In this document: piece after piece, positions 1 through 64,000 of the stretch | Position numbering within the stretch: position 1 is the first letter of the stretch | Layout: each line of letters opens with the position of its first letter | DNA from: Mayamaea pseudoterrestris | Lineage: Eukaryota | Assembly (NCBI GenBank): GCA_027923505.1 | Contig: BROI01000001.1 | Coordinates: forward strand, 496,001-560,000 | Direction: 5' to 3' | DNA length: 64,000 nucleotides | Program-made: the position numbers and the translations under genes | Notes under the pieces: model-generated | What the model was told of the DNA's origin: nothing | Databases searched by the model: none | The model's input: the letters and a program-made list of their open reading frames with translations, nothing else

Positions 1-1
1 A

Positions 2-85
2 AAGGATAGCTCCGAGTGCTGGTCACTGGATGATGTATTGGCCACATCAACGGAGGAACCAGTGAATGGAGCTGCCATTAGTTAA
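2..85 (+). CDS. possible 3' end of a CDS entering from the left edge
   Basis: Frame 2 is open from the window edge (KDSSECWSLDDVLATSTEEPVNGAAIS) to TAA at 83-85. It is too short to identify. Confidence 0.2.
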   Translation, partial: KDSSECWSLDDVLATSTEEPVNGAAIS

Positions 86-550
86 CAGTAAGTGGACATG
101 TGAGTTGAATTGCGAGGAAATAGCACACACAGCTGCCCGCCAGATAACCTGCACCTCAGTTTCATGTAAGGATCCGTCTGTTTTTATAGAAACTTTTGTG
201 TAGTCGCTGTGCAATATGAGCGCTGGTAAACTCGATTATAGCAAGCAGGCTACAGCAGCTTTTACTGTTGCATACCGCGAGCTGATTAGTGAGGATTGAA
301 GAGCTAGCTAATGTCGTTCCGGTGATGGATAGTCGTCATTACCTTTGCGACTTTTCCGATCACCATTCGAATGTTCAAATTCGACCATGGTCGCGCTCAT
401 AAAATTCAAAAGTCTCTCAATGCTTGCAGCATTTTGTGATTATACACAATCATCTAGGTTCAGGTCTCTCTAAATAGCAACTGGTTTCATAGGAGCCGTC
501 TGGGTTGAATTTCTGCATACAAGTGTGACGACGTGTGACGCCCCATCATC

Positions 551-2083
551 ATGTCACGTAACAATCAGCAGCACCATCACGGCGGCAGCAACAATAAGCG
601 TCGCGCAGCGGGTAATGCTAGCCATGCCCGTCGTTCGGATTACAATAATGAGGAGGAGGAAGACCAAGTCGATGACTTGGCTGTTGCAGCATCCTACGCC
701 ATGTCTGTAGCCGTAGCAGCTCCTGCCGTTCGTCCCGATGACGACAATGAGATTGACTTGATGGCAGGGAATGAAGCAGACGAGGGCGCGAATGCTACCG
801 ACAAGCTACACGAGAATGAAGCAGCAGCAGCAGCAGCAGCAGCAGCAACGACCTATCGACTGGATCCATCTCTCATTTACTATGATTCGGATGACTCGTC
901 GTCGTCCTCTGATGAATCGAACGACAAAGACGCAGACGCGAGTCTTGCCAAAATGCTGGAGGAATGCGACGACGACGAAGACGGTCACGACGACGGTCCA
1001 CCACGAACCACACACGAAATTACCGATCCAACTGCCGCGCTACTAGACAAACGATTGACTCTTGACGAGAAAGATGCACTTGGGCGAGTGCAGGAGCAAC
1101 TACAGGTCGAGCCGCCATTGTCAATGGCTCACAGCAACAAGCACTCGTCACGACAGCAGCAACAATCGCAGCAGCAACAATCGCAGCAGCAGCCACTTCA
1201 AGTGGCGGGGACGGTGCATCAGTACATTGTTTCGGATCAAATGCTGGTGGTGCAAAGTAGCTTGAATGGAGCCGTGTTGCAACCAGGAACGCTGCTCGTC
1301 ATGAGACTGCCCGACCGTGACGACGACTCTACTTTGAAAATCGTTGCGTGCGGCAAGATTTTGGACGTTTTTGGACCAGTTCGACAACCACTGTACAGTG
1401 TCCATGTTGGTATTACGGCAGTGGAAGCAAAGTTGATTGGAAACGACAAGCCGGTTGATGAGGTGACGGACGAGCAAACCGAAAGTCTCGGTGGAACGGA
1501 TGCTACATCAGTCGTTGGTGGAACGGATGCTGCAGCGAATGCTACTACAACGAAAACTACTACATCCAGCAAAGTCTTGATCAATCCTTGGTCTGCTAAT
1601 GGCATCTACACAAAGTATATTAACAACTTGAAACAACAACAGCAAGCTATTTCAGTCTACTATATTTCAGACTGCGCCAGCGTGCTTGATCCATCCACTC
1701 TGCCGCAAACCAAAGGCTGCGACGCTTCCAATGCCCACGACGAGGAAGTTTTGCATCCAACGGAAATGGATTACTCGGATGATGAGCAGGAGCAACAGGC
1801 GAAGAGAAGTAATCGGCGGGGTAGTGGGGGAAGGAATCAACCAATGACAAGTTCCATGCAGCAGCAGCAATATCCGACAAGAGCTTCTAGTGGATACGCA
1901 ACTGGCCGAGGGGTACAGCCACAAGGGTTTCACGGGTATCCAGTGCAGCAGCAAGCATCGCAGCAGCCCAACTTGGTCTCTGAGCAACTGCAACAGCAAC
2001 ATTCACTAGCAGTCAGTCCACCACCAACGAACACAGCTACCTTACCAGCACCCGATTCCGACGTTGTGTATTACAATTTTTGA
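551..2083 (+). CDS. NAF1: H/ACA RNP assembly factor NAF1 (Gar1/Naf1 domain)
   Basis: Acidic N-terminus, PRTTHEI motif, Gar1-type core GKILDVFGPVRQPLYSV, and the NAF1 signature KGCDASNAHDEEV...EMDYSDDEQE. Confidence 0.88.
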   Translation: MSRNNQQHHHGGSNNKRRAAGNASHARRSDYNNEEEEDQVDDLAVAASYAMSVAVAAPAVRPDDDNEIDLMAGNEADEGANATDKLHENEAAAAAAAAATTYRLDPSLIYYDSDDSSSSSDESNDKDADASLAKMLEECDDDEDGHDDGPPRTTHEITDPTAALLDKRLTLDEKDALGRVQEQLQVEPPLSMAHSNKHSSRQQQQSQQQQSQQQPLQVAGTVHQYIVSDQMLVVQSSLNGAVLQPGTLLVMRLPDRDDDSTLKIVACGKILDVFGPVRQPLYSVHVGITAVEAKLIGNDKPVDEVTDEQTESLGGTDATSVVGGTDAAANATTTKTTTSSKVLINPWSANGIYTKYINNLKQQQQAISVYYISDCASVLDPSTLPQTKGCDASNAHDEEVLHPTEMDYSDDEQEQQAKRSNRRGSGGRNQPMTSSMQQQQYPTRASSGYATGRGVQPQGFHGYPVQQQASQQPNLVSEQLQQQHSLAVSPPPTNTATLPAPDSDVVYYNF

Positions 2084-2099
2084 CGCGCTTGTTTACGCG

Positions 2100-4004
2100 T
2101 CAAGTCCACGGCAACCAGTTGGGATGCATAATGATTCCCAGTAAATTGTAGAGTAAACAGTATCCTAAAACTGCTTCGCCAATCCACCACTTTTGTTTGT
2201 AGTTGCCTTGGTCATTCGTCGCGGAAACGAGGACGGTCATGCACCAATACAGAGCTGGACAAGTGCTGCACAGTAGTCGTGTGGTAATTTGAACGTGGGC
2301 CACAAACAGCCCAAGCAAGGTGGCTGCGCATAGGACGGCGTAATGGCCGAGTAACTGATGGCTGCCGACAAGTACGTTCGCAGGTGACGAGTCGTCGAAA
2401 CCAGCGTTAGATGGTCCTAACATCCTCGACGTCTCGAATGCTATTAACGAGGATACCGCCCAATCGACGACTTGTCGAACAAAACCATGTCGAGGCAAGG
2501 CTGAGCCGTAGTGTCGCTGTGATTTCCGCCTTTTAAACCTCGTCCAGCTCATCTTGATCCAAGACGCAACACCAAATGTTGCAATCATAATGATGGGAGC
2601 AGCAAGAAGGAAATTCGGTAGCTGCTTTAAAGCAAAATATCGCAGGAAACCTACATTCCAGTACTTTCGTTGGACGTGCGTATACAAATCAAATGGCCAA
2701 GCAATAACCGATCCTCTTACCTCCATTGCATGGGAACACCAATCTGGTCGTTCAGGTGCAGCCTCCTCGAGAGGAGAAACATTAAAAAGCAGCTGGCCCA
2801 ACAATGGGTGAACATTCCCAATATTTGTGTTGACGAAACAATGATTCGCAGTTCCACGTAAATTGTGCATCTGCAGCGTCAATCGGAGGCACAGCAACAA
2901 GAACAGAATTCCTTTGAATACCAGCCAGGTGCTCCTTCTTCGTAATGCAGCTCCCATGTCCACAAGAAACATGTATCCAAAGTACAAAACCCCGTTGCTG
3001 CGAATGCAGGCGGCAAAGAACCAACACGTTCTGGCCAAAAGCAGCACGGCGGCATGGGCCTGCAGCAAGTGCGCGGCTGAACCCCAAAAGACAAACGCAC
3101 AAAACAAGGATTCCGAATATGCCGCCGAAAAGAAAACGTTGGCTGGATTGATGATGAAAAGCAGTGTCGTTCGCGTCGCCCAGTGAATGGCTTCAGTCTT
3201 GTCAAGGTGACATGAGCTGTCCCCATCCACCTTTTTGTGGTATGATTGCTCATGCGACTCGAGTAATTCCAGCGTTATTTGAAAGAGGCTTTTAGTCGCA
3301 AACAGAAAGCAGATTGTGTTTACTATCAGTGCAGCCAGCGTCAGTGTTTGTTCACAGGTTGCTGGCAAAATGGCATCCGGCAAGAGTAGCATTAGCACCG
3401 CAGTCACTGCTTCAATCACGGCCGGATAGAATGGTAGAAACGCATGAGCTTGTTCCGACTCGATCCACTTGTCGTTACTGTTTATTGTTTCATCGGAGGT
3501 ATCCAGTCGCGGATGATACAACTGCGGCCAATGCGCCAATCGCAAAAACCGAGCAGCGTCCCAACGTGTCAAGGGTACAAGCAGAAGCGGATATATATGA
3601 CGCTGCAGCAGATTGCGGCTCTGTGCATTCCGATTCAAAGGCAGATAGCATTTTTCAGTATTAGTTTCGTTCCATGAGCAGTGCGCTCCTCGATATAATT
3701 TGCATTGGCAGTAGGAACCTCTCGTTGCAAAGCAGTCACTGTCGACGCGAAGGTCAAAGGCTACCACTGACTCGTCGCTATGAAAATCAGGTAGAATGAT
3801 AGAGGATGTGCCCATTGCCAGTATAAAAAATATTCTCACTATCAAAGCTCGAAAGACAAGCCGCCGAGTGACAAGTTTTATTGTAGACTGAGGTACGATT
3901 TGATCCATTGACGACGAGTCGTCGGCAATCGTGTCGGGTATGTTGCATATCGAGTCGGCTTGCCGCCAAAATAAGCGCACAAGACTCCATTTCGATTCTT
4001 TCAT
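2100..4004 (-). CDS. PIGV: GPI mannosyltransferase 2 (PIG-V/Gpi18)
   Basis: Multi-pass hydrophobic protein with LTRWDAARFL, AFLPFYP, INPANVFFSAAYSESLF, RSNG, YTHVQRKYWNVGFLRYF, QLPNFLLAAP, HVQITTRLLCS and the C-terminus NWLPWT. Confidence 0.93.
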   Translation of the reverse strand: MKESKWSLVRLFWRQADSICNIPDTIADDSSSMDQIVPQSTIKLVTRRLVFRALIVRIFFILAMGTSSIILPDFHSDESVVAFDLRVDSDCFATRGSYCQCKLYRGAHCSWNETNTEKCYLPLNRNAQSRNLLQRHIYPLLLVPLTRWDAARFLRLAHWPQLYHPRLDTSDETINSNDKWIESEQAHAFLPFYPAVIEAVTAVLMLLLPDAILPATCEQTLTLAALIVNTICFLFATKSLFQITLELLESHEQSYHKKVDGDSSCHLDKTEAIHWATRTTLLFIINPANVFFSAAYSESLFCAFVFWGSAAHLLQAHAAVLLLARTCWFFAACIRSNGVLYFGYMFLVDMGAALRRRSTWLVFKGILFLLLCLRLTLQMHNLRGTANHCFVNTNIGNVHPLLGQLLFNVSPLEEAAPERPDWCSHAMEVRGSVIAWPFDLYTHVQRKYWNVGFLRYFALKQLPNFLLAAPIIMIATFGVASWIKMSWTRFKRRKSQRHYGSALPRHGFVRQVVDWAVSSLIAFETSRMLGPSNAGFDDSSPANVLVGSHQLLGHYAVLCAATLLGLFVAHVQITTRLLCSTCPALYWCMTVLVSATNDQGNYKQKWWIGEAVLGYCLLYNLLGIIMHPNWLPWT

Positions 4005-4259
4005 TTCCCTACTGATTGTTAAACATACATGATCCCGGCGTCGAATGAAGAGTCAGCGGCGCGGCAGCAATTCCTTTCCATGGCAAAATCGTGCCGACGG
4101 CCAGAATTCAACGAAAACGTCAGAAATGTCACACTACCACACAAGTCCAAAACGTCTTCAGCGTCGGATAAAAGCAATGCATGACGTCATCAGTAACGTC
4201 GCATCGCTAAAAAAATCACGCGACCCATCCACCCTCCACAAAGCAAACAATCATGCACC

Positions 4260-7200
4260 ATGGCGCCGTCGTCCTCTAACGGTACTAGCGAAACCACGGA
4301 CATTGTCGCGCTAGTCAACTGGCTGCAGACATTTTCTTCCTTTACTCATCGGATTGTGAATGGACATGATGGAGAGATTGCCTTGGAGACAGTCTTGGAT
4401 GCGCTCGGATCGCAGGCAGTCGCAAGGTATGTGAATGGCAAACAAATTACAAATTATACTGAAAGCTACATGACAAATCAGATACTCACTCCGCTAATCT
4501 ATTCATGCTTTAGATCCATATTAAAGATAGCCGATGAAGTTTGCAGCGCGCCGACCGACGACAATCACGCGCCATCTGAGAAACAATCGGCCGATGAAAT
4601 TTGGACGTCTCTTTTGATTATGACGTCGACACGAGCTCGTCCGCTCGTTGAGAGCCCCGTTACGGATAGAAAGCAAATGTCTCCGACGCGGCTCAAAATT
4701 TATGTCATGTCGAATCTACTGGATTGCGCCGTGCAGTGCCAAGACTTGCAGCGGCGACGCCTTTACATTGAAGCCATCATGAGCCTCCCCAAGCCGGTAC
4801 AACAATTGCTCATGTCTTTTATTGAGAAGCGGACTAGAACGCCAATAATGAATAGGACGCCATCCCGAAGCAGCAACGGCAGTGGTTCCAAAGTCAGCAG
4901 CAACAGTGGCGGTGCTGGCAGTGACTCCAAGCGTCGACCTTCTTCAGAAACGAAAGCAGAGGTACGCACACCGTCGCAGCAATCCACTCCTCCTCGCAAC
5001 GCATCAAACAATCGTTTGATTGCTCCCAATGCCTACAATACGCCTCCGCGATCATCTCGCGCTCGACCAAACTCGTCTCCGAGCGGATACACTCCAGCTT
5101 CCACTCGTCCGCGGACTGCAAATAATGATGGCAGCATGCTGACACCAGGCACTTTGGACTCGCCCAATGCCATTCAAACCATATTCAGCGACTTGCAGTC
5201 ACGCAACGAAAAGCTCCAAAAGGTTGTGGAAACTTACAAGAAGCGTGAGTCGGACCTTCAAACCAATCTTGATACCATTCACGGCGACTACCGCAAGCAA
5301 ATGCTACAACTCGAGCATGGCCAGCGCGACGAACTGCAAGGACTCGAAGCGGAATACGAGGAGCGCATCCGCACCATGACGTCAGATTTGCAACGCTATC
5401 AAAACTTGGCCGAGCAAGGCGAGCGCGCCATGAAGGAACTTGCCACTGCGCGCGACGAGGTGGACGTTTTGCAGCACAGCGCCGCCGCGTTGAAGGAGAC
5501 GCAGGAAAAGCTTCGCCGCTACAAGGAAAAGTATGCCGAGCTGCAGGATATTCGCGATGCCTACAAGAATGAGCAGGACCGACATGCGCTGTCAATTGAA
5601 GAGTGTATTCGTTTAAGCAATGAGCTGGAGCAGCTCAAGGGTTTGAAGCGCCAATTGGAGGAGTACAAGACTCGAGCTCTTCAAGCAGAATGCAAGCTCA
5701 TCGAATGCCAGGACTATCTGCAACAACTAGAGACGCAGACCAATCAGCAATCAACAACGAATGAAATTTTGTTGAAGGGTGCCGCCATGCAGCAGGAGCA
5801 GCTGGAAGAAATGCGTCGACGAATGGAACAAGAAGCGGCTGAACTAGAGGCACACGGGCCAGGTGTTGGAGAAGCTATCAACGAGTTCAATTCAGAAGTT
5901 GCCGGTGAATTAAAACGTCTTCGCAACGAAAATGTACAGCTAAAAGCTTTTGCGTCCAAGCGTGAAAATGATGCGGTCGCTCGATTGGAGCAAGCGCTCG
6001 ACGACGCCAAAGGCATGGCCGAGCAGTACAAGCATGAATTCTTGAATGCTAACCGAAACCTTACGAGTACGCAAGTCAAGCTTAGCGAGAGCGTTGCTCG
6101 TGAGAACATGCTGCAGGACGAAATTCAGCTAGTCAAGCAACGCCTTGATGAGATTGAGCACAGTAAGCGGCTTGTTCAGGAGCGACTAGATCGATGCGAA
6201 CTACGACTGGCTACAACAACGGAGCAGCTGCAAGATGCTGAGAAGCGTCTTGCCGATACAAAAGATGAACTTGAACAGTGGCAGCAGCGGACGCGAAAAG
6301 TGGAGCAAGAGTCAGCAGAGCATTTGAGAAAGTGGCAATCGGCGCAGCGGGAACTCTCCGAGACACTACGCGAATTAGAAGGAACTGGACAGATGGTTTT
6401 GGAGCTACAGGAGCGCCTTTCGTACCAAGAAGAGCAAGCCGAGCTTATGGAACGCAACGAAGCAAACCTTCGGCAGTCGATTCGCGAGAAGGAATCTACG
6501 ATTGCTGACATGCAGCGCCAGTATGATGACAAGGACAAGTCGCTTGCGGATGCCTGCCGTAGAATTGAGGAGATTCGCGGCCAGCTAGACCGTGCCAACG
6601 ATACTGTCGAGAAGGCCAAGGCGGACAATGCAAAACTATCAAGTCAGCTTGAAAATGAGCGTCAGGCCCGCTATGACGCCGAAGAGGAGGCACACACGAC
6701 ATTGGAAGAAACACGCAAGCTACTTGAACAAAAGCACAAGAGAGAGATAAACGAGATGATTGGGAATATGAACTGCCAACTCGATGACGAGCGTCGCGAA
6801 AGTCGACGAAAAGATGATGACCATAACAAGCGGATGAAAGACTTGGACGAAAACTGGAGAATGCAATATGAGGAACTTGAAAAGCGGCTAACCGACGCAA
6901 TCAAACAGACGCGACAAGAAATGCAGCAGCGTGTCGATCAACTCAAGCAGGAGCACGAGGCCGAGCTCCAGAAGTGCCAAGCTGAAGCAGATGCATCCCA
7001 GCAGAGCATAATTGACAAAGGGAATTCAATGCTGCAAGCGGCACAGACACAGGCAGAACAGGCGAATCAGTTGCATCAAGAGCAGATTCAAGCCGTCGAG
7101 CAAGAGAAGGAGGAACTTGAAGCTATTCTCCGTCAAAAGATCAACTCATTGAAGGGAAATCTCATCGAAACGACCGATCAAGTCATCTCTTTCAAGCGGG

Positions 7201-8402
7201 AACATGACAATGCCCAAACGCAATTGAGAAACATAGAGCGCGAAAAACAGCAACTACGAGATGACAATGATCGTTACAAGCGTCAACTTGGTGGTCATTT
7301 TGGTACCGACGGCTCTATCCAGGCCCAGTTGGAAAAGCTTCAACTGGAGTATACAGCTGTCGTACAAGAAAATCGCAACCTGAAACAAAGAGCACGTGAT
7401 GAAGGAATTACGGGAGTCGCCATCAACCCAAAATCAGACTCCCCAGATGTTTACCATCGCGGAAAGCGCAATGAATCTTTTCTGCAACAGATGCGTCGAG
7501 ACTACGATGAGCAGATTGATTCTTTGAATGACGAGAAACGTAATCTCGTTATGGAAAAAGCTGCTGCGGCGGTCAATGCCAATAGAGCCGAACAACTAGC
7601 TTGGGAGAAACAACAAGAAGTGGAACGACTTAAAAGAGAGCTGTATGAAGTCAAGATTGCCATTGCTCGAAACAAACGAACGGATCATTCAGTTGACTCG
7701 TCGTTGGGTCCTACTGAAAATTATGCACCAATCGAGGATGCTTCGTTTCTCAGTGACAAGAACACTTCGTTCCACACGGCTCACTCGGGCAACACACCAA
7801 CTCAGTCAAAAACACCGGAACGTCCTCGTCTTCGAACACCCAATCATTCGCCGTCCATCGAAGTGGCGCTCAAGCATCGCGAAAGCCAAGAAAAGAAGCT
7901 GCGGTCACGCATATCCATGCTTACTCAAAGTACTCCTCCGCCTGCCTCGCCTCCGCCCCGTATGACTCCTCCGCATCGTGCTAATGGCTACCCTGCCCGA
8001 TCAATCAGCGGTCAACGATACAAGGTTGGCGTATCTTTGCTCGATTCTGAGCTGAATGCTGCAAACAACCAGCAAAACAAAAACGTGCTGAGTCCTACCA
8101 ATAAGCATGTCAACCAGCAGCGTCCCTCACAGCCGTACCCTGACCCTTTCGGTCTGGGGAGTAGTAAAGTTGCTTCTGCTTCATGGCAAGATAGCTCTCG
8201 CAATAAAAATGTCACAAACCGCAATGTCAGTCAACAACGATCCGTGTACGATTACCCAGATCTTCTCGGCCTTGGATCTACCGGTAGTAGCATAGCTCCA
8301 GCAAGTGCACACGACAATGAATCTAATTACTCGGACATGGGGCGCTGGGACTTAGATCGGGATGTGAAGGCCGCCGAAAAACCAAAAAATTGTCAGATTT
8401 AG
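4260..8402 (+). CDS. HOOK-like long coiled-coil protein
   Basis: N-terminal ALVNWLQTF and LLDCAVQC...YIEAIMSLPKPVQQLLMSFIE resemble the HOOK N-terminal domain, followed by ARDEVDVL and ~800 aa of heptads. A stop-free 87-nt intron is predicted at 4427-4513 (GTATGT...CTAAT...TTTAG). Confidence 0.65.
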   Translation: MAPSSSNGTSETTDIVALVNWLQTFSSFTHRIVNGHDGEIALETVLDALGSQAVARYVNGKQITNYTESYMTNQILTPLIYSCFRSILKIADEVCSAPTDDNHAPSEKQSADEIWTSLLIMTSTRARPLVESPVTDRKQMSPTRLKIYVMSNLLDCAVQCQDLQRRRLYIEAIMSLPKPVQQLLMSFIEKRTRTPIMNRTPSRSSNGSGSKVSSNSGGAGSDSKRRPSSETKAEVRTPSQQSTPPRNASNNRLIAPNAYNTPPRSSRARPNSSPSGYTPASTRPRTANNDGSMLTPGTLDSPNAIQTIFSDLQSRNEKLQKVVETYKKRESDLQTNLDTIHGDYRKQMLQLEHGQRDELQGLEAEYEERIRTMTSDLQRYQNLAEQGERAMKELATARDEVDVLQHSAAALKETQEKLRRYKEKYAELQDIRDAYKNEQDRHALSIEECIRLSNELEQLKGLKRQLEEYKTRALQAECKLIECQDYLQQLETQTNQQSTTNEILLKGAAMQQEQLEEMRRRMEQEAAELEAHGPGVGEAINEFNSEVAGELKRLRNENVQLKAFASKRENDAVARLEQALDDAKGMAEQYKHEFLNANRNLTSTQVKLSESVARENMLQDEIQLVKQRLDEIEHSKRLVQERLDRCELRLATTTEQLQDAEKRLADTKDELEQWQQRTRKVEQESAEHLRKWQSAQRELSETLRELEGTGQMVLELQERLSYQEEQAELMERNEANLRQSIREKESTIADMQRQYDDKDKSLADACRRIEEIRGQLDRANDTVEKAKADNAKLSSQLENERQARYDAEEEAHTTLEETRKLLEQKHKREINEMIGNMNCQLDDERRESRRKDDDHNKRMKDLDENWRMQYEELEKRLTDAIKQTRQEMQQRVDQLKQEHEAELQKCQAEADASQQSIIDKGNSMLQAAQTQAEQANQLHQEQIQAVEQEKEELEAILRQKINSLKGNLIETTDQVISFKREHDNAQTQLRNIEREKQQLRDDNDRYKRQLGGHFGTDGSIQAQLEKLQLEYTAVVQENRNLKQRARDEGITGVAINPKSDSPDVYHRGKRNESFLQQMRRDYDEQIDSLNDEKRNLVMEKAAAAVNANRAEQLAWEKQQEVERLKRELYEVKIAIARNKRTDHSVDSSLGPTENYAPIEDASFLSDKNTSFHTAHSGNTPTQSKTPERPRLRTPNHSPSIEVALKHRESQEKKLRSRISMLTQSTPPPASPPPRMTPPHRANGYPARSISGQRYKVGVSLLDSELNAANNQQNKNVLSPTNKHVNQQRPSQPYPDPFGLGSSKVASASWQDSSRNKNVTNRNVSQQRSVYDYPDLLGLGSTGSSIAPASAHDNESNYSDMGRWDLDRDVKAAEKPKNCQI

Positions 8403-8542
8403 TCATCACAGCGCAAAACGCCGTAAGATATAGTCATTTATTATGATTAAATACGAATTACCAATTTATATTATGCTTGCTACCCCAAGCGCATTGCCCA
8501 TTTCTTCGAGTCTAAGCGGTTATTACGAGCTGGTGTGTTTCA

Positions 8543-10075
8543 TTAATCATATTCAAGCTCCAGTCCAACTCGACATGGGTTGGTAAATTGCGGTCGCCAC
8601 TCGTAGACAGCCATGCCAAGTCCATCTGTTGTATAGCATGCTTTTACTGTCTCTTGCCAAAAGAAAAATACTGGTCGGCCATCTGCATCAAGCTTCGGCT
8701 TGTAACCATCTTGTACCACCACTTGCTCGTATAGGCGTTTACGAACGGCTGCTATTTCTTCGTCCTGTGGAGAGGGACCAGCATACGGCACCGTCGCCAC
8801 TCTTCGCTCCGGTACATATACATATGTTGATTGCGGCATGGCCTCTTGCATCATTTCCGGATCTGGCCCCGGCAAGAGCAAGTTCATATTTGCAGCTAAG
8901 GTCTCCACTGCAACAGGTATAAGCCAGGAGATGACTCGGTTGGTCTGTTGCTTGCTATTGGAAATACTTATTTGGATGGGACTGCATGGCGTGTAGTCTT
9001 GCTTTTGTGGTCCCATTGTTTTTATGGCTGTTGCAAATGCATGATTGGGAATCGTTGACGCCGTACCGTCGTTGCGGTCCCAAAGATCATCCAGCGAGGC
9101 TTGCACATACCATCGTGGCGGCAAGTCTAGCAGTTCATAGGATTTCGGCAAGAAGGATGACTTTCGCGACGAGGATGGCAGTTTCGGCGACAGTTCACAG
9201 ACTGGTGTCATGCCAATGTGGTAAACGTCCCAGAATCGAGGCAGCCACTGCGATGTCATGGACGCGAGCAGGTCCGAGTCGTCGAGCATATCAGTTTGCT
9301 TTGTGATTATCATTCTTTTCTCAGTTTCGTTGCCATTGCCTTTGACGATGAATCGACTTGATCCAGTTAGCAAGATGCGAGGCTCCCAGAAAATGGGCCA
9401 AAGAAGGGAAATCTCCCATCGCAGTTCATACTTGAATGTTCCAGCAGCAGCACCTGGAATGGCTCGACCTCCAGTCACTGCAACATGAATCTGCCGATAA
9501 AATTCTTTAGCAGCTTGTAGTTCCTGTAACGGCTGATGATTGGATTTAGTCTTGATCAATGGCGTCTCCCAGACGAGGTTCAACGCATATGCAAAGGAAG
9601 TTGAAGACGCAGAAGCAGAAGCTGACATTACTCCATTTATCGCTTCCTGTAATAGTTTAGCAAATGCTGCAGTCGCCTCCGAGTCAAAGGCCTTGCTCGC
9701 TGTTATGGAGAACCTATCCAATGTTCCACTCGCTTCCAATTCCTCGCCTGCCTTTGCCTCGGCCACTGGATCGTAGAATTCCTGCTTCTCGGTGCTTCCT
9801 CCAAAGAATTCGGCGCCTCCAATGCCTGCTGGAGCATCAAGGTCTTCTAAGAGATCCCCACTGACGCTTGCTGATTCGGTTTCGACGTCGGGTGGACTGT
9901 TCGACGCAAGTAGAATGACGTGTTGCCAATGTTCACGCCGATACTGATGTGACTCCCTAGCGCTGGGTTGACACCGTCGTCGAAGCGGTGAAACGGAAGC
10001 AACCCAAGCTTCACTTGCTAACACCAATAGAGCCAAGCATATAGCCAAGCATATAGCTGTCATTAGTTGCGTCAT
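8543..10075 (-). CDS. plastid-targeted protein, possibly DUF2358/SnoaL-like plus SOUL-like domain
   Basis: Hydrophobic signal peptide ending SEA-W, then an S/R-rich transit-like segment. LRWEISLLWPIFWEPRILLTGSSRF is DUF2358-like, and RRVATVPYAG...VRKRLYEQV resembles SOUL heme-binding proteins. The domain calls are tentative. Confidence 0.5.
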   Translation of the reverse strand: MTQLMTAICLAICLALLVLASEAWVASVSPLRRRCQPSARESHQYRREHWQHVILLASNSPPDVETESASVSGDLLEDLDAPAGIGGAEFFGGSTEKQEFYDPVAEAKAGEELEASGTLDRFSITASKAFDSEATAAFAKLLQEAINGVMSASASASSTSFAYALNLVWETPLIKTKSNHQPLQELQAAKEFYRQIHVAVTGGRAIPGAAAGTFKYELRWEISLLWPIFWEPRILLTGSSRFIVKGNGNETEKRMIITKQTDMLDDSDLLASMTSQWLPRFWDVYHIGMTPVCELSPKLPSSSRKSSFLPKSYELLDLPPRWYVQASLDDLWDRNDGTASTIPNHAFATAIKTMGPQKQDYTPCSPIQISISNSKQQTNRVISWLIPVAVETLAANMNLLLPGPDPEMMQEAMPQSTYVYVPERRVATVPYAGPSPQDEEIAAVRKRLYEQVVVQDGYKPKLDADGRPVFFFWQETVKACYTTDGLGMAVYEWRPQFTNPCRVGLELEYD

Positions 10076-10636
10076 GTTCGCTCAAGTATGACAAGCTTTC
10101 CTTGTATCTGGAATGCGATTGAAGTGATGGGCGAACGACGGAACGAAGCAAACGAGCGGTGATTTGACGGGTTCCGGTGAGACAGAATCCTAAACCACTA
10201 CGACTGCAATGAGCTATGCATTCCCAGCCAAGTTAAAGTCAACGACCATGGCGCACAAATGCCATATCCATGCCAGATACAATTATTTCAAGCGAAAGAA
10301 TGATGGTTGGATCTTGTTGTGTTTTGCAATGTCATTCATACTTCGCCGCGTCGCATCAGCTGTGGACTAAGCTCCCATGCCGATGTAGTAATTGATCGTC
10401 GCGACAGTGTATAAGCTTGCTCCTACTTTCTTATTACTTTTTAAACGACATCTAAAAGGTTGTACAGTACAAACAACTGTTCCGGTAACTTGGTTGACAA
10501 ATCGAAGAATGCTGCGATGCCAAGTCAGAGATCCCAAGATTCTGTTGTACCCGTTCTTCGATAACAGTCACTGGTGATCACACGGAAATATGCTACCGGT
10601 TCTGTGCAAAGCCTTTGGAGTCCACTCACAGTCGGT

Positions 10637-11110
10637 TCACATTTCAAGCAGAAACGGCATGATTTCCTCGTCCTGTTCGTTGGCACTCGCACATTTCGTC
10701 AATGACGTTTCAAAGCAATATAGTGAACGCATACTACCATTTCTGCAATCATCGTTTCTTGTTCGAAAGACATTTTGTAGACTCATACTGTTAGCCCGCC
10801 GGCAGAAACAGTCCCGCGTGGTGCACTGGCTTTTCCGAATGCCGTGGACAATGCGCTGAAACATGGCATAGTCGCGATGATCAGCCAGTAGTTCTTCTTC
10901 GTCAAGCTTACTTTCCGATATGGTTCGTCCATTATCAGCACTAATTGGAATGTTTTCGGACCGACGCAACGTCGAAGCTTGCACTGATGATCCGCACTTA
11001 TCGCAGCAAGAATTTTCCTTCTTTGGTTCGACGGAATTGCGCAATGGCCTCGTTTGGCCTGGAACAGATACCGACGCGCCAGCAACATGATGCATGATTG
11101 TATATGCCAT
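10637..11110 (-). CDS. small hypothetical protein (diatom-type)
   Basis: 157-aa ATG ORF with EEELLADHRDYAMFQRIVHGI and an acidic/hydrophobic tail (EQDEEIMPFLLEM), a pattern recalled from diatom hypothetical proteins. Confidence 0.55.
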   Translation of the reverse strand: MAYTIMHHVAGASVSVPGQTRPLRNSVEPKKENSCCDKCGSSVQASTLRRSENIPISADNGRTISESKLDEEELLADHRDYAMFQRIVHGIRKSQCTTRDCFCRRANSMSLQNVFRTRNDDCRNGSMRSLYCFETSLTKCASANEQDEEIMPFLLEM

Positions 11111-11640
11111 ATTGAACTCAAGAGAAGTAAATCAATGCTATCGTAATGTACTTGCACGGCTACGGGATGTTGCTTGATGAAAGGAACGCGACAGTGACGA
11201 TGGCTCCTGTCCATGTACACTGGTAGTGGCTTACATATTCTTCGACTGGTGCTTGGTGTCAACCACTGGAATCACCTTCACGTAGCGCGAGCGTGCATAA
11301 AGTGATTACAAACAAGGCGCTTTATACATTATTGTTTGACGGCAGCGGCCCTTTTTGGCAATGCGCGTGCCTCGTTTTGGCCTCGTCATTGTTATGCGCG
11401 TCGGTCCGGTAGTGAAAACGACTCCGATCTGGCATTGAAAAGTGAAACAGAGACGTGCGTTATTTTGCTACTGCGGCGCAAAGCCATGCGAAGCGACAGC
11501 CATTCACCATGGACTGTGTCGAGAGAGCGGCGTCATTGTGATTGGTACGAAGTGATAATATATTATAAAGGTAAATACAGCTAGCGATTTAAAGGATATC
11601 AATTGCGCGACAATGCGCTGGAAGACGAGAAGCGTGATTT

Positions 11641-11664
11641 GCGAGTGCGAGTGCGAGTGCGAGT
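11641..11664. repeat. (GCGAGT)4 microsatellite
   Basis: Four perfect copies in the intergenic region upstream of Nup98. Confidence 0.9.
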
Positions 11665-12098
11665 GCTGCTTGATTGTTGCGTGAAAGGATTTGCTTCACG
11701 GGTGCCGGGCGACGCGTGATGCGTGATGCTGGAGACTCGAGGCAGGCAGCGTCGTGAGAGGTCAAGGAGACGCTTTTGATGATTTGAACACTGGGCTGCG
11801 TGGAGCAGCATGAATGGAAATAAACTTTAGGTTGAACGGCCGCAATGTTCCGACGCGAATTGAGAGCCATTTCGTGCTTGTACAATTTAAATTCTTCATG
11901 AGCGCCTTTCGTATCTTCTTTTGTAAATAAAGAGACTTTCGCCTAGAAAGAGAGAGCTTTTGTTTGCGCTATGTTAATGCGCCCTTGCTTTCGTCGTACG
12001 ACAAAATCTCACGCGTCACGCGCGATCTTTGCTTGTTTCACGCAGAGAGTGCACGCAGCAGAACAAGCTTGACGGTTTACGCAACAAGTCCGCTTCCC

Positions 12099-15000
12099 AT
12101 GTTTGGAAATACAAACAATACCCCGTTTGGGAGTTCGGGCGGCGGCTTTGGAGCGCCTGCAAATACTGGAGGAGCATTCGGTGCTGGAGCTCCGAGTCTG
12201 TTTGGACAACCGCAACAACAGCAGCAGCAGCAGCAACCAGCATTTGGAGGTACAGCCTTTGGACAGCCGCAGCAAAACGCTGGCGGTTTTGGCGCGCCGC
12301 AGCAGCAACCAATGATTGGCGGAGGCTTTGGCGCAAGTACGAATACTGGTTTTGGAGGCGGATTTGGACAGCAGCAGCAACAGCAACCACAATCAAGCCC
12401 ATTTGGAAACTCCTTTGGTTCTCCATCGCCCGCGCCAGCTCAAACTTCATTGTTTGGAGGAGGCTCCACGACAAATATGGGTTTTGGAGCAACTACAAGT
12501 GCCGGGACAAGTGGAGGATTTGGAGCAACTACAAATACCGGGACAAGTGGAGGATTCGGAGCAACGTTCGGTGCGCCGGCGTCCGGAGGTGGCATTTTTG
12601 GCTCTGCACCCGCTCCAAGCGGCGGCGGCCTGTTTGGATCGGCGCCTGCTGCAAGCGGTGGCTTGTTTGGAGCTGCACCTGCATCAAGCGGAGGATTGTT
12701 TGGGGCAGCGCCAAGCACTGGTAGTACGTTTGGACAGCCGACCCAGCAGCAGCAGCCGCCAAATACTGGATTTGGATCGTCAACCTTTGGTGCCACAACA
12801 CAACCAGCAAGTACTTTTGGAACCAGCGGTGGCTTCGGAACCTCCCTTTCGAGTCCGCAGGCAAACACGTTTGGTGCTCCTGCACCACAAGGGGGAGGCT
12901 TATTCGGTGCCGCGCAGGCGCCGATTGGAGGGACGAGTTTCTTTTCAGCGCCAAGTGCGACGGCCGCCGCGCCCGCCATGGGTCAACAAGTTCCAGGAAC
13001 TCGGTCGACGCAGTTCCGACCTTTCAAGAAACAGGATGGAAACAGTAGCATCGACTTTCAAAGCATCACCGCCATGCCGCAGTATGAAAACTACTCATTT
13101 GAAGAACTGCGCTTGCAAGATGTTCATCCTGGCCTCCAAGGACCTGTGCAGGTTGCAGCCACGACTCCAACGGCAAGCAATACGCAAGGCACGGCATTTG
13201 GGTTTGGCAGTACTCCGGCGCCTGCAATTGGCTTTGGAGCAGCGCCGCAGCAGCAGCAGCAACAAGGAGGTGGACTCTTTAATGCGACAGCTCCAACCCC
13301 GTCGACTGGTGGATTCTTTGGAGCGCAGCCAGCTCCGAGTACGACATCGTTTGGCTTCGGAACAGCGCCGCAACCTGCATCTTTTGCAACTAATGCGGCA
13401 GCACCTTCGGGTGGCTTATTTGGACAGCAACAGGGTCAAGCTACCTTTGGTGCTACTCCGTCTTCGGCGCCTGCAGGGTTTGGGCAGCCGACTGGGCAAG
13501 CTGCGAATGCATTTTCGTTAGGAGGACAGCCGACTACACAGCCGATAGGAACGGGAGGATTCGGTACTAATACAAACACTGCAGGTTTGTTTGGAAGCAA
13601 TGCACCTTTGTTTGGAACGAACACTACTGCCACAGCGCCACCTACGTTTGGTGCACCTGCTAGCCCTTTTGGCGCTGGGGGTACTTTTTCATCTCAGCCT
13701 ACAGCGCAAGGGATGAGTTCGTTTAGTCAGGGGCCACAGCAGCACTCTGGTTTTGGATCAGGGCAGGTTGCGTCCTCTCCTATGGTATATTTTAACCAAG
13801 GTCAGGCCGGACCCGGTCAGCAACAAGGTCAATATCCGCAGCAACAGCCTATGGGCGCCCAGCCTCCATCAATGCCGGCCATTTCAATTAATACGAATGT
13901 CGTCCCACAAGTCGCAAATGAAGTTTTGGAACAGCAGTTGCGAGCTTTGGAGAGTAAGCAAAAAGAGCTTGAGAAGTCTGCTGTTTGGCACGGCAAGGAG
14001 CATAAGTCATCACCGACGACGGGAGTAAACCTATCTGATGATGGTAATCTTGGAATGATGTTTTCACCGACTCGTTACACCCTTTCGCCGTATGCGAGCT
14101 TGACGCCGGCTTCGGGTGCAAAGATTCGTCCTCGAGGTTTCCCCAAGTCGGATTCAATGAAAAAGCGGAGCACGAATGGTTTCGGTAGTATTTTTGGCTA
14201 CGACAATGGAAGCCTTAATACGCCCGAATCACACTTTCGTTCTTCGGCGACATCATTGGTCATTCGCAGTGACAATCTTAAACCTCGACCTTCGCGCCTC
14301 TCATACGAGACGAGATCCAAAGCAAAGCGCGCGAGCGAAGATGACATTGATATTGTTCCTGTCGAGGAACCTGCGACGCCTACCACGTCGAATGTTCGCA
14401 GCCCACCAGCCAGAAGCACTCCAGCAACCACGAATACAACAGCGACACCTGGCGACGCAAAGACGAATCATCGCGAGACTACTGCAGCCTTGGAAAGCCC
14501 AGTATTGTATGACTACTATCAACAAATTATTAACGCGGACAATCCTGGTGAGGTGTCAGCTGCTGCAAAGACAAAGACGAATGCAACGAGACGCATTTCA
14601 TTGGTGGTTCCACGTCTGACCAAACCTGGATACACCATGTCTCCTTCGGAAGAGGAACTAGCGACCAAATCTGACGCAGATCTCGCGACCGTTGCACACT
14701 TTTCGGTTCAGCGCGAAGGTGTTGGTAAGGTGGAATGGATCGGTGAAGTTGATGTTCGAGGAGCGAATTTAGACGATATAGTGGAAATCAATCATGGCGA
14801 CATTTCAGTTTACGCGAAGGCTGAAGCAGAGAATAACAAACCAGAAATGGGCAGCAAACTAAATCGTCCCGCTTTGCTTACCTTTTCGGGTATGTTTCCT
14901 CCGGTATCAAAGGTCAGTCGCAAGTCACAAGATGCAAGAGAGGCTAGTTTTGAGAAGAAACTTAAGAAGTCAGCCGATGCGGCTGGTGCACAGTTTATCT

Positions 15001-17225
15001 CATACGACGGAACTCTTGGAGAATGGAAAATCAAAGTGCAGCACTTTTCTCGTTACTCTATTTGCGACGATTCTGATTCGGAAGGAGAGCTTGCTGATGA
15101 ATGCCCTTTACCTGTCGAGACTCCGCGCCAACCTGGTAAAACGCGGTCGCTTTTGAATCCCAAGGTTACTCCTGGAATGAGTAGCCGTAACGTTGTCCCA
15201 TCAGATTCGGTGGTCTATTCCGAAGAGGAATATGAAAATGCTGCGACAGGAGACTCTGAATTTGTCGCAATGGATATTGAAACTGCTGCTAAAGAGGCAT
15301 ACGCGAAGGTTTACGCCATGGTATCTAATGCTCCCGGTCCGTCGGCTGTGGCGAAACAAGTTTCATTTGAAGACGATGGTGTAATGGACGATGATAATCA
15401 TGCTATCGATCGGCCTGCTGTCGTTGCTCCAACTAGTCGAGAGTTACTCGAGGCGGAAGCATCTTTGTCGACGTATGCAATGCTTGCGCGTCAAGTGTCG
15501 CCGGCTGCTCCGTTTCGTAAACCAATGGGAACATCGATGCGCGTCGCATGGCATTGTGATGGATCATTTTTAAAACCCTTTCGCAGCTTCGCCGGTAGTG
15601 GTACAGTCGTTTTGGTAAAATCAAGTCCCGTCCTCAATGCTGACAATGCTTTCACGAACGCGACGAAGGCACTATCAGTCCATAGAGACTCATCGAAGCG
15701 GACGACAAAGGCACATGGTGTATCCTTCTTTTCCTTGCCTCAAACTAATGATGGGCCGGGTCTCTCGGTGGAGCTGATTGACGCTCTCGCGGAATTGGCG
15801 ACGAATAACGACGTCAGCTCATCTTTCGGCTTATTAGCGGATTTGCTTCGCGTCAACACAACAAGCTCGTATAGTGATGATGAAGCGCATCTACCAGACG
15901 AGGCGCGACGAGTGTTTGCCCTATCACAAGCGCTTGCTCGTCTCTGTAAAGAAGACACGGGCGCGAATAGTAGCATCAACACTACTTTCAGTGCCCTTAT
16001 TTCTGGAGACATCCAAGGAGCAACAAGGTTTGCTGCGGATCAAGGAAACTGGGATTTGGTAGACTGCATCACGTCTCATGCCGTCGCAGACTATGTTTCG
16101 CCACAAGTTGGTGCTTTAGCAGATGGCGGATTATTTCCTATGGTTGATGTCGAGTCTCTTTGCATTCTTCAGCTTTCCGCATCGTCGCAAACGGAATCGG
16201 GCGCAAGCAAACTCGATTGGCGTCAACGTTTGCTGCGGCTGGCTTCACATCACCCTGACTGTTCGTTAGCTGAATTGGTGAGCAAGTTCGAGAGCGACAA
16301 CGCAACTGGAACCGCGCTTGCGCAACCCGATACGGCGTCATCGCCAGGAAGTATTCTATATCAGATTTTCCGAATCATCGCGGATCCTTCACATGCGCCA
16401 GTGAGCGCAGTTCTTCATCCAACGAGCTGGACGAAATGCGAATTTGATTTTTCAGTGGCTTTTCATATGTCAGCTGTCATGACCGCTCTGTGCATGGGCG
16501 CTCCATTGGATCCATTACAGCGCGAATATATTGCGGACAGCTTCAAGTGTCAACTCTTATCGCTTGGGCACTGGCCTTGGGCGGTACTTGTTGAACTTCT
16601 TATCGTTGGAGATGTCACCCCCGAAGTGAAGAAGATGAGAGCCGACCGTGCCAAGGACCTCATTCTCCGCAATTACTGCTCGGCGGAAGACGAAGTGCGT
16701 TTGAAAGAAGCTTTGACCATTTCCGAAGAGTGGAAGGATGCAGCAATGGCCGGTCGAGCTGCTTACGAAGGGAAGCTCTCAGAGCTGATTTCGAGCTTAA
16801 TGGGCTATGATGCTCAACGCGCGCTTTTCCTCTTCGAATCGGAATTCCTCCCAGATGTGTACAACGCCGATGGTATCAGCCGCAGTGATATGTCAAAGAT
16901 TAAACACATTGCTGATGGTTTGGGGCCAAACTCACTCGCGAAGGCTCTGTATCTGCTCGAGGCTGTTCGGAATGAAGCTTTGACACTTACGTCGGGCAGT
17001 GACTTGTCACATTTTTCGGCTCCCCTAGCTCAGATTCGTAAGATTCTGACGTCGTACTCATTCAGCGACGACAAAGACCATTCTACGTACGCCTTTTTAA
17101 TCGAATCAAAGGCTGCTGCCAGCCGATGCTCTCGTTCGTCGATGATTAAGCAGGCACTGCACCAGCTTGACTTTACCGAGAAACATTTGAAAGCCATCAA
17201 GATGTTCGGAGACATTGACGATTGA
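12099..17225 (+). CDS. NUP98: nuclear pore complex protein Nup98-Nup96 precursor
   Basis: ATG at 12099 (MFGNT), FG/GLFG repeats, GLEBS motif FQSITAMPQYENYSFEELRLQD, autoprotease domain (KPEMGSKLNRPA...WKIKVQHFSRY, HF/S cleavage site) and a Nup96-like C-terminus (LGHWPWAVLV). Confidence 0.95.
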   Translation: MFGNTNNTPFGSSGGGFGAPANTGGAFGAGAPSLFGQPQQQQQQQQPAFGGTAFGQPQQNAGGFGAPQQQPMIGGGFGASTNTGFGGGFGQQQQQQPQSSPFGNSFGSPSPAPAQTSLFGGGSTTNMGFGATTSAGTSGGFGATTNTGTSGGFGATFGAPASGGGIFGSAPAPSGGGLFGSAPAASGGLFGAAPASSGGLFGAAPSTGSTFGQPTQQQQPPNTGFGSSTFGATTQPASTFGTSGGFGTSLSSPQANTFGAPAPQGGGLFGAAQAPIGGTSFFSAPSATAAAPAMGQQVPGTRSTQFRPFKKQDGNSSIDFQSITAMPQYENYSFEELRLQDVHPGLQGPVQVAATTPTASNTQGTAFGFGSTPAPAIGFGAAPQQQQQQGGGLFNATAPTPSTGGFFGAQPAPSTTSFGFGTAPQPASFATNAAAPSGGLFGQQQGQATFGATPSSAPAGFGQPTGQAANAFSLGGQPTTQPIGTGGFGTNTNTAGLFGSNAPLFGTNTTATAPPTFGAPASPFGAGGTFSSQPTAQGMSSFSQGPQQHSGFGSGQVASSPMVYFNQGQAGPGQQQGQYPQQQPMGAQPPSMPAISINTNVVPQVANEVLEQQLRALESKQKELEKSAVWHGKEHKSSPTTGVNLSDDGNLGMMFSPTRYTLSPYASLTPASGAKIRPRGFPKSDSMKKRSTNGFGSIFGYDNGSLNTPESHFRSSATSLVIRSDNLKPRPSRLSYETRSKAKRASEDDIDIVPVEEPATPTTSNVRSPPARSTPATTNTTATPGDAKTNHRETTAALESPVLYDYYQQIINADNPGEVSAAAKTKTNATRRISLVVPRLTKPGYTMSPSEEELATKSDADLATVAHFSVQREGVGKVEWIGEVDVRGANLDDIVEINHGDISVYAKAEAENNKPEMGSKLNRPALLTFSGMFPPVSKVSRKSQDAREASFEKKLKKSADAAGAQFISYDGTLGEWKIKVQHFSRYSICDDSDSEGELADECPLPVETPRQPGKTRSLLNPKVTPGMSSRNVVPSDSVVYSEEEYENAATGDSEFVAMDIETAAKEAYAKVYAMVSNAPGPSAVAKQVSFEDDGVMDDDNHAIDRPAVVAPTSRELLEAEASLSTYAMLARQVSPAAPFRKPMGTSMRVAWHCDGSFLKPFRSFAGSGTVVLVKSSPVLNADNAFTNATKALSVHRDSSKRTTKAHGVSFFSLPQTNDGPGLSVELIDALAELATNNDVSSSFGLLADLLRVNTTSSYSDDEAHLPDEARRVFALSQALARLCKEDTGANSSINTTFSALISGDIQGATRFAADQGNWDLVDCITSHAVADYVSPQVGALADGGLFPMVDVESLCILQLSASSQTESGASKLDWRQRLLRLASHHPDCSLAELVSKFESDNATGTALAQPDTASSPGSILYQIFRIIADPSHAPVSAVLHPTSWTKCEFDFSVAFHMSAVMTALCMGAPLDPLQREYIADSFKCQLLSLGHWPWAVLVELLIVGDVTPEVKKMRADRAKDLILRNYCSAEDEVRLKEALTISEEWKDAAMAGRAAYEGKLSELISSLMGYDAQRALFLFESEFLPDVYNADGISRSDMSKIKHIADGLGPNSLAKALYLLEAVRNEALTLTSGSDLSHFSAPLAQIRKILTSYSFSDDKDHSTYAFLIESKAAASRCSRSSMIKQALHQLDFTEKHLKAIKMFGDIDD

Positions 17226-17533
17226 AAATCTTAGCGTTGCTTTCATTGGACCTCTTCATCATTGTAGTAGCCATGATTAAGAATGTCGTATTGCCGGTAG
17301 TACACATTTTTATGTAAAAGATAAGCAATACAGTTGATTGACAATCAAGCAAGATTTGAGTAGCAATTGCGGGTCACTGATGTGTCTCCTATATCATTGA
17401 CGCCGTAATTAGGATGCAAGCTAAATGCGTATCTAAAGTAGGGTGGGTGCAACAGTACTAGAAGATTCTTATTCTTAAAAGACACATATTCCGATTCTCA
17501 ACCGATACCAGACAGGATCCGTCAGCTCCCATA

Positions 17534-19414
17534 CTACGCATCCTTGTCTCCAATCACTGACTTCAAGGCGCTAGCCGCAACACTGCCACATAAAACTAGA
17601 GGAAGCGGTGGAGCAGGAGTTCCGGGATGCGAAACACTTTTGCCAGGCTGACTCCGCATGAGGCAAGTCATGTGTGCGCGCTTGTTGCAATCAGTCTTGC
17701 CGCACTGGCAGCGCTTCGTCATACCATACGAAGGCTCCAAACAGATGCAGCACGTAGAAGATGGACCAGCAACACCCACCGATTTTCCAGATGCAGACAT
17801 CCCTCCACCAAGGGGTGGAATAGTAAATGGCAGGCCTGTTGACAATCGGCGCTGTGGATCATTCGCTTGCGCCAAGGGTGGCGAAACAGCGGTATCCTTC
17901 AACTGCAACTCAAGACGTACGACCTGGCTTTTGAGCTGACTATTCATCTTGTCAACCGATGCCTTGTCCAAGCGAAGACGCTCAAAGTCTTCGTCCGACG
18001 CTTCAGACTGGATCCGTAAAGTCTGTGTTTCCTTCTCCGCCTTAGTCAATGCTTCATTCAGGCGCGCAGTCTCCTTGCGCGACGCGTCTTGCTGCAAAAT
18101 GAGCTTGGAGTGCAAATCCTCGTTGGCCTTTTGCAACTCCATAATGGTGTCCTGCATAGTGGCTTGCGTCTTGGCCGAATCTTCCTGTCCTGACGTGACT
18201 TCCTTCAAAAGCGTTTGAACATGACGCAACTGCTCTTCAACCTTTTGGGCACGGTCCTTACGCGCCGATTCAATGGCGTCTCGCTCAGCAACAGTCTTGC
18301 GAAGCTCCTCCAAATCCTGACTCGTGAGTACAAGCCGGCGTTGCAAGTCGCTCTTTTCATACGTCCATTTGGCTTGGCGCAAGTCAAAGGTTGCCTTTTC
18401 ATTGCGAAGGGTGCGCAAAGCGCTCTGCGTCCGCGCCAAATCGGCCTCCTTCTGCAAATACTTTGCCTCGACCGATTTTGTTGCTTCGGCAAGTTCCTGC
18501 TGTTCCTGTTGCAAAAGATGGGTTGCCTTTTTGGTTTCATCAACGACAGTTTGAAAGGACTGCAAGGCTTGCGCCAAGCTTGCCGCCGTTGCTTCCGCCG
18601 CCTCGGCATCCGCTCGCGCCTTGGCGGCACTATCCGATGAAATGCGAGCCGCCAATTGTGAGCGATCCAATCGACTCTGCGTGGTTGCCACCTCATCGCG
18701 CAAGGACGTGTTTGTCGCCTGCAAGGCAATCGATTCGGCGTTGGCTTCCTTGAGAAGCTGTGTATGATGCAGAGGAAATGAAAAAGGTCGAATTGATAAC
18801 AATGTGAGATGCATTGCGACGTTGACAGCGCAAACAAAATGACGAGTAAAACACGTAGACTGAAGCAACGACGCAGCAACCTAGCGTTCGACATTTACAC
18901 TTACACGCTGCAAACGCAAAACCTCGGTACACTTTTCCTGCAGCAGCTTCGGCATGGAACTTTCCATGCGAGGCTTGCTTGTCGGAGGCTGCTCGTCGTC
19001 ATTGTCTTGTTCATTGGTTCGCTTGTTGCTCTTTTGCACTTGATCAAGATGCTGATTGCGAACCATGAGCATGGTCTCTCCAAGCAGCGACTTGAGGCGA
19101 CTTCCCTGCCGCACAAATGCGTCCCACGACGGAGGATTGGAGGTGCGGCGAGGGTCACCAAGAGGGAATGTAATGGCATTGCTGTCCTCACTTGCCGTCA
19201 TTGTGCTTGCCGCAGTAGTGAATTCGGATCCAATCTCCGTTTCATCCGTATCAGATCGAGGACGCTGAGTCTTGGAAGGGAGATCCTTGAGAACTGATGC
19301 AGTGAGATACATGGTATCATTTTCCTTGTCCGTGCGGTTACTCGTTGGATTCATAGTATGATTGTTGTTGCTGCTGCGCGAGGCGGTTTCGTGCTCGTTA
19401 GTTGCGGTCGTCAT
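17534..19414 (-). CDS. coiled-coil protein with C-terminal Cys/His zinc-finger-like motif (2 exons)
   Basis: Exons 19414-18905 and 18757-17534 are joined by a phase-0 intron at 18758-18904 (GTAAGT...ACAG). Heptad repeats are followed by CCIC...CQCGKTDCNKRAHMTC. Confidence 0.7.
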
Positions 19415-19728
19415 GGTTCTTCTTACTGCTCTTGCTTGATGTAATGAGTATTGATTACAGATGTATCTCAATGATTGATTCAGCTAGTCTCAAAGTATCT
19501 TGGTGCTGCGAACGTCGAATGAGGCTTGTCAGTGCAAGAGGAGGTGAATATGTGAATCGCCATGGTCGAATCCGTAACCGTGGACGAAAACGTGTTCTGA
19601 CGATGTTAGTGTCGTAGCGGCACGCAAGTTCTGCTCGTTGTTTCCCTCCTCCATTTCATCGCACATGGCGCAACGATTACAAAACACTAGACGCATGAAT
19701 CAAGCAATGTAACGCAAAGTAATCTACG

Positions 19729-20636
19729 TTAAAGCACGCTCATGGATATGATTTCAAAGGACTGAACCTCATCCTCCATGCCAAGGATCTTCTCCTCGAC
19801 CTCATCAGCAGAGTTGTTGGCTCCCATAACAAAGGTGGTGCAGATCTTCTTGATACCATAGGCAACATCCGCTAACGTGCAGTTCTCTCCCCACTTCAAG
19901 CCATCCTGCGTCACTTCCGTGGTAATCTTTTTCCAGAGCGCCATCAAGTCTTGCTCCACATCCCACGGCTTGATTTCCACGGATACGAGCGTGCGCTGTT
20001 TCTTCTCCTTGGAAGCAGCGCGAGCCTCGGCTTCACTCTTGAGGCGGGCGAGCATGTCGGCGCGAGACTCCTTGGGCTCGTCATCGGCATCATCGTCGTC
20101 GCCAAAGACATCAAAGTCATCGTCATCCGCGGCGGAGGCATCGGCTCCCTTCTTGGCAGCTGGAGCAGGCGCTGACGCCGCAGCAGCAACCGGCGGACTC
20201 ATGGACAATCCACGAATGCCCTGCAGAGCGGCAATGTGAATGAACCAACGGTAGGCGTGCGGGTACTTTTGCGCATCCGGAATGGCGTCAAACTTTTGGT
20301 ACCACTCCACGTCGAGGGGCGAAAAGCTCCAGCCCTCCACGTATGATTTGGCCCCCATGAAGCCGTTGAAGGCAGCCTTGCCCTTGTCATCGGAAACGTC
20401 AAACTAAACGAAAGCGTTAGAGATTGTGAGTGAGAAAGTGATACAGCAGGAACAACTGGTGGCTGGTGGGATACTGTGAATCTTTAGTTGCAAAATGCAG
20501 CATCTGATGGACGAATCTGTCGCAAAAATGACGCGCTCCACTCCATATTAACATGTTTATACATGTATACAACCATTGCGGCATCATGACATGTAAAGTG
20601 TAAAGCAAGCTCAAATCCTACCTTTGGTCCTGCCAT
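19729..20636 (-). CDS. EEF1B: translation elongation factor 1-beta (2 exons)
   Basis: Exon 1 20636-20622 (MAGPK), intron 20404-20621, exon 2 FDVSDDKGKAAFNGFMGAKSYVEGW...YPHAYRWF...DDDDFDVFGDD...EIKPWDVEQDL...WGE...VAYGIKK...VQS. Confidence 0.95.
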
Positions 20637-20817
20637 GGTGAATGGTGATGCTCGTTGTGAGAGTTGCTCGATTCTTTCGTTTGAAAAATGAACGGTGGAT
20701 GGGATGATTCAAAACCGCAGCGACATTCGACGCACCACGACCCATCCTCGACTCGACTCACATTTTCACCATGAACCGTTCATCATTCATAGCCCTCACT
20801 CATCCACTGACCATTTA

Positions 20818-21870
20818 ATGCTAAATCGCCGCAACAAGTCTCCTCTATCTCATCCAGATGATGTAGAGAGTCTACTGGAGGAAAAGAAGCTGCTAAATTT
20901 GTCCCCCAATAATAGCAAGAGGACGCGACGATTTGATCAATGTCGCCCCGTCATTCTACTTGCAATTGGAGCAGCAATCGTCTTGTTACTTCTCTTTCTA
21001 TTTCTTCCGTATCCGTCTCCTCCATATACTAAACCTAAAAGCAAATACCCAGCTGATACTCGAATATCGGTCGTCGTTATGAATCACAGTCGGCCTCGCA
21101 TGATTCGCGAAAGCCTGCTTATGAAAACCTTGACAGAGCACGACGCCGTGACGGAGATTCTCCTCTGTCACTCCAATCCACTCACTAAATTCACCTTTGA
21201 CCACGTCAAGGTCAAAAACATTGACGCCGTCCAAGCGAACGAGGAGCATGGCTTGAGTCTTCGCTTTTGGTACTGCCGACAGGCGCAGCATCAATTCGTT
21301 TTGCACATTGACGATGACATGGAGCTTTCTCCACACGCACTGGACGACTTGCTCAGCGAGTTTACGCTCAACACGCACCGCATCGTTGGCAAGTACGGTC
21401 GCTCCTACAGCTACTGGCGCAATTTGCCGCGCTCCGGCTACGACGCGGCCACGTTGGGTGGACCCGTGGAGGTGGTGCTCACCAAGATTTTGTTGCTGGA
21501 GCGATCCATGTGCGACGCCTTTTTCCGTCATGCGCACCTCGTCGAACAGGACGTTATGAAAGAGTCGCGTCCACTCTGGAACGGCGAAGACATTTTTGTC
21601 AATCTGGTGGCCAATCACGAGTACAATGTTCCAATTAACGGTCCCTACAATAACTTTGCGATCAAGGACTTGGATGTGTGGGAGGCATCCGATTCCTTCA
21701 AGGATGATGACACTGGCGAGCACGATGTTTCGGGAAACATGGACCGGCATCGTCCATGGAACGTTGGATGGGCGCCGTGGCTCAAGGCCTATCGCAGGAG
21801 TCAAGCGCATGCTGCCTTTCGCGGCAGACTTTGGTACATTGCCAAGCAGCGACTGGCGCAGCAGAAGTGA
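20818..21870 (+). CDS. glycosyltransferase family 64 (EXTL-like), type II membrane protein
   Basis: Short cytosolic tail and one TM segment, then LSLRF, VLHIDDD (DxD), VVLTK and WNGEDIFVN motifs typical of GT64. Confidence 0.8.
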   Translation: MLNRRNKSPLSHPDDVESLLEEKKLLNLSPNNSKRTRRFDQCRPVILLAIGAAIVLLLLFLFLPYPSPPYTKPKSKYPADTRISVVVMNHSRPRMIRESLLMKTLTEHDAVTEILLCHSNPLTKFTFDHVKVKNIDAVQANEEHGLSLRFWYCRQAQHQFVLHIDDDMELSPHALDDLLSEFTLNTHRIVGKYGRSYSYWRNLPRSGYDAATLGGPVEVVLTKILLLERSMCDAFFRHAHLVEQDVMKESRPLWNGEDIFVNLVANHEYNVPINGPYNNFAIKDLDVWEASDSFKDDDTGEHDVSGNMDRHRPWNVGWAPWLKAYRRSQAHAAFRGRLWYIAKQRLAQQK

Positions 21871-22169
21871 TGATGATTATATTGTCGCTTCACATGGAGA
21901 TGCTGCTTTGAGGCGTAAACGCCGCTTTCTGGCGTCCGGCTGAGCGAGCATGACTCGCTTCAATCATCGTTGTTGTTACCGGTACGTGCAAGCGATGTAC
22001 CGGGTCTACCGGTAGCGCGCAAGTTAGCAACTAAAAAAACCGTCTGGTCCATTGCTGGTCGCATTCCGTGCTCGAGTGGTGTATCTCACTTGCCGAGGCC
22101 AACACAAACACATAGATTGCTCGCAGGCTATGCATAAGCTGAATTATATAAGATAATATACAGTGCAAT

Positions 22170-25100
22170 TTAATCAAATATATTGGCCGGCGAATCGTCT
22201 CGTTGCAGCGGGCTACGACGCTCCTCGATGATTGCCTTGGCCCGAGCAATGCATCGTTGCGCGAAGAAGAGAACATCCTGGTCTTGGTCGCCATTGCGCT
22301 CCGCATCCATTTGTTGCACCAACACTTCGGATATAAACGTCAAGTCATCATCCTCAAAGACTCGCAACACATTCTCCAACACGCGTCCAACGTTTAAGCG
22401 AACATTGGCAATATGGTCACCCGTCAATGACATGGCGATGCCGGCCAACTCTCGCAGCGGCGAGTCAGCCATGCGCTCCGAGTCCTCTCCCTTCCATCGG
22501 GCTGGAAAAGCACCATTCAATAGCATGACTTCAATCATTTTCAAACAAAGCAACCGCTGCTTGGATTGCGTGTGAACGGCGCAATTGCGAATTGTTGGAA
22601 CAACAATGGATGTAAACCATTCAGCGCTGGCATCCTCGCCGTGACTGCCCAAGCTACTTCCACCCATGCACAAGCATTCTGCAGCAGTGTTGCGAACCGC
22701 GTCAACTTGGTCGCACATGAGGCGAACGCAAAGCTTGGAAATTTCGGTACGAGTCTCGAGCTTTTGCGTACATCCAAGTAACGCTGGCACAATCTCCACG
22801 GCACTTTGTCGAACGCGCCATTGTCGGCTGTCGGCTAGTTCAGTCAAAGTCGGCAGCAAACGAAGGACTTGCTTCTCAGACAGTACTGGGCTAAAGACGG
22901 GCTTGTTGTCACTTTGATGAGACTGGAACGACGACAATGAAATGTCATCGTCGACGGATGCGACTGACATGTTGCGGCGGTGATGCTGCGTCTGCACCGA
23001 GTTTCTTGTTGCATTGGTAACGGCGCGCAAAGCAGCACTCGTCACTTCTGGATCCTTGTCATTAAGTAAAGTCTGAACAAGGGGAATCAATCGATCGTCA
23101 ACATGTCTCTTGTACTTTTTAGGAGGCTCTTCGGCACCAGTCACCACGACGCGCTCAGAAATGGGTCCATTTTCGGTAGCAAGATTATCTACCCTGGCTT
23201 GAATTGATACGAGCAACGTCAATAGTTCTCCTGCAGCTGCAGCGAGGGCAACGCGCACGGATGCGCTGCTATCCTTTTGTAGCTTGATAGATGCAGGGAT
23301 AAGTGCTTCCAAAACACTCATCTCGCTGCTAGCCACTTCGCCTGGATGAACCGACAGCATGACGATCTCGGCCAGTCGTGGTACGCATGATACTGCCTCG
23401 CATCGAACTCTGTCATCAGAGTCAGACAAGAGAGCCAAAAGCACATCGATAATGACACTTGACCAATGGTCGCCCAAAGCATCACAAAGGCGGTCGCACT
23501 GCGCTGCCACAGCTATTCGCACGGATGGAGATCTGTCTTCGGCTAATCTAGTCGCCACAGGAAGCAATTTGCACTGCAACAGGTAAACATCAGCAAATAT
23601 CGGATCCTCGCGGTTCGGTAGGCGACGTAGAAATCTACTCCCTTGACTGGCGTCACCAAGGAAAGCATTTGGAAGGTGTTCCGCCAAATGCCAAGTCAAG
23701 GTCATGGCAGCGGACCGTAACTGAGGTTCTGGGTCGGTCATGGCTCTTTCACACATGAGAACTAACCATGGAACAGCCCTTCTATCAAAAACCAGCTCAG
23801 CAATCTCATGCAACACAGTAGCTGTTGACTTGCGGACAATAACTTCAACGTCATGGAGCGCTCTTGTGATGACTCCTCTGAGTTGGAGCTGATGCGGAAA
23901 GTCTAAATGCCCCCATAGCACAGGGCCAAGGGAACAAGCTGTTATTCGAGCGCTTGTGCTGCGACTGGCTGCAAGTCTGTGGACGACGGACAAGAATCGA
24001 TTCCCGGCATGAAGTCTGTGCAGATCCGCAGTGGTAAATGTAGCCCGTGGTCCAAATCGCTGCTTCAGTTCATTCACCGTCTCTGGATCTAGTTCTCTCT
24101 TATATTGCCCACTGACGACTTCGCAGCAAGAGCTTCGCATGATGGGACAGTTTAAAACGATAACTTTCAATAAGCTGCCGGCACTTCCAAGATCATTTAT
24201 CATGCCTGCCTTTGCTGCACTTCCTCCAGCAATGGCTGTCGCGGACTCTTCTTCGGCCAGCTCCATATCGGTATCGATGTCTAGAATGTCACATAACAAT
24301 GATATAATCTCGCCTCGCAGCAACGCCGCAGGCGGTGACGAAGGGTCGGCAAGAAACGTTCGCGTTCGTTGCAGTACATCACCAATTTGCATCAATGGTT
24401 TGTCAAGCGGGTTGCTATTGCTTTTGGATGTTGCGCGATTGATTGCAGGTGGCGGAGGCGGACCTTTGTGCCCTCGCCGTCGTACTGTGCCTCCACCAGC
24501 CTCCAAACTATGTTGCAGGAAACCAGCCGCTCGTGACTTTTGCGGGCTGCTTGTGTTTGGATCCAGTCGCTTTTTCGTGAAGTCTAACAGAACTTTTGAG
24601 ACACTATTCGCTGCGTCTATATAATCCTTTGCTGTTCGACTAAATTGACTGTGTTGTCGCCTGGGCGATGCAGGTGGCGATGGGATCGTGTCCTCGATTG
24701 GCGCTGTTGTGTAAGTCTCCTCATCCAAGTCTATTAGCGAGCGGAGACGCGCTGCTTCCTTTTCCAACCCAATCACAAACAAAGTCAGAATCCAAACAAG
24801 CTTTTCTCCTGCGCGTGCAATCGCCTCATCCTTCTTGCTATTCATGTTAACGCGTGACTCTTGAAAACGCCGTCGGAGCAAATTGGTATATGCATCAATT
24901 CTTAAATCTGCCCCAATGAGCTGACGACCATCGGTGCCATGCGGCGTTGTCTCACCATGGTTTTCGCCATGCTGTGTTCCTCCCATGCCGGAATTTCCGC
25001 TGCTTGCACCGCCAGACCCGTGCTGCTGTACCGAGTTTTGCGCATCTATTATAGCCCCAAATCCGCTGCCTTTTATTAAACGCCCCATCTCTTCTCTTGC

Positions 25101-26767
25101 TCGGCGCAATGAATCATCACTTAAGTGTCTCAGTACTAAATTCAGCGGGCGTTGGGATTGCCGCAATTCGTCAATCGTTTCGAAATGCGTCAAGTGAGCC
25201 GTCGAAACAGTTCCCACTTGCAAAATTAGAGAGCCCACCTTGGCGCCAGCTTGCTTTGCCGGTCCTCCAGCCAAGACTGTCCGCACAACTGTCCTCTCCA
25301 ACACATTTTCGACCGTCAAGCCTAACATTTCTCGATCGATTCGCACCAGATACGAGTCATCGGGCAGCGAGTTTAAAGTGTTTGCTCCTACGGATTGTCG
25401 ACGAGAGCGATGACTGTTACCTTCCATTTCAGACTGAGAATAGTTGTCTTCGTCCAAATTACCTCCAAAGCCCATGGATTTGGCACGGTTACCGCGCTTT
25501 AACAGTAGATTGGTGAATGAAGAAGCATTCGTAGTCTTGTTTGCATTGGCCGCGGCGTTCACAGTCGCCGGCACTGAAGCCGTTGTTCGCTTCAATAAAT
25601 TACCCAGAAACGACGAGGCTGCTTGATTGTGATTACTACTCGTGTTACTGCTGCTCCCAGCCGTATCACTGTTGCTCTCAACAACTGGCAATACATCGTC
25701 CACCTTCTGGTCCACTGGTGAATTGCTCGCGTCCGTAACTTTGGGACTTCCATGCTTACTCTCCGTCGCATCAGGCATATCCGCCGAGTAAGATTGCAGC
25801 TGTCCGGCTCCGGCGCAAGCTTTGAAAAAGGCCAGCGTCGCGTCGCCATTCTTTGAGGTACATGGTGGCAACAAGTCGGGGACGACAATCGGAGTTTCAA
25901 AATCTTCAGTATCGGAATCAATATCATCGTCACCATTTTGGTCAGTGGCAAATAATTCCAACTTTTCAGTGTCATCGGCTTTCCTTGCCGCCACGGAAAC
26001 CCCACGCATTGCCTGTTCGCGCAAGCACTCATGTGCTGTTTCAAGCTTTTTCAGCAGCAACACAAGCTTGTCATGGGCCTGCTTTGCCATTTCTTGGTCT
26101 CGAACTGTTGCAGCCTTGGAGACAAAGCCATCATCGTCATCCTCGTCGGTGTCTTCCGCATTTTCCGATCGAGTGCAACTACCTGGCGGCGAAAGGTGGC
26201 TGCGTGCCGTAGCGTCCGACAGGGATGCCGACGACGATGATATGCTTCCGTTATCCATGCAACGAAAATGCTCAAGCAAGAGTAAATGCTGCAGCAAGGA
26301 TGGATTATGATGATGATTGTGCTCATGTACATTGTCGACATGTTTTTTCCTTTTCATCATGGCCTGGTAAATGGTTGAATTGGGCAGTGCATTTCGCTCG
26401 TCCAAGACTGCTTGTACGGCAGCAAGCCTTACACTCACAACGGGTACGGCGGCTGTAATGGCAGTTTCTGCATTACTATTATGATGCTGGTCCGTTGCTA
26501 TAAATGACTGGGCTGCTAGTCGGGCTTCGCGAGCCGCTTCAGCTGGTGACGTATGGTTTGCAGTGGCTGCAGCGGCAACGGCTGGAACATAATGATGGCG
26601 ATTGACTTAGTGAGCATCAATGAGCTCAAGAAGACATTCATCTCAAAGCAGTTTTATTCAATCTACTGCTTGCATCTACAATCGTTTCTTACTCACCTGC
26701 TAGCGTCACGGCAGCCTTGGCGGAAACATCATCGTCATCATCCACTTGATCATTCACGTGCATGGTC

Positions 26768-26799
<32 letters not shown>

Positions 26800-27129
26800 G
26801 ACTGCCGTCTTTTCCGGAATTTTAGGAGCCTCAGTTTGTAGTTGCACTTCAATGGCTTCGTCGACGGCCTGTTCATCCTTTTCAAATGTATTAGAATCAT
26901 CCTTGTTGATTGTTTTAGTCGCTTCCTCCGTGCTTGTTAATTGTGTTTCCGTTGCAATCTCGTCTGCAAGACTATAAGTCTCTTCTGCATTAACACCTTC
27001 AACTTGTAAAACCTCCGTCACTGTATCTTTATCTTCCACAGCCGTCGTTTCCGCTACATCAGCTTCTTCCAAGCTAGTTTCGTTGATGGCTTTCGAAGCC
27101 AACTCCTCCGCTTCGACCTCGTCCGACAT
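22170..27129 (-). CDS. PDZ-domain plus PP2A scaffold A-like HEAT-repeat protein (2 exons)
   Basis: Exon 1 27129-26697, intron 26582-26696 (GTGAGT...TTCCAG), exon 2 in frame to 22170. PDZ: LGLTVE...VLAGGPAKQAGAKVGSLILQV...LTHFETIDELRQSQRPLNLVL. PP2A-A-like HEATs: SARITACSL, QWRVRQSAVE, DQVDAVRNTAA, DHIANVRLNVGRVL, DQDQDVLFFAQ. Confidence 0.8.
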
Positions 27130-27482
27130 GACCAAAGTCGTTGCTCTACAAGTAACAGTTGGTTCAGCACTCAATGTCTCACCAAAGCCACCTATTTTCA
27201 ACTAGCCAGTCAATCTAGATCCCGGCGCTACTAAGGTGAAGTCAATATGAACAATAGATCAAACAAGGAAGCTCAAGAGATTCACGCGCGTCATGGCGAG
27301 CGGCGACCCTCGCTGTACGGGTAGAATCGTCGCATCGTTACTCAAGAGTCGGCGGCTGAGCTACCACCTACCAACCGTTGGCGGCCAGACGCGTTGCCGC
27401 CACTCGATCATCGCTCTCCACACTTTCACGCGCACAGAGCCAAAGCTGCTCGTTCCCTATTTTAATTGCTTTGATTGATACC

Positions 27483-28539
27483 ATGGTAAGAATGATGCAT
27501 GCTTCAATAGTGAAAGAGAGAAAATTATCTGAGCGGCGTTATTCTTTTGCGCCGAGCCGAGAGAGTGCATGGGTTTGACATTATTTATGCGAGCGGCCGT
27601 TAATGCTCCGCTCGCTAATTTGCTCGCTCCTGCAGCGACAACTTGATTCACTCCTCGCTCTCTTGCACTATAAATCTCAATATTCTAATTTCATTAATTA
27701 TATAGGAGCAAGTTCCCGAGTTCAAGTTGATTCTCGTCGGAGATGGAGGCGTCGGTGAGTCATTTTTTGCATTGCAATTTACACTCGTGATTGGGCGCGT
27801 GGTTGCTGGCTGCTGCTTGGAAGAGGTTTTCGCGTAATGTAATGAATATCTCGTTCGATTAGAATTGATTGCGTTCCTTTTGACCCTCAATTTTTCATTG
27901 GACTCCATTCTAACATCTTGTTATGATTTTCCACCCATTTCTACAGGCAAGACGACCTTTGTCAAGCGCCATTTGACTGGAGAATTCGAAAAGAAGTATG
28001 TCGCGACGCTTGGAGTCGAAGTCCATCCCCTCCTCTTTCACACGAACCGCGGTCCCATTCGCTTCAACTGCTGGGACACTGCCGGCCAGGAAAAGTTTGG
28101 AGGATTGCGCGACGGATATTACATTCAGGGCCAGTGCGCTATCATTATGTTTGATGTCACGAGCCGCATCACCTACAAGTCGGTTCCCAACTGGCATCGC
28201 GACTTGACGCGTGTTTGCGAAAACATTCCCATTTGCTTGGTCGGAAACAAGGTTGAGATCAAGGATCGCAAGGTCAAGGCCAAGCAGATTACCTTTCACC
28301 GCAAGAAGAATCTTCAGTACTATGACATTTCCGCCAAGTCCAACTACAACTTTGAGAAACCATTCTTGTGGTTGGCCCGCAAGCTTGCTGGGGACAATTC
28401 CTTGCAGTTTGTCGAGGCGCCGGCGCTCCAGCCGCCCGAGGCGGTGATTGACGAAGCGACCCAGCGTCAATACGAGCAGGAGATTGCCACCGCTGCGGCG
28501 CAGCCCTTGCCGGATGACGACGATGATGACGAGCTCTAG
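27483..28539 (+). CDS. RAN: GTP-binding nuclear protein Ran (3 exons)
   Basis: Coding exons 27483-27485 (ATG only), 27706-27754 and 27947-28539 give [35 protein letters not shown]...[16 protein letters not shown]...NKVE...SAKSNYN, with acidic tail DDDDDEL. Confidence 0.97.
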
Positions 28540-29118
28540 AGAGATTGGTTCGATGGCGCGTGGCAGATTGGAGAGTGTTTGTGCGGAGTTGATCTGAAGT
28601 AAGGATTTGGGAGACTGATGTTTTGGCCACGACGGAAAGTATGATACGTAACAAGACGAATGGCTTGAAAGATAGATAGTTTAACACCATGGCGGTATAC
28701 TTAGTATGAACGATATACACCAAGTTTAAAGTGTATCTTTGATGCTTGTAGTCGGCACGAGATTTATTGTTGTGATGATCCTGGCGACACGTGTAATCAG
28801 GCATGTAGCAGCTAGCTGGAACGTCAACGCTAACTATTTATCAGTTGTGGTGCGACACCATTCGCGATCTTGCTTCACGACGATGACCGCGATGACCGAT
28901 TGATGTTCTTTGGCATTTGACTTTCGTTCATCGAGCGCCAATTGCTGATACGCATCTAATCCCACAGCACTGCCATTGCGCACAAGAGTAGCGATTAGGT
29001 GGAATCGAGTCGTTGGCGGTCGAGCGACAGTGTCGTGCTGAAGGAGCGACTTCGAAAAGCGTCAAGCAGAACAGACGAGCAATCCGAATACATTGAATGA
29101 CAGTGGTTTAGTTTTACC

Positions 29119-30950
29119 ATGAGACAGACTCTCATTCCTTTGCCATGGTTGGCAATACTTTCAGCAACTCTAGCTCTTGTGCAAGGTAGGAGGATTTGAT
29201 TTGCGAAGAAAACTTCTTGTGTAAAAGAACGACGGAACTTTGCAGCACTCGAAATGGCGTGCTCACAAATCGTTCATTCTATCACTAATTATCGTTAGCC
29301 GCCGACCATACTGTTGTTTTGAATCGATCATTTAAACCCCCCATTGAGATTGACCCAGAGCCGCTGGTACGAACAATCTTGACATTAACCAAGACGCGTC
29401 AAAAGGTTGACCCAACTGCCATTCATGGAAAGCAGCACGTCGAAACAAGTAGCGACAAGATTGCAGATGCAATGAAACCTGAAAAAGATATTGATGCAAG
29501 CATTAAAGTTGTCGATGCTTTGGATGCTGCCCTGATGACCAAAGACGCTTCTGCTACCGAGTATGCAAGAGGTCCAGCCGCGAATAACCAGCCGGAGCGG
29601 AATGTGCTACAGCTATCGACTGAGCCGCAAGAAGGCGATCGCCATGTACATTATGGCAAGCAAGAAACTACAGCAAGTATTGTTAATGCTGCTGCGAGTT
29701 CTCATGGCAGAGAAAGTGGTGAAGCGCTGGCTGCAATTCCGACTGACGACGATAAACAAACGGACATGCCACAATATGCCACCACGTCTAACCAAGCAGC
29801 ACCGCAGAACACTCGCTTGGTTCTTACTTTATCGCCTACGCCTCAAAAGATAGAACTTATTCAGGCGCTCCACGAGCAAGCAATCGACATTGACGGCAGC
29901 GTGAACAGTGCATCGCCAAATGCCTCGTCGAAAACGTTGCAGGCAGCTTCGCAACGACAAACTCGTCAATCACCAAGTTTAAACACCATATCGTTAACAG
30001 CGGAACCAAAACTGGTGGTGAACTCCAATTATGTGCTCCGTCTCTCCAGGCATCCCCAAAACATTCAGATGGCTGCAGCGGATATTGCAAATGAAGCTAC
30101 AACGGCCACAACCAGAAGCATTCTTCGCTTCGCCACGTATGTGACTGCCACTCCTACGCAGGCAGCCAAGGCGCGCGAGTCACCTGTAGTACTTGACAAT
30201 GCGAATGTCACAAACGCTACATTCTCTGAAGTTCCTCGCCCTCTAGTTAATGCCCAAGAGTTCTCCAGCCGCGTTCTTGGTTTCTCTGATGATGAATCAC
30301 CGCGAAACGTCGACCAACCAGTCATTGTGGGCGCCGCGCTTGGGTCTACTGCGAGAAGTGATCGCATCGTTCTGAAACGGTCCGACCCAGAGCCAGGAGA
30401 TGAGCGCGCAGAAAATTTTCGGTTACTGATTCGACGGGCCGACGCTCAGCGCGCCATGTTGTTTCGCACGGCACCGTCAGACAGTGCTCCTTCGGAAACA
30501 CCAGTGACAAACCAGTCGACATTTTCGCCAGTCGAGTTGATGGATTCTCGGCCAGGGTCTGCTTCACTGCAAGTCGCTTCGAGTTCGCCACAGGTTGTTG
30601 TGACGGAAAAGATTGGCGACCAAGACTTTATCAGCATGCCAATATCGATTCTCGACCAGAGGGCCGGATACGTCACGTTCGAGTTGAAACAACAGTGGAC
30701 GGACGCCTTGAACTGGATGGCCATTGAGTATTTGACCGACTTTGGCTGGACTTGTCCAACCTTTCAACAGGTCCCTTTCGACAAGTCTCAAATATTCACA
30801 GCCAAGTGCTCGCCCGACGGAATCGCCGAGATTGGAGTTTTCTGTCGGCACTTTACCTATGAAAGCAGTGCTCGTGTACCTGGCTATTGTCACGCGCCAA
30901 AGGGAAACATGATTGCAACCTACTTTTCGTTGCCTTGCAGCAGTGCATAA
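29119..30950 (+). CDS. secreted S/T/A-rich protein with C-terminal Cys-containing diatom-type domain (2 exons)
   Basis: Signal-peptide exon 29119-29185 (MRQTLIPLPWLAILSATLALVQ), intron 29186-29298 (GTAGGA...CTAAT...TTAG), then the ORF ending PISILDQ...VTFELKQQW...C...FTAKC...VPGYC...FSLPC. Confidence 0.65.
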
Positions 30951-31001
30951 ACTGCGTCCGCGCAATGACGCATCCGCCGCAAAAGGTGTAACAGACGACG
31001 A

Positions 31002-31023
31002 TAATGCCTACCGGTAGGCATTA
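31002..31023. repeat. 22-bp perfect palindrome TAATGCCTACCGGTAGGCATTA
   Basis: Reads identically on both strands, lies between two convergent 3' ends, and overlaps a TACATGTA site at 31022-31029. Confidence 0.9.
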
Positions 31024-31160
31024 CATGTAGTAACTTTATGATACGTATATGCTCATTTATATCGAAAACATAGAAAGTGTAGCTACTTGGCGGAATCTAT
31101 ACTGCCACCAAAAGCTCCATATGCTATCGCTGTCTTTCTCCCGCACTTGCACCTATTGTT

Positions 31161-31730
31161 TTAGTATTTTGGAGGATACAATCGGTCCACCACTGGCTTG
31201 ACTGTCAATATTACAATCGGCAGGCGAATAGGATCGATTAGCTCGTTTAGTACCACCACCATTCCAATTTTTCCAAACTGGGGATCCACTCTCGACGCCA
31301 AATTCCAATTCATATAAGAATCAATCGTTTCAAGCCACTGCGTTGTATCAACTGCACCGAATTCAATCAAGCCAAACAAAGTCAACCCTGTCGCTGCCCA
31401 ACAGCAGGCATAGTAAACCATAAATGGCATTCCATACTCGCGGTACAATTGCTTGTAGCGACCCCTCCAGGTATAAAGTTCACCTGTATTAATGCCTCGC
31501 ATCATGTCAAGCGTTGCAATCTTGCGATTCAGTTTGCGGAGCTCCTGATCCTTTTGAAAGGGAGTGAGTGAGGCGACGCGATGCTTCTCGGCCTCTTCCT
31601 CCTCCTTGGTCATGGGAGTAAAGTGACGAATGGCATTATTACCAATATCTATGCTTCCATACTTGTAGTGACGTAACAGACGCGACGGTGGTGAAAGACA
31701 GGAGCGAGAGATGCTGCGAAAGGCGGCCAT
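31161..31730 (-). CDS. FAM210/DUF1279 family mitochondrial protein
   Basis: R/S-rich presequence, then YKQLYREYGMPFMVYY...VVVLNELIDPIRLPIVILTVKPV, typical of DUF1279. Confidence 0.8.
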   Translation of the reverse strand: MAAFRSISRSCLSPPSRLLRHYKYGSIDIGNNAIRHFTPMTKEEEEAEKHRVASLTPFQKDQELRKLNRKIATLDMMRGINTGELYTWRGRYKQLYREYGMPFMVYYACCWAATGLTLFGLIEFGAVDTTQWLETIDSYMNWNLASRVDPQFGKIGMVVVLNELIDPIRLPIVILTVKPVVDRLYPPKY

Positions 31731-32365
31731 GGTGAAACCGTATGGAGGGAGATGTGAGACCGGCGTGGAACTGGCGCGGCGGAAGTTTGTGTCGCAACGT
31801 AAACCGACGACGTCATCGGTTTAGCTACCGGTAGGTACCCACGTGTACTATTCGCTCACTGCTTGTACAAGTACACGCGGGACGGCAGCTACTTTGTATT
31901 TGTCTACATTTGTCTACAATCAGAAGTACACAAGTGAGCGACACTACGCTTATGATGGTCGCTCATGACCATTCTGTTTTGCTAGCAGTTGGCGCATCGC
32001 CTTCTACCGCATCGTCGTCCAGCATTGAGCTCTCGACATGCGCCATGAACACTTGCGCCGTCATGTTTGGACGCTCCAACGACGCTTCAATCCCATGATA
32101 GTTCTCGTTAGTCTTGTCTATCAAACCTTGCATGCACTGATAGGCGAACAGCTTGTCGCAGTCTCCTCGCTTCACCATGTTGACCAATGACAAAACAATG
32201 TCAAACTTCAATTCATCCATGCTAGAAAGTTGCAACGGCGCTTCGACACCGTTTGGTCCATCGCCATCCTCCTTCTCCACGTCTTCACCCGCGAGAGAAG
32301 CCTTTTTCTTCCACTTCATGGTTGCAGGTTCTTCCAATGCTGTCGAATCAAGGTCAAAACTTGCC

Positions 32366-32557
32366 TGGAGGAAAGACGATTCAAAGCAATACCACCACAC
32401 TTTTTCAGCTGTTACTTAACAATTGCGCTGCTGGAAAAGGCTCACTGCAACTATCATTGGGCGCTACCTCACGAAAGTATGAGGTAATGCAGGCGTGGAC
32501 TTCAATGCCGAGGAGCGTGGAGTGCCATCGTACGTTGAGCTCAACTTGGAGGTGCTG
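32366..32557 (-). pseudogene. possible decayed hAT-type transposase fragment
   Basis: One frame reads QHLQVELNVRWHSTLLGIE...LLSNS*KSVVVLL*IVFP, resembling the hAT 'TRWNST...LS..EW..L..L..IL.PF' region, with in-frame stops at 32407 and 32383. Confidence 0.25.
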
Positions 32558-32713
32558 CTATCCCGTTTCGCATACACAGACTTTGTAAAAGAAAATGTAA
32601 TTTCATACGTAGCTGACACCGGACATGCCGAACCGGCCAACAGTAGCTAGAATGTATGCTCAAACAATTTTTGCCGCGTAAAATCAACTTCACGTTTCAT
32701 TTATATGGTGTAC

Positions 32714-33908
32714 TTAATTGGCCCACGAGGAACCGTAGATCTGCGTCTCTGTATGTCCGTGCAATTCCTTCTTAGGAGGAACCTTGCCTTCGTATTGATA
32801 CTCGCCTCCCTCGCGATCTCTGAAATTGACCGGATCTCCCTTGATATCGGAAATACCAACCATAGCCGGTCCCAAGCCAGTCGAAACTTCCATCAACACC
32901 TTTGGGTCCTTAAAGTGAGTGACTGCTTGAACAATCGCCTTGGCCCGTGCCACGGGATTCTCGCTCTTGAAAATACCCGATCCGACAAAAACACCATCCA
33001 TTCCCAGCTGCATCATCAAGGCCGCATCCGCTGGAGTAGCAACTCCACCCGCCGCAAAGTTAACAACTGGCAGTTTTCCTTCCGAATGCACCAACTTGAC
33101 CAGTTCATATGGTGCTCGTAGCTCCTTGGCTGCCACAAAAAGCTCATCCGAGCTCATGCTTTGCAATCGCTTTATTTCGTATTGCACCGTACGCGCATGA
33201 CGAACCGCCTCGACAATGTTTCCCGTTCCAGCCTCTCCCTTAGTACGCAACATGCTTGCGCCTTCCGCAATCCGACGCAATGCTTCTCCAAGGTTGCGAC
33301 ATCCGCAAACAAAGGGAACTTGGTAAACAGTCTTGTCAATGTGATGAACATCATCCGCCATGGTCAAGACTTCCGACTCATCAATGTAGTCCACCTCACA
33401 TGCCTGAAGAATCTGCGCCTCGACGAAGTGCCCAATCCGCGCCTTGGCCATGACCGGAATGGTGACGGCCGCCTTGATTTCGTGAATGAGCGAAGGGTCC
33501 GACATGCGTGCGACTCCGCCGTCCCGACGAATGTCGGCGGGAATGCGCTCCAAGGCCATGACGGCCACCGCACCAGCAGCTTCGGCAATTTTGGCTTGCT
33601 CAACGTTCATCACGTCCATCTGCAAGTAGGAAATGATTTGAAATATTATGGGTGAGTGAATCGATGTGTGAATCGATTGATAGGAAGGAGGTACGACAGA
33701 ACAATGTCGCATGACAAGGATCATATGCCTTTGCTTTAACAAGACATTCTCTTCGTATTCTCTTTCAATCTCGTCCTTTCCTCTTTTTCGTCTCGTTCGC
33801 ACTTACAATCACTCCTCCCTTGAGCATTTGCGCAAGGCCCATTTTAACTCGATCCGTTCCAACCGTGGCAGCTCCATTGCCGTTGCTTGTTCCATTGAGT
33901 CCAGTCAT
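32714..33908 (-). CDS. PDX1: pyridoxal 5'-phosphate synthase subunit PDX1 (2 exons)
   Basis: Exon 1 33908-33807 (...[11 protein letters not shown]), intron 33620-33806, exon 2 [31 protein letters not shown]...[13 protein letters not shown]...RTKGEAGTG...[13 protein letters not shown]. Confidence 0.97.
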
Positions 33909-34266
33909 GATAGTACAGCTGTTAAATTAGAGTATGCTACAAGCTTTCGTTGTGTGAATTAGTCTTCGTTTGTTAACAGTTTAATGCTTGTCAATTCCAT
34001 CAACAAGGCAATCACAAACAAGCTGTCGAATCACTTTTGCAGAAGAACGCGCTTCATCGCGACGAGACGTTTTCGATGGCTCTCGCGCCGAGTGAGTCAG
34101 ACGTGACACAACGACGGACGGACGATGTCTCATCGTGCATGCTGAGTCCCGCCAAGAACTACCTGTGCGACATTGAGCAACCTTCGCCGACGACGCATGC
34201 AAGGTTTTCGCGATCCACGTTGCAACAACAAAACTCTTGTTTATACAAGTCAAAACTCGCAGCAAG

Positions 34267-35580
34267 ATGGTTCTCCCATGGTTGAACAAGTCGACTAGCA
34301 ATGCAGCTTCTTCTACTAGCAAGAGCAATGCCGACTTGCCAGGCTATCGTTCCGTTTCTGGAACGACATGCTTGGTGACTGGCTCGAGCGGCCTATGCGG
34401 AGCCCGCCTTGTGGAAATGCTAGTGGAGCGAGGCTGCTCGCATGTCGTAGCCTTTGATTTGGCGGCTCCATCTGCAGAACTACAGGCGCGGTTTGATGCA
34501 ATCCAAACAAAATGCAAAGGAAAGGTGACTGTACTATCTGGTAGCGAGCGTGGGGACTTGACGAACGACGCTGCCTTGAAGAATGCGTTTGAACTCGTGG
34601 CCTCGAGAAACAGCAAGACAAATTCAGTCTCTTCCTACGACGCTATTTTCCACTTGGGAGCCTTGGTCGGTCCATTCTATGCGCGAGATACCTACCACGC
34701 CGTCAATTATCATGCGACGGTCCGCCTCTTGGAATATTGCAAGCTGTACAATTGCACTCGCTTTGTATACTCTAGCAGTCCATCGACGCGCTTTCACAAA
34801 CACTCTGACATTGTCAATGCGCGCGACTGCGACTTGGAGATTCCAAACAGCTTTCTCGCCATGTACGCCGAAGCCAAGGCACTGGGTGAAGTTGCAGTCT
34901 CCAAGGCGCACGATACGTATTGCACTGGCGATGATACCCTCAAACTCAAGACGATTTCAGTCGCGCCACACCAAGTCTATGGACCGCATGACGCACTGCT
35001 ATTGCCAAACTTGCTGGAAGCGGCGGATACTGGTCGGTTGCGCATTTTTGGAAGCGGCTTGAACAAGATTAGTGTCACTTATGTCGACAATTACTGTCAT
35101 GGCTTGATTTGCGGAGCGGATGCGCTCGTCAAGTCGCCTGATTTAGTTGGAGGCAAGTTTTATATTGTCACGGATGATGATGAACCAGTCTTGCTTTGGG
35201 ACTGGATTAATCAAGCTGTCGTTGGCATGGGGTTTGCGGATTTGCATTCCAAGTGGCACTTGCCAAAGTGGTTGCTCTATGGATTGGCCTACATTGGCAG
35301 TTTGGTTTCGCTTGCGACGGGCGCCAAGTTTAAATTGACAAAATTCAATGTCACAATGCTGACGATTCATCGGTATTTTGATATTATGTCGGCACGAAAT
35401 GACTTGGAATATGTTGCCGTCCGCAATGGCAAGGAGGCGTGGGCGGAAACGATTGAATGGTTTCGTGTGAACTGGTTGCCTGGATACTTGAAAAGTCGTC
35501 AGCAAGGTGGTGGCAGCGGACTTGGCTTGGGCGGAATCAGTCAAAAGAGTAGCGTCATACATGCCAAGAAGGTCGAATAA
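34267..35580 (+). CDS. NSDHL: sterol-4-alpha-carboxylate 3-dehydrogenase (3-beta-HSD/NSDHL/ERG26 family)
   Basis: Rossmann motif VTGSSGLCG, YSSSPS, catalytic YAEAK, PHQVYGPHD, SVTYVDN, GKFYIVTD, and a C-terminal KKxx ER-retrieval signal (KKVE). Confidence 0.85.
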   Translation: MVLPWLNKSTSNAASSTSKSNADLPGYRSVSGTTCLVTGSSGLCGARLVEMLVERGCSHVVAFDLAAPSAELQARFDAIQTKCKGKVTVLSGSERGDLTNDAALKNAFELVASRNSKTNSVSSYDAIFHLGALVGPFYARDTYHAVNYHATVRLLEYCKLYNCTRFVYSSSPSTRFHKHSDIVNARDCDLEIPNSFLAMYAEAKALGEVAVSKAHDTYCTGDDTLKLKTISVAPHQVYGPHDALLLPNLLEAADTGRLRIFGSGLNKISVTYVDNYCHGLICGADALVKSPDLVGGKFYIVTDDDEPVLLWDWINQAVVGMGFADLHSKWHLPKWLLYGLAYIGSLVSLATGAKFKLTKFNVTMLTIHRYFDIMSARNDLEYVAVRNGKEAWAETIEWFRVNWLPGYLKSRQQGGGSGLGLGGISQKSSVIHAKKVE

Positions 35581-35744
35581 CTTGTTTTGGTGGGTGGTTG
35601 GTGAATAAATGTAACGAATTGGGCAAGACGATATACTCGCCACAGAGTAAACAGAATTATATAACAAAGTAAACAAGTATAACCTCTTTTATACATTACG
35701 ACAGGTGCGTTATAGGTAACCTACATAAATATGTACCCTCCAAT

Positions 35745-38135
35745 TTAATTGGCCATGTTCAATGCATCGGCCACATCATGAGCATCATCCTGATGCTCAT
35801 TCTCCATCGCAGCACGGTTGGCAAATACAATTTGCTCCAGTTCGCCGGGAACCATTTCAAGCGTCGGATCGACATCAAGGTCTTTTAGCGCGAATTCAGC
35901 ATTGCTATTTGCTGATGGAGTAAACTGTGCAGACCCTCCATCCTCGTCGAATGGCGCCTGGAAAGGCTTCATAGCAAAATCCTGCGTGTTCGAATCATCT
36001 ATCCCGTCATTGGGCTCATTGACAAGACTCAATGATCGCGCTGGTGAACTTGATCCTGCAGTGGATGCTGCGTCCTGCTCTTCGATGGTAGTTAAAGAGG
36101 GTCTCCGCGCATGCTGATCAATCTGCGGCTTGGCAGCAGTCTGCGGACCTTTTGCTAAATGGGCACCTCCAGCCGAAGTTGTCGAACCGTCATTGTCATT
36201 TGCTCCCTTTCCAGTCAATCGTTTCGTTAATCGCCATCTCCACAGCGATCTGTAGCCGCCACGCTTTTCTTTCTTTTCGCGAACTCGCTTGTGCATAGGT
36301 TGCGATAAATACGGCTCCGGTGTCGCATCCGCAAGTCGTGCACGTTTCTGTGGGCATGCTGGCTTCGCTGCTTTTGACTGCGCCTCACCACTGAACTCGC
36401 TGGTATTGCGGTCCCGTCGAGTCACGTATCCTCGGGCCTGCGACTGAATTGTCGTCGCGGCCTCATCGTCTGTGCGCATCTGCGCCAAAAGACCCCTCGC
36501 AAATCTCTGGATTGTCATCGCAGCTTGATCCTGGTCGCGATTACTCGCACCAATAGATACATGAGCTCTGAAATGTCGCTGAATTAGGCTCGCGGCATCA
36601 GTCTTTGCCTGGTACTCGCGTCTTGCTGCTTTAGACCTAAACATCGCTTGCAGCCAAGTCGTGGACGCGAGAAATTCTAAATAGGCTCGTCGAGTTGACA
36701 TGCGCCGCCAAGCACTTTGCAGTCGCGTCGCCTGAGCATCAAGTTCATCGGGTTGTGATGATTGCCATGGAACACCGGCAAAAGGGCAGATTACATCGTC
36801 TCCCCGTTGTTCCAATTCGTCGTAAATTGCATCATTCATTGACGCAATGCGCTCGAGGTAATTTGCCGCAGCTTCACCTTCATGATTGGCATCTCCTTCA
36901 TCTTCATTCCTGGACGGTGGCGGCGTAGGTAAATTGTTGATATATGCACTTCTATGTACCCTGCCATTGCCACCTCCCTCCTGCCACATCCGCGCCATTG
37001 CTTGCAGCTTCACAGCCATATCCAATCTTTGCCACCCGTTGCTTCGAACAGAGTAACCACGCCAAGTGGACTGCATAATCACTGCGGCGCTCACTTGGTC
37101 TTCCAAACGTTCGATACCTTCCAAATCGCTCAAATCTTGTACTGCGTCATGAAACTCGTCTTCAGAATCCAAATCCCCCTCCTCGTCGCCTGTTTCCGTG
37201 GCTGGCGAATGCACCATATTGGTAAATCGATATGTCAGCAGCTTGGCAAGACTATCCACATCCAGTGAGTCCCTGACGGTGTCATCGGTTACCTTGCATC
37301 TGTCGGGGTCGTCACTATCGCTCGACGGCGACTCTATCGACTCGTCTCGAACTTCGTCCAGCTCACGGCTTGCGATAGACTCTGAAACTCCAGTGGCTAC
37401 CCCATCACGGGCCCCAGATTCGACAAGATTAGCTGCAGTCCCTTCCTGCAAGAATTCCAGCTGACTCAAAACAGTCAATCGCTCCTCCTGCAAACGTGGA
37501 ATCAAGTAGTCGAGCTCGTCAAGTTTGGCCTGCAAGGTTTCAGCGTCGACAATAATTGCAGCTCCTTCAAGCGCATCCTCATCAGGGACATCGCTAGTGT
37601 CCACCTGTTGGACAACGTCAACTTCGGCGTCGCCGCTTCCGGTAAACGAAACGTCAAGTGAATCATGTTTGTAAATTTCACGAGGTGAATGCGGTGAATA
37701 TTCATCCTCGGAATCGCTGCACAGGGCTAGAAGCGGCTGCTGCTCGTGGTGCTGGTCAGCCAGCAAATCGGGTCCAGCATGAACAGTTTCAACGGCGCTC
37801 CCTTGCACGCTCTTGGTACTTTCATTCGACGATCCTCGCGAACTAACAGTTTGCCCAGTCTTTTTCAAAAATGAGTTCCATGAAGCTGGTACAGGATGTA
37901 CAATTCCTTCGTCCTGCGAGTCGGGAAGAAGGATGCTGCTGGGCTGTCCATCTTTATCAGCATTGTCTTGAATGTACATGGACAGTAGCTCCACCGATTC
38001 TTCCTTGGGAGCATCTTCGGCAAACGGCGGAAATGGAAAGGCTTCCGTTGCAAACTCCTCGTCCTGACTTTCGCTGGGATCCAGGACGGTAACGAAGAAC
38101 GCGCTGCTGATATCTTCTTCCTCCATAGCGTTCAT
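35745..38135 (-). CDS. acidic IQ calmodulin-binding motif protein
   Basis: Multiple IQ motifs (MQSTWRGY, LQAMARMW, LQSAWRRM, LQAMFRSK, IQRHFRAH, IQRFARGL, IQSQARGY) in an otherwise disordered protein. Confidence 0.75.
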   Translation of the reverse strand: MNAMEEEDISSAFFVTVLDPSESQDEEFATEAFPFPPFAEDAPKEESVELLSMYIQDNADKDGQPSSILLPDSQDEGIVHPVPASWNSFLKKTGQTVSSRGSSNESTKSVQGSAVETVHAGPDLLADQHHEQQPLLALCSDSEDEYSPHSPREIYKHDSLDVSFTGSGDAEVDVVQQVDTSDVPDEDALEGAAIIVDAETLQAKLDELDYLIPRLQEERLTVLSQLEFLQEGTAANLVESGARDGVATGVSESIASRELDEVRDESIESPSSDSDDPDRCKVTDDTVRDSLDVDSLAKLLTYRFTNMVHSPATETGDEEGDLDSEDEFHDAVQDLSDLEGIERLEDQVSAAVIMQSTWRGYSVRSNGWQRLDMAVKLQAMARMWQEGGGNGRVHRSAYINNLPTPPPSRNEDEGDANHEGEAAANYLERIASMNDAIYDELEQRGDDVICPFAGVPWQSSQPDELDAQATRLQSAWRRMSTRRAYLEFLASTTWLQAMFRSKAARREYQAKTDAASLIQRHFRAHVSIGASNRDQDQAAMTIQRFARGLLAQMRTDDEAATTIQSQARGYVTRRDRNTSEFSGEAQSKAAKPACPQKRARLADATPEPYLSQPMHKRVREKKEKRGGYRSLWRWRLTKRLTGKGANDNDGSTTSAGGAHLAKGPQTAAKPQIDQHARRPSLTTIEEQDAASTAGSSSPARSLSLVNEPNDGIDDSNTQDFAMKPFQAPFDEDGGSAQFTPSANSNAEFALKDLDVDPTLEMVPGELEQIVFANRAAMENEHQDDAHDVADALNMAN

Positions 38136-38695
38136 TTTTTGTTCGAGTGTTGCTGTCTATATTTTTGGCGAGTAAGCAAAAAATCTTTTGACGAATCAAG
38201 TAGCAATCCTAGGATATGAATGGAAAGCGACGCCGCATCCATGGTGCTCCGCGTCAAAAGTGAGAAGCTAAGAACACTATCATCTTCCAATCAGGTCCAC
38301 GCGAGTCTTTTTTCTAAAACTGCCTGCTGAAGCACATGAGAATGCGAACCTTCGAGTCGGCAAGTGAGTTTCATATTTTCGACTTGTGTAAGTCGCTCAT
38401 TTTAGGTGACAGAGTGATTATAAGCATTTTGATCGCATTGTCGAAGAAGGATCAAGTTGCTTGCTTGCTTTGATGGCGCAACGCACATTTTTGGCGATCG
38501 ATAAAAGAAATGAATAGCCGAGATGAAAATCCTAATTTTTCGTGAAAACTACTACACCAGACTCTACAGTCAGCACGACGGACAGACGAATCGGCGCGAC
38601 CGCAAAAATGCCCGCGCGCGCACCTCGCAGCGTCAGCTCACATTTTCGTTGCAAGGATCGGCATTCCGTCCACTATCATCCAGCATCCTTTGATT

Positions 38696-40059
38696 ATGAA
38701 GCTACCATTGACCTTTTTCTCACTTCTGCTAGCAAGCGTCTCTGCCTTGAGTGGAGTCGCTCGCAACAAGAACTTTGCCAAACTGGCGGGTGGCTACTTG
38801 TTTCCAGAGATTGGTCGTCGACGAACCGCCTACATTTCCGAAAACCCCGACCAAGCCGACCGCATCATTTCCCTCGGCATTGGCGACACGACGCAGCCAA
38901 TTCCCAAACACATTCTAGCAGGACTAGTTAATGGAGCAAGTAAATTGGGAACCAAGGATGGATACACTGGCTATGGCGCCGAGCAAGGCATGCAGGCGCT
39001 TCGTGAAAAGATTGCGCAAAAGTTATATGACAATCGGATTGCGGCCGACGAAGTCTTTGTCAGTGATGGCGCCAAGTGCGACATTATGCGCATCCAGCAA
39101 ATGTTTGGATCTGATGTTGTCAGCGCCGTTCAGGATCCGTCCTATCCAGTCTATGTTGACACGAGCGTCATGATGGGACAGACGGGCGAGCTTGACGAAA
39201 AGACGAGACAGTTTCAAAACATTGTCTACATGCCGTGTACGCCGGCGAATGGCTTCATGCCAAACTACGCGGAATGCGAGAGAGCCGATATTGTCTATCT
39301 GTGTAGTCCTAAGTGAGTATTGGGTGTTTGTGAAGCAATGGTGGAGTATGTAATCATCTCACAATTGACATGCCTCCATCCCCTTTTCATAGCAACCCAA
39401 CTGGTGCCGCTGCCACCAAGGAACAATTGGAGGCCATGGTGAAACTGTGCAAGGAGCGTGGATCCATTCTTGTCTTTGATGCCGCCTACGCTCCTTTCAT
39501 TCGTACGCCTGGTGTTCCCAAGAGCATTTTTGAAATTGAAGGCGCCAAGGAGGTTGCCATTGAAGTCAATTCATTCTCCAAATACGCTGGTTTCACCGGA
39601 GTTCGACTTGGATGGACTGTCGTACCAAAGGATCTCAAGTTTGCCGATGGAACTTTAGTTTCGCAGGATTTTAACCGTGTCATGACCACTGCTTTCAATG
39701 GAGCGTCCAACATTGTCCAAGGAGGCGGCATGGCATGTTTGGACGACGAGGGATTGGCTGAAATCAACACATTGATTGATTATTACTTGGAGAATGCCAA
39801 GATTCTTCGCGAGACAATGGAGAGCATTGGATTCACAGTCCATGGCGGTGTCGATGCGCCATACGTTTTTGTCGAGCTGCCAGAAAGCATGGGAGGATCA
39901 TGGGACGCCTTTCAAACGATTCTCGAAAAGACGCAAGTCGTTACGATCCCTGGAGCTGGATTTGGTCCGGGCGGCGAAGGTTTCCTGCGCCTCAGTGCAT
40001 TCGCTCCAAGAGATTCCGTTATTGAAGCATGCAAACGACTGAAGGAAACACTTGGTTAA
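38696..40059 (+). CDS. dapL: LL-diaminopimelate aminotransferase (2 exons)
   Basis: GYLFPEI, IISLGIGDTTQPIP, GYGAEQG, FVSDGAKCDI and CSPNNPTG (across intron 39313-39392), DAAY, SFSKYAGFTGVRLGW, PGAGFGPGGEGFLRLSAF. N-terminal signal peptide. Confidence 0.96.
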
Positions 40060-40196
40060 TATTTGTCGCGCCTGCTATGCTTTTGTTACAACTTGTCTTT
40101 CAATGAAATGTCCTGCTGTGTCGTATAAAGGTGACATCCATTTAGCCTATAAACTTGAGTAGTAAATAAAAAATATCACGCTGATTTAGAAACGAA

Positions 40197-42590
40197 CTAC
40201 GCAAGATAGTTGTAGCGGTTGCGATTCTCCGCGTCTCGTTCCATGTAGTCGCGCTCAATCAATGTTTCGATGCGTTTCTTCACGTCGGCGGGCTGCGCAG
40301 GAATTTTGAGTTGCTCCAATACTTGAGGAATCAGCTGAGTATGCAAAATCGTCTTGCGTGCCTTCATGATTCGAACCAGGACTGCATCAATTAAGTACAA
40401 ACGGTCCCTCGAAATTGCATCAACTGTCTTCTCGCGCTCCTCCTTGGTTTCCTTCATCATAATATTGTTAATGCGGATGCGTCGCTGATTCGATTCAAAC
40501 GAGGTATTAATCTTAAATTCGTCTCGATCGTCAATCGTCGTACGCGATCGCTTCTTCTTATCTTGTTCGTAGTCAATTTTGCGTAATATACGAGTCCCTT
40601 CCTTTCCGCAAGCCAGACTCAGCAAGAGACGTTCCATCTCGTCGCGATCATCAAGGCCCAAGAGTTCCATGAGCTTGCGAATGCCTAGTTTAGTATCATT
40701 GCTTACGAACTGCGTCAAAACAAGGGCTTGGCAGAGGCTTACAACCAAATCGTACGTTTTGTTTCCAAATCCATTTGCTCGCACGACGCAATGCCCCAAC
40801 GAGAATTGCCAAGTTATGCGCCTGCCCTGATACTTGGTCGTATAGTGATTCACAAAACGTTCCTGGGGTTCGCGCAAACTTTCCGGCAAGATCAAGTTCG
40901 GATACACTGGATACACGGGCCAGTACCCCGTCGTCAATACCTGAACATCCATTTCAACGGGTCCAGAAGCGGCACTATTGGCTTGCGACTGCTTGTAGAC
41001 TGACATTGTTTCGCGCGAAAAATCCACATCAAGAAACATGCCTTCCAATTTGGCCGTGTAGCCGGCGCCACATTCTGCCTTGAGCAACGAGCACACTTGC
41101 TTCTCCACATCCATGGAAACGACACGATTCCACAGCAAACGCTTGGCCAAATCCTTGCGATAGAACGCCTCGAATATATCTTTGGACTGAATGGGAATGA
41201 AAATGCCGGATATAATCTTTTGCAACCAATCATCCGACGTTTGATACTGATCAAGCTTTTTGGTATTGCGAAGAATGTTGTCCAAAAACTTGGCCAGCTG
41301 CTCGGCCAATCCAGGATCGTGGTTGCAAACCTCCTCCCAAGCGCTCTTGAGGTGTATCCAGTCCTTGCCCTGCGGTAGACGACCGATGAGCGTTCGCATG
41401 GACTCTTGAAGCTGAAGCAAGTCCGTCACAATCTGCGTTGCGTTTACACTGGGAGCAATATTAGTAAGTTGCTGCTGAGTCGTTTGCGCCACAGCGATAG
41501 CCTTGGTGTAACTTTGAACAATCTGCAATCCTTCCGCTTTGCCAAACTGCGCAATCGCCGTTCCAACCAGGGCTTGGCCTTGAGGCAACCGACTCGCCAT
41601 CATCCATAATTGTACAATAGGAGGCGTATTCTTGTCCCTCATGTTTCCACCTTGCTGCGAGAGTTCTAGCTGCAACATGGGAAACAAGTTTGTCGGCTGC
41701 AGCAAATATTCATTGTTCAAATGCGGCTGCACAAGATTATGTTCCAAAATGCTCCACAACCATGTGGCCGGCAGCCAAGGCCAAACAGTCACGTGAACAT
41801 GTCGCTGGTAGCAAAAATCGACAAATGCAGCTGCACGATACGGTCGTTCCTGCTGCCAACTAACGCATTGCTTGGTCCAATATTGTTGCAGATCTTGCTG
41901 GAGCGGCAAACTGGAAAGAAAGCCCAAGTCTTGCCAAACGTACCAAATGGCTTGAAGGTTGCTGCGATTATCGGGACCAGCAGATGCGTCCAAGGAATCC
42001 TTCAAGTCCCAGTCATTCAAAAAGGCGCCTAGCCACTCTCGATACAACGTCTCATCAAGCTCGAGTACCTTGAGTCGCTTTCCAAACTCGTTCAAACCAA
42101 CCTGCCACACGGACAAGCAACTCTGCAGCGACGAACTTCCCTTGACGGCCTGACTCGTTTGCAGACTCCAATAGTGCGTTCGATCGAGCGGCGCAAAGAC
42201 ATGCTTGACCAGCAATAGATATTCGCAGTAGCGCTGGTATTGAGTTGAAACGTAGGATAGGAGCGAGCCAAATGTTGTGGCTGCCACGTCGGTACTTATA
42301 TTGCCGTTCAAAACCACTTCGCAAGCCTTTTCCATGGTTTCTCTCAAGTCGCTGTAGAGTCTTGGTCCATATTGATGCGAAACCAAGTGGACAACATCTT
42401 GATAAGAATTTTGCAGCGATATAAAGTGATTCGTTTGTTGCTGCTGCTGCAAGACTGATAGCGTCCCCTGCAGTAAGTTCTTGGCCGTCAACTCGTAAAA
42501 GTCGTCAGGAAGCTGCGGCGGCTTTTTGAAATTGTGAATGACAATCTTCTTGGGAGCGCTCTTTAGTAAAGCCTTGTTGCGGACGGGCAT
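40197..42590 (-). CDS. cullin (CUL4-like)
   Basis: KKIVIHNFKKPPQLP N-terminus, KDIFEAFYRKDLAKRLL, ECGAGYTAKLEGMF, VLTTGYWP, neddylation motif VRIMKARK, and IETLIERDYMERD...YNYLA. Confidence 0.9.
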   Translation of the reverse strand: MPVRNKALLKSAPKKIVIHNFKKPPQLPDDFYELTAKNLLQGTLSVLQQQQQTNHFISLQNSYQDVVHLVSHQYGPRLYSDLRETMEKACEVVLNGNISTDVAATTFGSLLSYVSTQYQRYCEYLLLVKHVFAPLDRTHYWSLQTSQAVKGSSSLQSCLSVWQVGLNEFGKRLKVLELDETLYREWLGAFLNDWDLKDSLDASAGPDNRSNLQAIWYVWQDLGFLSSLPLQQDLQQYWTKQCVSWQQERPYRAAAFVDFCYQRHVHVTVWPWLPATWLWSILEHNLVQPHLNNEYLLQPTNLFPMLQLELSQQGGNMRDKNTPPIVQLWMMASRLPQGQALVGTAIAQFGKAEGLQIVQSYTKAIAVAQTTQQQLTNIAPSVNATQIVTDLLQLQESMRTLIGRLPQGKDWIHLKSAWEEVCNHDPGLAEQLAKFLDNILRNTKKLDQYQTSDDWLQKIISGIFIPIQSKDIFEAFYRKDLAKRLLWNRVVSMDVEKQVCSLLKAECGAGYTAKLEGMFLDVDFSRETMSVYKQSQANSAASGPVEMDVQVLTTGYWPVYPVYPNLILPESLREPQERFVNHYTTKYQGRRITWQFSLGHCVVRANGFGNKTYDLVVSLCQALVLTQFVSNDTKLGIRKLMELLGLDDRDEMERLLLSLACGKEGTRILRKIDYEQDKKKRSRTTIDDRDEFKINTSFESNQRRIRINNIMMKETKEEREKTVDAISRDRLYLIDAVLVRIMKARKTILHTQLIPQVLEQLKIPAQPADVKKRIETLIERDYMERDAENRNRYNYLA

Positions 42591-43127
42591 GGTATTGATT
42601 GGTATTGACAGGTGAATAAATGAAGGGATGGACGATGCGTGAAGGAATTGATTATATTCGTCTTCTCACCCTTTTTTCAATTGATTTGCACTAGCACTTT
42701 TCTGTAAAACGTGCGGTATCGTTTATTCAATAAGAAATTGCTATCAAAAGAGGGCCAGGGCGAATCGCTTTGCGTTGCTTGCACCCGACACCCGACAAGG
42801 CCATTGTGATCTCACGGCCGCTCGTCGGCGCTGCGGCATCTCATCGATAACCGCAGCGACACAATAACACTATCCCAGTTTCTGTACACAACCACGTCCC
42901 AAAGTTCGCTTGCCACGTTGACTGGTTAGCAGCCGTTTTCACGCTGAACCAATGGTTTGCGCCGAGGAACGACGATGAAGCGAAAGATTCGCGGCGTTGC
43001 AACCAGACTGCTCGGGTTGGATCGATGAACAGGTCAGAGCCGCACATCACCATACATATTGACCATTGCATGTTGTGAACGATAGTTTCATTTTGTTCAT
43101 AATTTAGACGAGAAGAAGATTCATAAG

Positions 43128-45229
43128 ATGATGCTGTTGGTTGCCCTGCATTCGCTCGTCCTGTTGATTGGCGCTCACGCCGCCAACGAAGGTGCAGCTA
43201 GAACGTTTCACCCTCGCCGCCTCTCACTTGAATCGCTCTCGCAGCAAGACAACGACCTCTTGGATGCACTGTCCGTCGATGGAATCGTTTCCATTACAAA
43301 TGTTCCAAACTTTGACAATTACAAGAATGCAGTCATGCAAACCATGCATACTTGTGCGCTTGCTTCCAAGGAAACCAAGATTCATCAGTTCAGTGATGGC
43401 ACGAGGCGGTTGACCATGGCATCCCATACAGTCTTGAACGGGATGCAGCCATTAAAACATGAGAGTGACGAGTGTCGCGAGTTTGAAACTGCATCCGACG
43501 AGTATCGCAGAAGTGTCAGCCTCGTGACGCAGGAATTGGCGAATCGAATGGCGGTTGTCACCAAGGAACCTTTGCTCAGGACGGCCAGTGGCTATACCTT
43601 TGACACGTTGCGTGAAGTGGTGCAGGCTGGGGAGCACTTGGAGCATTTTCATAGTTACCAGAAACTGGCCGAGTCGTCGTCGTCGTCAAGTGCTAACGCA
43701 GCCGCAGCCACAGCCACCATTGACTTGCACACCGATCAAGGCCTCTTCATTGTCTTTTCACCGGGTCGAATTACTTCTCTCGATGGTGCTGACAGTGTAC
43801 CATCGTCTGGCTTCTTTATCGAGACACCTGATGGTTCAATCGCTCAAGTAGAATTTGATGACGAGGACGACTTGATCATCATGCTTGGCGACGGAGTGAA
43901 CCAGTATGTGAATCCAAAACTATCAGAGTCATCACCACAGCTCCGCGCCGTGCCACACAGTCTTGTCGTGCCAGACCATGACGCCAATCAAGTTCGCGTT
44001 TGGTATGGCCGCATGGTACTGGCTCCGGCGGATGCCATTTACCCGGCGCATGATGTCACGTTTGGAAACCTTCGCAACCGCATGATTGATGCATCGTACG
44101 CAAGCGAAATCGAGTCTCAATCAACACTGTCGCTCGGCTGCTCGGGCAGTCGAATTGCCCGCGAACTAACGGACCAAGTCACGTGCGGAGCCAACGCCTT
44201 GTACTGCTGGCACCAGTGCATGGACTTTGACGACTATAACGTTACGGAGGACGACTGCACGAGTCGCGACTTGCAGCTCCAATGCATTAATCCTCGCCTC
44301 CAAATTAGTAACGGCACGCTTCATGGCGACTACTATCCTGGCTGTGTCGCAAAGGATGCGGAAATGGAAACGCCCATTCCAAAATTGGACAGTTATCCGC
44401 GCGACGATGATGCCTGCACCACTAAAGACTTTCTGGCCTTTAGCACCGACTCTGACTACAATCACACGGCCGTCTTGTTGGAAAATGTTTCAGTCTTGCA
44501 GTGGAATGTACGACAGGACTCGAGCGGCGAAATGGTGTTGGATGCTCGCCTATCATTCAATGGCTTGTTTGGTTTCTTGGGATTGGGATTTGCGTCATCC
44601 TTTGGTGAACTGCATGGCATGTTGGGAGCGGTACGTGGACATGAATGAGTGAAGATGCATGGCTTTACAAATTTTAACAGCATCGACGTATTCTCTTACA
44701 TTCATGCACTTGCTTCTTCGCACTGCAGAAAGTCCTCTTGGCTCGACCGGGCGACAACTACACTGGATACTCCGGCTTGGATCTTTCCGGTGGCCCTAAC
44801 GTGCACGAATTTCAAATCGATTCCGAGCAGACACCCTTTCGAGTTTGGATGACATCCGAGTCGGAAATTGCTGCACCAAGTGGCAGTGAATTTTCGTCCA
44901 GTATTGTCAACTCGTCCGACTGCTTCACATCCATGAAAATCGTCACAAGCAGCATCAAGGGCCAAGCCTTCAACTCTAGCGGCACGGATGAAATGCTTTG
45001 GGCCGCCAATGGCCAAGACTACTACATGATGTATCATGGCGCCAACCGTGGTCGATTTTCGCTCCATTGGCCGACGGGCGAGGTGGAGTTGTTGTCCAAG
45101 CCACCATTTAGTGAGGAGAGCGCGTCGACAGTTCCACCCAGTGGAGAGGAGTCTGGCTCGCAACAGAGCCAGTTGAGTGTATCGGGTCTGGTTGCGGCCA
45201 TGCTGCTAGGGCTAGTCGCAATTGCTTAA
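43128..45229 (+). CDS. secreted 2OG-Fe(II) dioxygenase-like plus Cys-rich plus DOMON-like protein, probable GPI/TM anchor (2 exons)
   Basis: Signal peptide; LHTDQGLF (HxD), IMLGDG, RAVPH, RVWYGRM; YCWHQCM segment; DOMON-like LQWNV...GFLGLGF...MLGAKV...MLWA...YHGANRG; hydrophobic C-terminus. Intron 44631-44728. Confidence 0.7.
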
Positions 45230-45519
45230 AGTAGAGATTAGATAGACAAAGGCTAAGTAGCTACCGGTAGTTAATTCTCAAAGTTCCGTTCGTGCAATCG
45301 TGCGTGCCTTTCGGTGTGACCAGTGGCGCGCCAGCGCGCCATCGAAGGACAGATTGGCCCCTCCAGCAAGCAAGATGCGTGCCATGAAGGATGGGAAAGG
45401 CTTCACTGGTCAGACAACAAACGACTTTCTTCTCTCGCATTTGTACTCTCTGTTTCGCCCGTCACTTACTATATTTCGATACTCGCAATCACCAATCCTC
45501 TATAAGCAAGCAAGAAGTC

Positions 45520-46917
45520 ATGGCCAAGAAGACTCGCCAGCGTCGTGCCGTCTATGATCCAACATTTGATCCGTCGGCTGTCGTAGTCACCGCCGAGGAA
45601 GGCCAACATATCAGTGAACGAAAGTCTATTGTCGCGTCCCTTGTAGGTCCAAGCAAGGCCCGGCAGCTCTTGGAGAGTCTTGGTGTTAGCAGCGGTAGCA
45701 ACAGCAGCAATCACTCCAGCACAAGCAGCAGCAAGACGGAGAATAATGAGACTGCCAAGTCATCGCATGATACGTCAAGCGAGATGACAGTCACCCATTC
45801 TCCAACTTTGTCGAAATCAATCAAAGGTATGCCGACCGAAATTGGCTTCGAGGACGAGATGAAACAAGGCGGCAAAGCACCGTCAGCAACGGTCGCCGAG
45901 ACGCAAGTGCTACCGGTAGCCAAACAAGAAGATCAGCACGAAACAAAAGCACCCGCGGAATCTTCGTTTCTGGGTAGAATGTTTTCCGTTACTCGCAGTC
46001 GATCGGATGACTCGGCCACCAAGAATGAGACTGTTGCGACGGACAAGCCGGACAAAACTGATTCTGCGGCGCTACCGTGCATTGAGGTCAACGAAACTGC
46101 AGACGCTGCAGACGCTGCTGCGACCGATGCCACTGAACCAAGCGCGACTGAGCCTTCCACCATGGTCACGACAGAGACCGAAACTACTACCGAAACTGCC
46201 ATTGACACTGCAATCAATCACATGGAGAAGCTTCGCCTACTCGAAGAGCAACGGGAGGCGGCGCTGCAAACGGCTACTCGCCTCAGCGTGGACCTTGCAT
46301 CCGCCCGCGCCGCGCTGGATGACTGGCAGACGCAGGCCGAGTATTGGAAGGAGCAGTATGAACAATTACTGAAACAGCAGCAGCAGCAGCAGCATGGGTT
46401 GCCAGGCACAACGAACAGCGAAACGAGCGCACATGGAGAGTCAGCGGATCCATCTGATGCCAGCAAGGAGCTTGCCTCGACGCCTACTTCGTCTACCAAT
46501 ACCGCGCGCCGATTGAACTTTTGGAGCTCCCGTCGCGCTTCATCGGCAACGGCCGAAGTTGAATCAACTCCAAGTGCAGTGTCGGATTTAGCTGTTGACG
46601 AGATTGCGGATAACAGTCTCGATAACGATCTGAATGACAGCCAAGCATTTGGCGATAATGTTTACCTTGGCCTATTTTCCGAGGAGGAGGGGAAGGAAGG
46701 TTCATTGACTCCGCGGTCGCTTGGTGATGACGAGCGGCAGGCGCGAGCAGTGGCAGGGCGGTTGGGGCAAGCAGAAGCGAATGATTTCGATGACGACAAT
46801 TCTGAGCATCCACCCAAGCCACCACAAGCGTCATTTTCGCCGCAGTCAACCATGGACTTTGGATTGCAGGATAACGAGAATCTACCGGGACGATGGTCCA
46901 GTCTGTCGCAGGCGTAA
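45520..46917 (+). CDS. hypothetical S/T-rich protein with central coiled coil
   Basis: Long ORF from ATG 45520 (MAKKTRQRR), with coiled coil EKLRLLEEQREAALQTATRLSVDLASARA...YEQLLKQ. Confidence 0.6.
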   Translation: MAKKTRQRRAVYDPTFDPSAVVVTAEEGQHISERKSIVASLVGPSKARQLLESLGVSSGSNSSNHSSTSSSKTENNETAKSSHDTSSEMTVTHSPTLSKSIKGMPTEIGFEDEMKQGGKAPSATVAETQVLPVAKQEDQHETKAPAESSFLGRMFSVTRSRSDDSATKNETVATDKPDKTDSAALPCIEVNETADAADAAATDATEPSATEPSTMVTTETETTTETAIDTAINHMEKLRLLEEQREAALQTATRLSVDLASARAALDDWQTQAEYWKEQYEQLLKQQQQQQHGLPGTTNSETSAHGESADPSDASKELASTPTSSTNTARRLNFWSSRRASSATAEVESTPSAVSDLAVDEIADNSLDNDLNDSQAFGDNVYLGLFSEEEGKEGSLTPRSLGDDERQARAVAGRLGQAEANDFDDDNSEHPPKPPQASFSPQSTMDFGLQDNENLPGRWSSLSQA

Positions 46918-47672
46918 TTTGCCGATACCATTTAGAGTAGACGTACGTTCGGGACGCGAAGAGGAGTTATGAGCCACTGACATGCATGGACTACTCTCAA
47001 TAAAGGACATGACATTTACAGTTTGAAATAACCCACCTTTTGTAGCGACCGAATATACACATTAGTAGTCTGAATCACCAACACTCTTTTGGTTTGCTCG
47101 CTGCGGTTCGACGGCGGCGAGCGGTCTCGCAAAGCTGCGTGTATCACTTTGAGTTACTTGACTGGAAGAAGAATGGGCACTGTTGCTCCACTGGCCCGCA
47201 ATCGTCGACGCACAGGCGCCTTGTTTACCGGCAGACCCATGGCAAAAACAATTGCGTGCAGAGATTACAAATTCTCAGAGATAAAAGCATGGCCAACGTT
47301 CAACGACAGCGCCACTTATTGTACCAGGTATGTCATAACTATGATTAAGGCATGGCGCACTTCCTGGATCTATATACGGTAGTAAACTACACTCCTATGG
47401 CTGTTATCCCATCACTTATATTGAGAATTGGTACTCTCGCGAGTTTAGCTACCAAGCATTTAATGTCGAGCCTGCCGCGTCCAGAATTTTCAAATGGCAC
47501 GTTGAAAGTCAGGCTGGCGCGAAGGTTTGTGAAACCGTTTCTTTCGCCGATCCAAGGATCAAAAAGCATCAACAACAACCAAGACAACAACCAAGCATCG
47601 TCTTCATCTCTACGACTCGTGCACACAAAAACAGGCTCTACTATAACTAGACTACGCAATTTTAGAGAAACC

Positions 47673-50600
47673 ATGTCAGCTGCAGCAACTACCTCTTGCT
47701 TCGATTTGGAGGGCGGCGACGAGGAGCTCCTCGAGGTGAGAGGATTGCTGGCCTACATTGACACGCAGGAGCAAATGCTCAAGCTGCAAGCATCGGAACT
47801 GAGCGACTTGAGAGCGCAGATTCAGAATCGTGACTTGGAAGCCATTGAAGAAGATGCGTGGAAGGAAGCCGCGGTTATGACGAATGAAGTGGGAGTTCAG
47901 ACAGATGCACCAGTGGATGATCCTGTCGAAGATGACTCCAACGAGGAGCTAATCTTCAGTCCACCAGAACAAGATCAGGAAGCCATGCAACGAGCTGCAC
48001 ATTTGGCCGTTGAACTCGCTCGAACGCAAGAGCGAGCCGAGTTACTGCAGGAAGACTTGGTTACAACCAAACAGCAGCTGCAGGCTTGTCAAGAAAAGCT
48101 TCGCGAAATGATTTTGGGTCATTCCAACAACCATGCAGCGAGCAGTAGATCAGTCTTGCCAGGGTTTCGTACTCGTCGAGGCAGCGCCGACAACAGCAAT
48201 AACCACACGTCAGCGCTCAAATCCTTCTTTATGCGGTCCTCGTCAAGCGTTACAGCAGGCTCATCGGATTCCTTGCCGGATCGAAGCGTTCAGACCATGC
48301 CAATGCTTCCGCCTCGAGTCGAAAGAAAATCATCTATTACAATGAAACGAATTCAGTCACCGACTGCTCCTTTTGTCGTGCACGACGACTCCGCCGCGGA
48401 CGAAATCGAAGTCTCGACTGTTCACTCGGCGTCATCCAACGTTGATGCAACGGAATCCAACAGCGACGTTGGCTCGTTCAAATTCGTCGCTAAGCAGCGC
48501 GAAGCGGTGGCCAGTATATCCTTTTACGAGGATGAGGTGGAGGAGCCGCAAGAGAATGGTAGCATCGACAAATCGGAGCGAGACAGTAATTCATTCATTG
48601 ACGACCATGACCGCATCTCTCAATCGGGCGAGGAAGAAGAGAAAGATCTCGAGACTTTTCAAAGTGACGACGAAGATAACATCTCCTACACGAGCGTGTC
48701 CAGCAACAACAAGCCAATTATCATTCACAAGCTCGATGCCGCCATTGAAGATCCACGGCCATGGAAGCATGCGTTGCAGCAGCGCAACCAAACGAACAAG
48801 GCACGGATCATACAGAAAGCTTTTCGCATGTACTTTATCAGGAAGGATCACGCTGCCATTAAACTGCAAAGTTGGTGGCGCATGACCATGATTCAGCTAG
48901 AGTATCAGCACTGTTTAAACACGATTCGACGCCGGCGCGCGGCCATTGTCCTTCAGTGCGCGTGGCGCATGAATTCGGCCGTGAAACGCTACAGGATATT
49001 GCACGCAGCCGTAACTATTCAAGCTCAATGGAGATTGTTTGTTGCGCGGCAAGATTACAATGACATGACTTGGGCGACAGTGACGGTTCAGAAATATTTT
49101 CGTCGCCATGACGCAGTGATGAACTTACACGACATTCGCGACAAATATTATGCTGCTATCGTTGTTCAAAAGCATGCTCGTGGGTTTCTTCTGCGGCGTG
49201 ACTGGGCCAGAACCAAGGCATTGGCGGTAAAGCTGGTAACCGACATGACCATTTCACTTTCCAAAAGTGTAAGCAAGAAGAAGGTCGACAGGTTGGAACT
49301 CGTGCCTGCTGCATCTGTGAAGACACACCACCAAACTGTACTTCAGGCAACCAAACAGCTCATAACGTTGACGAGCGGTTGTCCCTTTTTGTTTGGCTAC
49401 TCGGCAGCACCATCTATGAAAACAAACTGCCTTTTGCATCCGCTTTGGAAAATGGTGGAGCGTCATGTGAGTGTTGTGGTCATTCAAGCCACCTGGCGAC
49501 GATACTTGCGACAAAAGCAGTGGGAAGCCTGCCGCAAGGATGCCGTCGTCATTCAGGCTGCGTATCGACGCCACCAAAAGCAGCAGGCCTATGTGAACTT
49601 GTGCCAAAAAATCATTTTAATTCAAACCAGCGTTCGTTGCTTTCATGCGCGAAAGTTGCTCGCCGAGTTGCAGGAAGAAAAGGTCGCGGCGACGCGTAAC
49701 AATGCTGCGGTCAAGATCCAGGCTCATGTTCGCAAACTGCCGCCTCAACGCCAGTACGCTTGTTTTCTTTTGGCAACTCTGCGTATCCAGACCAGTCTTC
49801 GAAAATTCGCAGCGCGACAAGAAGTTCAGAATCTGCGTCAGAAACACCTTGCGGCGACAATTATACAGCTGTGGTATCAACTCGTTCTTCGTCGCAACCA
49901 TGCCCGCGCATCTTTTCTTGCGTTGGCATCGCGCAGTGACAAGCATGACTTAAATTATGGGGCTACTGTCAGAGCTCTGGGAGCGGGTGCAATATCGGAA
50001 GAAACAACAAGGCTGGATGACAGTATTGCATCAAAAGATGCTATCAACAACCCTTTGAACAAGCCAACAAGACCAGTGGAGGAGCTTGTGGCGCTTTCTT
50101 ACAACTACACTACTGTCAGGGATAACGATTCCAGCATTTGGGATGAAAGCTTCGACCGTTGGGACGATGCCGCCATCTACGTTCATACCTTCTTCATTGG
50201 TCTGGAAAGGCAAACTAAAACACACGCCGCGAATGTTATTGCACAATCATGGCGTCACCATGTCGCTATCCGAGCGAAACGATCTAAAGCTGCCCATTGG
50301 ATTCAGTGCTACTGGCGTGAACGTTTGGCAGTAAAAAACCGTGCAGCAATGGTCATTCAAAACGGCGGGCGAAAGCGAGCTGCAAAGAAGAGAAACGCAG
50401 CCAAGGTCATTCAAGGCCTTTGGCGTGAGTATTATGTCACCCGTTCCAATAGTGCTACCTTAGTGCAAATGATGTGGCGTGGATTCCATGCTTGGTTGGT
50501 TTACGAGCGCTACCTTGAGTCAGAGAGCAAACTCCAATTGTTTATTATGGGGAACACATCCGCTGCAGAGCAATCAAAGAATATAATCGACCAGAAAATC

Positions 50601-51698
50601 AGGCACCAAGTGACAATCTTTCAAGCAGCTTTGACCATTCAGCGTTGGTGGTGGCAAGTCTATGGATTCATGATGCCATATAGTGTTGAGAATGAGACGT
50701 TCATGGTGATTGAGTTTGATCCCAACTGCTCCGTCCATGTGCAAGACTTAGCGGTCGACAAAAGCATGAGCTTTGACCAGTCATTTGTGCACAGTGAGTG
50801 CGCACATCGTCGTCAATGGAAGGTAAAGAAGCCAAAGGTATGGGCATCTATCCGCGAACGGGCTTCGGTTCCTCTGAAACCAAACCGTCCGAAGTCGAGG
50901 CCAAGAGGCTACATTTCAGTGGACGACCAGAATCACGAGCGATATGCGGCGCCGACGGTCGAGACCGATCGCTATACTCCTGCATCATGTGTTGTTGTGT
51001 CTGACGATGAGAAGGAGGACGCGAAAAGCACAAGGCGTCCCGTAGCTGCCAACGCCAACGGGAAAGCGCCTCGCCAAGTCCATGATCGAAAACCAGTTCT
51101 CGCCAACTTTCCAACGCTCAAGCTTTCCTTGGAGACCAAGAAGAAGCTCAAAAAGTTGAAATCTTCTCTCTTGAACAAGAAACGAGTTAACTTGATGGAC
51201 CCCAAGGTTCAGCGGAAGTTGGATACGATTGACAACCTGCCATGGGCTGACTTCGACTTTCGCGATGCCGACGAGGCAAACGATATTCCCGTCACGTATA
51301 GTGTCAGCCCCAGGACTCGCAGCAAGGAGGGCAAGTCGAAATCAAATGAAAAGACTGCTTCTCGGAATCAAGCCGGGTCTACCCCGGCTGCGAATGGTGC
51401 TGCTAAAGAACAACAGAGGGCCACCAAGAATGGGAAACTTACACCCTTGGTGGAATTGCCTGCCGACATCAGCCACTGCTGCGAATCGGAAAATAGCTTC
51501 ATTTTAGCAGAGGAGATTGTCGTTCCATCGCCAAGAAGCATTCTTAGAGACGACGTCGACAATCACAAGGAGAATGTGCACGCGTTCAAGTCCACCTTTA
51601 CCGAGTGGTCAGTTAAAGCCGATGGCTACGAGGAATCTGGTCTGGCAGATTTGTTGGGTACGATGAATGCCTTTCGTGTTAATGAAAGGACAGAGTAG
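47673..51698 (+). CDS. large multi-IQ-motif protein (ASPM-like IQ array) with N-terminal coiled coil
   Basis: More than 15 IQ-like motifs (IQKAFRMY, LQSWWRMT, IQAQWRLF, VQKYFRRH, IQATWRRY, IQAAYRRH, IQTSVRCF, VQMMWRGF and others). No CH domain recognised. Confidence 0.75.
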   Translation: MSAAATTSCFDLEGGDEELLEVRGLLAYIDTQEQMLKLQASELSDLRAQIQNRDLEAIEEDAWKEAAVMTNEVGVQTDAPVDDPVEDDSNEELIFSPPEQDQEAMQRAAHLAVELARTQERAELLQEDLVTTKQQLQACQEKLREMILGHSNNHAASSRSVLPGFRTRRGSADNSNNHTSALKSFFMRSSSSVTAGSSDSLPDRSVQTMPMLPPRVERKSSITMKRIQSPTAPFVVHDDSAADEIEVSTVHSASSNVDATESNSDVGSFKFVAKQREAVASISFYEDEVEEPQENGSIDKSERDSNSFIDDHDRISQSGEEEEKDLETFQSDDEDNISYTSVSSNNKPIIIHKLDAAIEDPRPWKHALQQRNQTNKARIIQKAFRMYFIRKDHAAIKLQSWWRMTMIQLEYQHCLNTIRRRRAAIVLQCAWRMNSAVKRYRILHAAVTIQAQWRLFVARQDYNDMTWATVTVQKYFRRHDAVMNLHDIRDKYYAAIVVQKHARGFLLRRDWARTKALAVKLVTDMTISLSKSVSKKKVDRLELVPAASVKTHHQTVLQATKQLITLTSGCPFLFGYSAAPSMKTNCLLHPLWKMVERHVSVVVIQATWRRYLRQKQWEACRKDAVVIQAAYRRHQKQQAYVNLCQKIILIQTSVRCFHARKLLAELQEEKVAATRNNAAVKIQAHVRKLPPQRQYACFLLATLRIQTSLRKFAARQEVQNLRQKHLAATIIQLWYQLVLRRNHARASFLALASRSDKHDLNYGATVRALGAGAISEETTRLDDSIASKDAINNPLNKPTRPVEELVALSYNYTTVRDNDSSIWDESFDRWDDAAIYVHTFFIGLERQTKTHAANVIAQSWRHHVAIRAKRSKAAHWIQCYWRERLAVKNRAAMVIQNGGRKRAAKKRNAAKVIQGLWREYYVTRSNSATLVQMMWRGFHAWLVYERYLESESKLQLFIMGNTSAAEQSKNIIDQKIRHQVTIFQAALTIQRWWWQVYGFMMPYSVENETFMVIEFDPNCSVHVQDLAVDKSMSFDQSFVHSECAHRRQWKVKKPKVWASIRERASVPLKPNRPKSRPRGYISVDDQNHERYAAPTVETDRYTPASCVVVSDDEKEDAKSTRRPVAANANGKAPRQVHDRKPVLANFPTLKLSLETKKKLKKLKSSLLNKKRVNLMDPKVQRKLDTIDNLPWADFDFRDADEANDIPVTYSVSPRTRSKEGKSKSNEKTASRNQAGSTPAANGAAKEQQRATKNGKLTPLVELPADISHCCESENSFILAEEIVVPSPRSILRDDVDNHKENVHAFKSTFTEWSVKADGYEESGLADLLGTMNAFRVNERTE

Positions 51699-52115
51699 TA
51701 ATGATTGTTTAGTTTATGGTTATAACGTTTTTGGAGTGAGTAACATGTTCAAATTGGAGTCTACTCGATAGCTAGCTTGAACGGGCGCAGCGGACCTCGT
51801 CAAACTGCCAGCACTATGCACTGAAAAGTAGTGCGCAACGGAAGCTGCTGTATTGAAGGCGTCATTTCGGTTCCTATTACGTCAAATACTATCAAGCGAA
51901 GTGTACATCATACGTCATTCGGAATATTTGAACCTAATTAGCGTTCGGGAGCAAGTCGACGCACCACTCGATCTCGTCGCACGAATTCGACGAGGTCGGG
52001 CTGTTTCGCAGAAAGCCTTGCCGTCGCTGGTCGCTGCCTCCATCATCATCAAGTTGCGAGTCAAACAATCATCTTGGATATACTCTACTTTGTAGTACAG
52101 TAGCATTATAGTATC

Positions 52116-55100
52116 ATGGGTTGCGCCGCTTCCAAGCAAGCGTCGGCCGTGGATCTTCCAAGGGCGAAGCTAGATGGTACGCCGGCAGCATGATGTACTC
52201 GCTGGAACGAGAGGTTCAGTTCGTAATTTTTTCTCATACCCCTCGTCATCTCGTTCATTGACAGCCCCCAAGAATGGAAGCAATCATAATGCCAAGGCCA
52301 ATACTAATAGCAAAAACATTTCCACAACCAGCGGAGCATCCGACGAATCCGCGCGGCCGCGCCTGCATTCGTCCGGGTCGGACTGTCACGCTGCCGACGA
52401 TCGCTCGAGCGGCGGTTCCTCCAATGGCAGTGGCAACTTTCGCAGCAATAGCAAAAATCCAAAGACATTGGTCCACTCAACCTCGCAGATTGGATTGGAT
52501 GAAATGATTGAGGATCGGCGGGCCGAAGGTGATTTGAGGCAGAATGGTACGTGCAATGGAATGAAGGAATTGTAATTGCTTGTATACCTTTACTATTTAC
52601 TCAATCTCCATATATACCTCTCGTTTAGTTGTGCACATTGAAGTTCCCTTTGGTAAACCCATCGAGGAGGTGTACGATGGAGTCCACAATGGACCTGTGC
52701 TTGGCAGTGGCATTTCCGGGCTGGTGCGGCTCGTGACGCACAAGGCGACTGGCCTCAAGTATGCCGTCAAGGTTTTGGACTTGGCGCTGGTGGACACGGC
52801 GGAAGGTTTGAGGCAATTGAGAGAAGAAATCTTCATTATGTGTCAGTTGGATCATCCGAATATAGTGCGACTGGAGGAAGTGTATGAGAGTCACTCGGAA
52901 ATCTACTTGGTGCAGGAGTTGTGCCTGGGCGGAGAGCTGTTTGATCGACTGGATGAGCAGCCTGACTATCACTATACGGAATCGGAATGCGCCAAGCTTG
53001 TCAAGCAGATGCTCAGTGCTGTTCGATACTTGCATTCAAAAGGTACGGAGATATTGCGTATGCATGCATGTGTAAGTAGCGGGAATTGATGATGGTCGTG
53101 GATATTCACTGAAACTTTACTTTGTACTACCGATACAGGAATCATTCATCGTGACTTGAAGCTGGAAAATTTCCTTTTTTCGAGCACTGCAAAGGACAGC
53201 GAGTTGAAAGCAATTGACTTTGGACTGTCGAAGCATTTTCGTTACGGCGAAATTCAGCATGAAGCGGTCGGAACACCATACTCTGTGGCACCAGAAGTTA
53301 TCTTGGGTAGTTACGATGAACGGTGCGATTGCTGGGCGATTGGAGTCATTACGTTTCTGCTTCTTTCGGGTGATCCTCCATTTGGCGGCTGCGGGGGCCC
53401 GGAGAGTCTCATGCAGGTGCGATCGAACATTTTGGCCGGCAAGTTCGACTTTGTGCCGGAGGATATTTGGTGCAGCGTTTCCAAACAGGCGCGCAATTTC
53501 ATTCGGACGCTCTTGGTGACGGATCCGCAAAAGCGACCGACGGCTCGCAATGCACAAAAGCATCCGTGGTTGACGGAGTGGGCCTACAAGGCGCGCGACG
53601 ACTCGGACAATGTGCTGAATCCAAACGTTGTCAAAGCCTTGGTTAATTTCAAGGAGTTTTCCGATATGCGGAAATTATTGTGCGAGGTGTTGAGCTTTAC
53701 GTTGCTGCCGGATCAAATTAAGGACTTGCGTCGAGAGTTTGAAAAAATGGACACTGACGGAAGTGGCGAAATCTCGCTGGCAGCACTAAAGCAGGTGCTT
53801 GTGGCTAACGCTGGAGCAGGATCTCTAGGTGCACTGACCGAGGAGGAAGTGGAGGACATTTTTAACGCCATGCGCGTGCGCAAGACAGAGACGAGGATTC
53901 ATTGGCACGAGTTCATTGCGGCTGGTCTGAGTCAGTGTCAAGTCGATGATCGCAATCTGAGACTGGCGTTTGATCGGTTGGATAGCGATCACAAGGGTGT
54001 AAGTCATCGTTTACGCGTGCACGTTGGATGCCGGTTTTGCAAGCAGCCCTTAACTCATTTAATTGTTTCTGTACCTTTTCGCCGACAGTATATTACGCTG
54101 GACGACATTATGGATTTGATGGGAAGCGACGCCATACAAAGCGAGGAACAAATGCGCGAAATGTGGGGCGACTCGATTCGATCTGTGAAGTGCCAGCACG
54201 CTCGTATTACATACGGAGATTTTCTTTTGCTGATGAAGGGTCAATCGAGGGAAACACCCCCATCGGCGCAGCTGAATTCTGAGTTGGGCACAGCATCGCT
54301 GAAGCCGCTCTCGGGTGGGAGGCCTCTTCTCATGGTTCGGGAAGGAGAGACAGCCTCGTCAGAAGCCATGTCACCTGTCCTGAGTGAGATTGATGAGTCT
54401 GAATTGACCATGGAGCCAGATACTGCCGACGAAGTGCCTTCAACGTCTTCGCCATTGAGCGGAGCCGCAATTGTCGACAACATGGGCTCGACCGACTTGC
54501 TTCAATATCGATCGGCCTCACCACTATCAATAACGCAGTCAGCTCCCAATACACCAGCTGGTCATCGACAAATTCTCGACATGGCAGATCTTGAATCACC
54601 AGGCTCTTACAGAGACAGGGATATATTAGCAGCTGGTCCAGGCGTTCCGGGTACATCTGCCTCATTGACGCCTCCGCAATCGCCTGAGCGCGGCGCAAAG
54701 GATTTTTGCACGCCAAACCTCGCCAACCGTTTTACGATACTAATGCCGTCGGGAAGCAACCCAAAAATTATAGTACCTGGCCTTCCAGAGATTCCGCCTC
54801 ATCCAGACACTTACCTTCGACGACAACGATCACGCTCTGTTGGTGATGACATAAATCGGCCGCAAACTCCTGGCCAAGAGAACGACGAGACTACCGACCT
54901 ACAAGCTGTAGCAGATGTGGTGATGGATATGCTTTTGCCGGAAAATGGGCACTTGCAGATGAGTCATAATGACAATGGAGGAGGATCCAAGTCACATTTA
55001 ATGTCAAATCGACAATTATATCGCGCGCATCGTCACATGCGCATGGCTGTCTTGGAAGCATCCAAACGCTTCGAGGAACAGCAAGCAGAGCACACCCGCG

Positions 55101-55585
55101 ACTTGATATTAAAGGAGCGCGAAGGCGAAAGCACAACAGAGGAGTCTGGCATGTTTATTCAGCCTGGCTTGGTGATGCGGCACGGCCACCACGGACATGT
55201 TTCATCAGAGGCGATTCGGCAGTTAATGGCCGAGAATCGCAAGCAGCAAGGCAAGTTGGTCGAGGAGGCGAATCGTCGAGGCGGGCGAGGTCGTCGCTCC
55301 CGCAAAAAGACTGCTTCCGACATGTCTGGCATGCTGAGCAGCATGGGTAATGAGGAGCTAGGCGGCGCTTTGTCGGATGCCAAGATGTCGCACGATACGA
55401 GCCCTCCAAAGTTGTCGGAACGAAAAACAATGATGTCGCGGATACCATCAGTTCAAGAAGGCCCCGACATTGCTTCACCCGACGAGGTTGGAACGGTTCG
55501 ACAAGCGACGGTACCTGGTCAATTTCGTAAGACTTCAGATCCCTTTTCCAAGCAAGGAAAGTATGGCGCGGTCTATCAAGAATGA
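52116..55585 (+). CDS. calcium-dependent protein kinase-like (5 exons)
   Basis: MGCAASK N-myristoylation/palmitoylation start. Introns 52177-52264, 52547-52628, 53043-53138 and 53999-54088. Kinase motifs GSGISG, YAVK, HRDLKLEN, DFG, GTPYSVAPE, followed by EF-hand-like loops and a long tail. Confidence 0.92.
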
Positions 55586-56721
55586 GTAAGGAATAAAGAC
55601 GCACAGTCGGGTGTGTGCTTATCTCGTATAAACTTTTTTGCATTTAATCTTGCAAGTATACTGCATCATTATCGGGAGCTGTTCAAACCGAGCGATTTGT
55701 TGGCCGATGTACTGAGCGTAATCTGCTGTTGGTCTTTAAAACTGCATCCTTGACATTCGTTGTCCACAGTGAATGCGCTGTCTTGCAACGAAGTAACCTT
55801 GGCATGCTCTACAGAAAGTCAAGTGTCAAGTTAGTACATGTATTGTACAAACCAATAAAAACTGTCGAACCTCTAGCTAGTAAACAATTGTAAAGGCTCT
55901 GCCTATTTGTACTAGGAAATGACAAAATATGTCATATGTACACTGTTCTATTGTTTATAAAGAAGCTGCTTGACCCGTTTTCAAGAGCCCTAAAATGACT
56001 CGTAGCGGCAAGCGCCACAGTAGGTGACGTGTGACATGTGCTGCCGCTACTCTTGAAAAAGTGGGGTGGAGCATTTGCAAACCGGCGCATTCGCTAGCTC
56101 GCACTTTTGATGTTGTCTCTCATGTAGTAGTTCAAAGTTTTTGCTTGTTCGCTTGCTTTGGGAGCGTCTACAAGAGCGTTTGTGGAGGTCCATTCCGACG
56201 GATGTTTTTGACCTGCATCGACACCCTTCTTCTGCGGCATGCTAAAGCGCCATTTTATGGATTCAAGTAAATCTTTTATGCGAAATGTATAAAGTATAGA
56301 AGCGATATGTAAGTATAGACTATAAAGGAAATCGAACATAGCGCTGTAAATTGAGGCTTTGACTGACGACGAGGAGGAAATGGAAGCAACAAAACATTAA
56401 TCGTGCTGCGGCGGGACCAATACTAATTCGACGACAAAACCAAGCACACTATTAGAACCCGCTTAACTTACTTGATAGATCTAGTGCTTTAAATCAATGA
56501 AAACGACCTTTTATAAGCTTTAAAAGACGAAAGTGAATGCTTTGGGCGATGGGCGATGGGCGGTCACGCTCGATTTTGCCCGAACGATCGAAATGTCACG
56601 TCGCAGCGAAACTCCAATAACGGTGAGATATTTATGTGACATAGCTCCACATCCACTCACTTTTTCTTCGTTCGACGAGGCGCGCCGCAAAACGCCGATG
56701 ATCATAACATCATAAATCACC

Positions 56722-58902
56722 ATGAGGGTTTGCCCTGCAGATAAGGCTCTTCAGAAGGGTGGCAAAGTTGGCTTCACGGGAAAGTGTTATGCATATCTGC
56801 CAAAGCTAGGAAGCAATGAATTGCAAGTCTTTTCGTTGACTGGACACCGATGGAAGTTAACCGAGCAAGGCAAGGCTAGTCGCACCATTTACATTCCAAA
56901 TACTGACTTGTACGATGTTGAACACCATGGTCGCAACTATGCCATATCCATCAAATACAAAGGCAAGCCAGGATTTTACTTTGGTGTGTTCTTGAGTGCC
57001 AACTTCCAGGATGCAGGAATGTCAACCATCACGTTCCTCGAGTGCAAGTGTAATGCCATTGAACATGGAGGGCGAGTCATTTACCCATTTTCCAACCTAC
57101 CAGCCAATGCAACATTTGATCAGGTTACGGAGTACTTTACCTTGAAAACTGTTTTGTATTCCAGTCTTGACAATAATCATTCCAAGTTCCTCAACATGCT
57201 TACTGGTAAGCCTTGCAATCCACTCGTGATTGGAAACGTCATAGCACATGAGGATGGATGTCTTCAAATGGATCCCAAAGGACCGGACAAGGTTTTTACT
57301 AGATCTATCCGAAGGCAAGAGTGTGAACCAGCAAATATTGATTTTGCCAAGCAACATGTGCCAACAACTATTACTGCAACTGAATCGACAACAGCCGAAT
57401 CGCTGATGATTGAGACGACAACGACCGATTCGTCGATGGCCAAATTGATGACGGCCGAATCGTCGAAGAATGATTTACCGACAATTAATACACCCATGGC
57501 ATCAACCGAGTTGTTGACAGGGGAATCAACCACAATTGAACTGCCACCGACCGATTCGCCAGTGGCATCCGCCAAACGTCCTCGTTCCCCCACGCCAACG
57601 ACTGGCGAATCACCAAAAAAGCAACCCAAGCTACTAAATCAACAGCAGCAGCAGAATACGAACCGCAAGAACACCAAGCAATTTCGGGAGGGCAAGAAAA
57701 CTGCCGTTTCCATCCGGGTTGGTAGGAAGCGCCGACTTCTTGGAAGCAAGTTAAAAAGTGGCAAGCGAACAACAGAAGTTGAGCTACATGCTGTCCCGCT
57801 ACTTGGCAAGAAAAACAGAGGCAAGTTTGGTCTGGTTGATGCTACAGGTTTGAAGAAACTTGCTGACAAAAGCGGGAGGCGAAAGGTACAATGCCATAAC
57901 AAGATGGTTGTGGAATTGGCGGAGCAAGTCATTGAGTTGAAGGTCATTGATACAGCTAACTCTCCAGGTGGTGTTCAAATAATCCTTGAACCTTGCGAAG
58001 CAGCAAATGTGCCTTACGATGTGGACGACAGCAATGACGTTAGTGTGAATATATGCGACTGTACTGGAGTCAAGGTAGTTGAGTGGGGCCAACTGAGTGC
58101 AGCAATCTCACAAATTGATCCAATGTTGTTCAATCTCTTTCGCTTTACTTTTGGAAACATCATGTTTGGTGGGCGAAAGGCATCGGCGATAGTTGGCCAA
58201 AACGGTTATTTCAGCAGGCGTTTGTCCGGCATAGCAGGCCCAACTCCTCTGCAATATTCTGCAAAAGACCACCAATATCATCGGCAACATTGGAAAGATT
58301 TCTTTGTTCCCGCATGCAACGTCGCAACTAATAGTCTGGAAAGTATGACCATTGCTGCCTCATCTGCTATGGATCCGAAGGTGACTGCTTTTCTACAAGA
58401 ACTTGCTATAGGAAGCCGCACGCAACGAAAAGCACTAGGTATCAATGCTATCAAGATACTTACTACTGGCATTTTGAAAAAGTGGATTTCTTTTGCAAAT
58501 ACAAGCCATATTGACAAGAACGATAAGTTGCTCGAAGTGCTGAAGGAGAAAGCCGAGCACTTGTTGAGCGAGATGGAAAAAGATACATCGAACCACCTAG
58601 TGTACAAGTACCTACTACAAATGGATGCCATGTTCTTCAACGGGATTTCAATGCCAACGCATTGTGCCTATGCATTTGCTGGAGCTTTTCCTAAAAGCTG
58701 GAAACTTTATCAGTACTTTTTATATGATGGCCTTGGCGTTGCCGTTCGCTTCACAAAAGGTTGGACACAGCAATTCTATGGAGCGGAGATTGCGCATAAT
58801 ACTGCCGTAACTGTGGCTGTTGACGGCAATGATATGGTCCATTTCCATACCAACAAGGCTGTTGTTGTTGCTTGGGGAGCAGGCGCAAGTTACCGAGAAT
58901 GA
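56722..58902 (+). CDS. 726-aa protein with C-terminal TET/JBP-like Fe(II) dioxygenase domain
   Basis: FANTSHIDKND (H596-x-D598), YFLYDGLGVAVRF and QFYGAEIAHNT (distal H692) fit the TET/JBP double-stranded beta-helix pattern. The protein also has a T/S-rich linker, basic NLS-like stretches (PKKQPK, GRKRRLL) and an unrecognised N-terminal domain. Confidence 0.6.
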   Translation: MRVCPADKALQKGGKVGFTGKCYAYLPKLGSNELQVFSLTGHRWKLTEQGKASRTIYIPNTDLYDVEHHGRNYAISIKYKGKPGFYFGVFLSANFQDAGMSTITFLECKCNAIEHGGRVIYPFSNLPANATFDQVTEYFTLKTVLYSSLDNNHSKFLNMLTGKPCNPLVIGNVIAHEDGCLQMDPKGPDKVFTRSIRRQECEPANIDFAKQHVPTTITATESTTAESLMIETTTTDSSMAKLMTAESSKNDLPTINTPMASTELLTGESTTIELPPTDSPVASAKRPRSPTPTTGESPKKQPKLLNQQQQQNTNRKNTKQFREGKKTAVSIRVGRKRRLLGSKLKSGKRTTEVELHAVPLLGKKNRGKFGLVDATGLKKLADKSGRRKVQCHNKMVVELAEQVIELKVIDTANSPGGVQIILEPCEAANVPYDVDDSNDVSVNICDCTGVKVVEWGQLSAAISQIDPMLFNLFRFTFGNIMFGGRKASAIVGQNGYFSRRLSGIAGPTPLQYSAKDHQYHRQHWKDFFVPACNVATNSLESMTIAASSAMDPKVTAFLQELAIGSRTQRKALGINAIKILTTGILKKWISFANTSHIDKNDKLLEVLKEKAEHLLSEMEKDTSNHLVYKYLLQMDAMFFNGISMPTHCAYAFAGAFPKSWKLYQYFLYDGLGVAVRFTKGWTQQFYGAEIAHNTAVTVAVDGNDMVHFHTNKAVVVAWGAGASYRE

Positions 58903-59009
58903 AACGAGTCAGAGGAGACATAAAAGTACTAGCTGTTTATTAGCTGCAATTATAATATTTTGCTGTAATGTAGTTGCTAGCTCATGTGGGTTGAGAGAAG
59001 CCAACACCA

Positions 59010-59990
59010 GGAGCCGGATGCGATGGCTCCCAGAAACCCTTCCGGCATATGTAGTTAAGGCTGCAACAGGTGTTGCTTGCTGGTTTTGAGCCATCCTGGT
59101 CGCAAGCGATTCGATTTCCCACTAGCCAAAGGGACAGAGCCCCTCTCCTTGCTGCAGTAAATTCGAGTCGAAGCCCGCGCCAACCATATAAACCACTATA
59201 ACTAGCAAGAACCCTTCTCGCATATATAGTAAAGGCTGCAATAAGTGTTGGTTGCTGGTTTTGAGCCATCCTGGTCGCAGGCGACTCGATTTTCCCATTG
59301 CCAAAAGCACAGTCACCCACTCAACCTGCGGCAAATTCGAGTCGAAGCCCGCGCCAACCATATAAACCACTTTAACTACCAAGAACCCTTCCCGCATATA
59401 TATGCTAAACGCACAGTCTCTAACCGCAACCAGCCCGGCCAAAGGCCTGCGCCAACCATATAAACCACATTAGCACCAGGAACCCTTCCCGCATATATAT
59501 TAAAGGTTGGATCATGTGTTGGTTGCTGGTTTAGAGCCCTCCTAGTCGCAGGCGACTCGTTTGCAGCCAGTTGCCAAGGCTATCGTACATCCGTTTTCAA
59601 AGCAAGCGCCAGCCAGCTGGATTACTTTGAACAACAGGATTCCATGCCGCTTACATATATAATACTGTAACATGTGTTGATTGCTTTGTTTGAGCGATTC
59701 TGGTTGCAAGCGACTCGTTTGGAGCTGCGCAATGGAGCCGATTCGGCTCCGAGTCGTATCGTAATGACGCATGGGTGCGCACTCAGCAGCCACACAATGC
59801 GTGCGGTCGCACGCGGCAGCCAAATGGACCACTCGAAATGCCAGGAATCCATGCCGCTTACATATAAGAGGACGAAACGGTGTAAATTGTTATACTTGAG
59901 CCATCCTGGTGCGAGCGAGTCGTTTTGTAGCCGGCGCCAATGGAGCAGTAATCCACAGCAAGCGCCAAATATGTATGGACTGCCGAACTG
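59010..59990. repeat. degenerate tandem array of about six units (97-207 bp period)
   Basis: Core CA(A/G)GAACCCTTCCCGCATATATA...GTGTTGGTTGCTGGTTTTGAGCCATCCTGGTCGCA(A/G)GCGACTCG starts at about 59031, 59206, 59380 (truncated), 59477, 59635 and 59842. The first two periods are 175 and 174 bp. Confidence 0.9.
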
Positions 59991-60290
59991 CCACGAAATG
60001 TCGGCTCCCGTTCCAAAGCTTTCTGTTCATGCTGTATGCATAGAGCCTTTAGTTGCTACGAAACAGGAGGAAAGGGCTTGGAGTAAGAAGCAAGTATTGA
60101 TGAGGCTGCGTCTCGAAGAAAATTTGTGCGTCGGCGACCGCGAGTGCTGTGAAGAATCTGTACCATTGTGACATCCAAGACTGCGGTAGCTACTACTCCT
60201 TTGAACCGTCGAGGAAGGATGCCCATGCGGGGCATCTCCTGTATGCGCCTGGGTGAAGCAATACCAAGCCAAGCAGCAGTAAACAAACTT

Positions 60291-60310
60291 ATATATATAT
60301 ATATATATAT
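60291..60310. repeat. (AT)10 microsatellite
   Basis: Perfect AT run at the right edge of the island. Confidence 0.95.
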
Positions 60311-60385
60311 CAGTAAGAAAGAGACAAGAGTGGCAACTATAATGCAGCACATTAACGACCATCAACCATCATCATGCTTAGACCG

Positions 60386-61011
60386 CTACGCCTTGCGCAC
60401 ACACGTCTTCATTTCCTTCAATTGCATTTGCAGCTGCTCGAATATTTCCGTTCGTTTGGCTTCCCATGCTTGTTTTGCTTCTAAATTTGGAAGAGTGCAG
60501 TGGGCGAGCAGCTCGAGAAAGTCAACATAGGCTTGCACCGACGCCTGCATTGCCTGCAATGCATTTTTGTATTCGCATGCATAGTCGACAGTTCCAGCCT
60601 CCTTTGTGTCTTTGATGCATAGGCGAGCATTGTCCACTTGTGCCTGATAATGATAGCATGAGAATAACAGTTAGTGCAAAGTGAGGTGCGAAAATTCGAA
60701 TGAGAAAAACGTCTCAATGACGGACAACGTAGCTGCGGGCAACGCACCTTAAAATACGACAAGGCGCGATTCAGAGACTCGTCCGAAACTGGAGCCATAG
60801 TTCTCGAAGTTTTCGTTCGCCTTGTTTGATCCGCAAGTAGCATCTTTTTGAGCGCCTCCATGGTTTCGAGCGAGCGATCGATCGAAGCAACAATGGATGG
60901 AGCGGAAGACGTGGCGGCCGTGCTGGTTGCAACAGACGATAGGGAGCGCGAAGCGAGTCGCGCCGCTAGCAGCACCCGAGTCGACTGTCGTTGCATTAGA
61001 CGAGGTAGCAT
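60386..61011 (-). CDS. small probable mitochondrial helical protein (2 exons)
   Basis: R/S/A-rich presequence MLPRLMQRQSTRVLLAARLASRSLSS; a phase-0 intron at 60644-60747 (GTGCGT...ATCAG) joins ...LSYFK to AQVDNARLCIKD.... Confidence 0.6.
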
Positions 61012-61307
61012 GGTGATTGCAGCTTGTAAGTGGACGAATGGAAACTTTTCTTGACGCCATCCATCAGCCGCCATGACGGCGCGATTCCGCTGGACTTCTT
61101 GCTCGATCGTCGAGCCACGGCGCGAGAGAGTCACTGCGGTACTCCGATGAGTCATTTTTGGCCAATGAAAACGTCAAGATTTTGACTTTGTGATGTTGTA
61201 TTACTAAATTAGTCGCATGTCTCTCTCAACGACAAGCATGCAGCGCCGCTCATTCGGTCATGTGCCAATCCATCACGCCATTTTTTCGACGCCAGCAAAA
61301 CCCGACC

Positions 61308-61850
61308 ATGACCATGAGAACGACGGCCCTCTATAGACTTTTTCTGCTTGCATGCATTTTGCTCTCATCATGCACACTAATCAATGCTCAATCGAGCGAA
61401 CAAGATGACGCTAATGAAAACGAACCAGCAGAATCTGCACCACCAGACTGTCAAGCCATTTGCGACGATAGACTGACACCCTTGCAAACGTCCGTCGATC
61501 AACTTCGCGACGAACTCGACTTTGTCGTCAAGGACCGCAACGAGCTCAAGAATGCACACGAGTCCGCTTTGCAGCAGCGAGCCGATTTGCAGTCGCAAGT
61601 GTCGCAGGCCAACGACAAGAGTGATGGACTAGTGCTGCGCGTCCAAGAGTTGGAGCGTGATTTATCGTCTAGTCGGAGTCACTTGGAAGCTGCCAAGAAT
61701 CAATTGGCAGTCGTCATGGTGGAACTTGATATTGAGCGAAGCAAAGTTGGATTCTTTGCGAGACTGCAGGATGAACTCAAGGTTTGGTGCGAAAAAGTGA
61801 CCAAGTTTGTAAACAAGGGTTTTAAAAAGAGAAAGGACGGTGAACTGTGA
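61308..61850 (+). CDS. secretory-pathway coiled-coil protein with KDEL-like tail
   Basis: Signal peptide (LFLLACILLSSCTLINA), CQAIC, heptad repeats and C-terminus KKRKDGEL. Confidence 0.65.
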   Translation: MTMRTTALYRLFLLACILLSSCTLINAQSSEQDDANENEPAESAPPDCQAICDDRLTPLQTSVDQLRDELDFVVKDRNELKNAHESALQQRADLQSQVSQANDKSDGLVLRVQELERDLSSSRSHLEAAKNQLAVVMVELDIERSKVGFFARLQDELKVWCEKVTKFVNKGFKKRKDGEL

Positions 61851-63406
61851 ATAAATGAGTTGTAAAGTATAGTCGCTATTGATGTATACTTTGGTCTTTA
61901 AAGTCGTTGGAGGTTATAGCTACTGTATATTCCTTGTCGAGGCATCTGCCGGTAGACTCCCATCATCGCCGTGAGTTGCTGCGTCTGTTTTGTTCAACCT
62001 ACCGGTACGTGGTACATGTACATCGTACTGTTAAGTCATCCAGATCAACCTTGTTGTCAATGCGCTGTTAAGACCTCGGCTTTACCTCATGCGAGAGGTC
62101 AATGCGCATCTTTCTCCGTCGGAGGTTAATCGTTTCGGGATCCCGTCACGATACGTTACGAGTTGCAGTTGTTCCGGCCTGCAACCAAAAGTGGAACCAC
62201 AACTTAATGAGTTCAAGCTATCACACGATTCACATTACGCTTATCTGTAACGTTCATAGTGGCGCGAGGCTCATCGAAAGTTGAAAGAGTTTGTGGTCGA
62301 AGGTCAAACCTAAAACGAGGAGCACATCTACAGATTGGTAGATTAAAGATAAGCACTCTGTGTACTGAAGCCGCAGAGAAGGAGCCGAAACCTCTCGTTT
62401 TGAAATCTGTGTGCAGTGTGCAGTATCTACCGTAGCGGAGCATTGGTAACCGCGACTCTAGGAGGAACAATTACGGATCGTCTTCGTCTATCGCTTGCGT
62501 TACGCACAATACCAATAGTCATCTCTGTTTAAATACCGGTGGCGGCTACTTTAAAGGGTTTCTGCAATAAGCTGCATGCAGCATCGCGACATTTACAGCC
62601 AGGCACTTGCTCCAAAGCTGCAGAGTAGTGCTTATGTATCACATAGCAATAGTGTATCGGTATCTTACTTTGCTGATCATTTTTATGGCATGATTGTATT
62701 CTACAGTGACTTTCGAATAGTCCAACTGCCACGAATGCTCTCGTTGTGTAGCTCAGTGCTTGAACCTGTCAATAACAAAAAAATGAGCAAATCGCACTGC
62801 GCCAGACATGGCGTCACTATGATCGCAGCCGTTCTGAGGTGATGTTCGCTAGTCGTCCGGATACGGATGAACACGATTTCGTGACATAAGGCAATGCTTT
62901 TGAGCTTCTTTCGGCCCTTTCGTTGCCGCCACGTCCGCACCTGTACCCTTCTTTGTCGCGTCATACATCGACGTGCAGCTGTTCCTTGGCCGAAGAACAG
63001 TCAAAATGAGCATGTTGACGAATCTCGGCAACGAATGCTAACGAAGGCTAACGGTAGCTAATGCATCCGTAGATATCAAAAGAGACCCGACTCTATTACG
63101 TTCCGTTCTTGCTTTTGCTCTAGACATTGCAACGAGGCTGTTCCATATGTATCAATGGTATTCCGAGCGGAACGTGACATGATAGAATCCTCTGACATCG
63201 TGACATGCACCAGATAATTTCACGGACGACGGCAATCAACATGCCATATCACACAAGCGGAGCAATTTGTCAGACACACTTTCATAATCTTTGTTACAAC
63301 CATGAAACAACCTTTACATAGAATCCACCGGACCGGAAACATTGCACGGCAACCTACATCGATCTTCCCGCTTCATGAAATCTTTTGTCCATGCCCGTTC
63401 GTTGCC

Positions 63407-63559
63407 ATGCAAGCTCAGTCACCGACACGCGACGTGGTCGAAGCTCGTATCCAGCAAGCCACTTACGATAGCGCCAAGCGAGAAAGAATCAAGAGTATTC
63501 TTTGCGCTGCATTTGACCTTATCGACTCCTTTGATGCATTTGACGAAGACACGACATGA
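63407..63559 (+). CDS. possible 50-aa microprotein
   Basis: GCCATG context; KRERIKSILCAAFDLIDSFD forms an amphipathic helix with an acidic tail, a pattern recalled from short diatom proteins. Confidence 0.3.
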   Translation: MQAQSPTRDVVEARIQQATYDSAKRERIKSILCAAFDLIDSFDAFDEDTT

Positions 63560-64000
63560 ACCAACTCCAAGCTCCGCGTCACACCCTGATCCGATATCAA
63601 CACCGCTGCACCTTTCCTTTCATCTACTCTACATGCTTGCTAATCAGCTACGTACAGGTAGGCTGCTTGGATCCGTTTCATCTTACATTCCCAAGTGGTT
63701 TATACATACAAGATAACTGACATTTATGTTCAGCACGTACGTGATTGAAGCTAGCTAAAGAAGCTACAAAAGATGTTAAGACGTCTGCAGGCAATGCTCA
63801 CCGACGTTACTTGTAGTACCTGAGCATCCCTGGCTATACATATTGAACCGTTCTAATTCCAGTTGGAGGCCATGCCATGTAGGAGAGTTAAAGTGGTGCG
63901 GTCAATTTCTATCTTCTACTTGACCAGTACCGTTACGATGTTAGTGCGACAGTGCCTGACGTCGCGCGACGTCGGAAACGGATTGCCTTCACCATGAGAT

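What the first reader, a model, noticed from the sequence alone, without database searches (positions are those of the whole stretch)
58084..58902. TET/JBP-like nucleic-acid dioxygenase domain in a diatom-like genome
Seen: the C-terminal ~270 aa of ORF 56722-58902 has G-x-N-G-Y-F-S-R-R, then F-A-N-T-S-H-I-D-K-N-D (HxD plus a downstream D), YFLYDGLGVAVRF, and F-Y-G-x4-H-N-T. Known: TET/JBP enzymes use an HxD...H Fe(II) triad in this arrangement to oxidise 5mC or T in DNA, and fungal TET/JBP genes are often carried by KDZ/Plavaka-type transposons. Inference: this is a nuclear DNA base-modifying enzyme, supported by its NLS-like basic stretches, and it looks foreign among the surrounding housekeeping genes.
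Basis: partly seen in the sequence, partly recalled or inferred. Interest (0 to 1): 0.82.

Follow-up and report, generated by a model that had tools for sequence, protein, structure and literature searches.

The report
Divergent TET-like dioxygenase gene in diatom
A diatom gene encodes a protein whose tail is predicted to fold like the TET enzymes that oxidise methylated DNA bases, although standard family models do not recognise it, which gives a testable candidate for active DNA demethylation in diatoms.

Summary
The motifs are not chance. In about 150 homologues, H596, D598, D601 and H692 are each conserved in all but one sequence.

Pfam, PHROGs, NCBIfam and PDB sequence or profile searches do not recognise the domain. 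An AlphaFold model built with 56 homologues (pLDDT 85) is a double-stranded beta-helix oxygenase. Its best matches are human TET2 (Z 13.1-13.2, next FTO 11.2-12.1), NgTET1 and viral JBP1/TET domains.

The HxDxxD motif matches the cytosine-reading Asp/Asn of TET2, NgTET1 and CMD1. The family lacks the C-terminal 2-oxoglutarate-binding arginine. It also carries a conserved, unknown N-terminal domain.

The gene lies among ordinary nuclear genes, with no transposase seen. A collinear diatom orthologue exists. Its "foreign" look rests only on slightly low GC.

Verdict: a divergent TET/JBP-like enzyme, probably a nuclear 5-methylcytosine oxidase. Its chemistry is untested.

The parts
56722..58902 (+). 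Whole coding sequence, 726 aa, uninterrupted ORF including the stop codon
   Evidence: The start and N-terminus are collinear with the Mayamaea orthologue P0002. Contigs of the splice-bearing runs X3 and X4 lie unspliced on 56723-57210, 57414-58711 and 57754-58215.
56881..57336 (+). Conserved N-terminal domain of unknown fold (aa 54-205). The best-conserved positions are N158, D178 and G187-P188-D189.
   Evidence: An iterated HMM finds it in 53 of the 151 family proteins, always together with the dioxygenase. There is no Pfam hit. The only lead is a weak language-model similarity to PF08588 Duc1 (0.89).
57364..57741 (+). Low-complexity Thr/Ser/Pro-rich and then Lys/Arg-rich linker (aa 215-340) with NLS-like basic runs. 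It includes three 30-nt repeats at 57383-57473.
   Evidence: This part is shortened in the Mayamaea orthologue.
57733..58041 (+). Conserved segment just upstream of the modelled domain (aa 338-440). It was not modelled.
   Evidence: It aligns with P0003, P0004 and P0006 by BLASTP. The phmmer matches of several long homologues start at query aa 317-358.
58042..58899 (+). Predicted DSBH Fe(II)-dependent dioxygenase domain (aa 441-726), TET-like
   Evidence: AF2 model m8ab93f01773c, pLDDT 85.1.
58174..58221 (+). Motif R485-x6-G492-x-N494-x-Y496-x3-R500. It is a candidate for the upstream co-substrate and base-contacting Arg and Asn.
   Evidence: Column counts: R485 96/99, G492 95/102, N494 79/102, Y496 91/104, R500 R81+K12 of 106. 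The functional assignment is an inference.
58507..58524 (+). H596-I-D598-K-N-D601: two metal ligands plus an Asp three residues after the metal Asp
   Evidence: H 143/144, D 144/145, D 144/145. The +3 Asp/Asn contacts the N4 of 5mC in CMD1 (D350), TET2 (N1387) and NgTET1 (D234), according to passages of PMC7854593.
58795..58803 (+). H692-N-T694: the distal metal-binding His, on a predicted beta strand
   Evidence: H 146/147, T 142/147. It lies on strand 252-254 of the model, in a block with pLDDT 98.
58867..58878 (+). V716-A-W718-G719 on the last strand (family consensus F-A-W-G). No conserved Arg or Lys occurs anywhere after H692.
   Evidence: W 142/144, G 142/144. At position 710 R+K is 6/145. 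The highest R+K count in any column from 693 to 726 is 51/146.

Best explanation
The gene encodes a nucleo-cytoplasmic multidomain protein. Its C-terminal ~290 aa form a divergent member of the TET/JBP-like branch of Fe(II)-dependent DSBH dioxygenases.

Proposed mechanism:
- H596, D598 and H692 hold Fe(II).
- A flipped-out 5-methylpyrimidine of DNA, most likely 5-methylcytosine, enters the pocket. D601 (at HxD+3) reads the base's N4 amino group.
- An oxidising co-substrate, by default 2-oxoglutarate, generates the ferryl species that oxidises the C5-methyl group to 5hmC and possibly further.
- The Lys/Arg-rich linker and the conserved N-terminal domain would give nuclear import and DNA or chromatin targeting.

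Shown: the ORF, the conserved residues, the predicted fold and its nearest structural neighbours, and the conserved three-part architecture.

Inferred: the substrate, the co-substrate, the localisation and the role of the N-terminal domain.
For: 1. Fold. The AF2 model built from a 56-sequence alignment has pLDDT 85.1 and pTM 0.83.
- Foldseek-PDB ranks 1-3 are NgTET1 (E 2.6e-3, prob 0.99-1.00). CMD1 and CcTet are also listed.
- VIA-align rescoring of Foldseek's list: TET2 4nm6_A Z 13.2, 213 residues aligned; FTO 12.1; NgTET1 11.6; AlkB 11.3; CMD1 11.3.
- The Foldseek-independent search of 48,161 chains: TET2 9hxv_A Z 13.1, next FTO 11.2.
- BFVD: 5 hits at E<=1e-3. Two of the three named ones are '2OGFeDO JBP1/TET oxygenase domain' proteins.

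2. Catalytic residues. H596, D598 and H692 are conserved in all but one of 144-147 homologous domains.

3. D601 at HxD+3 is conserved in 144/145. It occupies the same linear position as the Asp/Asn that hydrogen-bonds the N4 of 5mC in CMD1, TET2 and NgTET1. The same paper argues that thymine O4 cannot pair well with that Asp (passages of PMC7854593).

4. Language-model features. 24 of 30 nearest Atlas clusters are ones in which some members carry PF12851 (16-19% in the three clusters listed), top score 0.95. One homologue, P0033, gives a sub-threshold Tet_JBP hit (E 0.0021).

5. There is no hydrophobic N-terminal signal-like stretch, and the linker has basic runs.

6. The substrate exists. Diatoms have 5mC and DNMTs (passages of PMC12344493, and PMC9033121).

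7. Runs X3 and X4 carry GT..AG-spliced contigs for the neighbouring genes, so they behave like RNA. They also carry contigs over the ORF.
Against: - No sequence-based method links the domain to TET/JBP. Pfam gives nothing for the protein. Only 1 of 150 homologues gives a hit, below the cut-off. PHROGs and NCBIfam give nothing relevant. phmmer and two family profiles against PDB return only chance hits.
- TET2's margin over FTO is only 1-2 Z units, and NgTET1 ranks below FTO in VIA-align. Foldseek E-values are weak (2.6e-3; none <=1e-3 in PDB).
- TET2 and NgTET1 each use a second Arg after the distal His for the C5-carboxylate of 2OG (R1896, R289). The family has no conserved basic residue after H692, so canonical 2OG binding is not demonstrated.
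- This protein has V at 716, where most relatives have F.
- A review reports no 5hmC signal by ELISA in the diatom Haslea (passage of PMC9033121).
- The triad geometry was not measured.
- No run is on record as RNA.
Confidence: 0.62

Rival explanations
1. It is an AlkB/FTO-like oxidative N-demethylase. It would remove N-methyl lesions or marks (1mA, 3mC, 6mA/m6A) from DNA or RNA rather than oxidise C5-methyl groups.
For: FTO, AlkB, OsALKBH1 and ALKBH3 score Z 9.8-12.1, within 1-3 units of TET2. FTO ranks above NgTET1 in VIA-align.
Against: TET2 is first in both VIA modes, and NgTET1 takes the first three Foldseek ranks. The top named viral matches are JBP1/TET domains, with AlkB-type proteins only further down. 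No Pfam AlkB-type domain is detected in the protein or in 150 relatives. The invariant Asp at HxD+3 is a TET/CMD1 feature. The Atlas neighbours carry Tet_JBP.
Confidence: 0.12
2. It has a TET-like scaffold with a non-canonical co-substrate, as in Chlamydomonas CMD1. The enzyme would act on 5mC in DNA without using 2-oxoglutarate in the usual way, and could write a hypermodified base instead of 5hmC.
For: No conserved Arg or Lys follows the distal His in about 145 relatives. Position 710, six residues before the consensus aromatic, is D/N/S/H. TET2 and NgTET1 have the C5-carboxylate Arg there. The family has an invariant Trp (W718) on the last strand. CMD1 appears among the structural matches (prob 0.98-0.99; Z 11.3).
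Against: The argument rests on linear spacing only, without a superposition. Three upstream arginines (R485, R500, R521) and R676 are conserved to varying degrees and could bind 2OG from another strand, as happens in other DSBH subfamilies (notes that 2OG-binding residues are subfamily-specific). TET2 scores higher than CMD1.
Confidence: 0.12
3. It is a protein or small-molecule hydroxylase (of the prolyl/aspartyl hydroxylase or secondary-metabolism type) that shares only the generic DSBH fold with TET.
For: Prolyl hydroxylases and several biosynthetic 2OG oxygenases reach Z 8-10.4 and appear in the Foldseek list. No sequence method assigns the family.
Against: These matches align fewer residues (about 160-180 against 213 for TET2) and score 3-5 Z units lower. 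The basic linker and the HxDxxD motif fit a nucleic-acid enzyme.
Confidence: 0.09
4. It is a recently acquired foreign or transposon-borne gene (KDZ/Plavaka-type cargo), not a resident diatom gene.
For: It has the lowest GC of 18 long ORFs in the window (0.456 against 0.483-0.536). A 175-bp repeat array starts 130 nt downstream. One contig of run X2 joins 56358 to 58308, skipping most of the ORF.
Against: GC3 (0.453) is not an outlier, since another ORF has 0.446. No transposase domain occurs in the 19 window ORFs scanned, which are ordinary nuclear genes. No terminal inverted repeats bracket the gene. It is single-copy in the window. A full-length collinear orthologue with 47-57% identity exists in another diatom genus. 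The same three-part architecture recurs in 53 family proteins.
Confidence: 0.05

Closest known systems
Human TET2 catalytic domain (PDB 4NM6, 7NE3, 9HXV)
   Same: It is the best structural match: Z 13.1-13.2, 213 residues aligned, rmsd 3.8-4.1 Å. Both have the HxD...H metal triad, with Asp/Asn three residues after the metal Asp (N1387 in TET2, D601 here).
   Different: Sequence identity is about 11-12%. No HMM or profile link was found. No Cys-rich or CXXC parts were detected. No conserved Arg is equivalent to R1896 after the distal His. The last-strand motif is F/V-A-W instead of Tyr-x-His. The N-terminal domain is different.
Naegleria gruberi NgTET1 (PDB 4LT5, 5CG8, 5CG9)
   Same: It takes Foldseek ranks 1-3 (E 2.6e-3, prob 0.99-1.00); VIA Z is 10.5-11.6. 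It has the same H-x-D-x-x-D arrangement (D234 contacts the N4 of 5mC). It is a compact DSBH of similar size.
   Different: NgTET1 is a stand-alone domain that meets Pfam Tet_JBP (recalled, not tested here). It has Arg289 for the C5-carboxylate of 2OG and Phe295-x-His297. The diatom family has neither the Arg nor the His.
Chlamydomonas CMD1 (PDB 7CY4-7CY8), a vitamin-C-dependent 5mC glyceryl-transferase
   Same: It is an algal TET homologue and appears among the structural matches (prob 0.98-0.99; Z 9.6-11.3). It has HxDxxD with D350 reading N4. It lacks a functional C5-carboxylate Arg, and a Trp sits in the co-substrate pocket.
   Different: CMD1 still has an alignable Arg410 and the motif Phe416-x-Arg418. 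There is no sequence similarity detectable here. Whether W718 plays the role of CMD1's Trp358 is unknown.
Phage and giant-virus 5-methylpyrimidine dioxygenases (5mYOX; '2OGFeDO JBP1/TET oxygenase domain' proteins)
   Same: They are the best named BFVD matches: A0A6J5MJF4 at E 2.2e-4 and Sylvanvirus A0A3G5AIZ8 at 4.2e-4. Passages of bioRxiv 10.1101/2025.08.14.668559 note that thousands of mined 5mYOX contigs also escape PF12851.
   Different: tblastn of the domain against 50,697 phage records found nothing. Two family members found no relatives in IMG/VR. Viral enzymes are usually linked to glycosyltransferase, ParB or kinase genes; here the neighbours are ordinary nuclear genes.
FTO / AlkB nucleic-acid demethylases
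   Same: They share the DSBH fold and score Z 10.6-12.1.
   Different: They have lower Z and fewer aligned residues than TET2. No Pfam AlkB-type match was found. The chemistry is different (N-methyl oxidation).

Membership tests
Pfam PF12851 Tet_JBP (TET/JBP oxygenase domain) | Score at or above the curated gathering cut-off (34.9 bits) of the family HMM | tested here: not met
   There is no hit for P0001 even at E<=10 or for the isolated domain. Among 150 homologues only P0033 matches, at 17.7 bits and E 0.0021.
TET/JBP-like dioxygenases (structural sense) | DSBH fold whose nearest solved relatives are TET/JBP enzymes | tested here: met
   The model has pLDDT 85.1. NgTET1 takes ranks 1-3 in Foldseek-PDB. 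TET2 is first at Z 13.1-13.2 in both VIA modes, 1.1-1.9 above FTO. JBP1/TET domains are among the top BFVD hits. The margin over FTO and AlkB is modest.
TET/JBP-like dioxygenases | HxD...H Fe(II)-binding triad | tested here: met
   H596 143/144, D598 144/145, H692 146/147 in the family alignment. Both sites lie in model blocks with pLDDT 94-98.
TET/JBP-like dioxygenases | The three metal ligands converge on one site in 3-D | not testable with these tools
TET (5mC-oxidising) subgroup | Asp/Asn three residues after the metal Asp that hydrogen-bonds N4 of 5mC (TET2 N1387, NgTET1 D234, CMD1 D350; PMC7854593) | tested here: met
   D601 sits at the same linear offset and is D in 144 of 145 relatives. 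The residue roles come from passages read. Spatial equivalence was not verified.
TET (2OG-dependent) subgroup | Second Arg after the distal His that binds the C5-carboxylate of 2OG (TET2 R1896, NgTET1 R289), six residues before the base-stacking aromatic | tested here: not met
   No column between 693 and 726 is basic in more than 51 of 146 sequences. Position 710 has R+K in 6/145. The test is by linear motif only, and another strand could supply the residue.
TET subgroup | Upstream Arg binding the C1-carboxylate and stacking on the base (TET2 R1261, CMD1 R244) | tested here: inconclusive
   Candidates exist: R485 (96/99) and R500 (R+K 93/106), lying 96-111 residues before H596. Equivalence could not be checked without a superposition.
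AlkB / FTO family | Match to AlkB-type Pfam models, and best structural neighbours being AlkB or FTO | tested here: not met
   No such Pfam hit occurs in the protein or in 150 relatives. FTO and AlkB rank below TET2.
KDZ/Plavaka transposon-borne TET/JBP genes (fungal type) | Adjacent KDZ transposase, multicopy, terminal repeats | tested here: not met
   No transposase domain occurs in 19 window ORFs. No bracketing inverted repeats were found. There is one copy in the window. The whole genome is not held, so genome-wide copy number is untested.

The most novel reading that the evidence does not exclude
This family is a previously unrecognised branch of TET-like DNA base-modifying enzymes, found in diatoms and other still unidentified organisms known only from environmental sequence. 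It has lost the canonical C5-carboxylate arginine and, like CMD1, would use a co-substrate other than conventionally bound 2-oxoglutarate. It would therefore write a DNA modification that has not been looked for in diatoms, which would also explain why ELISA finds no 5hmC. The conserved N-terminal domain would act as a new DNA or chromatin-targeting module.
Probability: 0.13. Interest if true: 0.85.

Novelty: new variant of a known kind. Interest (0 to 1): 0.58.

Why it matters
Diatoms methylate cytosine and use it to silence repeats (passages of PMC12344493). How, or whether, they remove the mark actively is unsettled. One review cites a 2012 thesis for TET homologues in Phaeodactylum. [quoted passage not shown]

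This gene is a concrete candidate. It is probably transcribed, single-exon and easy to express. It belongs to a family of at least 170 representative sequence clusters that no curated model annotates. Of the 30 homologues looked up, none bears a descriptive name.

If it is active, it would give diatom epigenetics an eraser, or a writer of oxidised or hypermodified bases. It would also widen the sequence definition of TET/JBP enzymes. Its altered co-substrate pocket could be of enzymological interest.

Tried and rejected
- **Sequence links to known families.** Pfam on the protein, on 150 homologues and on the 56 alignment members at E<=10 gave nothing. PHROGs and NCBIfam also gave nothing relevant. 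phmmer and two family profiles against PDB sequences gave only chance hits (STP22, RCC1 'AWG' repeats).
- **Single-sequence AF2 model.** It was useless (pLDDT 42.5).
- **Word-indexed homologue searches.** They returned almost nothing beyond the Mayamaea orthologue.
- **Profile-profile test against Tet_JBP.** I could not obtain bona fide PF12851 sequences. PF12851 was searched in 5 + 401 + 401 bacterial genomes, reached through handles from the window's PdxS gene. It was found in 0 of them and in 0 of 14 control genomes. This says nothing about the diatom gene. The HHpred-type test remains undone.
- **Viral links.** tblastn against phage records found no match. IMG/VR scans with two family members found no relatives. 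The alignment was too divergent for a pattern scan.
- **Environmental context.** One metagenome scan with P0035 gave three contigs carrying the identical protein. They are 33-41% GC and sparsely coded. One neighbour gives a sub-threshold aminotransferase hit (26.8 bits against a 30.5 cut-off), and the other, a 1189-aa protein, has no Pfam hit. No transposase or DNA-modification partner was seen.
- **Names.** 30 homologues were looked up. Only the two Mayamaea proteins have accessions, and both are called 'hypothetical protein'.
- **Expression.** No RNA holder is listed for the stretch. My reading of X3 and X4 as RNA-like rests only on their spliced contigs.
- **Whole genome and earlier scan notes.** The whole genome is not held. 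Earlier scan notes hold nothing on this genome or sequence.
- **Literature.** Searches for diatom + 'tet jbp' (0 papers; the phrase may not match 'TET/JBP') and for diatom + JBP + dioxygenase (1 paper, on jumonji enzymes) found no description of this family. Iyer et al. 2014 (PMC3918813), and a second comparative TET/JBP paper that I looked up under a PMC number recalled from memory (PMC3763556), are not held. The thesis cited for Phaeodactylum TET homologues could not be read. Prior mention there cannot be excluded.
- **N-terminal domain.** The language-model lead to PF08588 Duc1 (0.89) is below the tool's own reliability line and is not used.
Full report
**1. Observation**

The window has an uninterrupted ORF at 56722-58902 on the + strand, encoding 726 aa. 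The linker (aa 215-365) is Thr/Ser/Pro-rich and then strongly basic, with K+R making up 23 of 86 residues in aa 280-365. It contains runs such as KRPRSP and GRKRR. The N-terminus has no hydrophobic signal-like stretch (read directly).

**2. Not chance: a large, unannotated family**

phmmer of the whole protein against 1.84 billion representative proteins found 170 relatives at E<=1e-3, 54 at E<=1e-10 and 3 (self included) at E<=1e-30. Every hit matches the C-terminal part. I aligned the 151 retrieved proteins with a local HMM, which gave 157 domain rows. The following columns are nearly invariant:

| Position | Conservation |
|---|---|
| H596 | 143/144 |
| D598 | 144/145 |
| D601 | 144/145 |
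| H692 | 146/147 |
| T694 | 142/147 |
| R485 | 96/99 |
| C648 | 144/149 |
| Y650 | 147/149 |
| W718 | 142/144 |
| G719 | 142/144 |

The closest relative with a source organism is a 'hypothetical protein' of the diatom Mayamaea pseudoterrestris (P0002, 610 aa). It shares 57% identity over aa 1-217 and 47% over aa 365-726, and is collinear. A second, truncated copy (P0003) lies four locus tags away on the same contig. Of 30 family members looked up, only these two carry accessions. The rest come from metagenome or run assemblies and are unnamed.

**3. Sequence-based family assignment fails**

- Pfam gives no relevant hit for the protein or the isolated domain.
- Of 150 homologues, one (P0033) gives a sub-threshold Tet_JBP hit (E 0.0021, 17.7 bits against a 34.9 cut-off). 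None reaches the threshold.
- PHROGs and NCBIfam give nothing relevant.
- phmmer and two family profiles against all PDB sequences return only chance hits.
- tblastn against 50,697 phage records finds nothing.

**4. Structure prediction resolves it**

A single-sequence AlphaFold model was poor (pLDDT 42.5). With a 56-sequence alignment (A1) the model of aa 441-726 reaches pLDDT 85.1 and pTM 0.83. H596 and D598 lie just after a beta strand, and H692 lies on a strand, both in blocks with pLDDT 94-98. A two-helix insertion (aa 605-637) sits between them.

- Foldseek against PDB puts NgTET1 at ranks 1-3 (E 2.6e-3, prob 0.99-1.00). CMD1, CcTet, PHD2, FTO and AlkB follow. No hit reaches E<=1e-3.
- VIA-align rescoring gives TET2 Z 13.2 (213 aligned, rmsd 3.8 Å), FTO 12.1, NgTET1 11.6, AlkB 11.3 and CMD1 11.3.
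- The Foldseek-independent scan of 48,161 chains again puts TET2 first (Z 13.1), 1.9 above FTO. Nearly all of the 50 listed rows are Fe(II)/2OG-type oxygenases.
- In BFVD there are 5 hits at E<=1e-3. Two of the three named ones are '2OGFeDO JBP1/TET oxygenase domain' proteins.
- Independently, language-model features place the domain next to clusters in which 16-19% of members carry PF12851 (24 of 30 hits, top score 0.95) and next to a diatom-rich unnamed cluster.

**5. Active-site reading against published TET structures**

Passages of PMC7854593 state the following:

- CMD1, TET2 and NgTET1 share the HxD...H triad.
- The N4 of 5mC is read by an Asp/Asn (CMD1 D350, TET2 N1387, NgTET1 D234). 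By the paper's numbering for CMD1 (H345, D347, D350) this lies three residues after the metal Asp.
- Thymine O4 cannot pair well with that Asp.
- 2OG is held by two arginines (TET2 R1261 and R1896; NgTET1 R224 and R289).
- The base stacks on an aromatic residue followed two residues later by His or Arg (Y1902/H1904, F295/H297, F416/R418). In all three enzymes this aromatic lies six residues after the second Arg.
- In CMD1 that second Arg points away and Trp358 blocks 2OG.

In the diatom family, D601 occupies the HxD+3 position (144/145). This favours a cytosine-type substrate. The last strand reads F/V716-A-W718-G, so there is an aromatic in most members but Trp in place of His or Arg. No column after H692 is conserved as Arg or Lys: position 710 has R+K in 6/145, and the maximum anywhere is 51/146. 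Upstream arginines R485, R500 and R521 are conserved, and R676 partly so.

By linear motifs, then, the family keeps the metal site and the cytosine-reading Asp but not the canonical C5-carboxylate Arg. Either another residue supplies this function (the paper notes that 2OG-binding residues are subfamily-specific) or the co-substrate differs. This step is inference and needs a superposition.

**6. Architecture**

The dioxygenase is not alone.

- Of the 151 proteins, 58 have more than 200 aa before the domain. The N-terminal parts of 54 of these link up by BLASTP.
- An iterated HMM on aa 1-220 finds a domain (aa 54-205 here; conserved N158, D178 and G187-P188-D189) in 53 proteins. It was never seen without the dioxygenase in the phmmer list.
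- A further conserved segment (aa 338-440) precedes the modelled domain.
- The N-terminal domain has no Pfam match. The only lead is a weak language-model similarity to PF08588 (0.89).
- A few relatives carry long C-terminal extensions without Pfam domains, for example the 1659-aa P0147.

**7. Genomic context and the 'foreign' claim**

The window's other long ORFs are ordinary nuclear genes: PIG-V mannosyltransferase, Nup98-96, GT64, a HEAT-repeat protein, PdxS, 3-beta-HSD/epimerase, IQ-motif proteins, cullin and an EF-hand protein just upstream. No transposase is present. The ORF has the lowest GC of 18 long ORFs (0.456 against 0.483-0.536), but its GC3 (0.453) is matched by another gene (0.446). 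It is single-copy in the window, and no inverted repeats bracket it. A 175-bp repeat array begins about 130 nt downstream (59035-59900). Given the collinear Mayamaea orthologue, a recent transfer or a transposon-cargo status is not supported. An ancient acquisition cannot be judged here.

**8. Expression hints**

No run is on record as RNA. Two of the four runs that hold the stretch (X3, X4) carry contigs that skip GT..AG introns in the neighbouring genes: 52175/52264, 52545/52628, 53040/53137 and 53998/54089, plus CT..AC at 60642/60747. Runs X1 and X2 do not. X3 and X4 therefore behave like transcriptome assemblies. They carry unspliced contigs on 56723-57210, 57414-58711 and 57754-58215 of the ORF. 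I take this as a weak sign that the gene is transcribed and intron-less over those parts. Contigs cannot give expression levels.

**9. Literature**

- Diatoms have 5mC on repeats and silent genes (passages of PMC12344493).
- My searches for diatom with JBP/TET terms found no description of this family.
- The fungal transposon paper (PMC12730594) and a review of novel DNA modifications (PMC11065753) do not mention diatoms (term searches).
- Two comparative TET/JBP papers that I tried to open are not held, so earlier mention cannot be excluded.
- Passages of bioRxiv 10.1101/2025.08.14.668559 note that many mined 5mYOX homologues escape PF12851. Divergent, Pfam-negative TET-like enzymes are therefore not unexpected.

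**10. Verdict**

It is not supported at the level of formal family membership (the Pfam test is not met). The 'foreign/transposon' idea is not supported.

The best reading is a divergent TET/JBP-like Fe(II) dioxygenase acting on DNA 5-methylcytosine in the nucleus (confidence about 0.6). It has two real departures from known TETs: a conserved new N-terminal domain and the missing second arginine. The finding is a new variant of a known kind, of moderate to good interest because it makes diatom DNA demethylation directly testable.

Noticed in passing
window 59035-59900: A repeat array sits about 130 nt downstream of the stop codon. It has 2.1 good copies of a 175-bp unit plus more degenerate ones, and its core 24-mer occurs nowhere else in the window. 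Run X1 carries a contig joining 58987 to 59548 (skipping 560 nt), which suggests allelic length variation.
   Followed up: partly
window 56358-58308: One contig of run X2 (depth 7.7) joins 56358 to 58308 with three extra letters, skipping 1949 nt that include most of the ORF. This may be a deletion allele or an assembly chimera. The other runs cover the region.
   Followed up: no
window 56094-56476: Run X3 has contigs skipping 199 nt (56272/56472) with CT..AC ends, which is a GT..AG intron on the minus strand. A small spliced minus-strand transcript therefore lies in the 1.1-kb spacer upstream of the dioxygenase gene (compare ORF 56094-56339, minus strand).
   Followed up: no
window 52000-55585: The upstream neighbour is an EF-hand protein with kinase-like sequence in the ORF translation. 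Spliced contigs of X3 and X4 confirm introns at 53041-53136 and 53999-54088, which explains the out-of-context stretch inside ORF 53156-55585.
   Followed up: partly
P0002 (Mayamaea orthologue) versus window aa 483-515: The annotated Mayamaea protein lacks exactly the 33 residues that carry the family's conserved R485...G492-N494-Y496...R500 motif. This is probably a mis-called intron in that gene model. Otherwise it is a real loss of a key segment.
   Followed up: no
P0003 (Mayamaea, 307 aa): A second, truncated family member lies four locus tags from P0002 on the same contig. It covers part of the N-terminal domain, the linker and the start of the dioxygenase. This looks like a local duplication or a fragment.
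   Followed up: no
window 57383-57473: Three tandem 30-nt units (65-74% identity to the reference copy) encode the Thr/Ser/Glu-rich part of the linker.
   Followed up: no
P0147 cluster (12 members, up to 1659 aa); L001 2062-5097: Some environmental relatives are much longer. P0147 has the dioxygenase at aa 154-419 followed by about 1240 aa with no Pfam domain. P0035 (1011 aa) has about 340 extra Ser-rich residues at the N-terminus and sits on 33-41% GC, sparsely coded contigs.
   Followed up: partly
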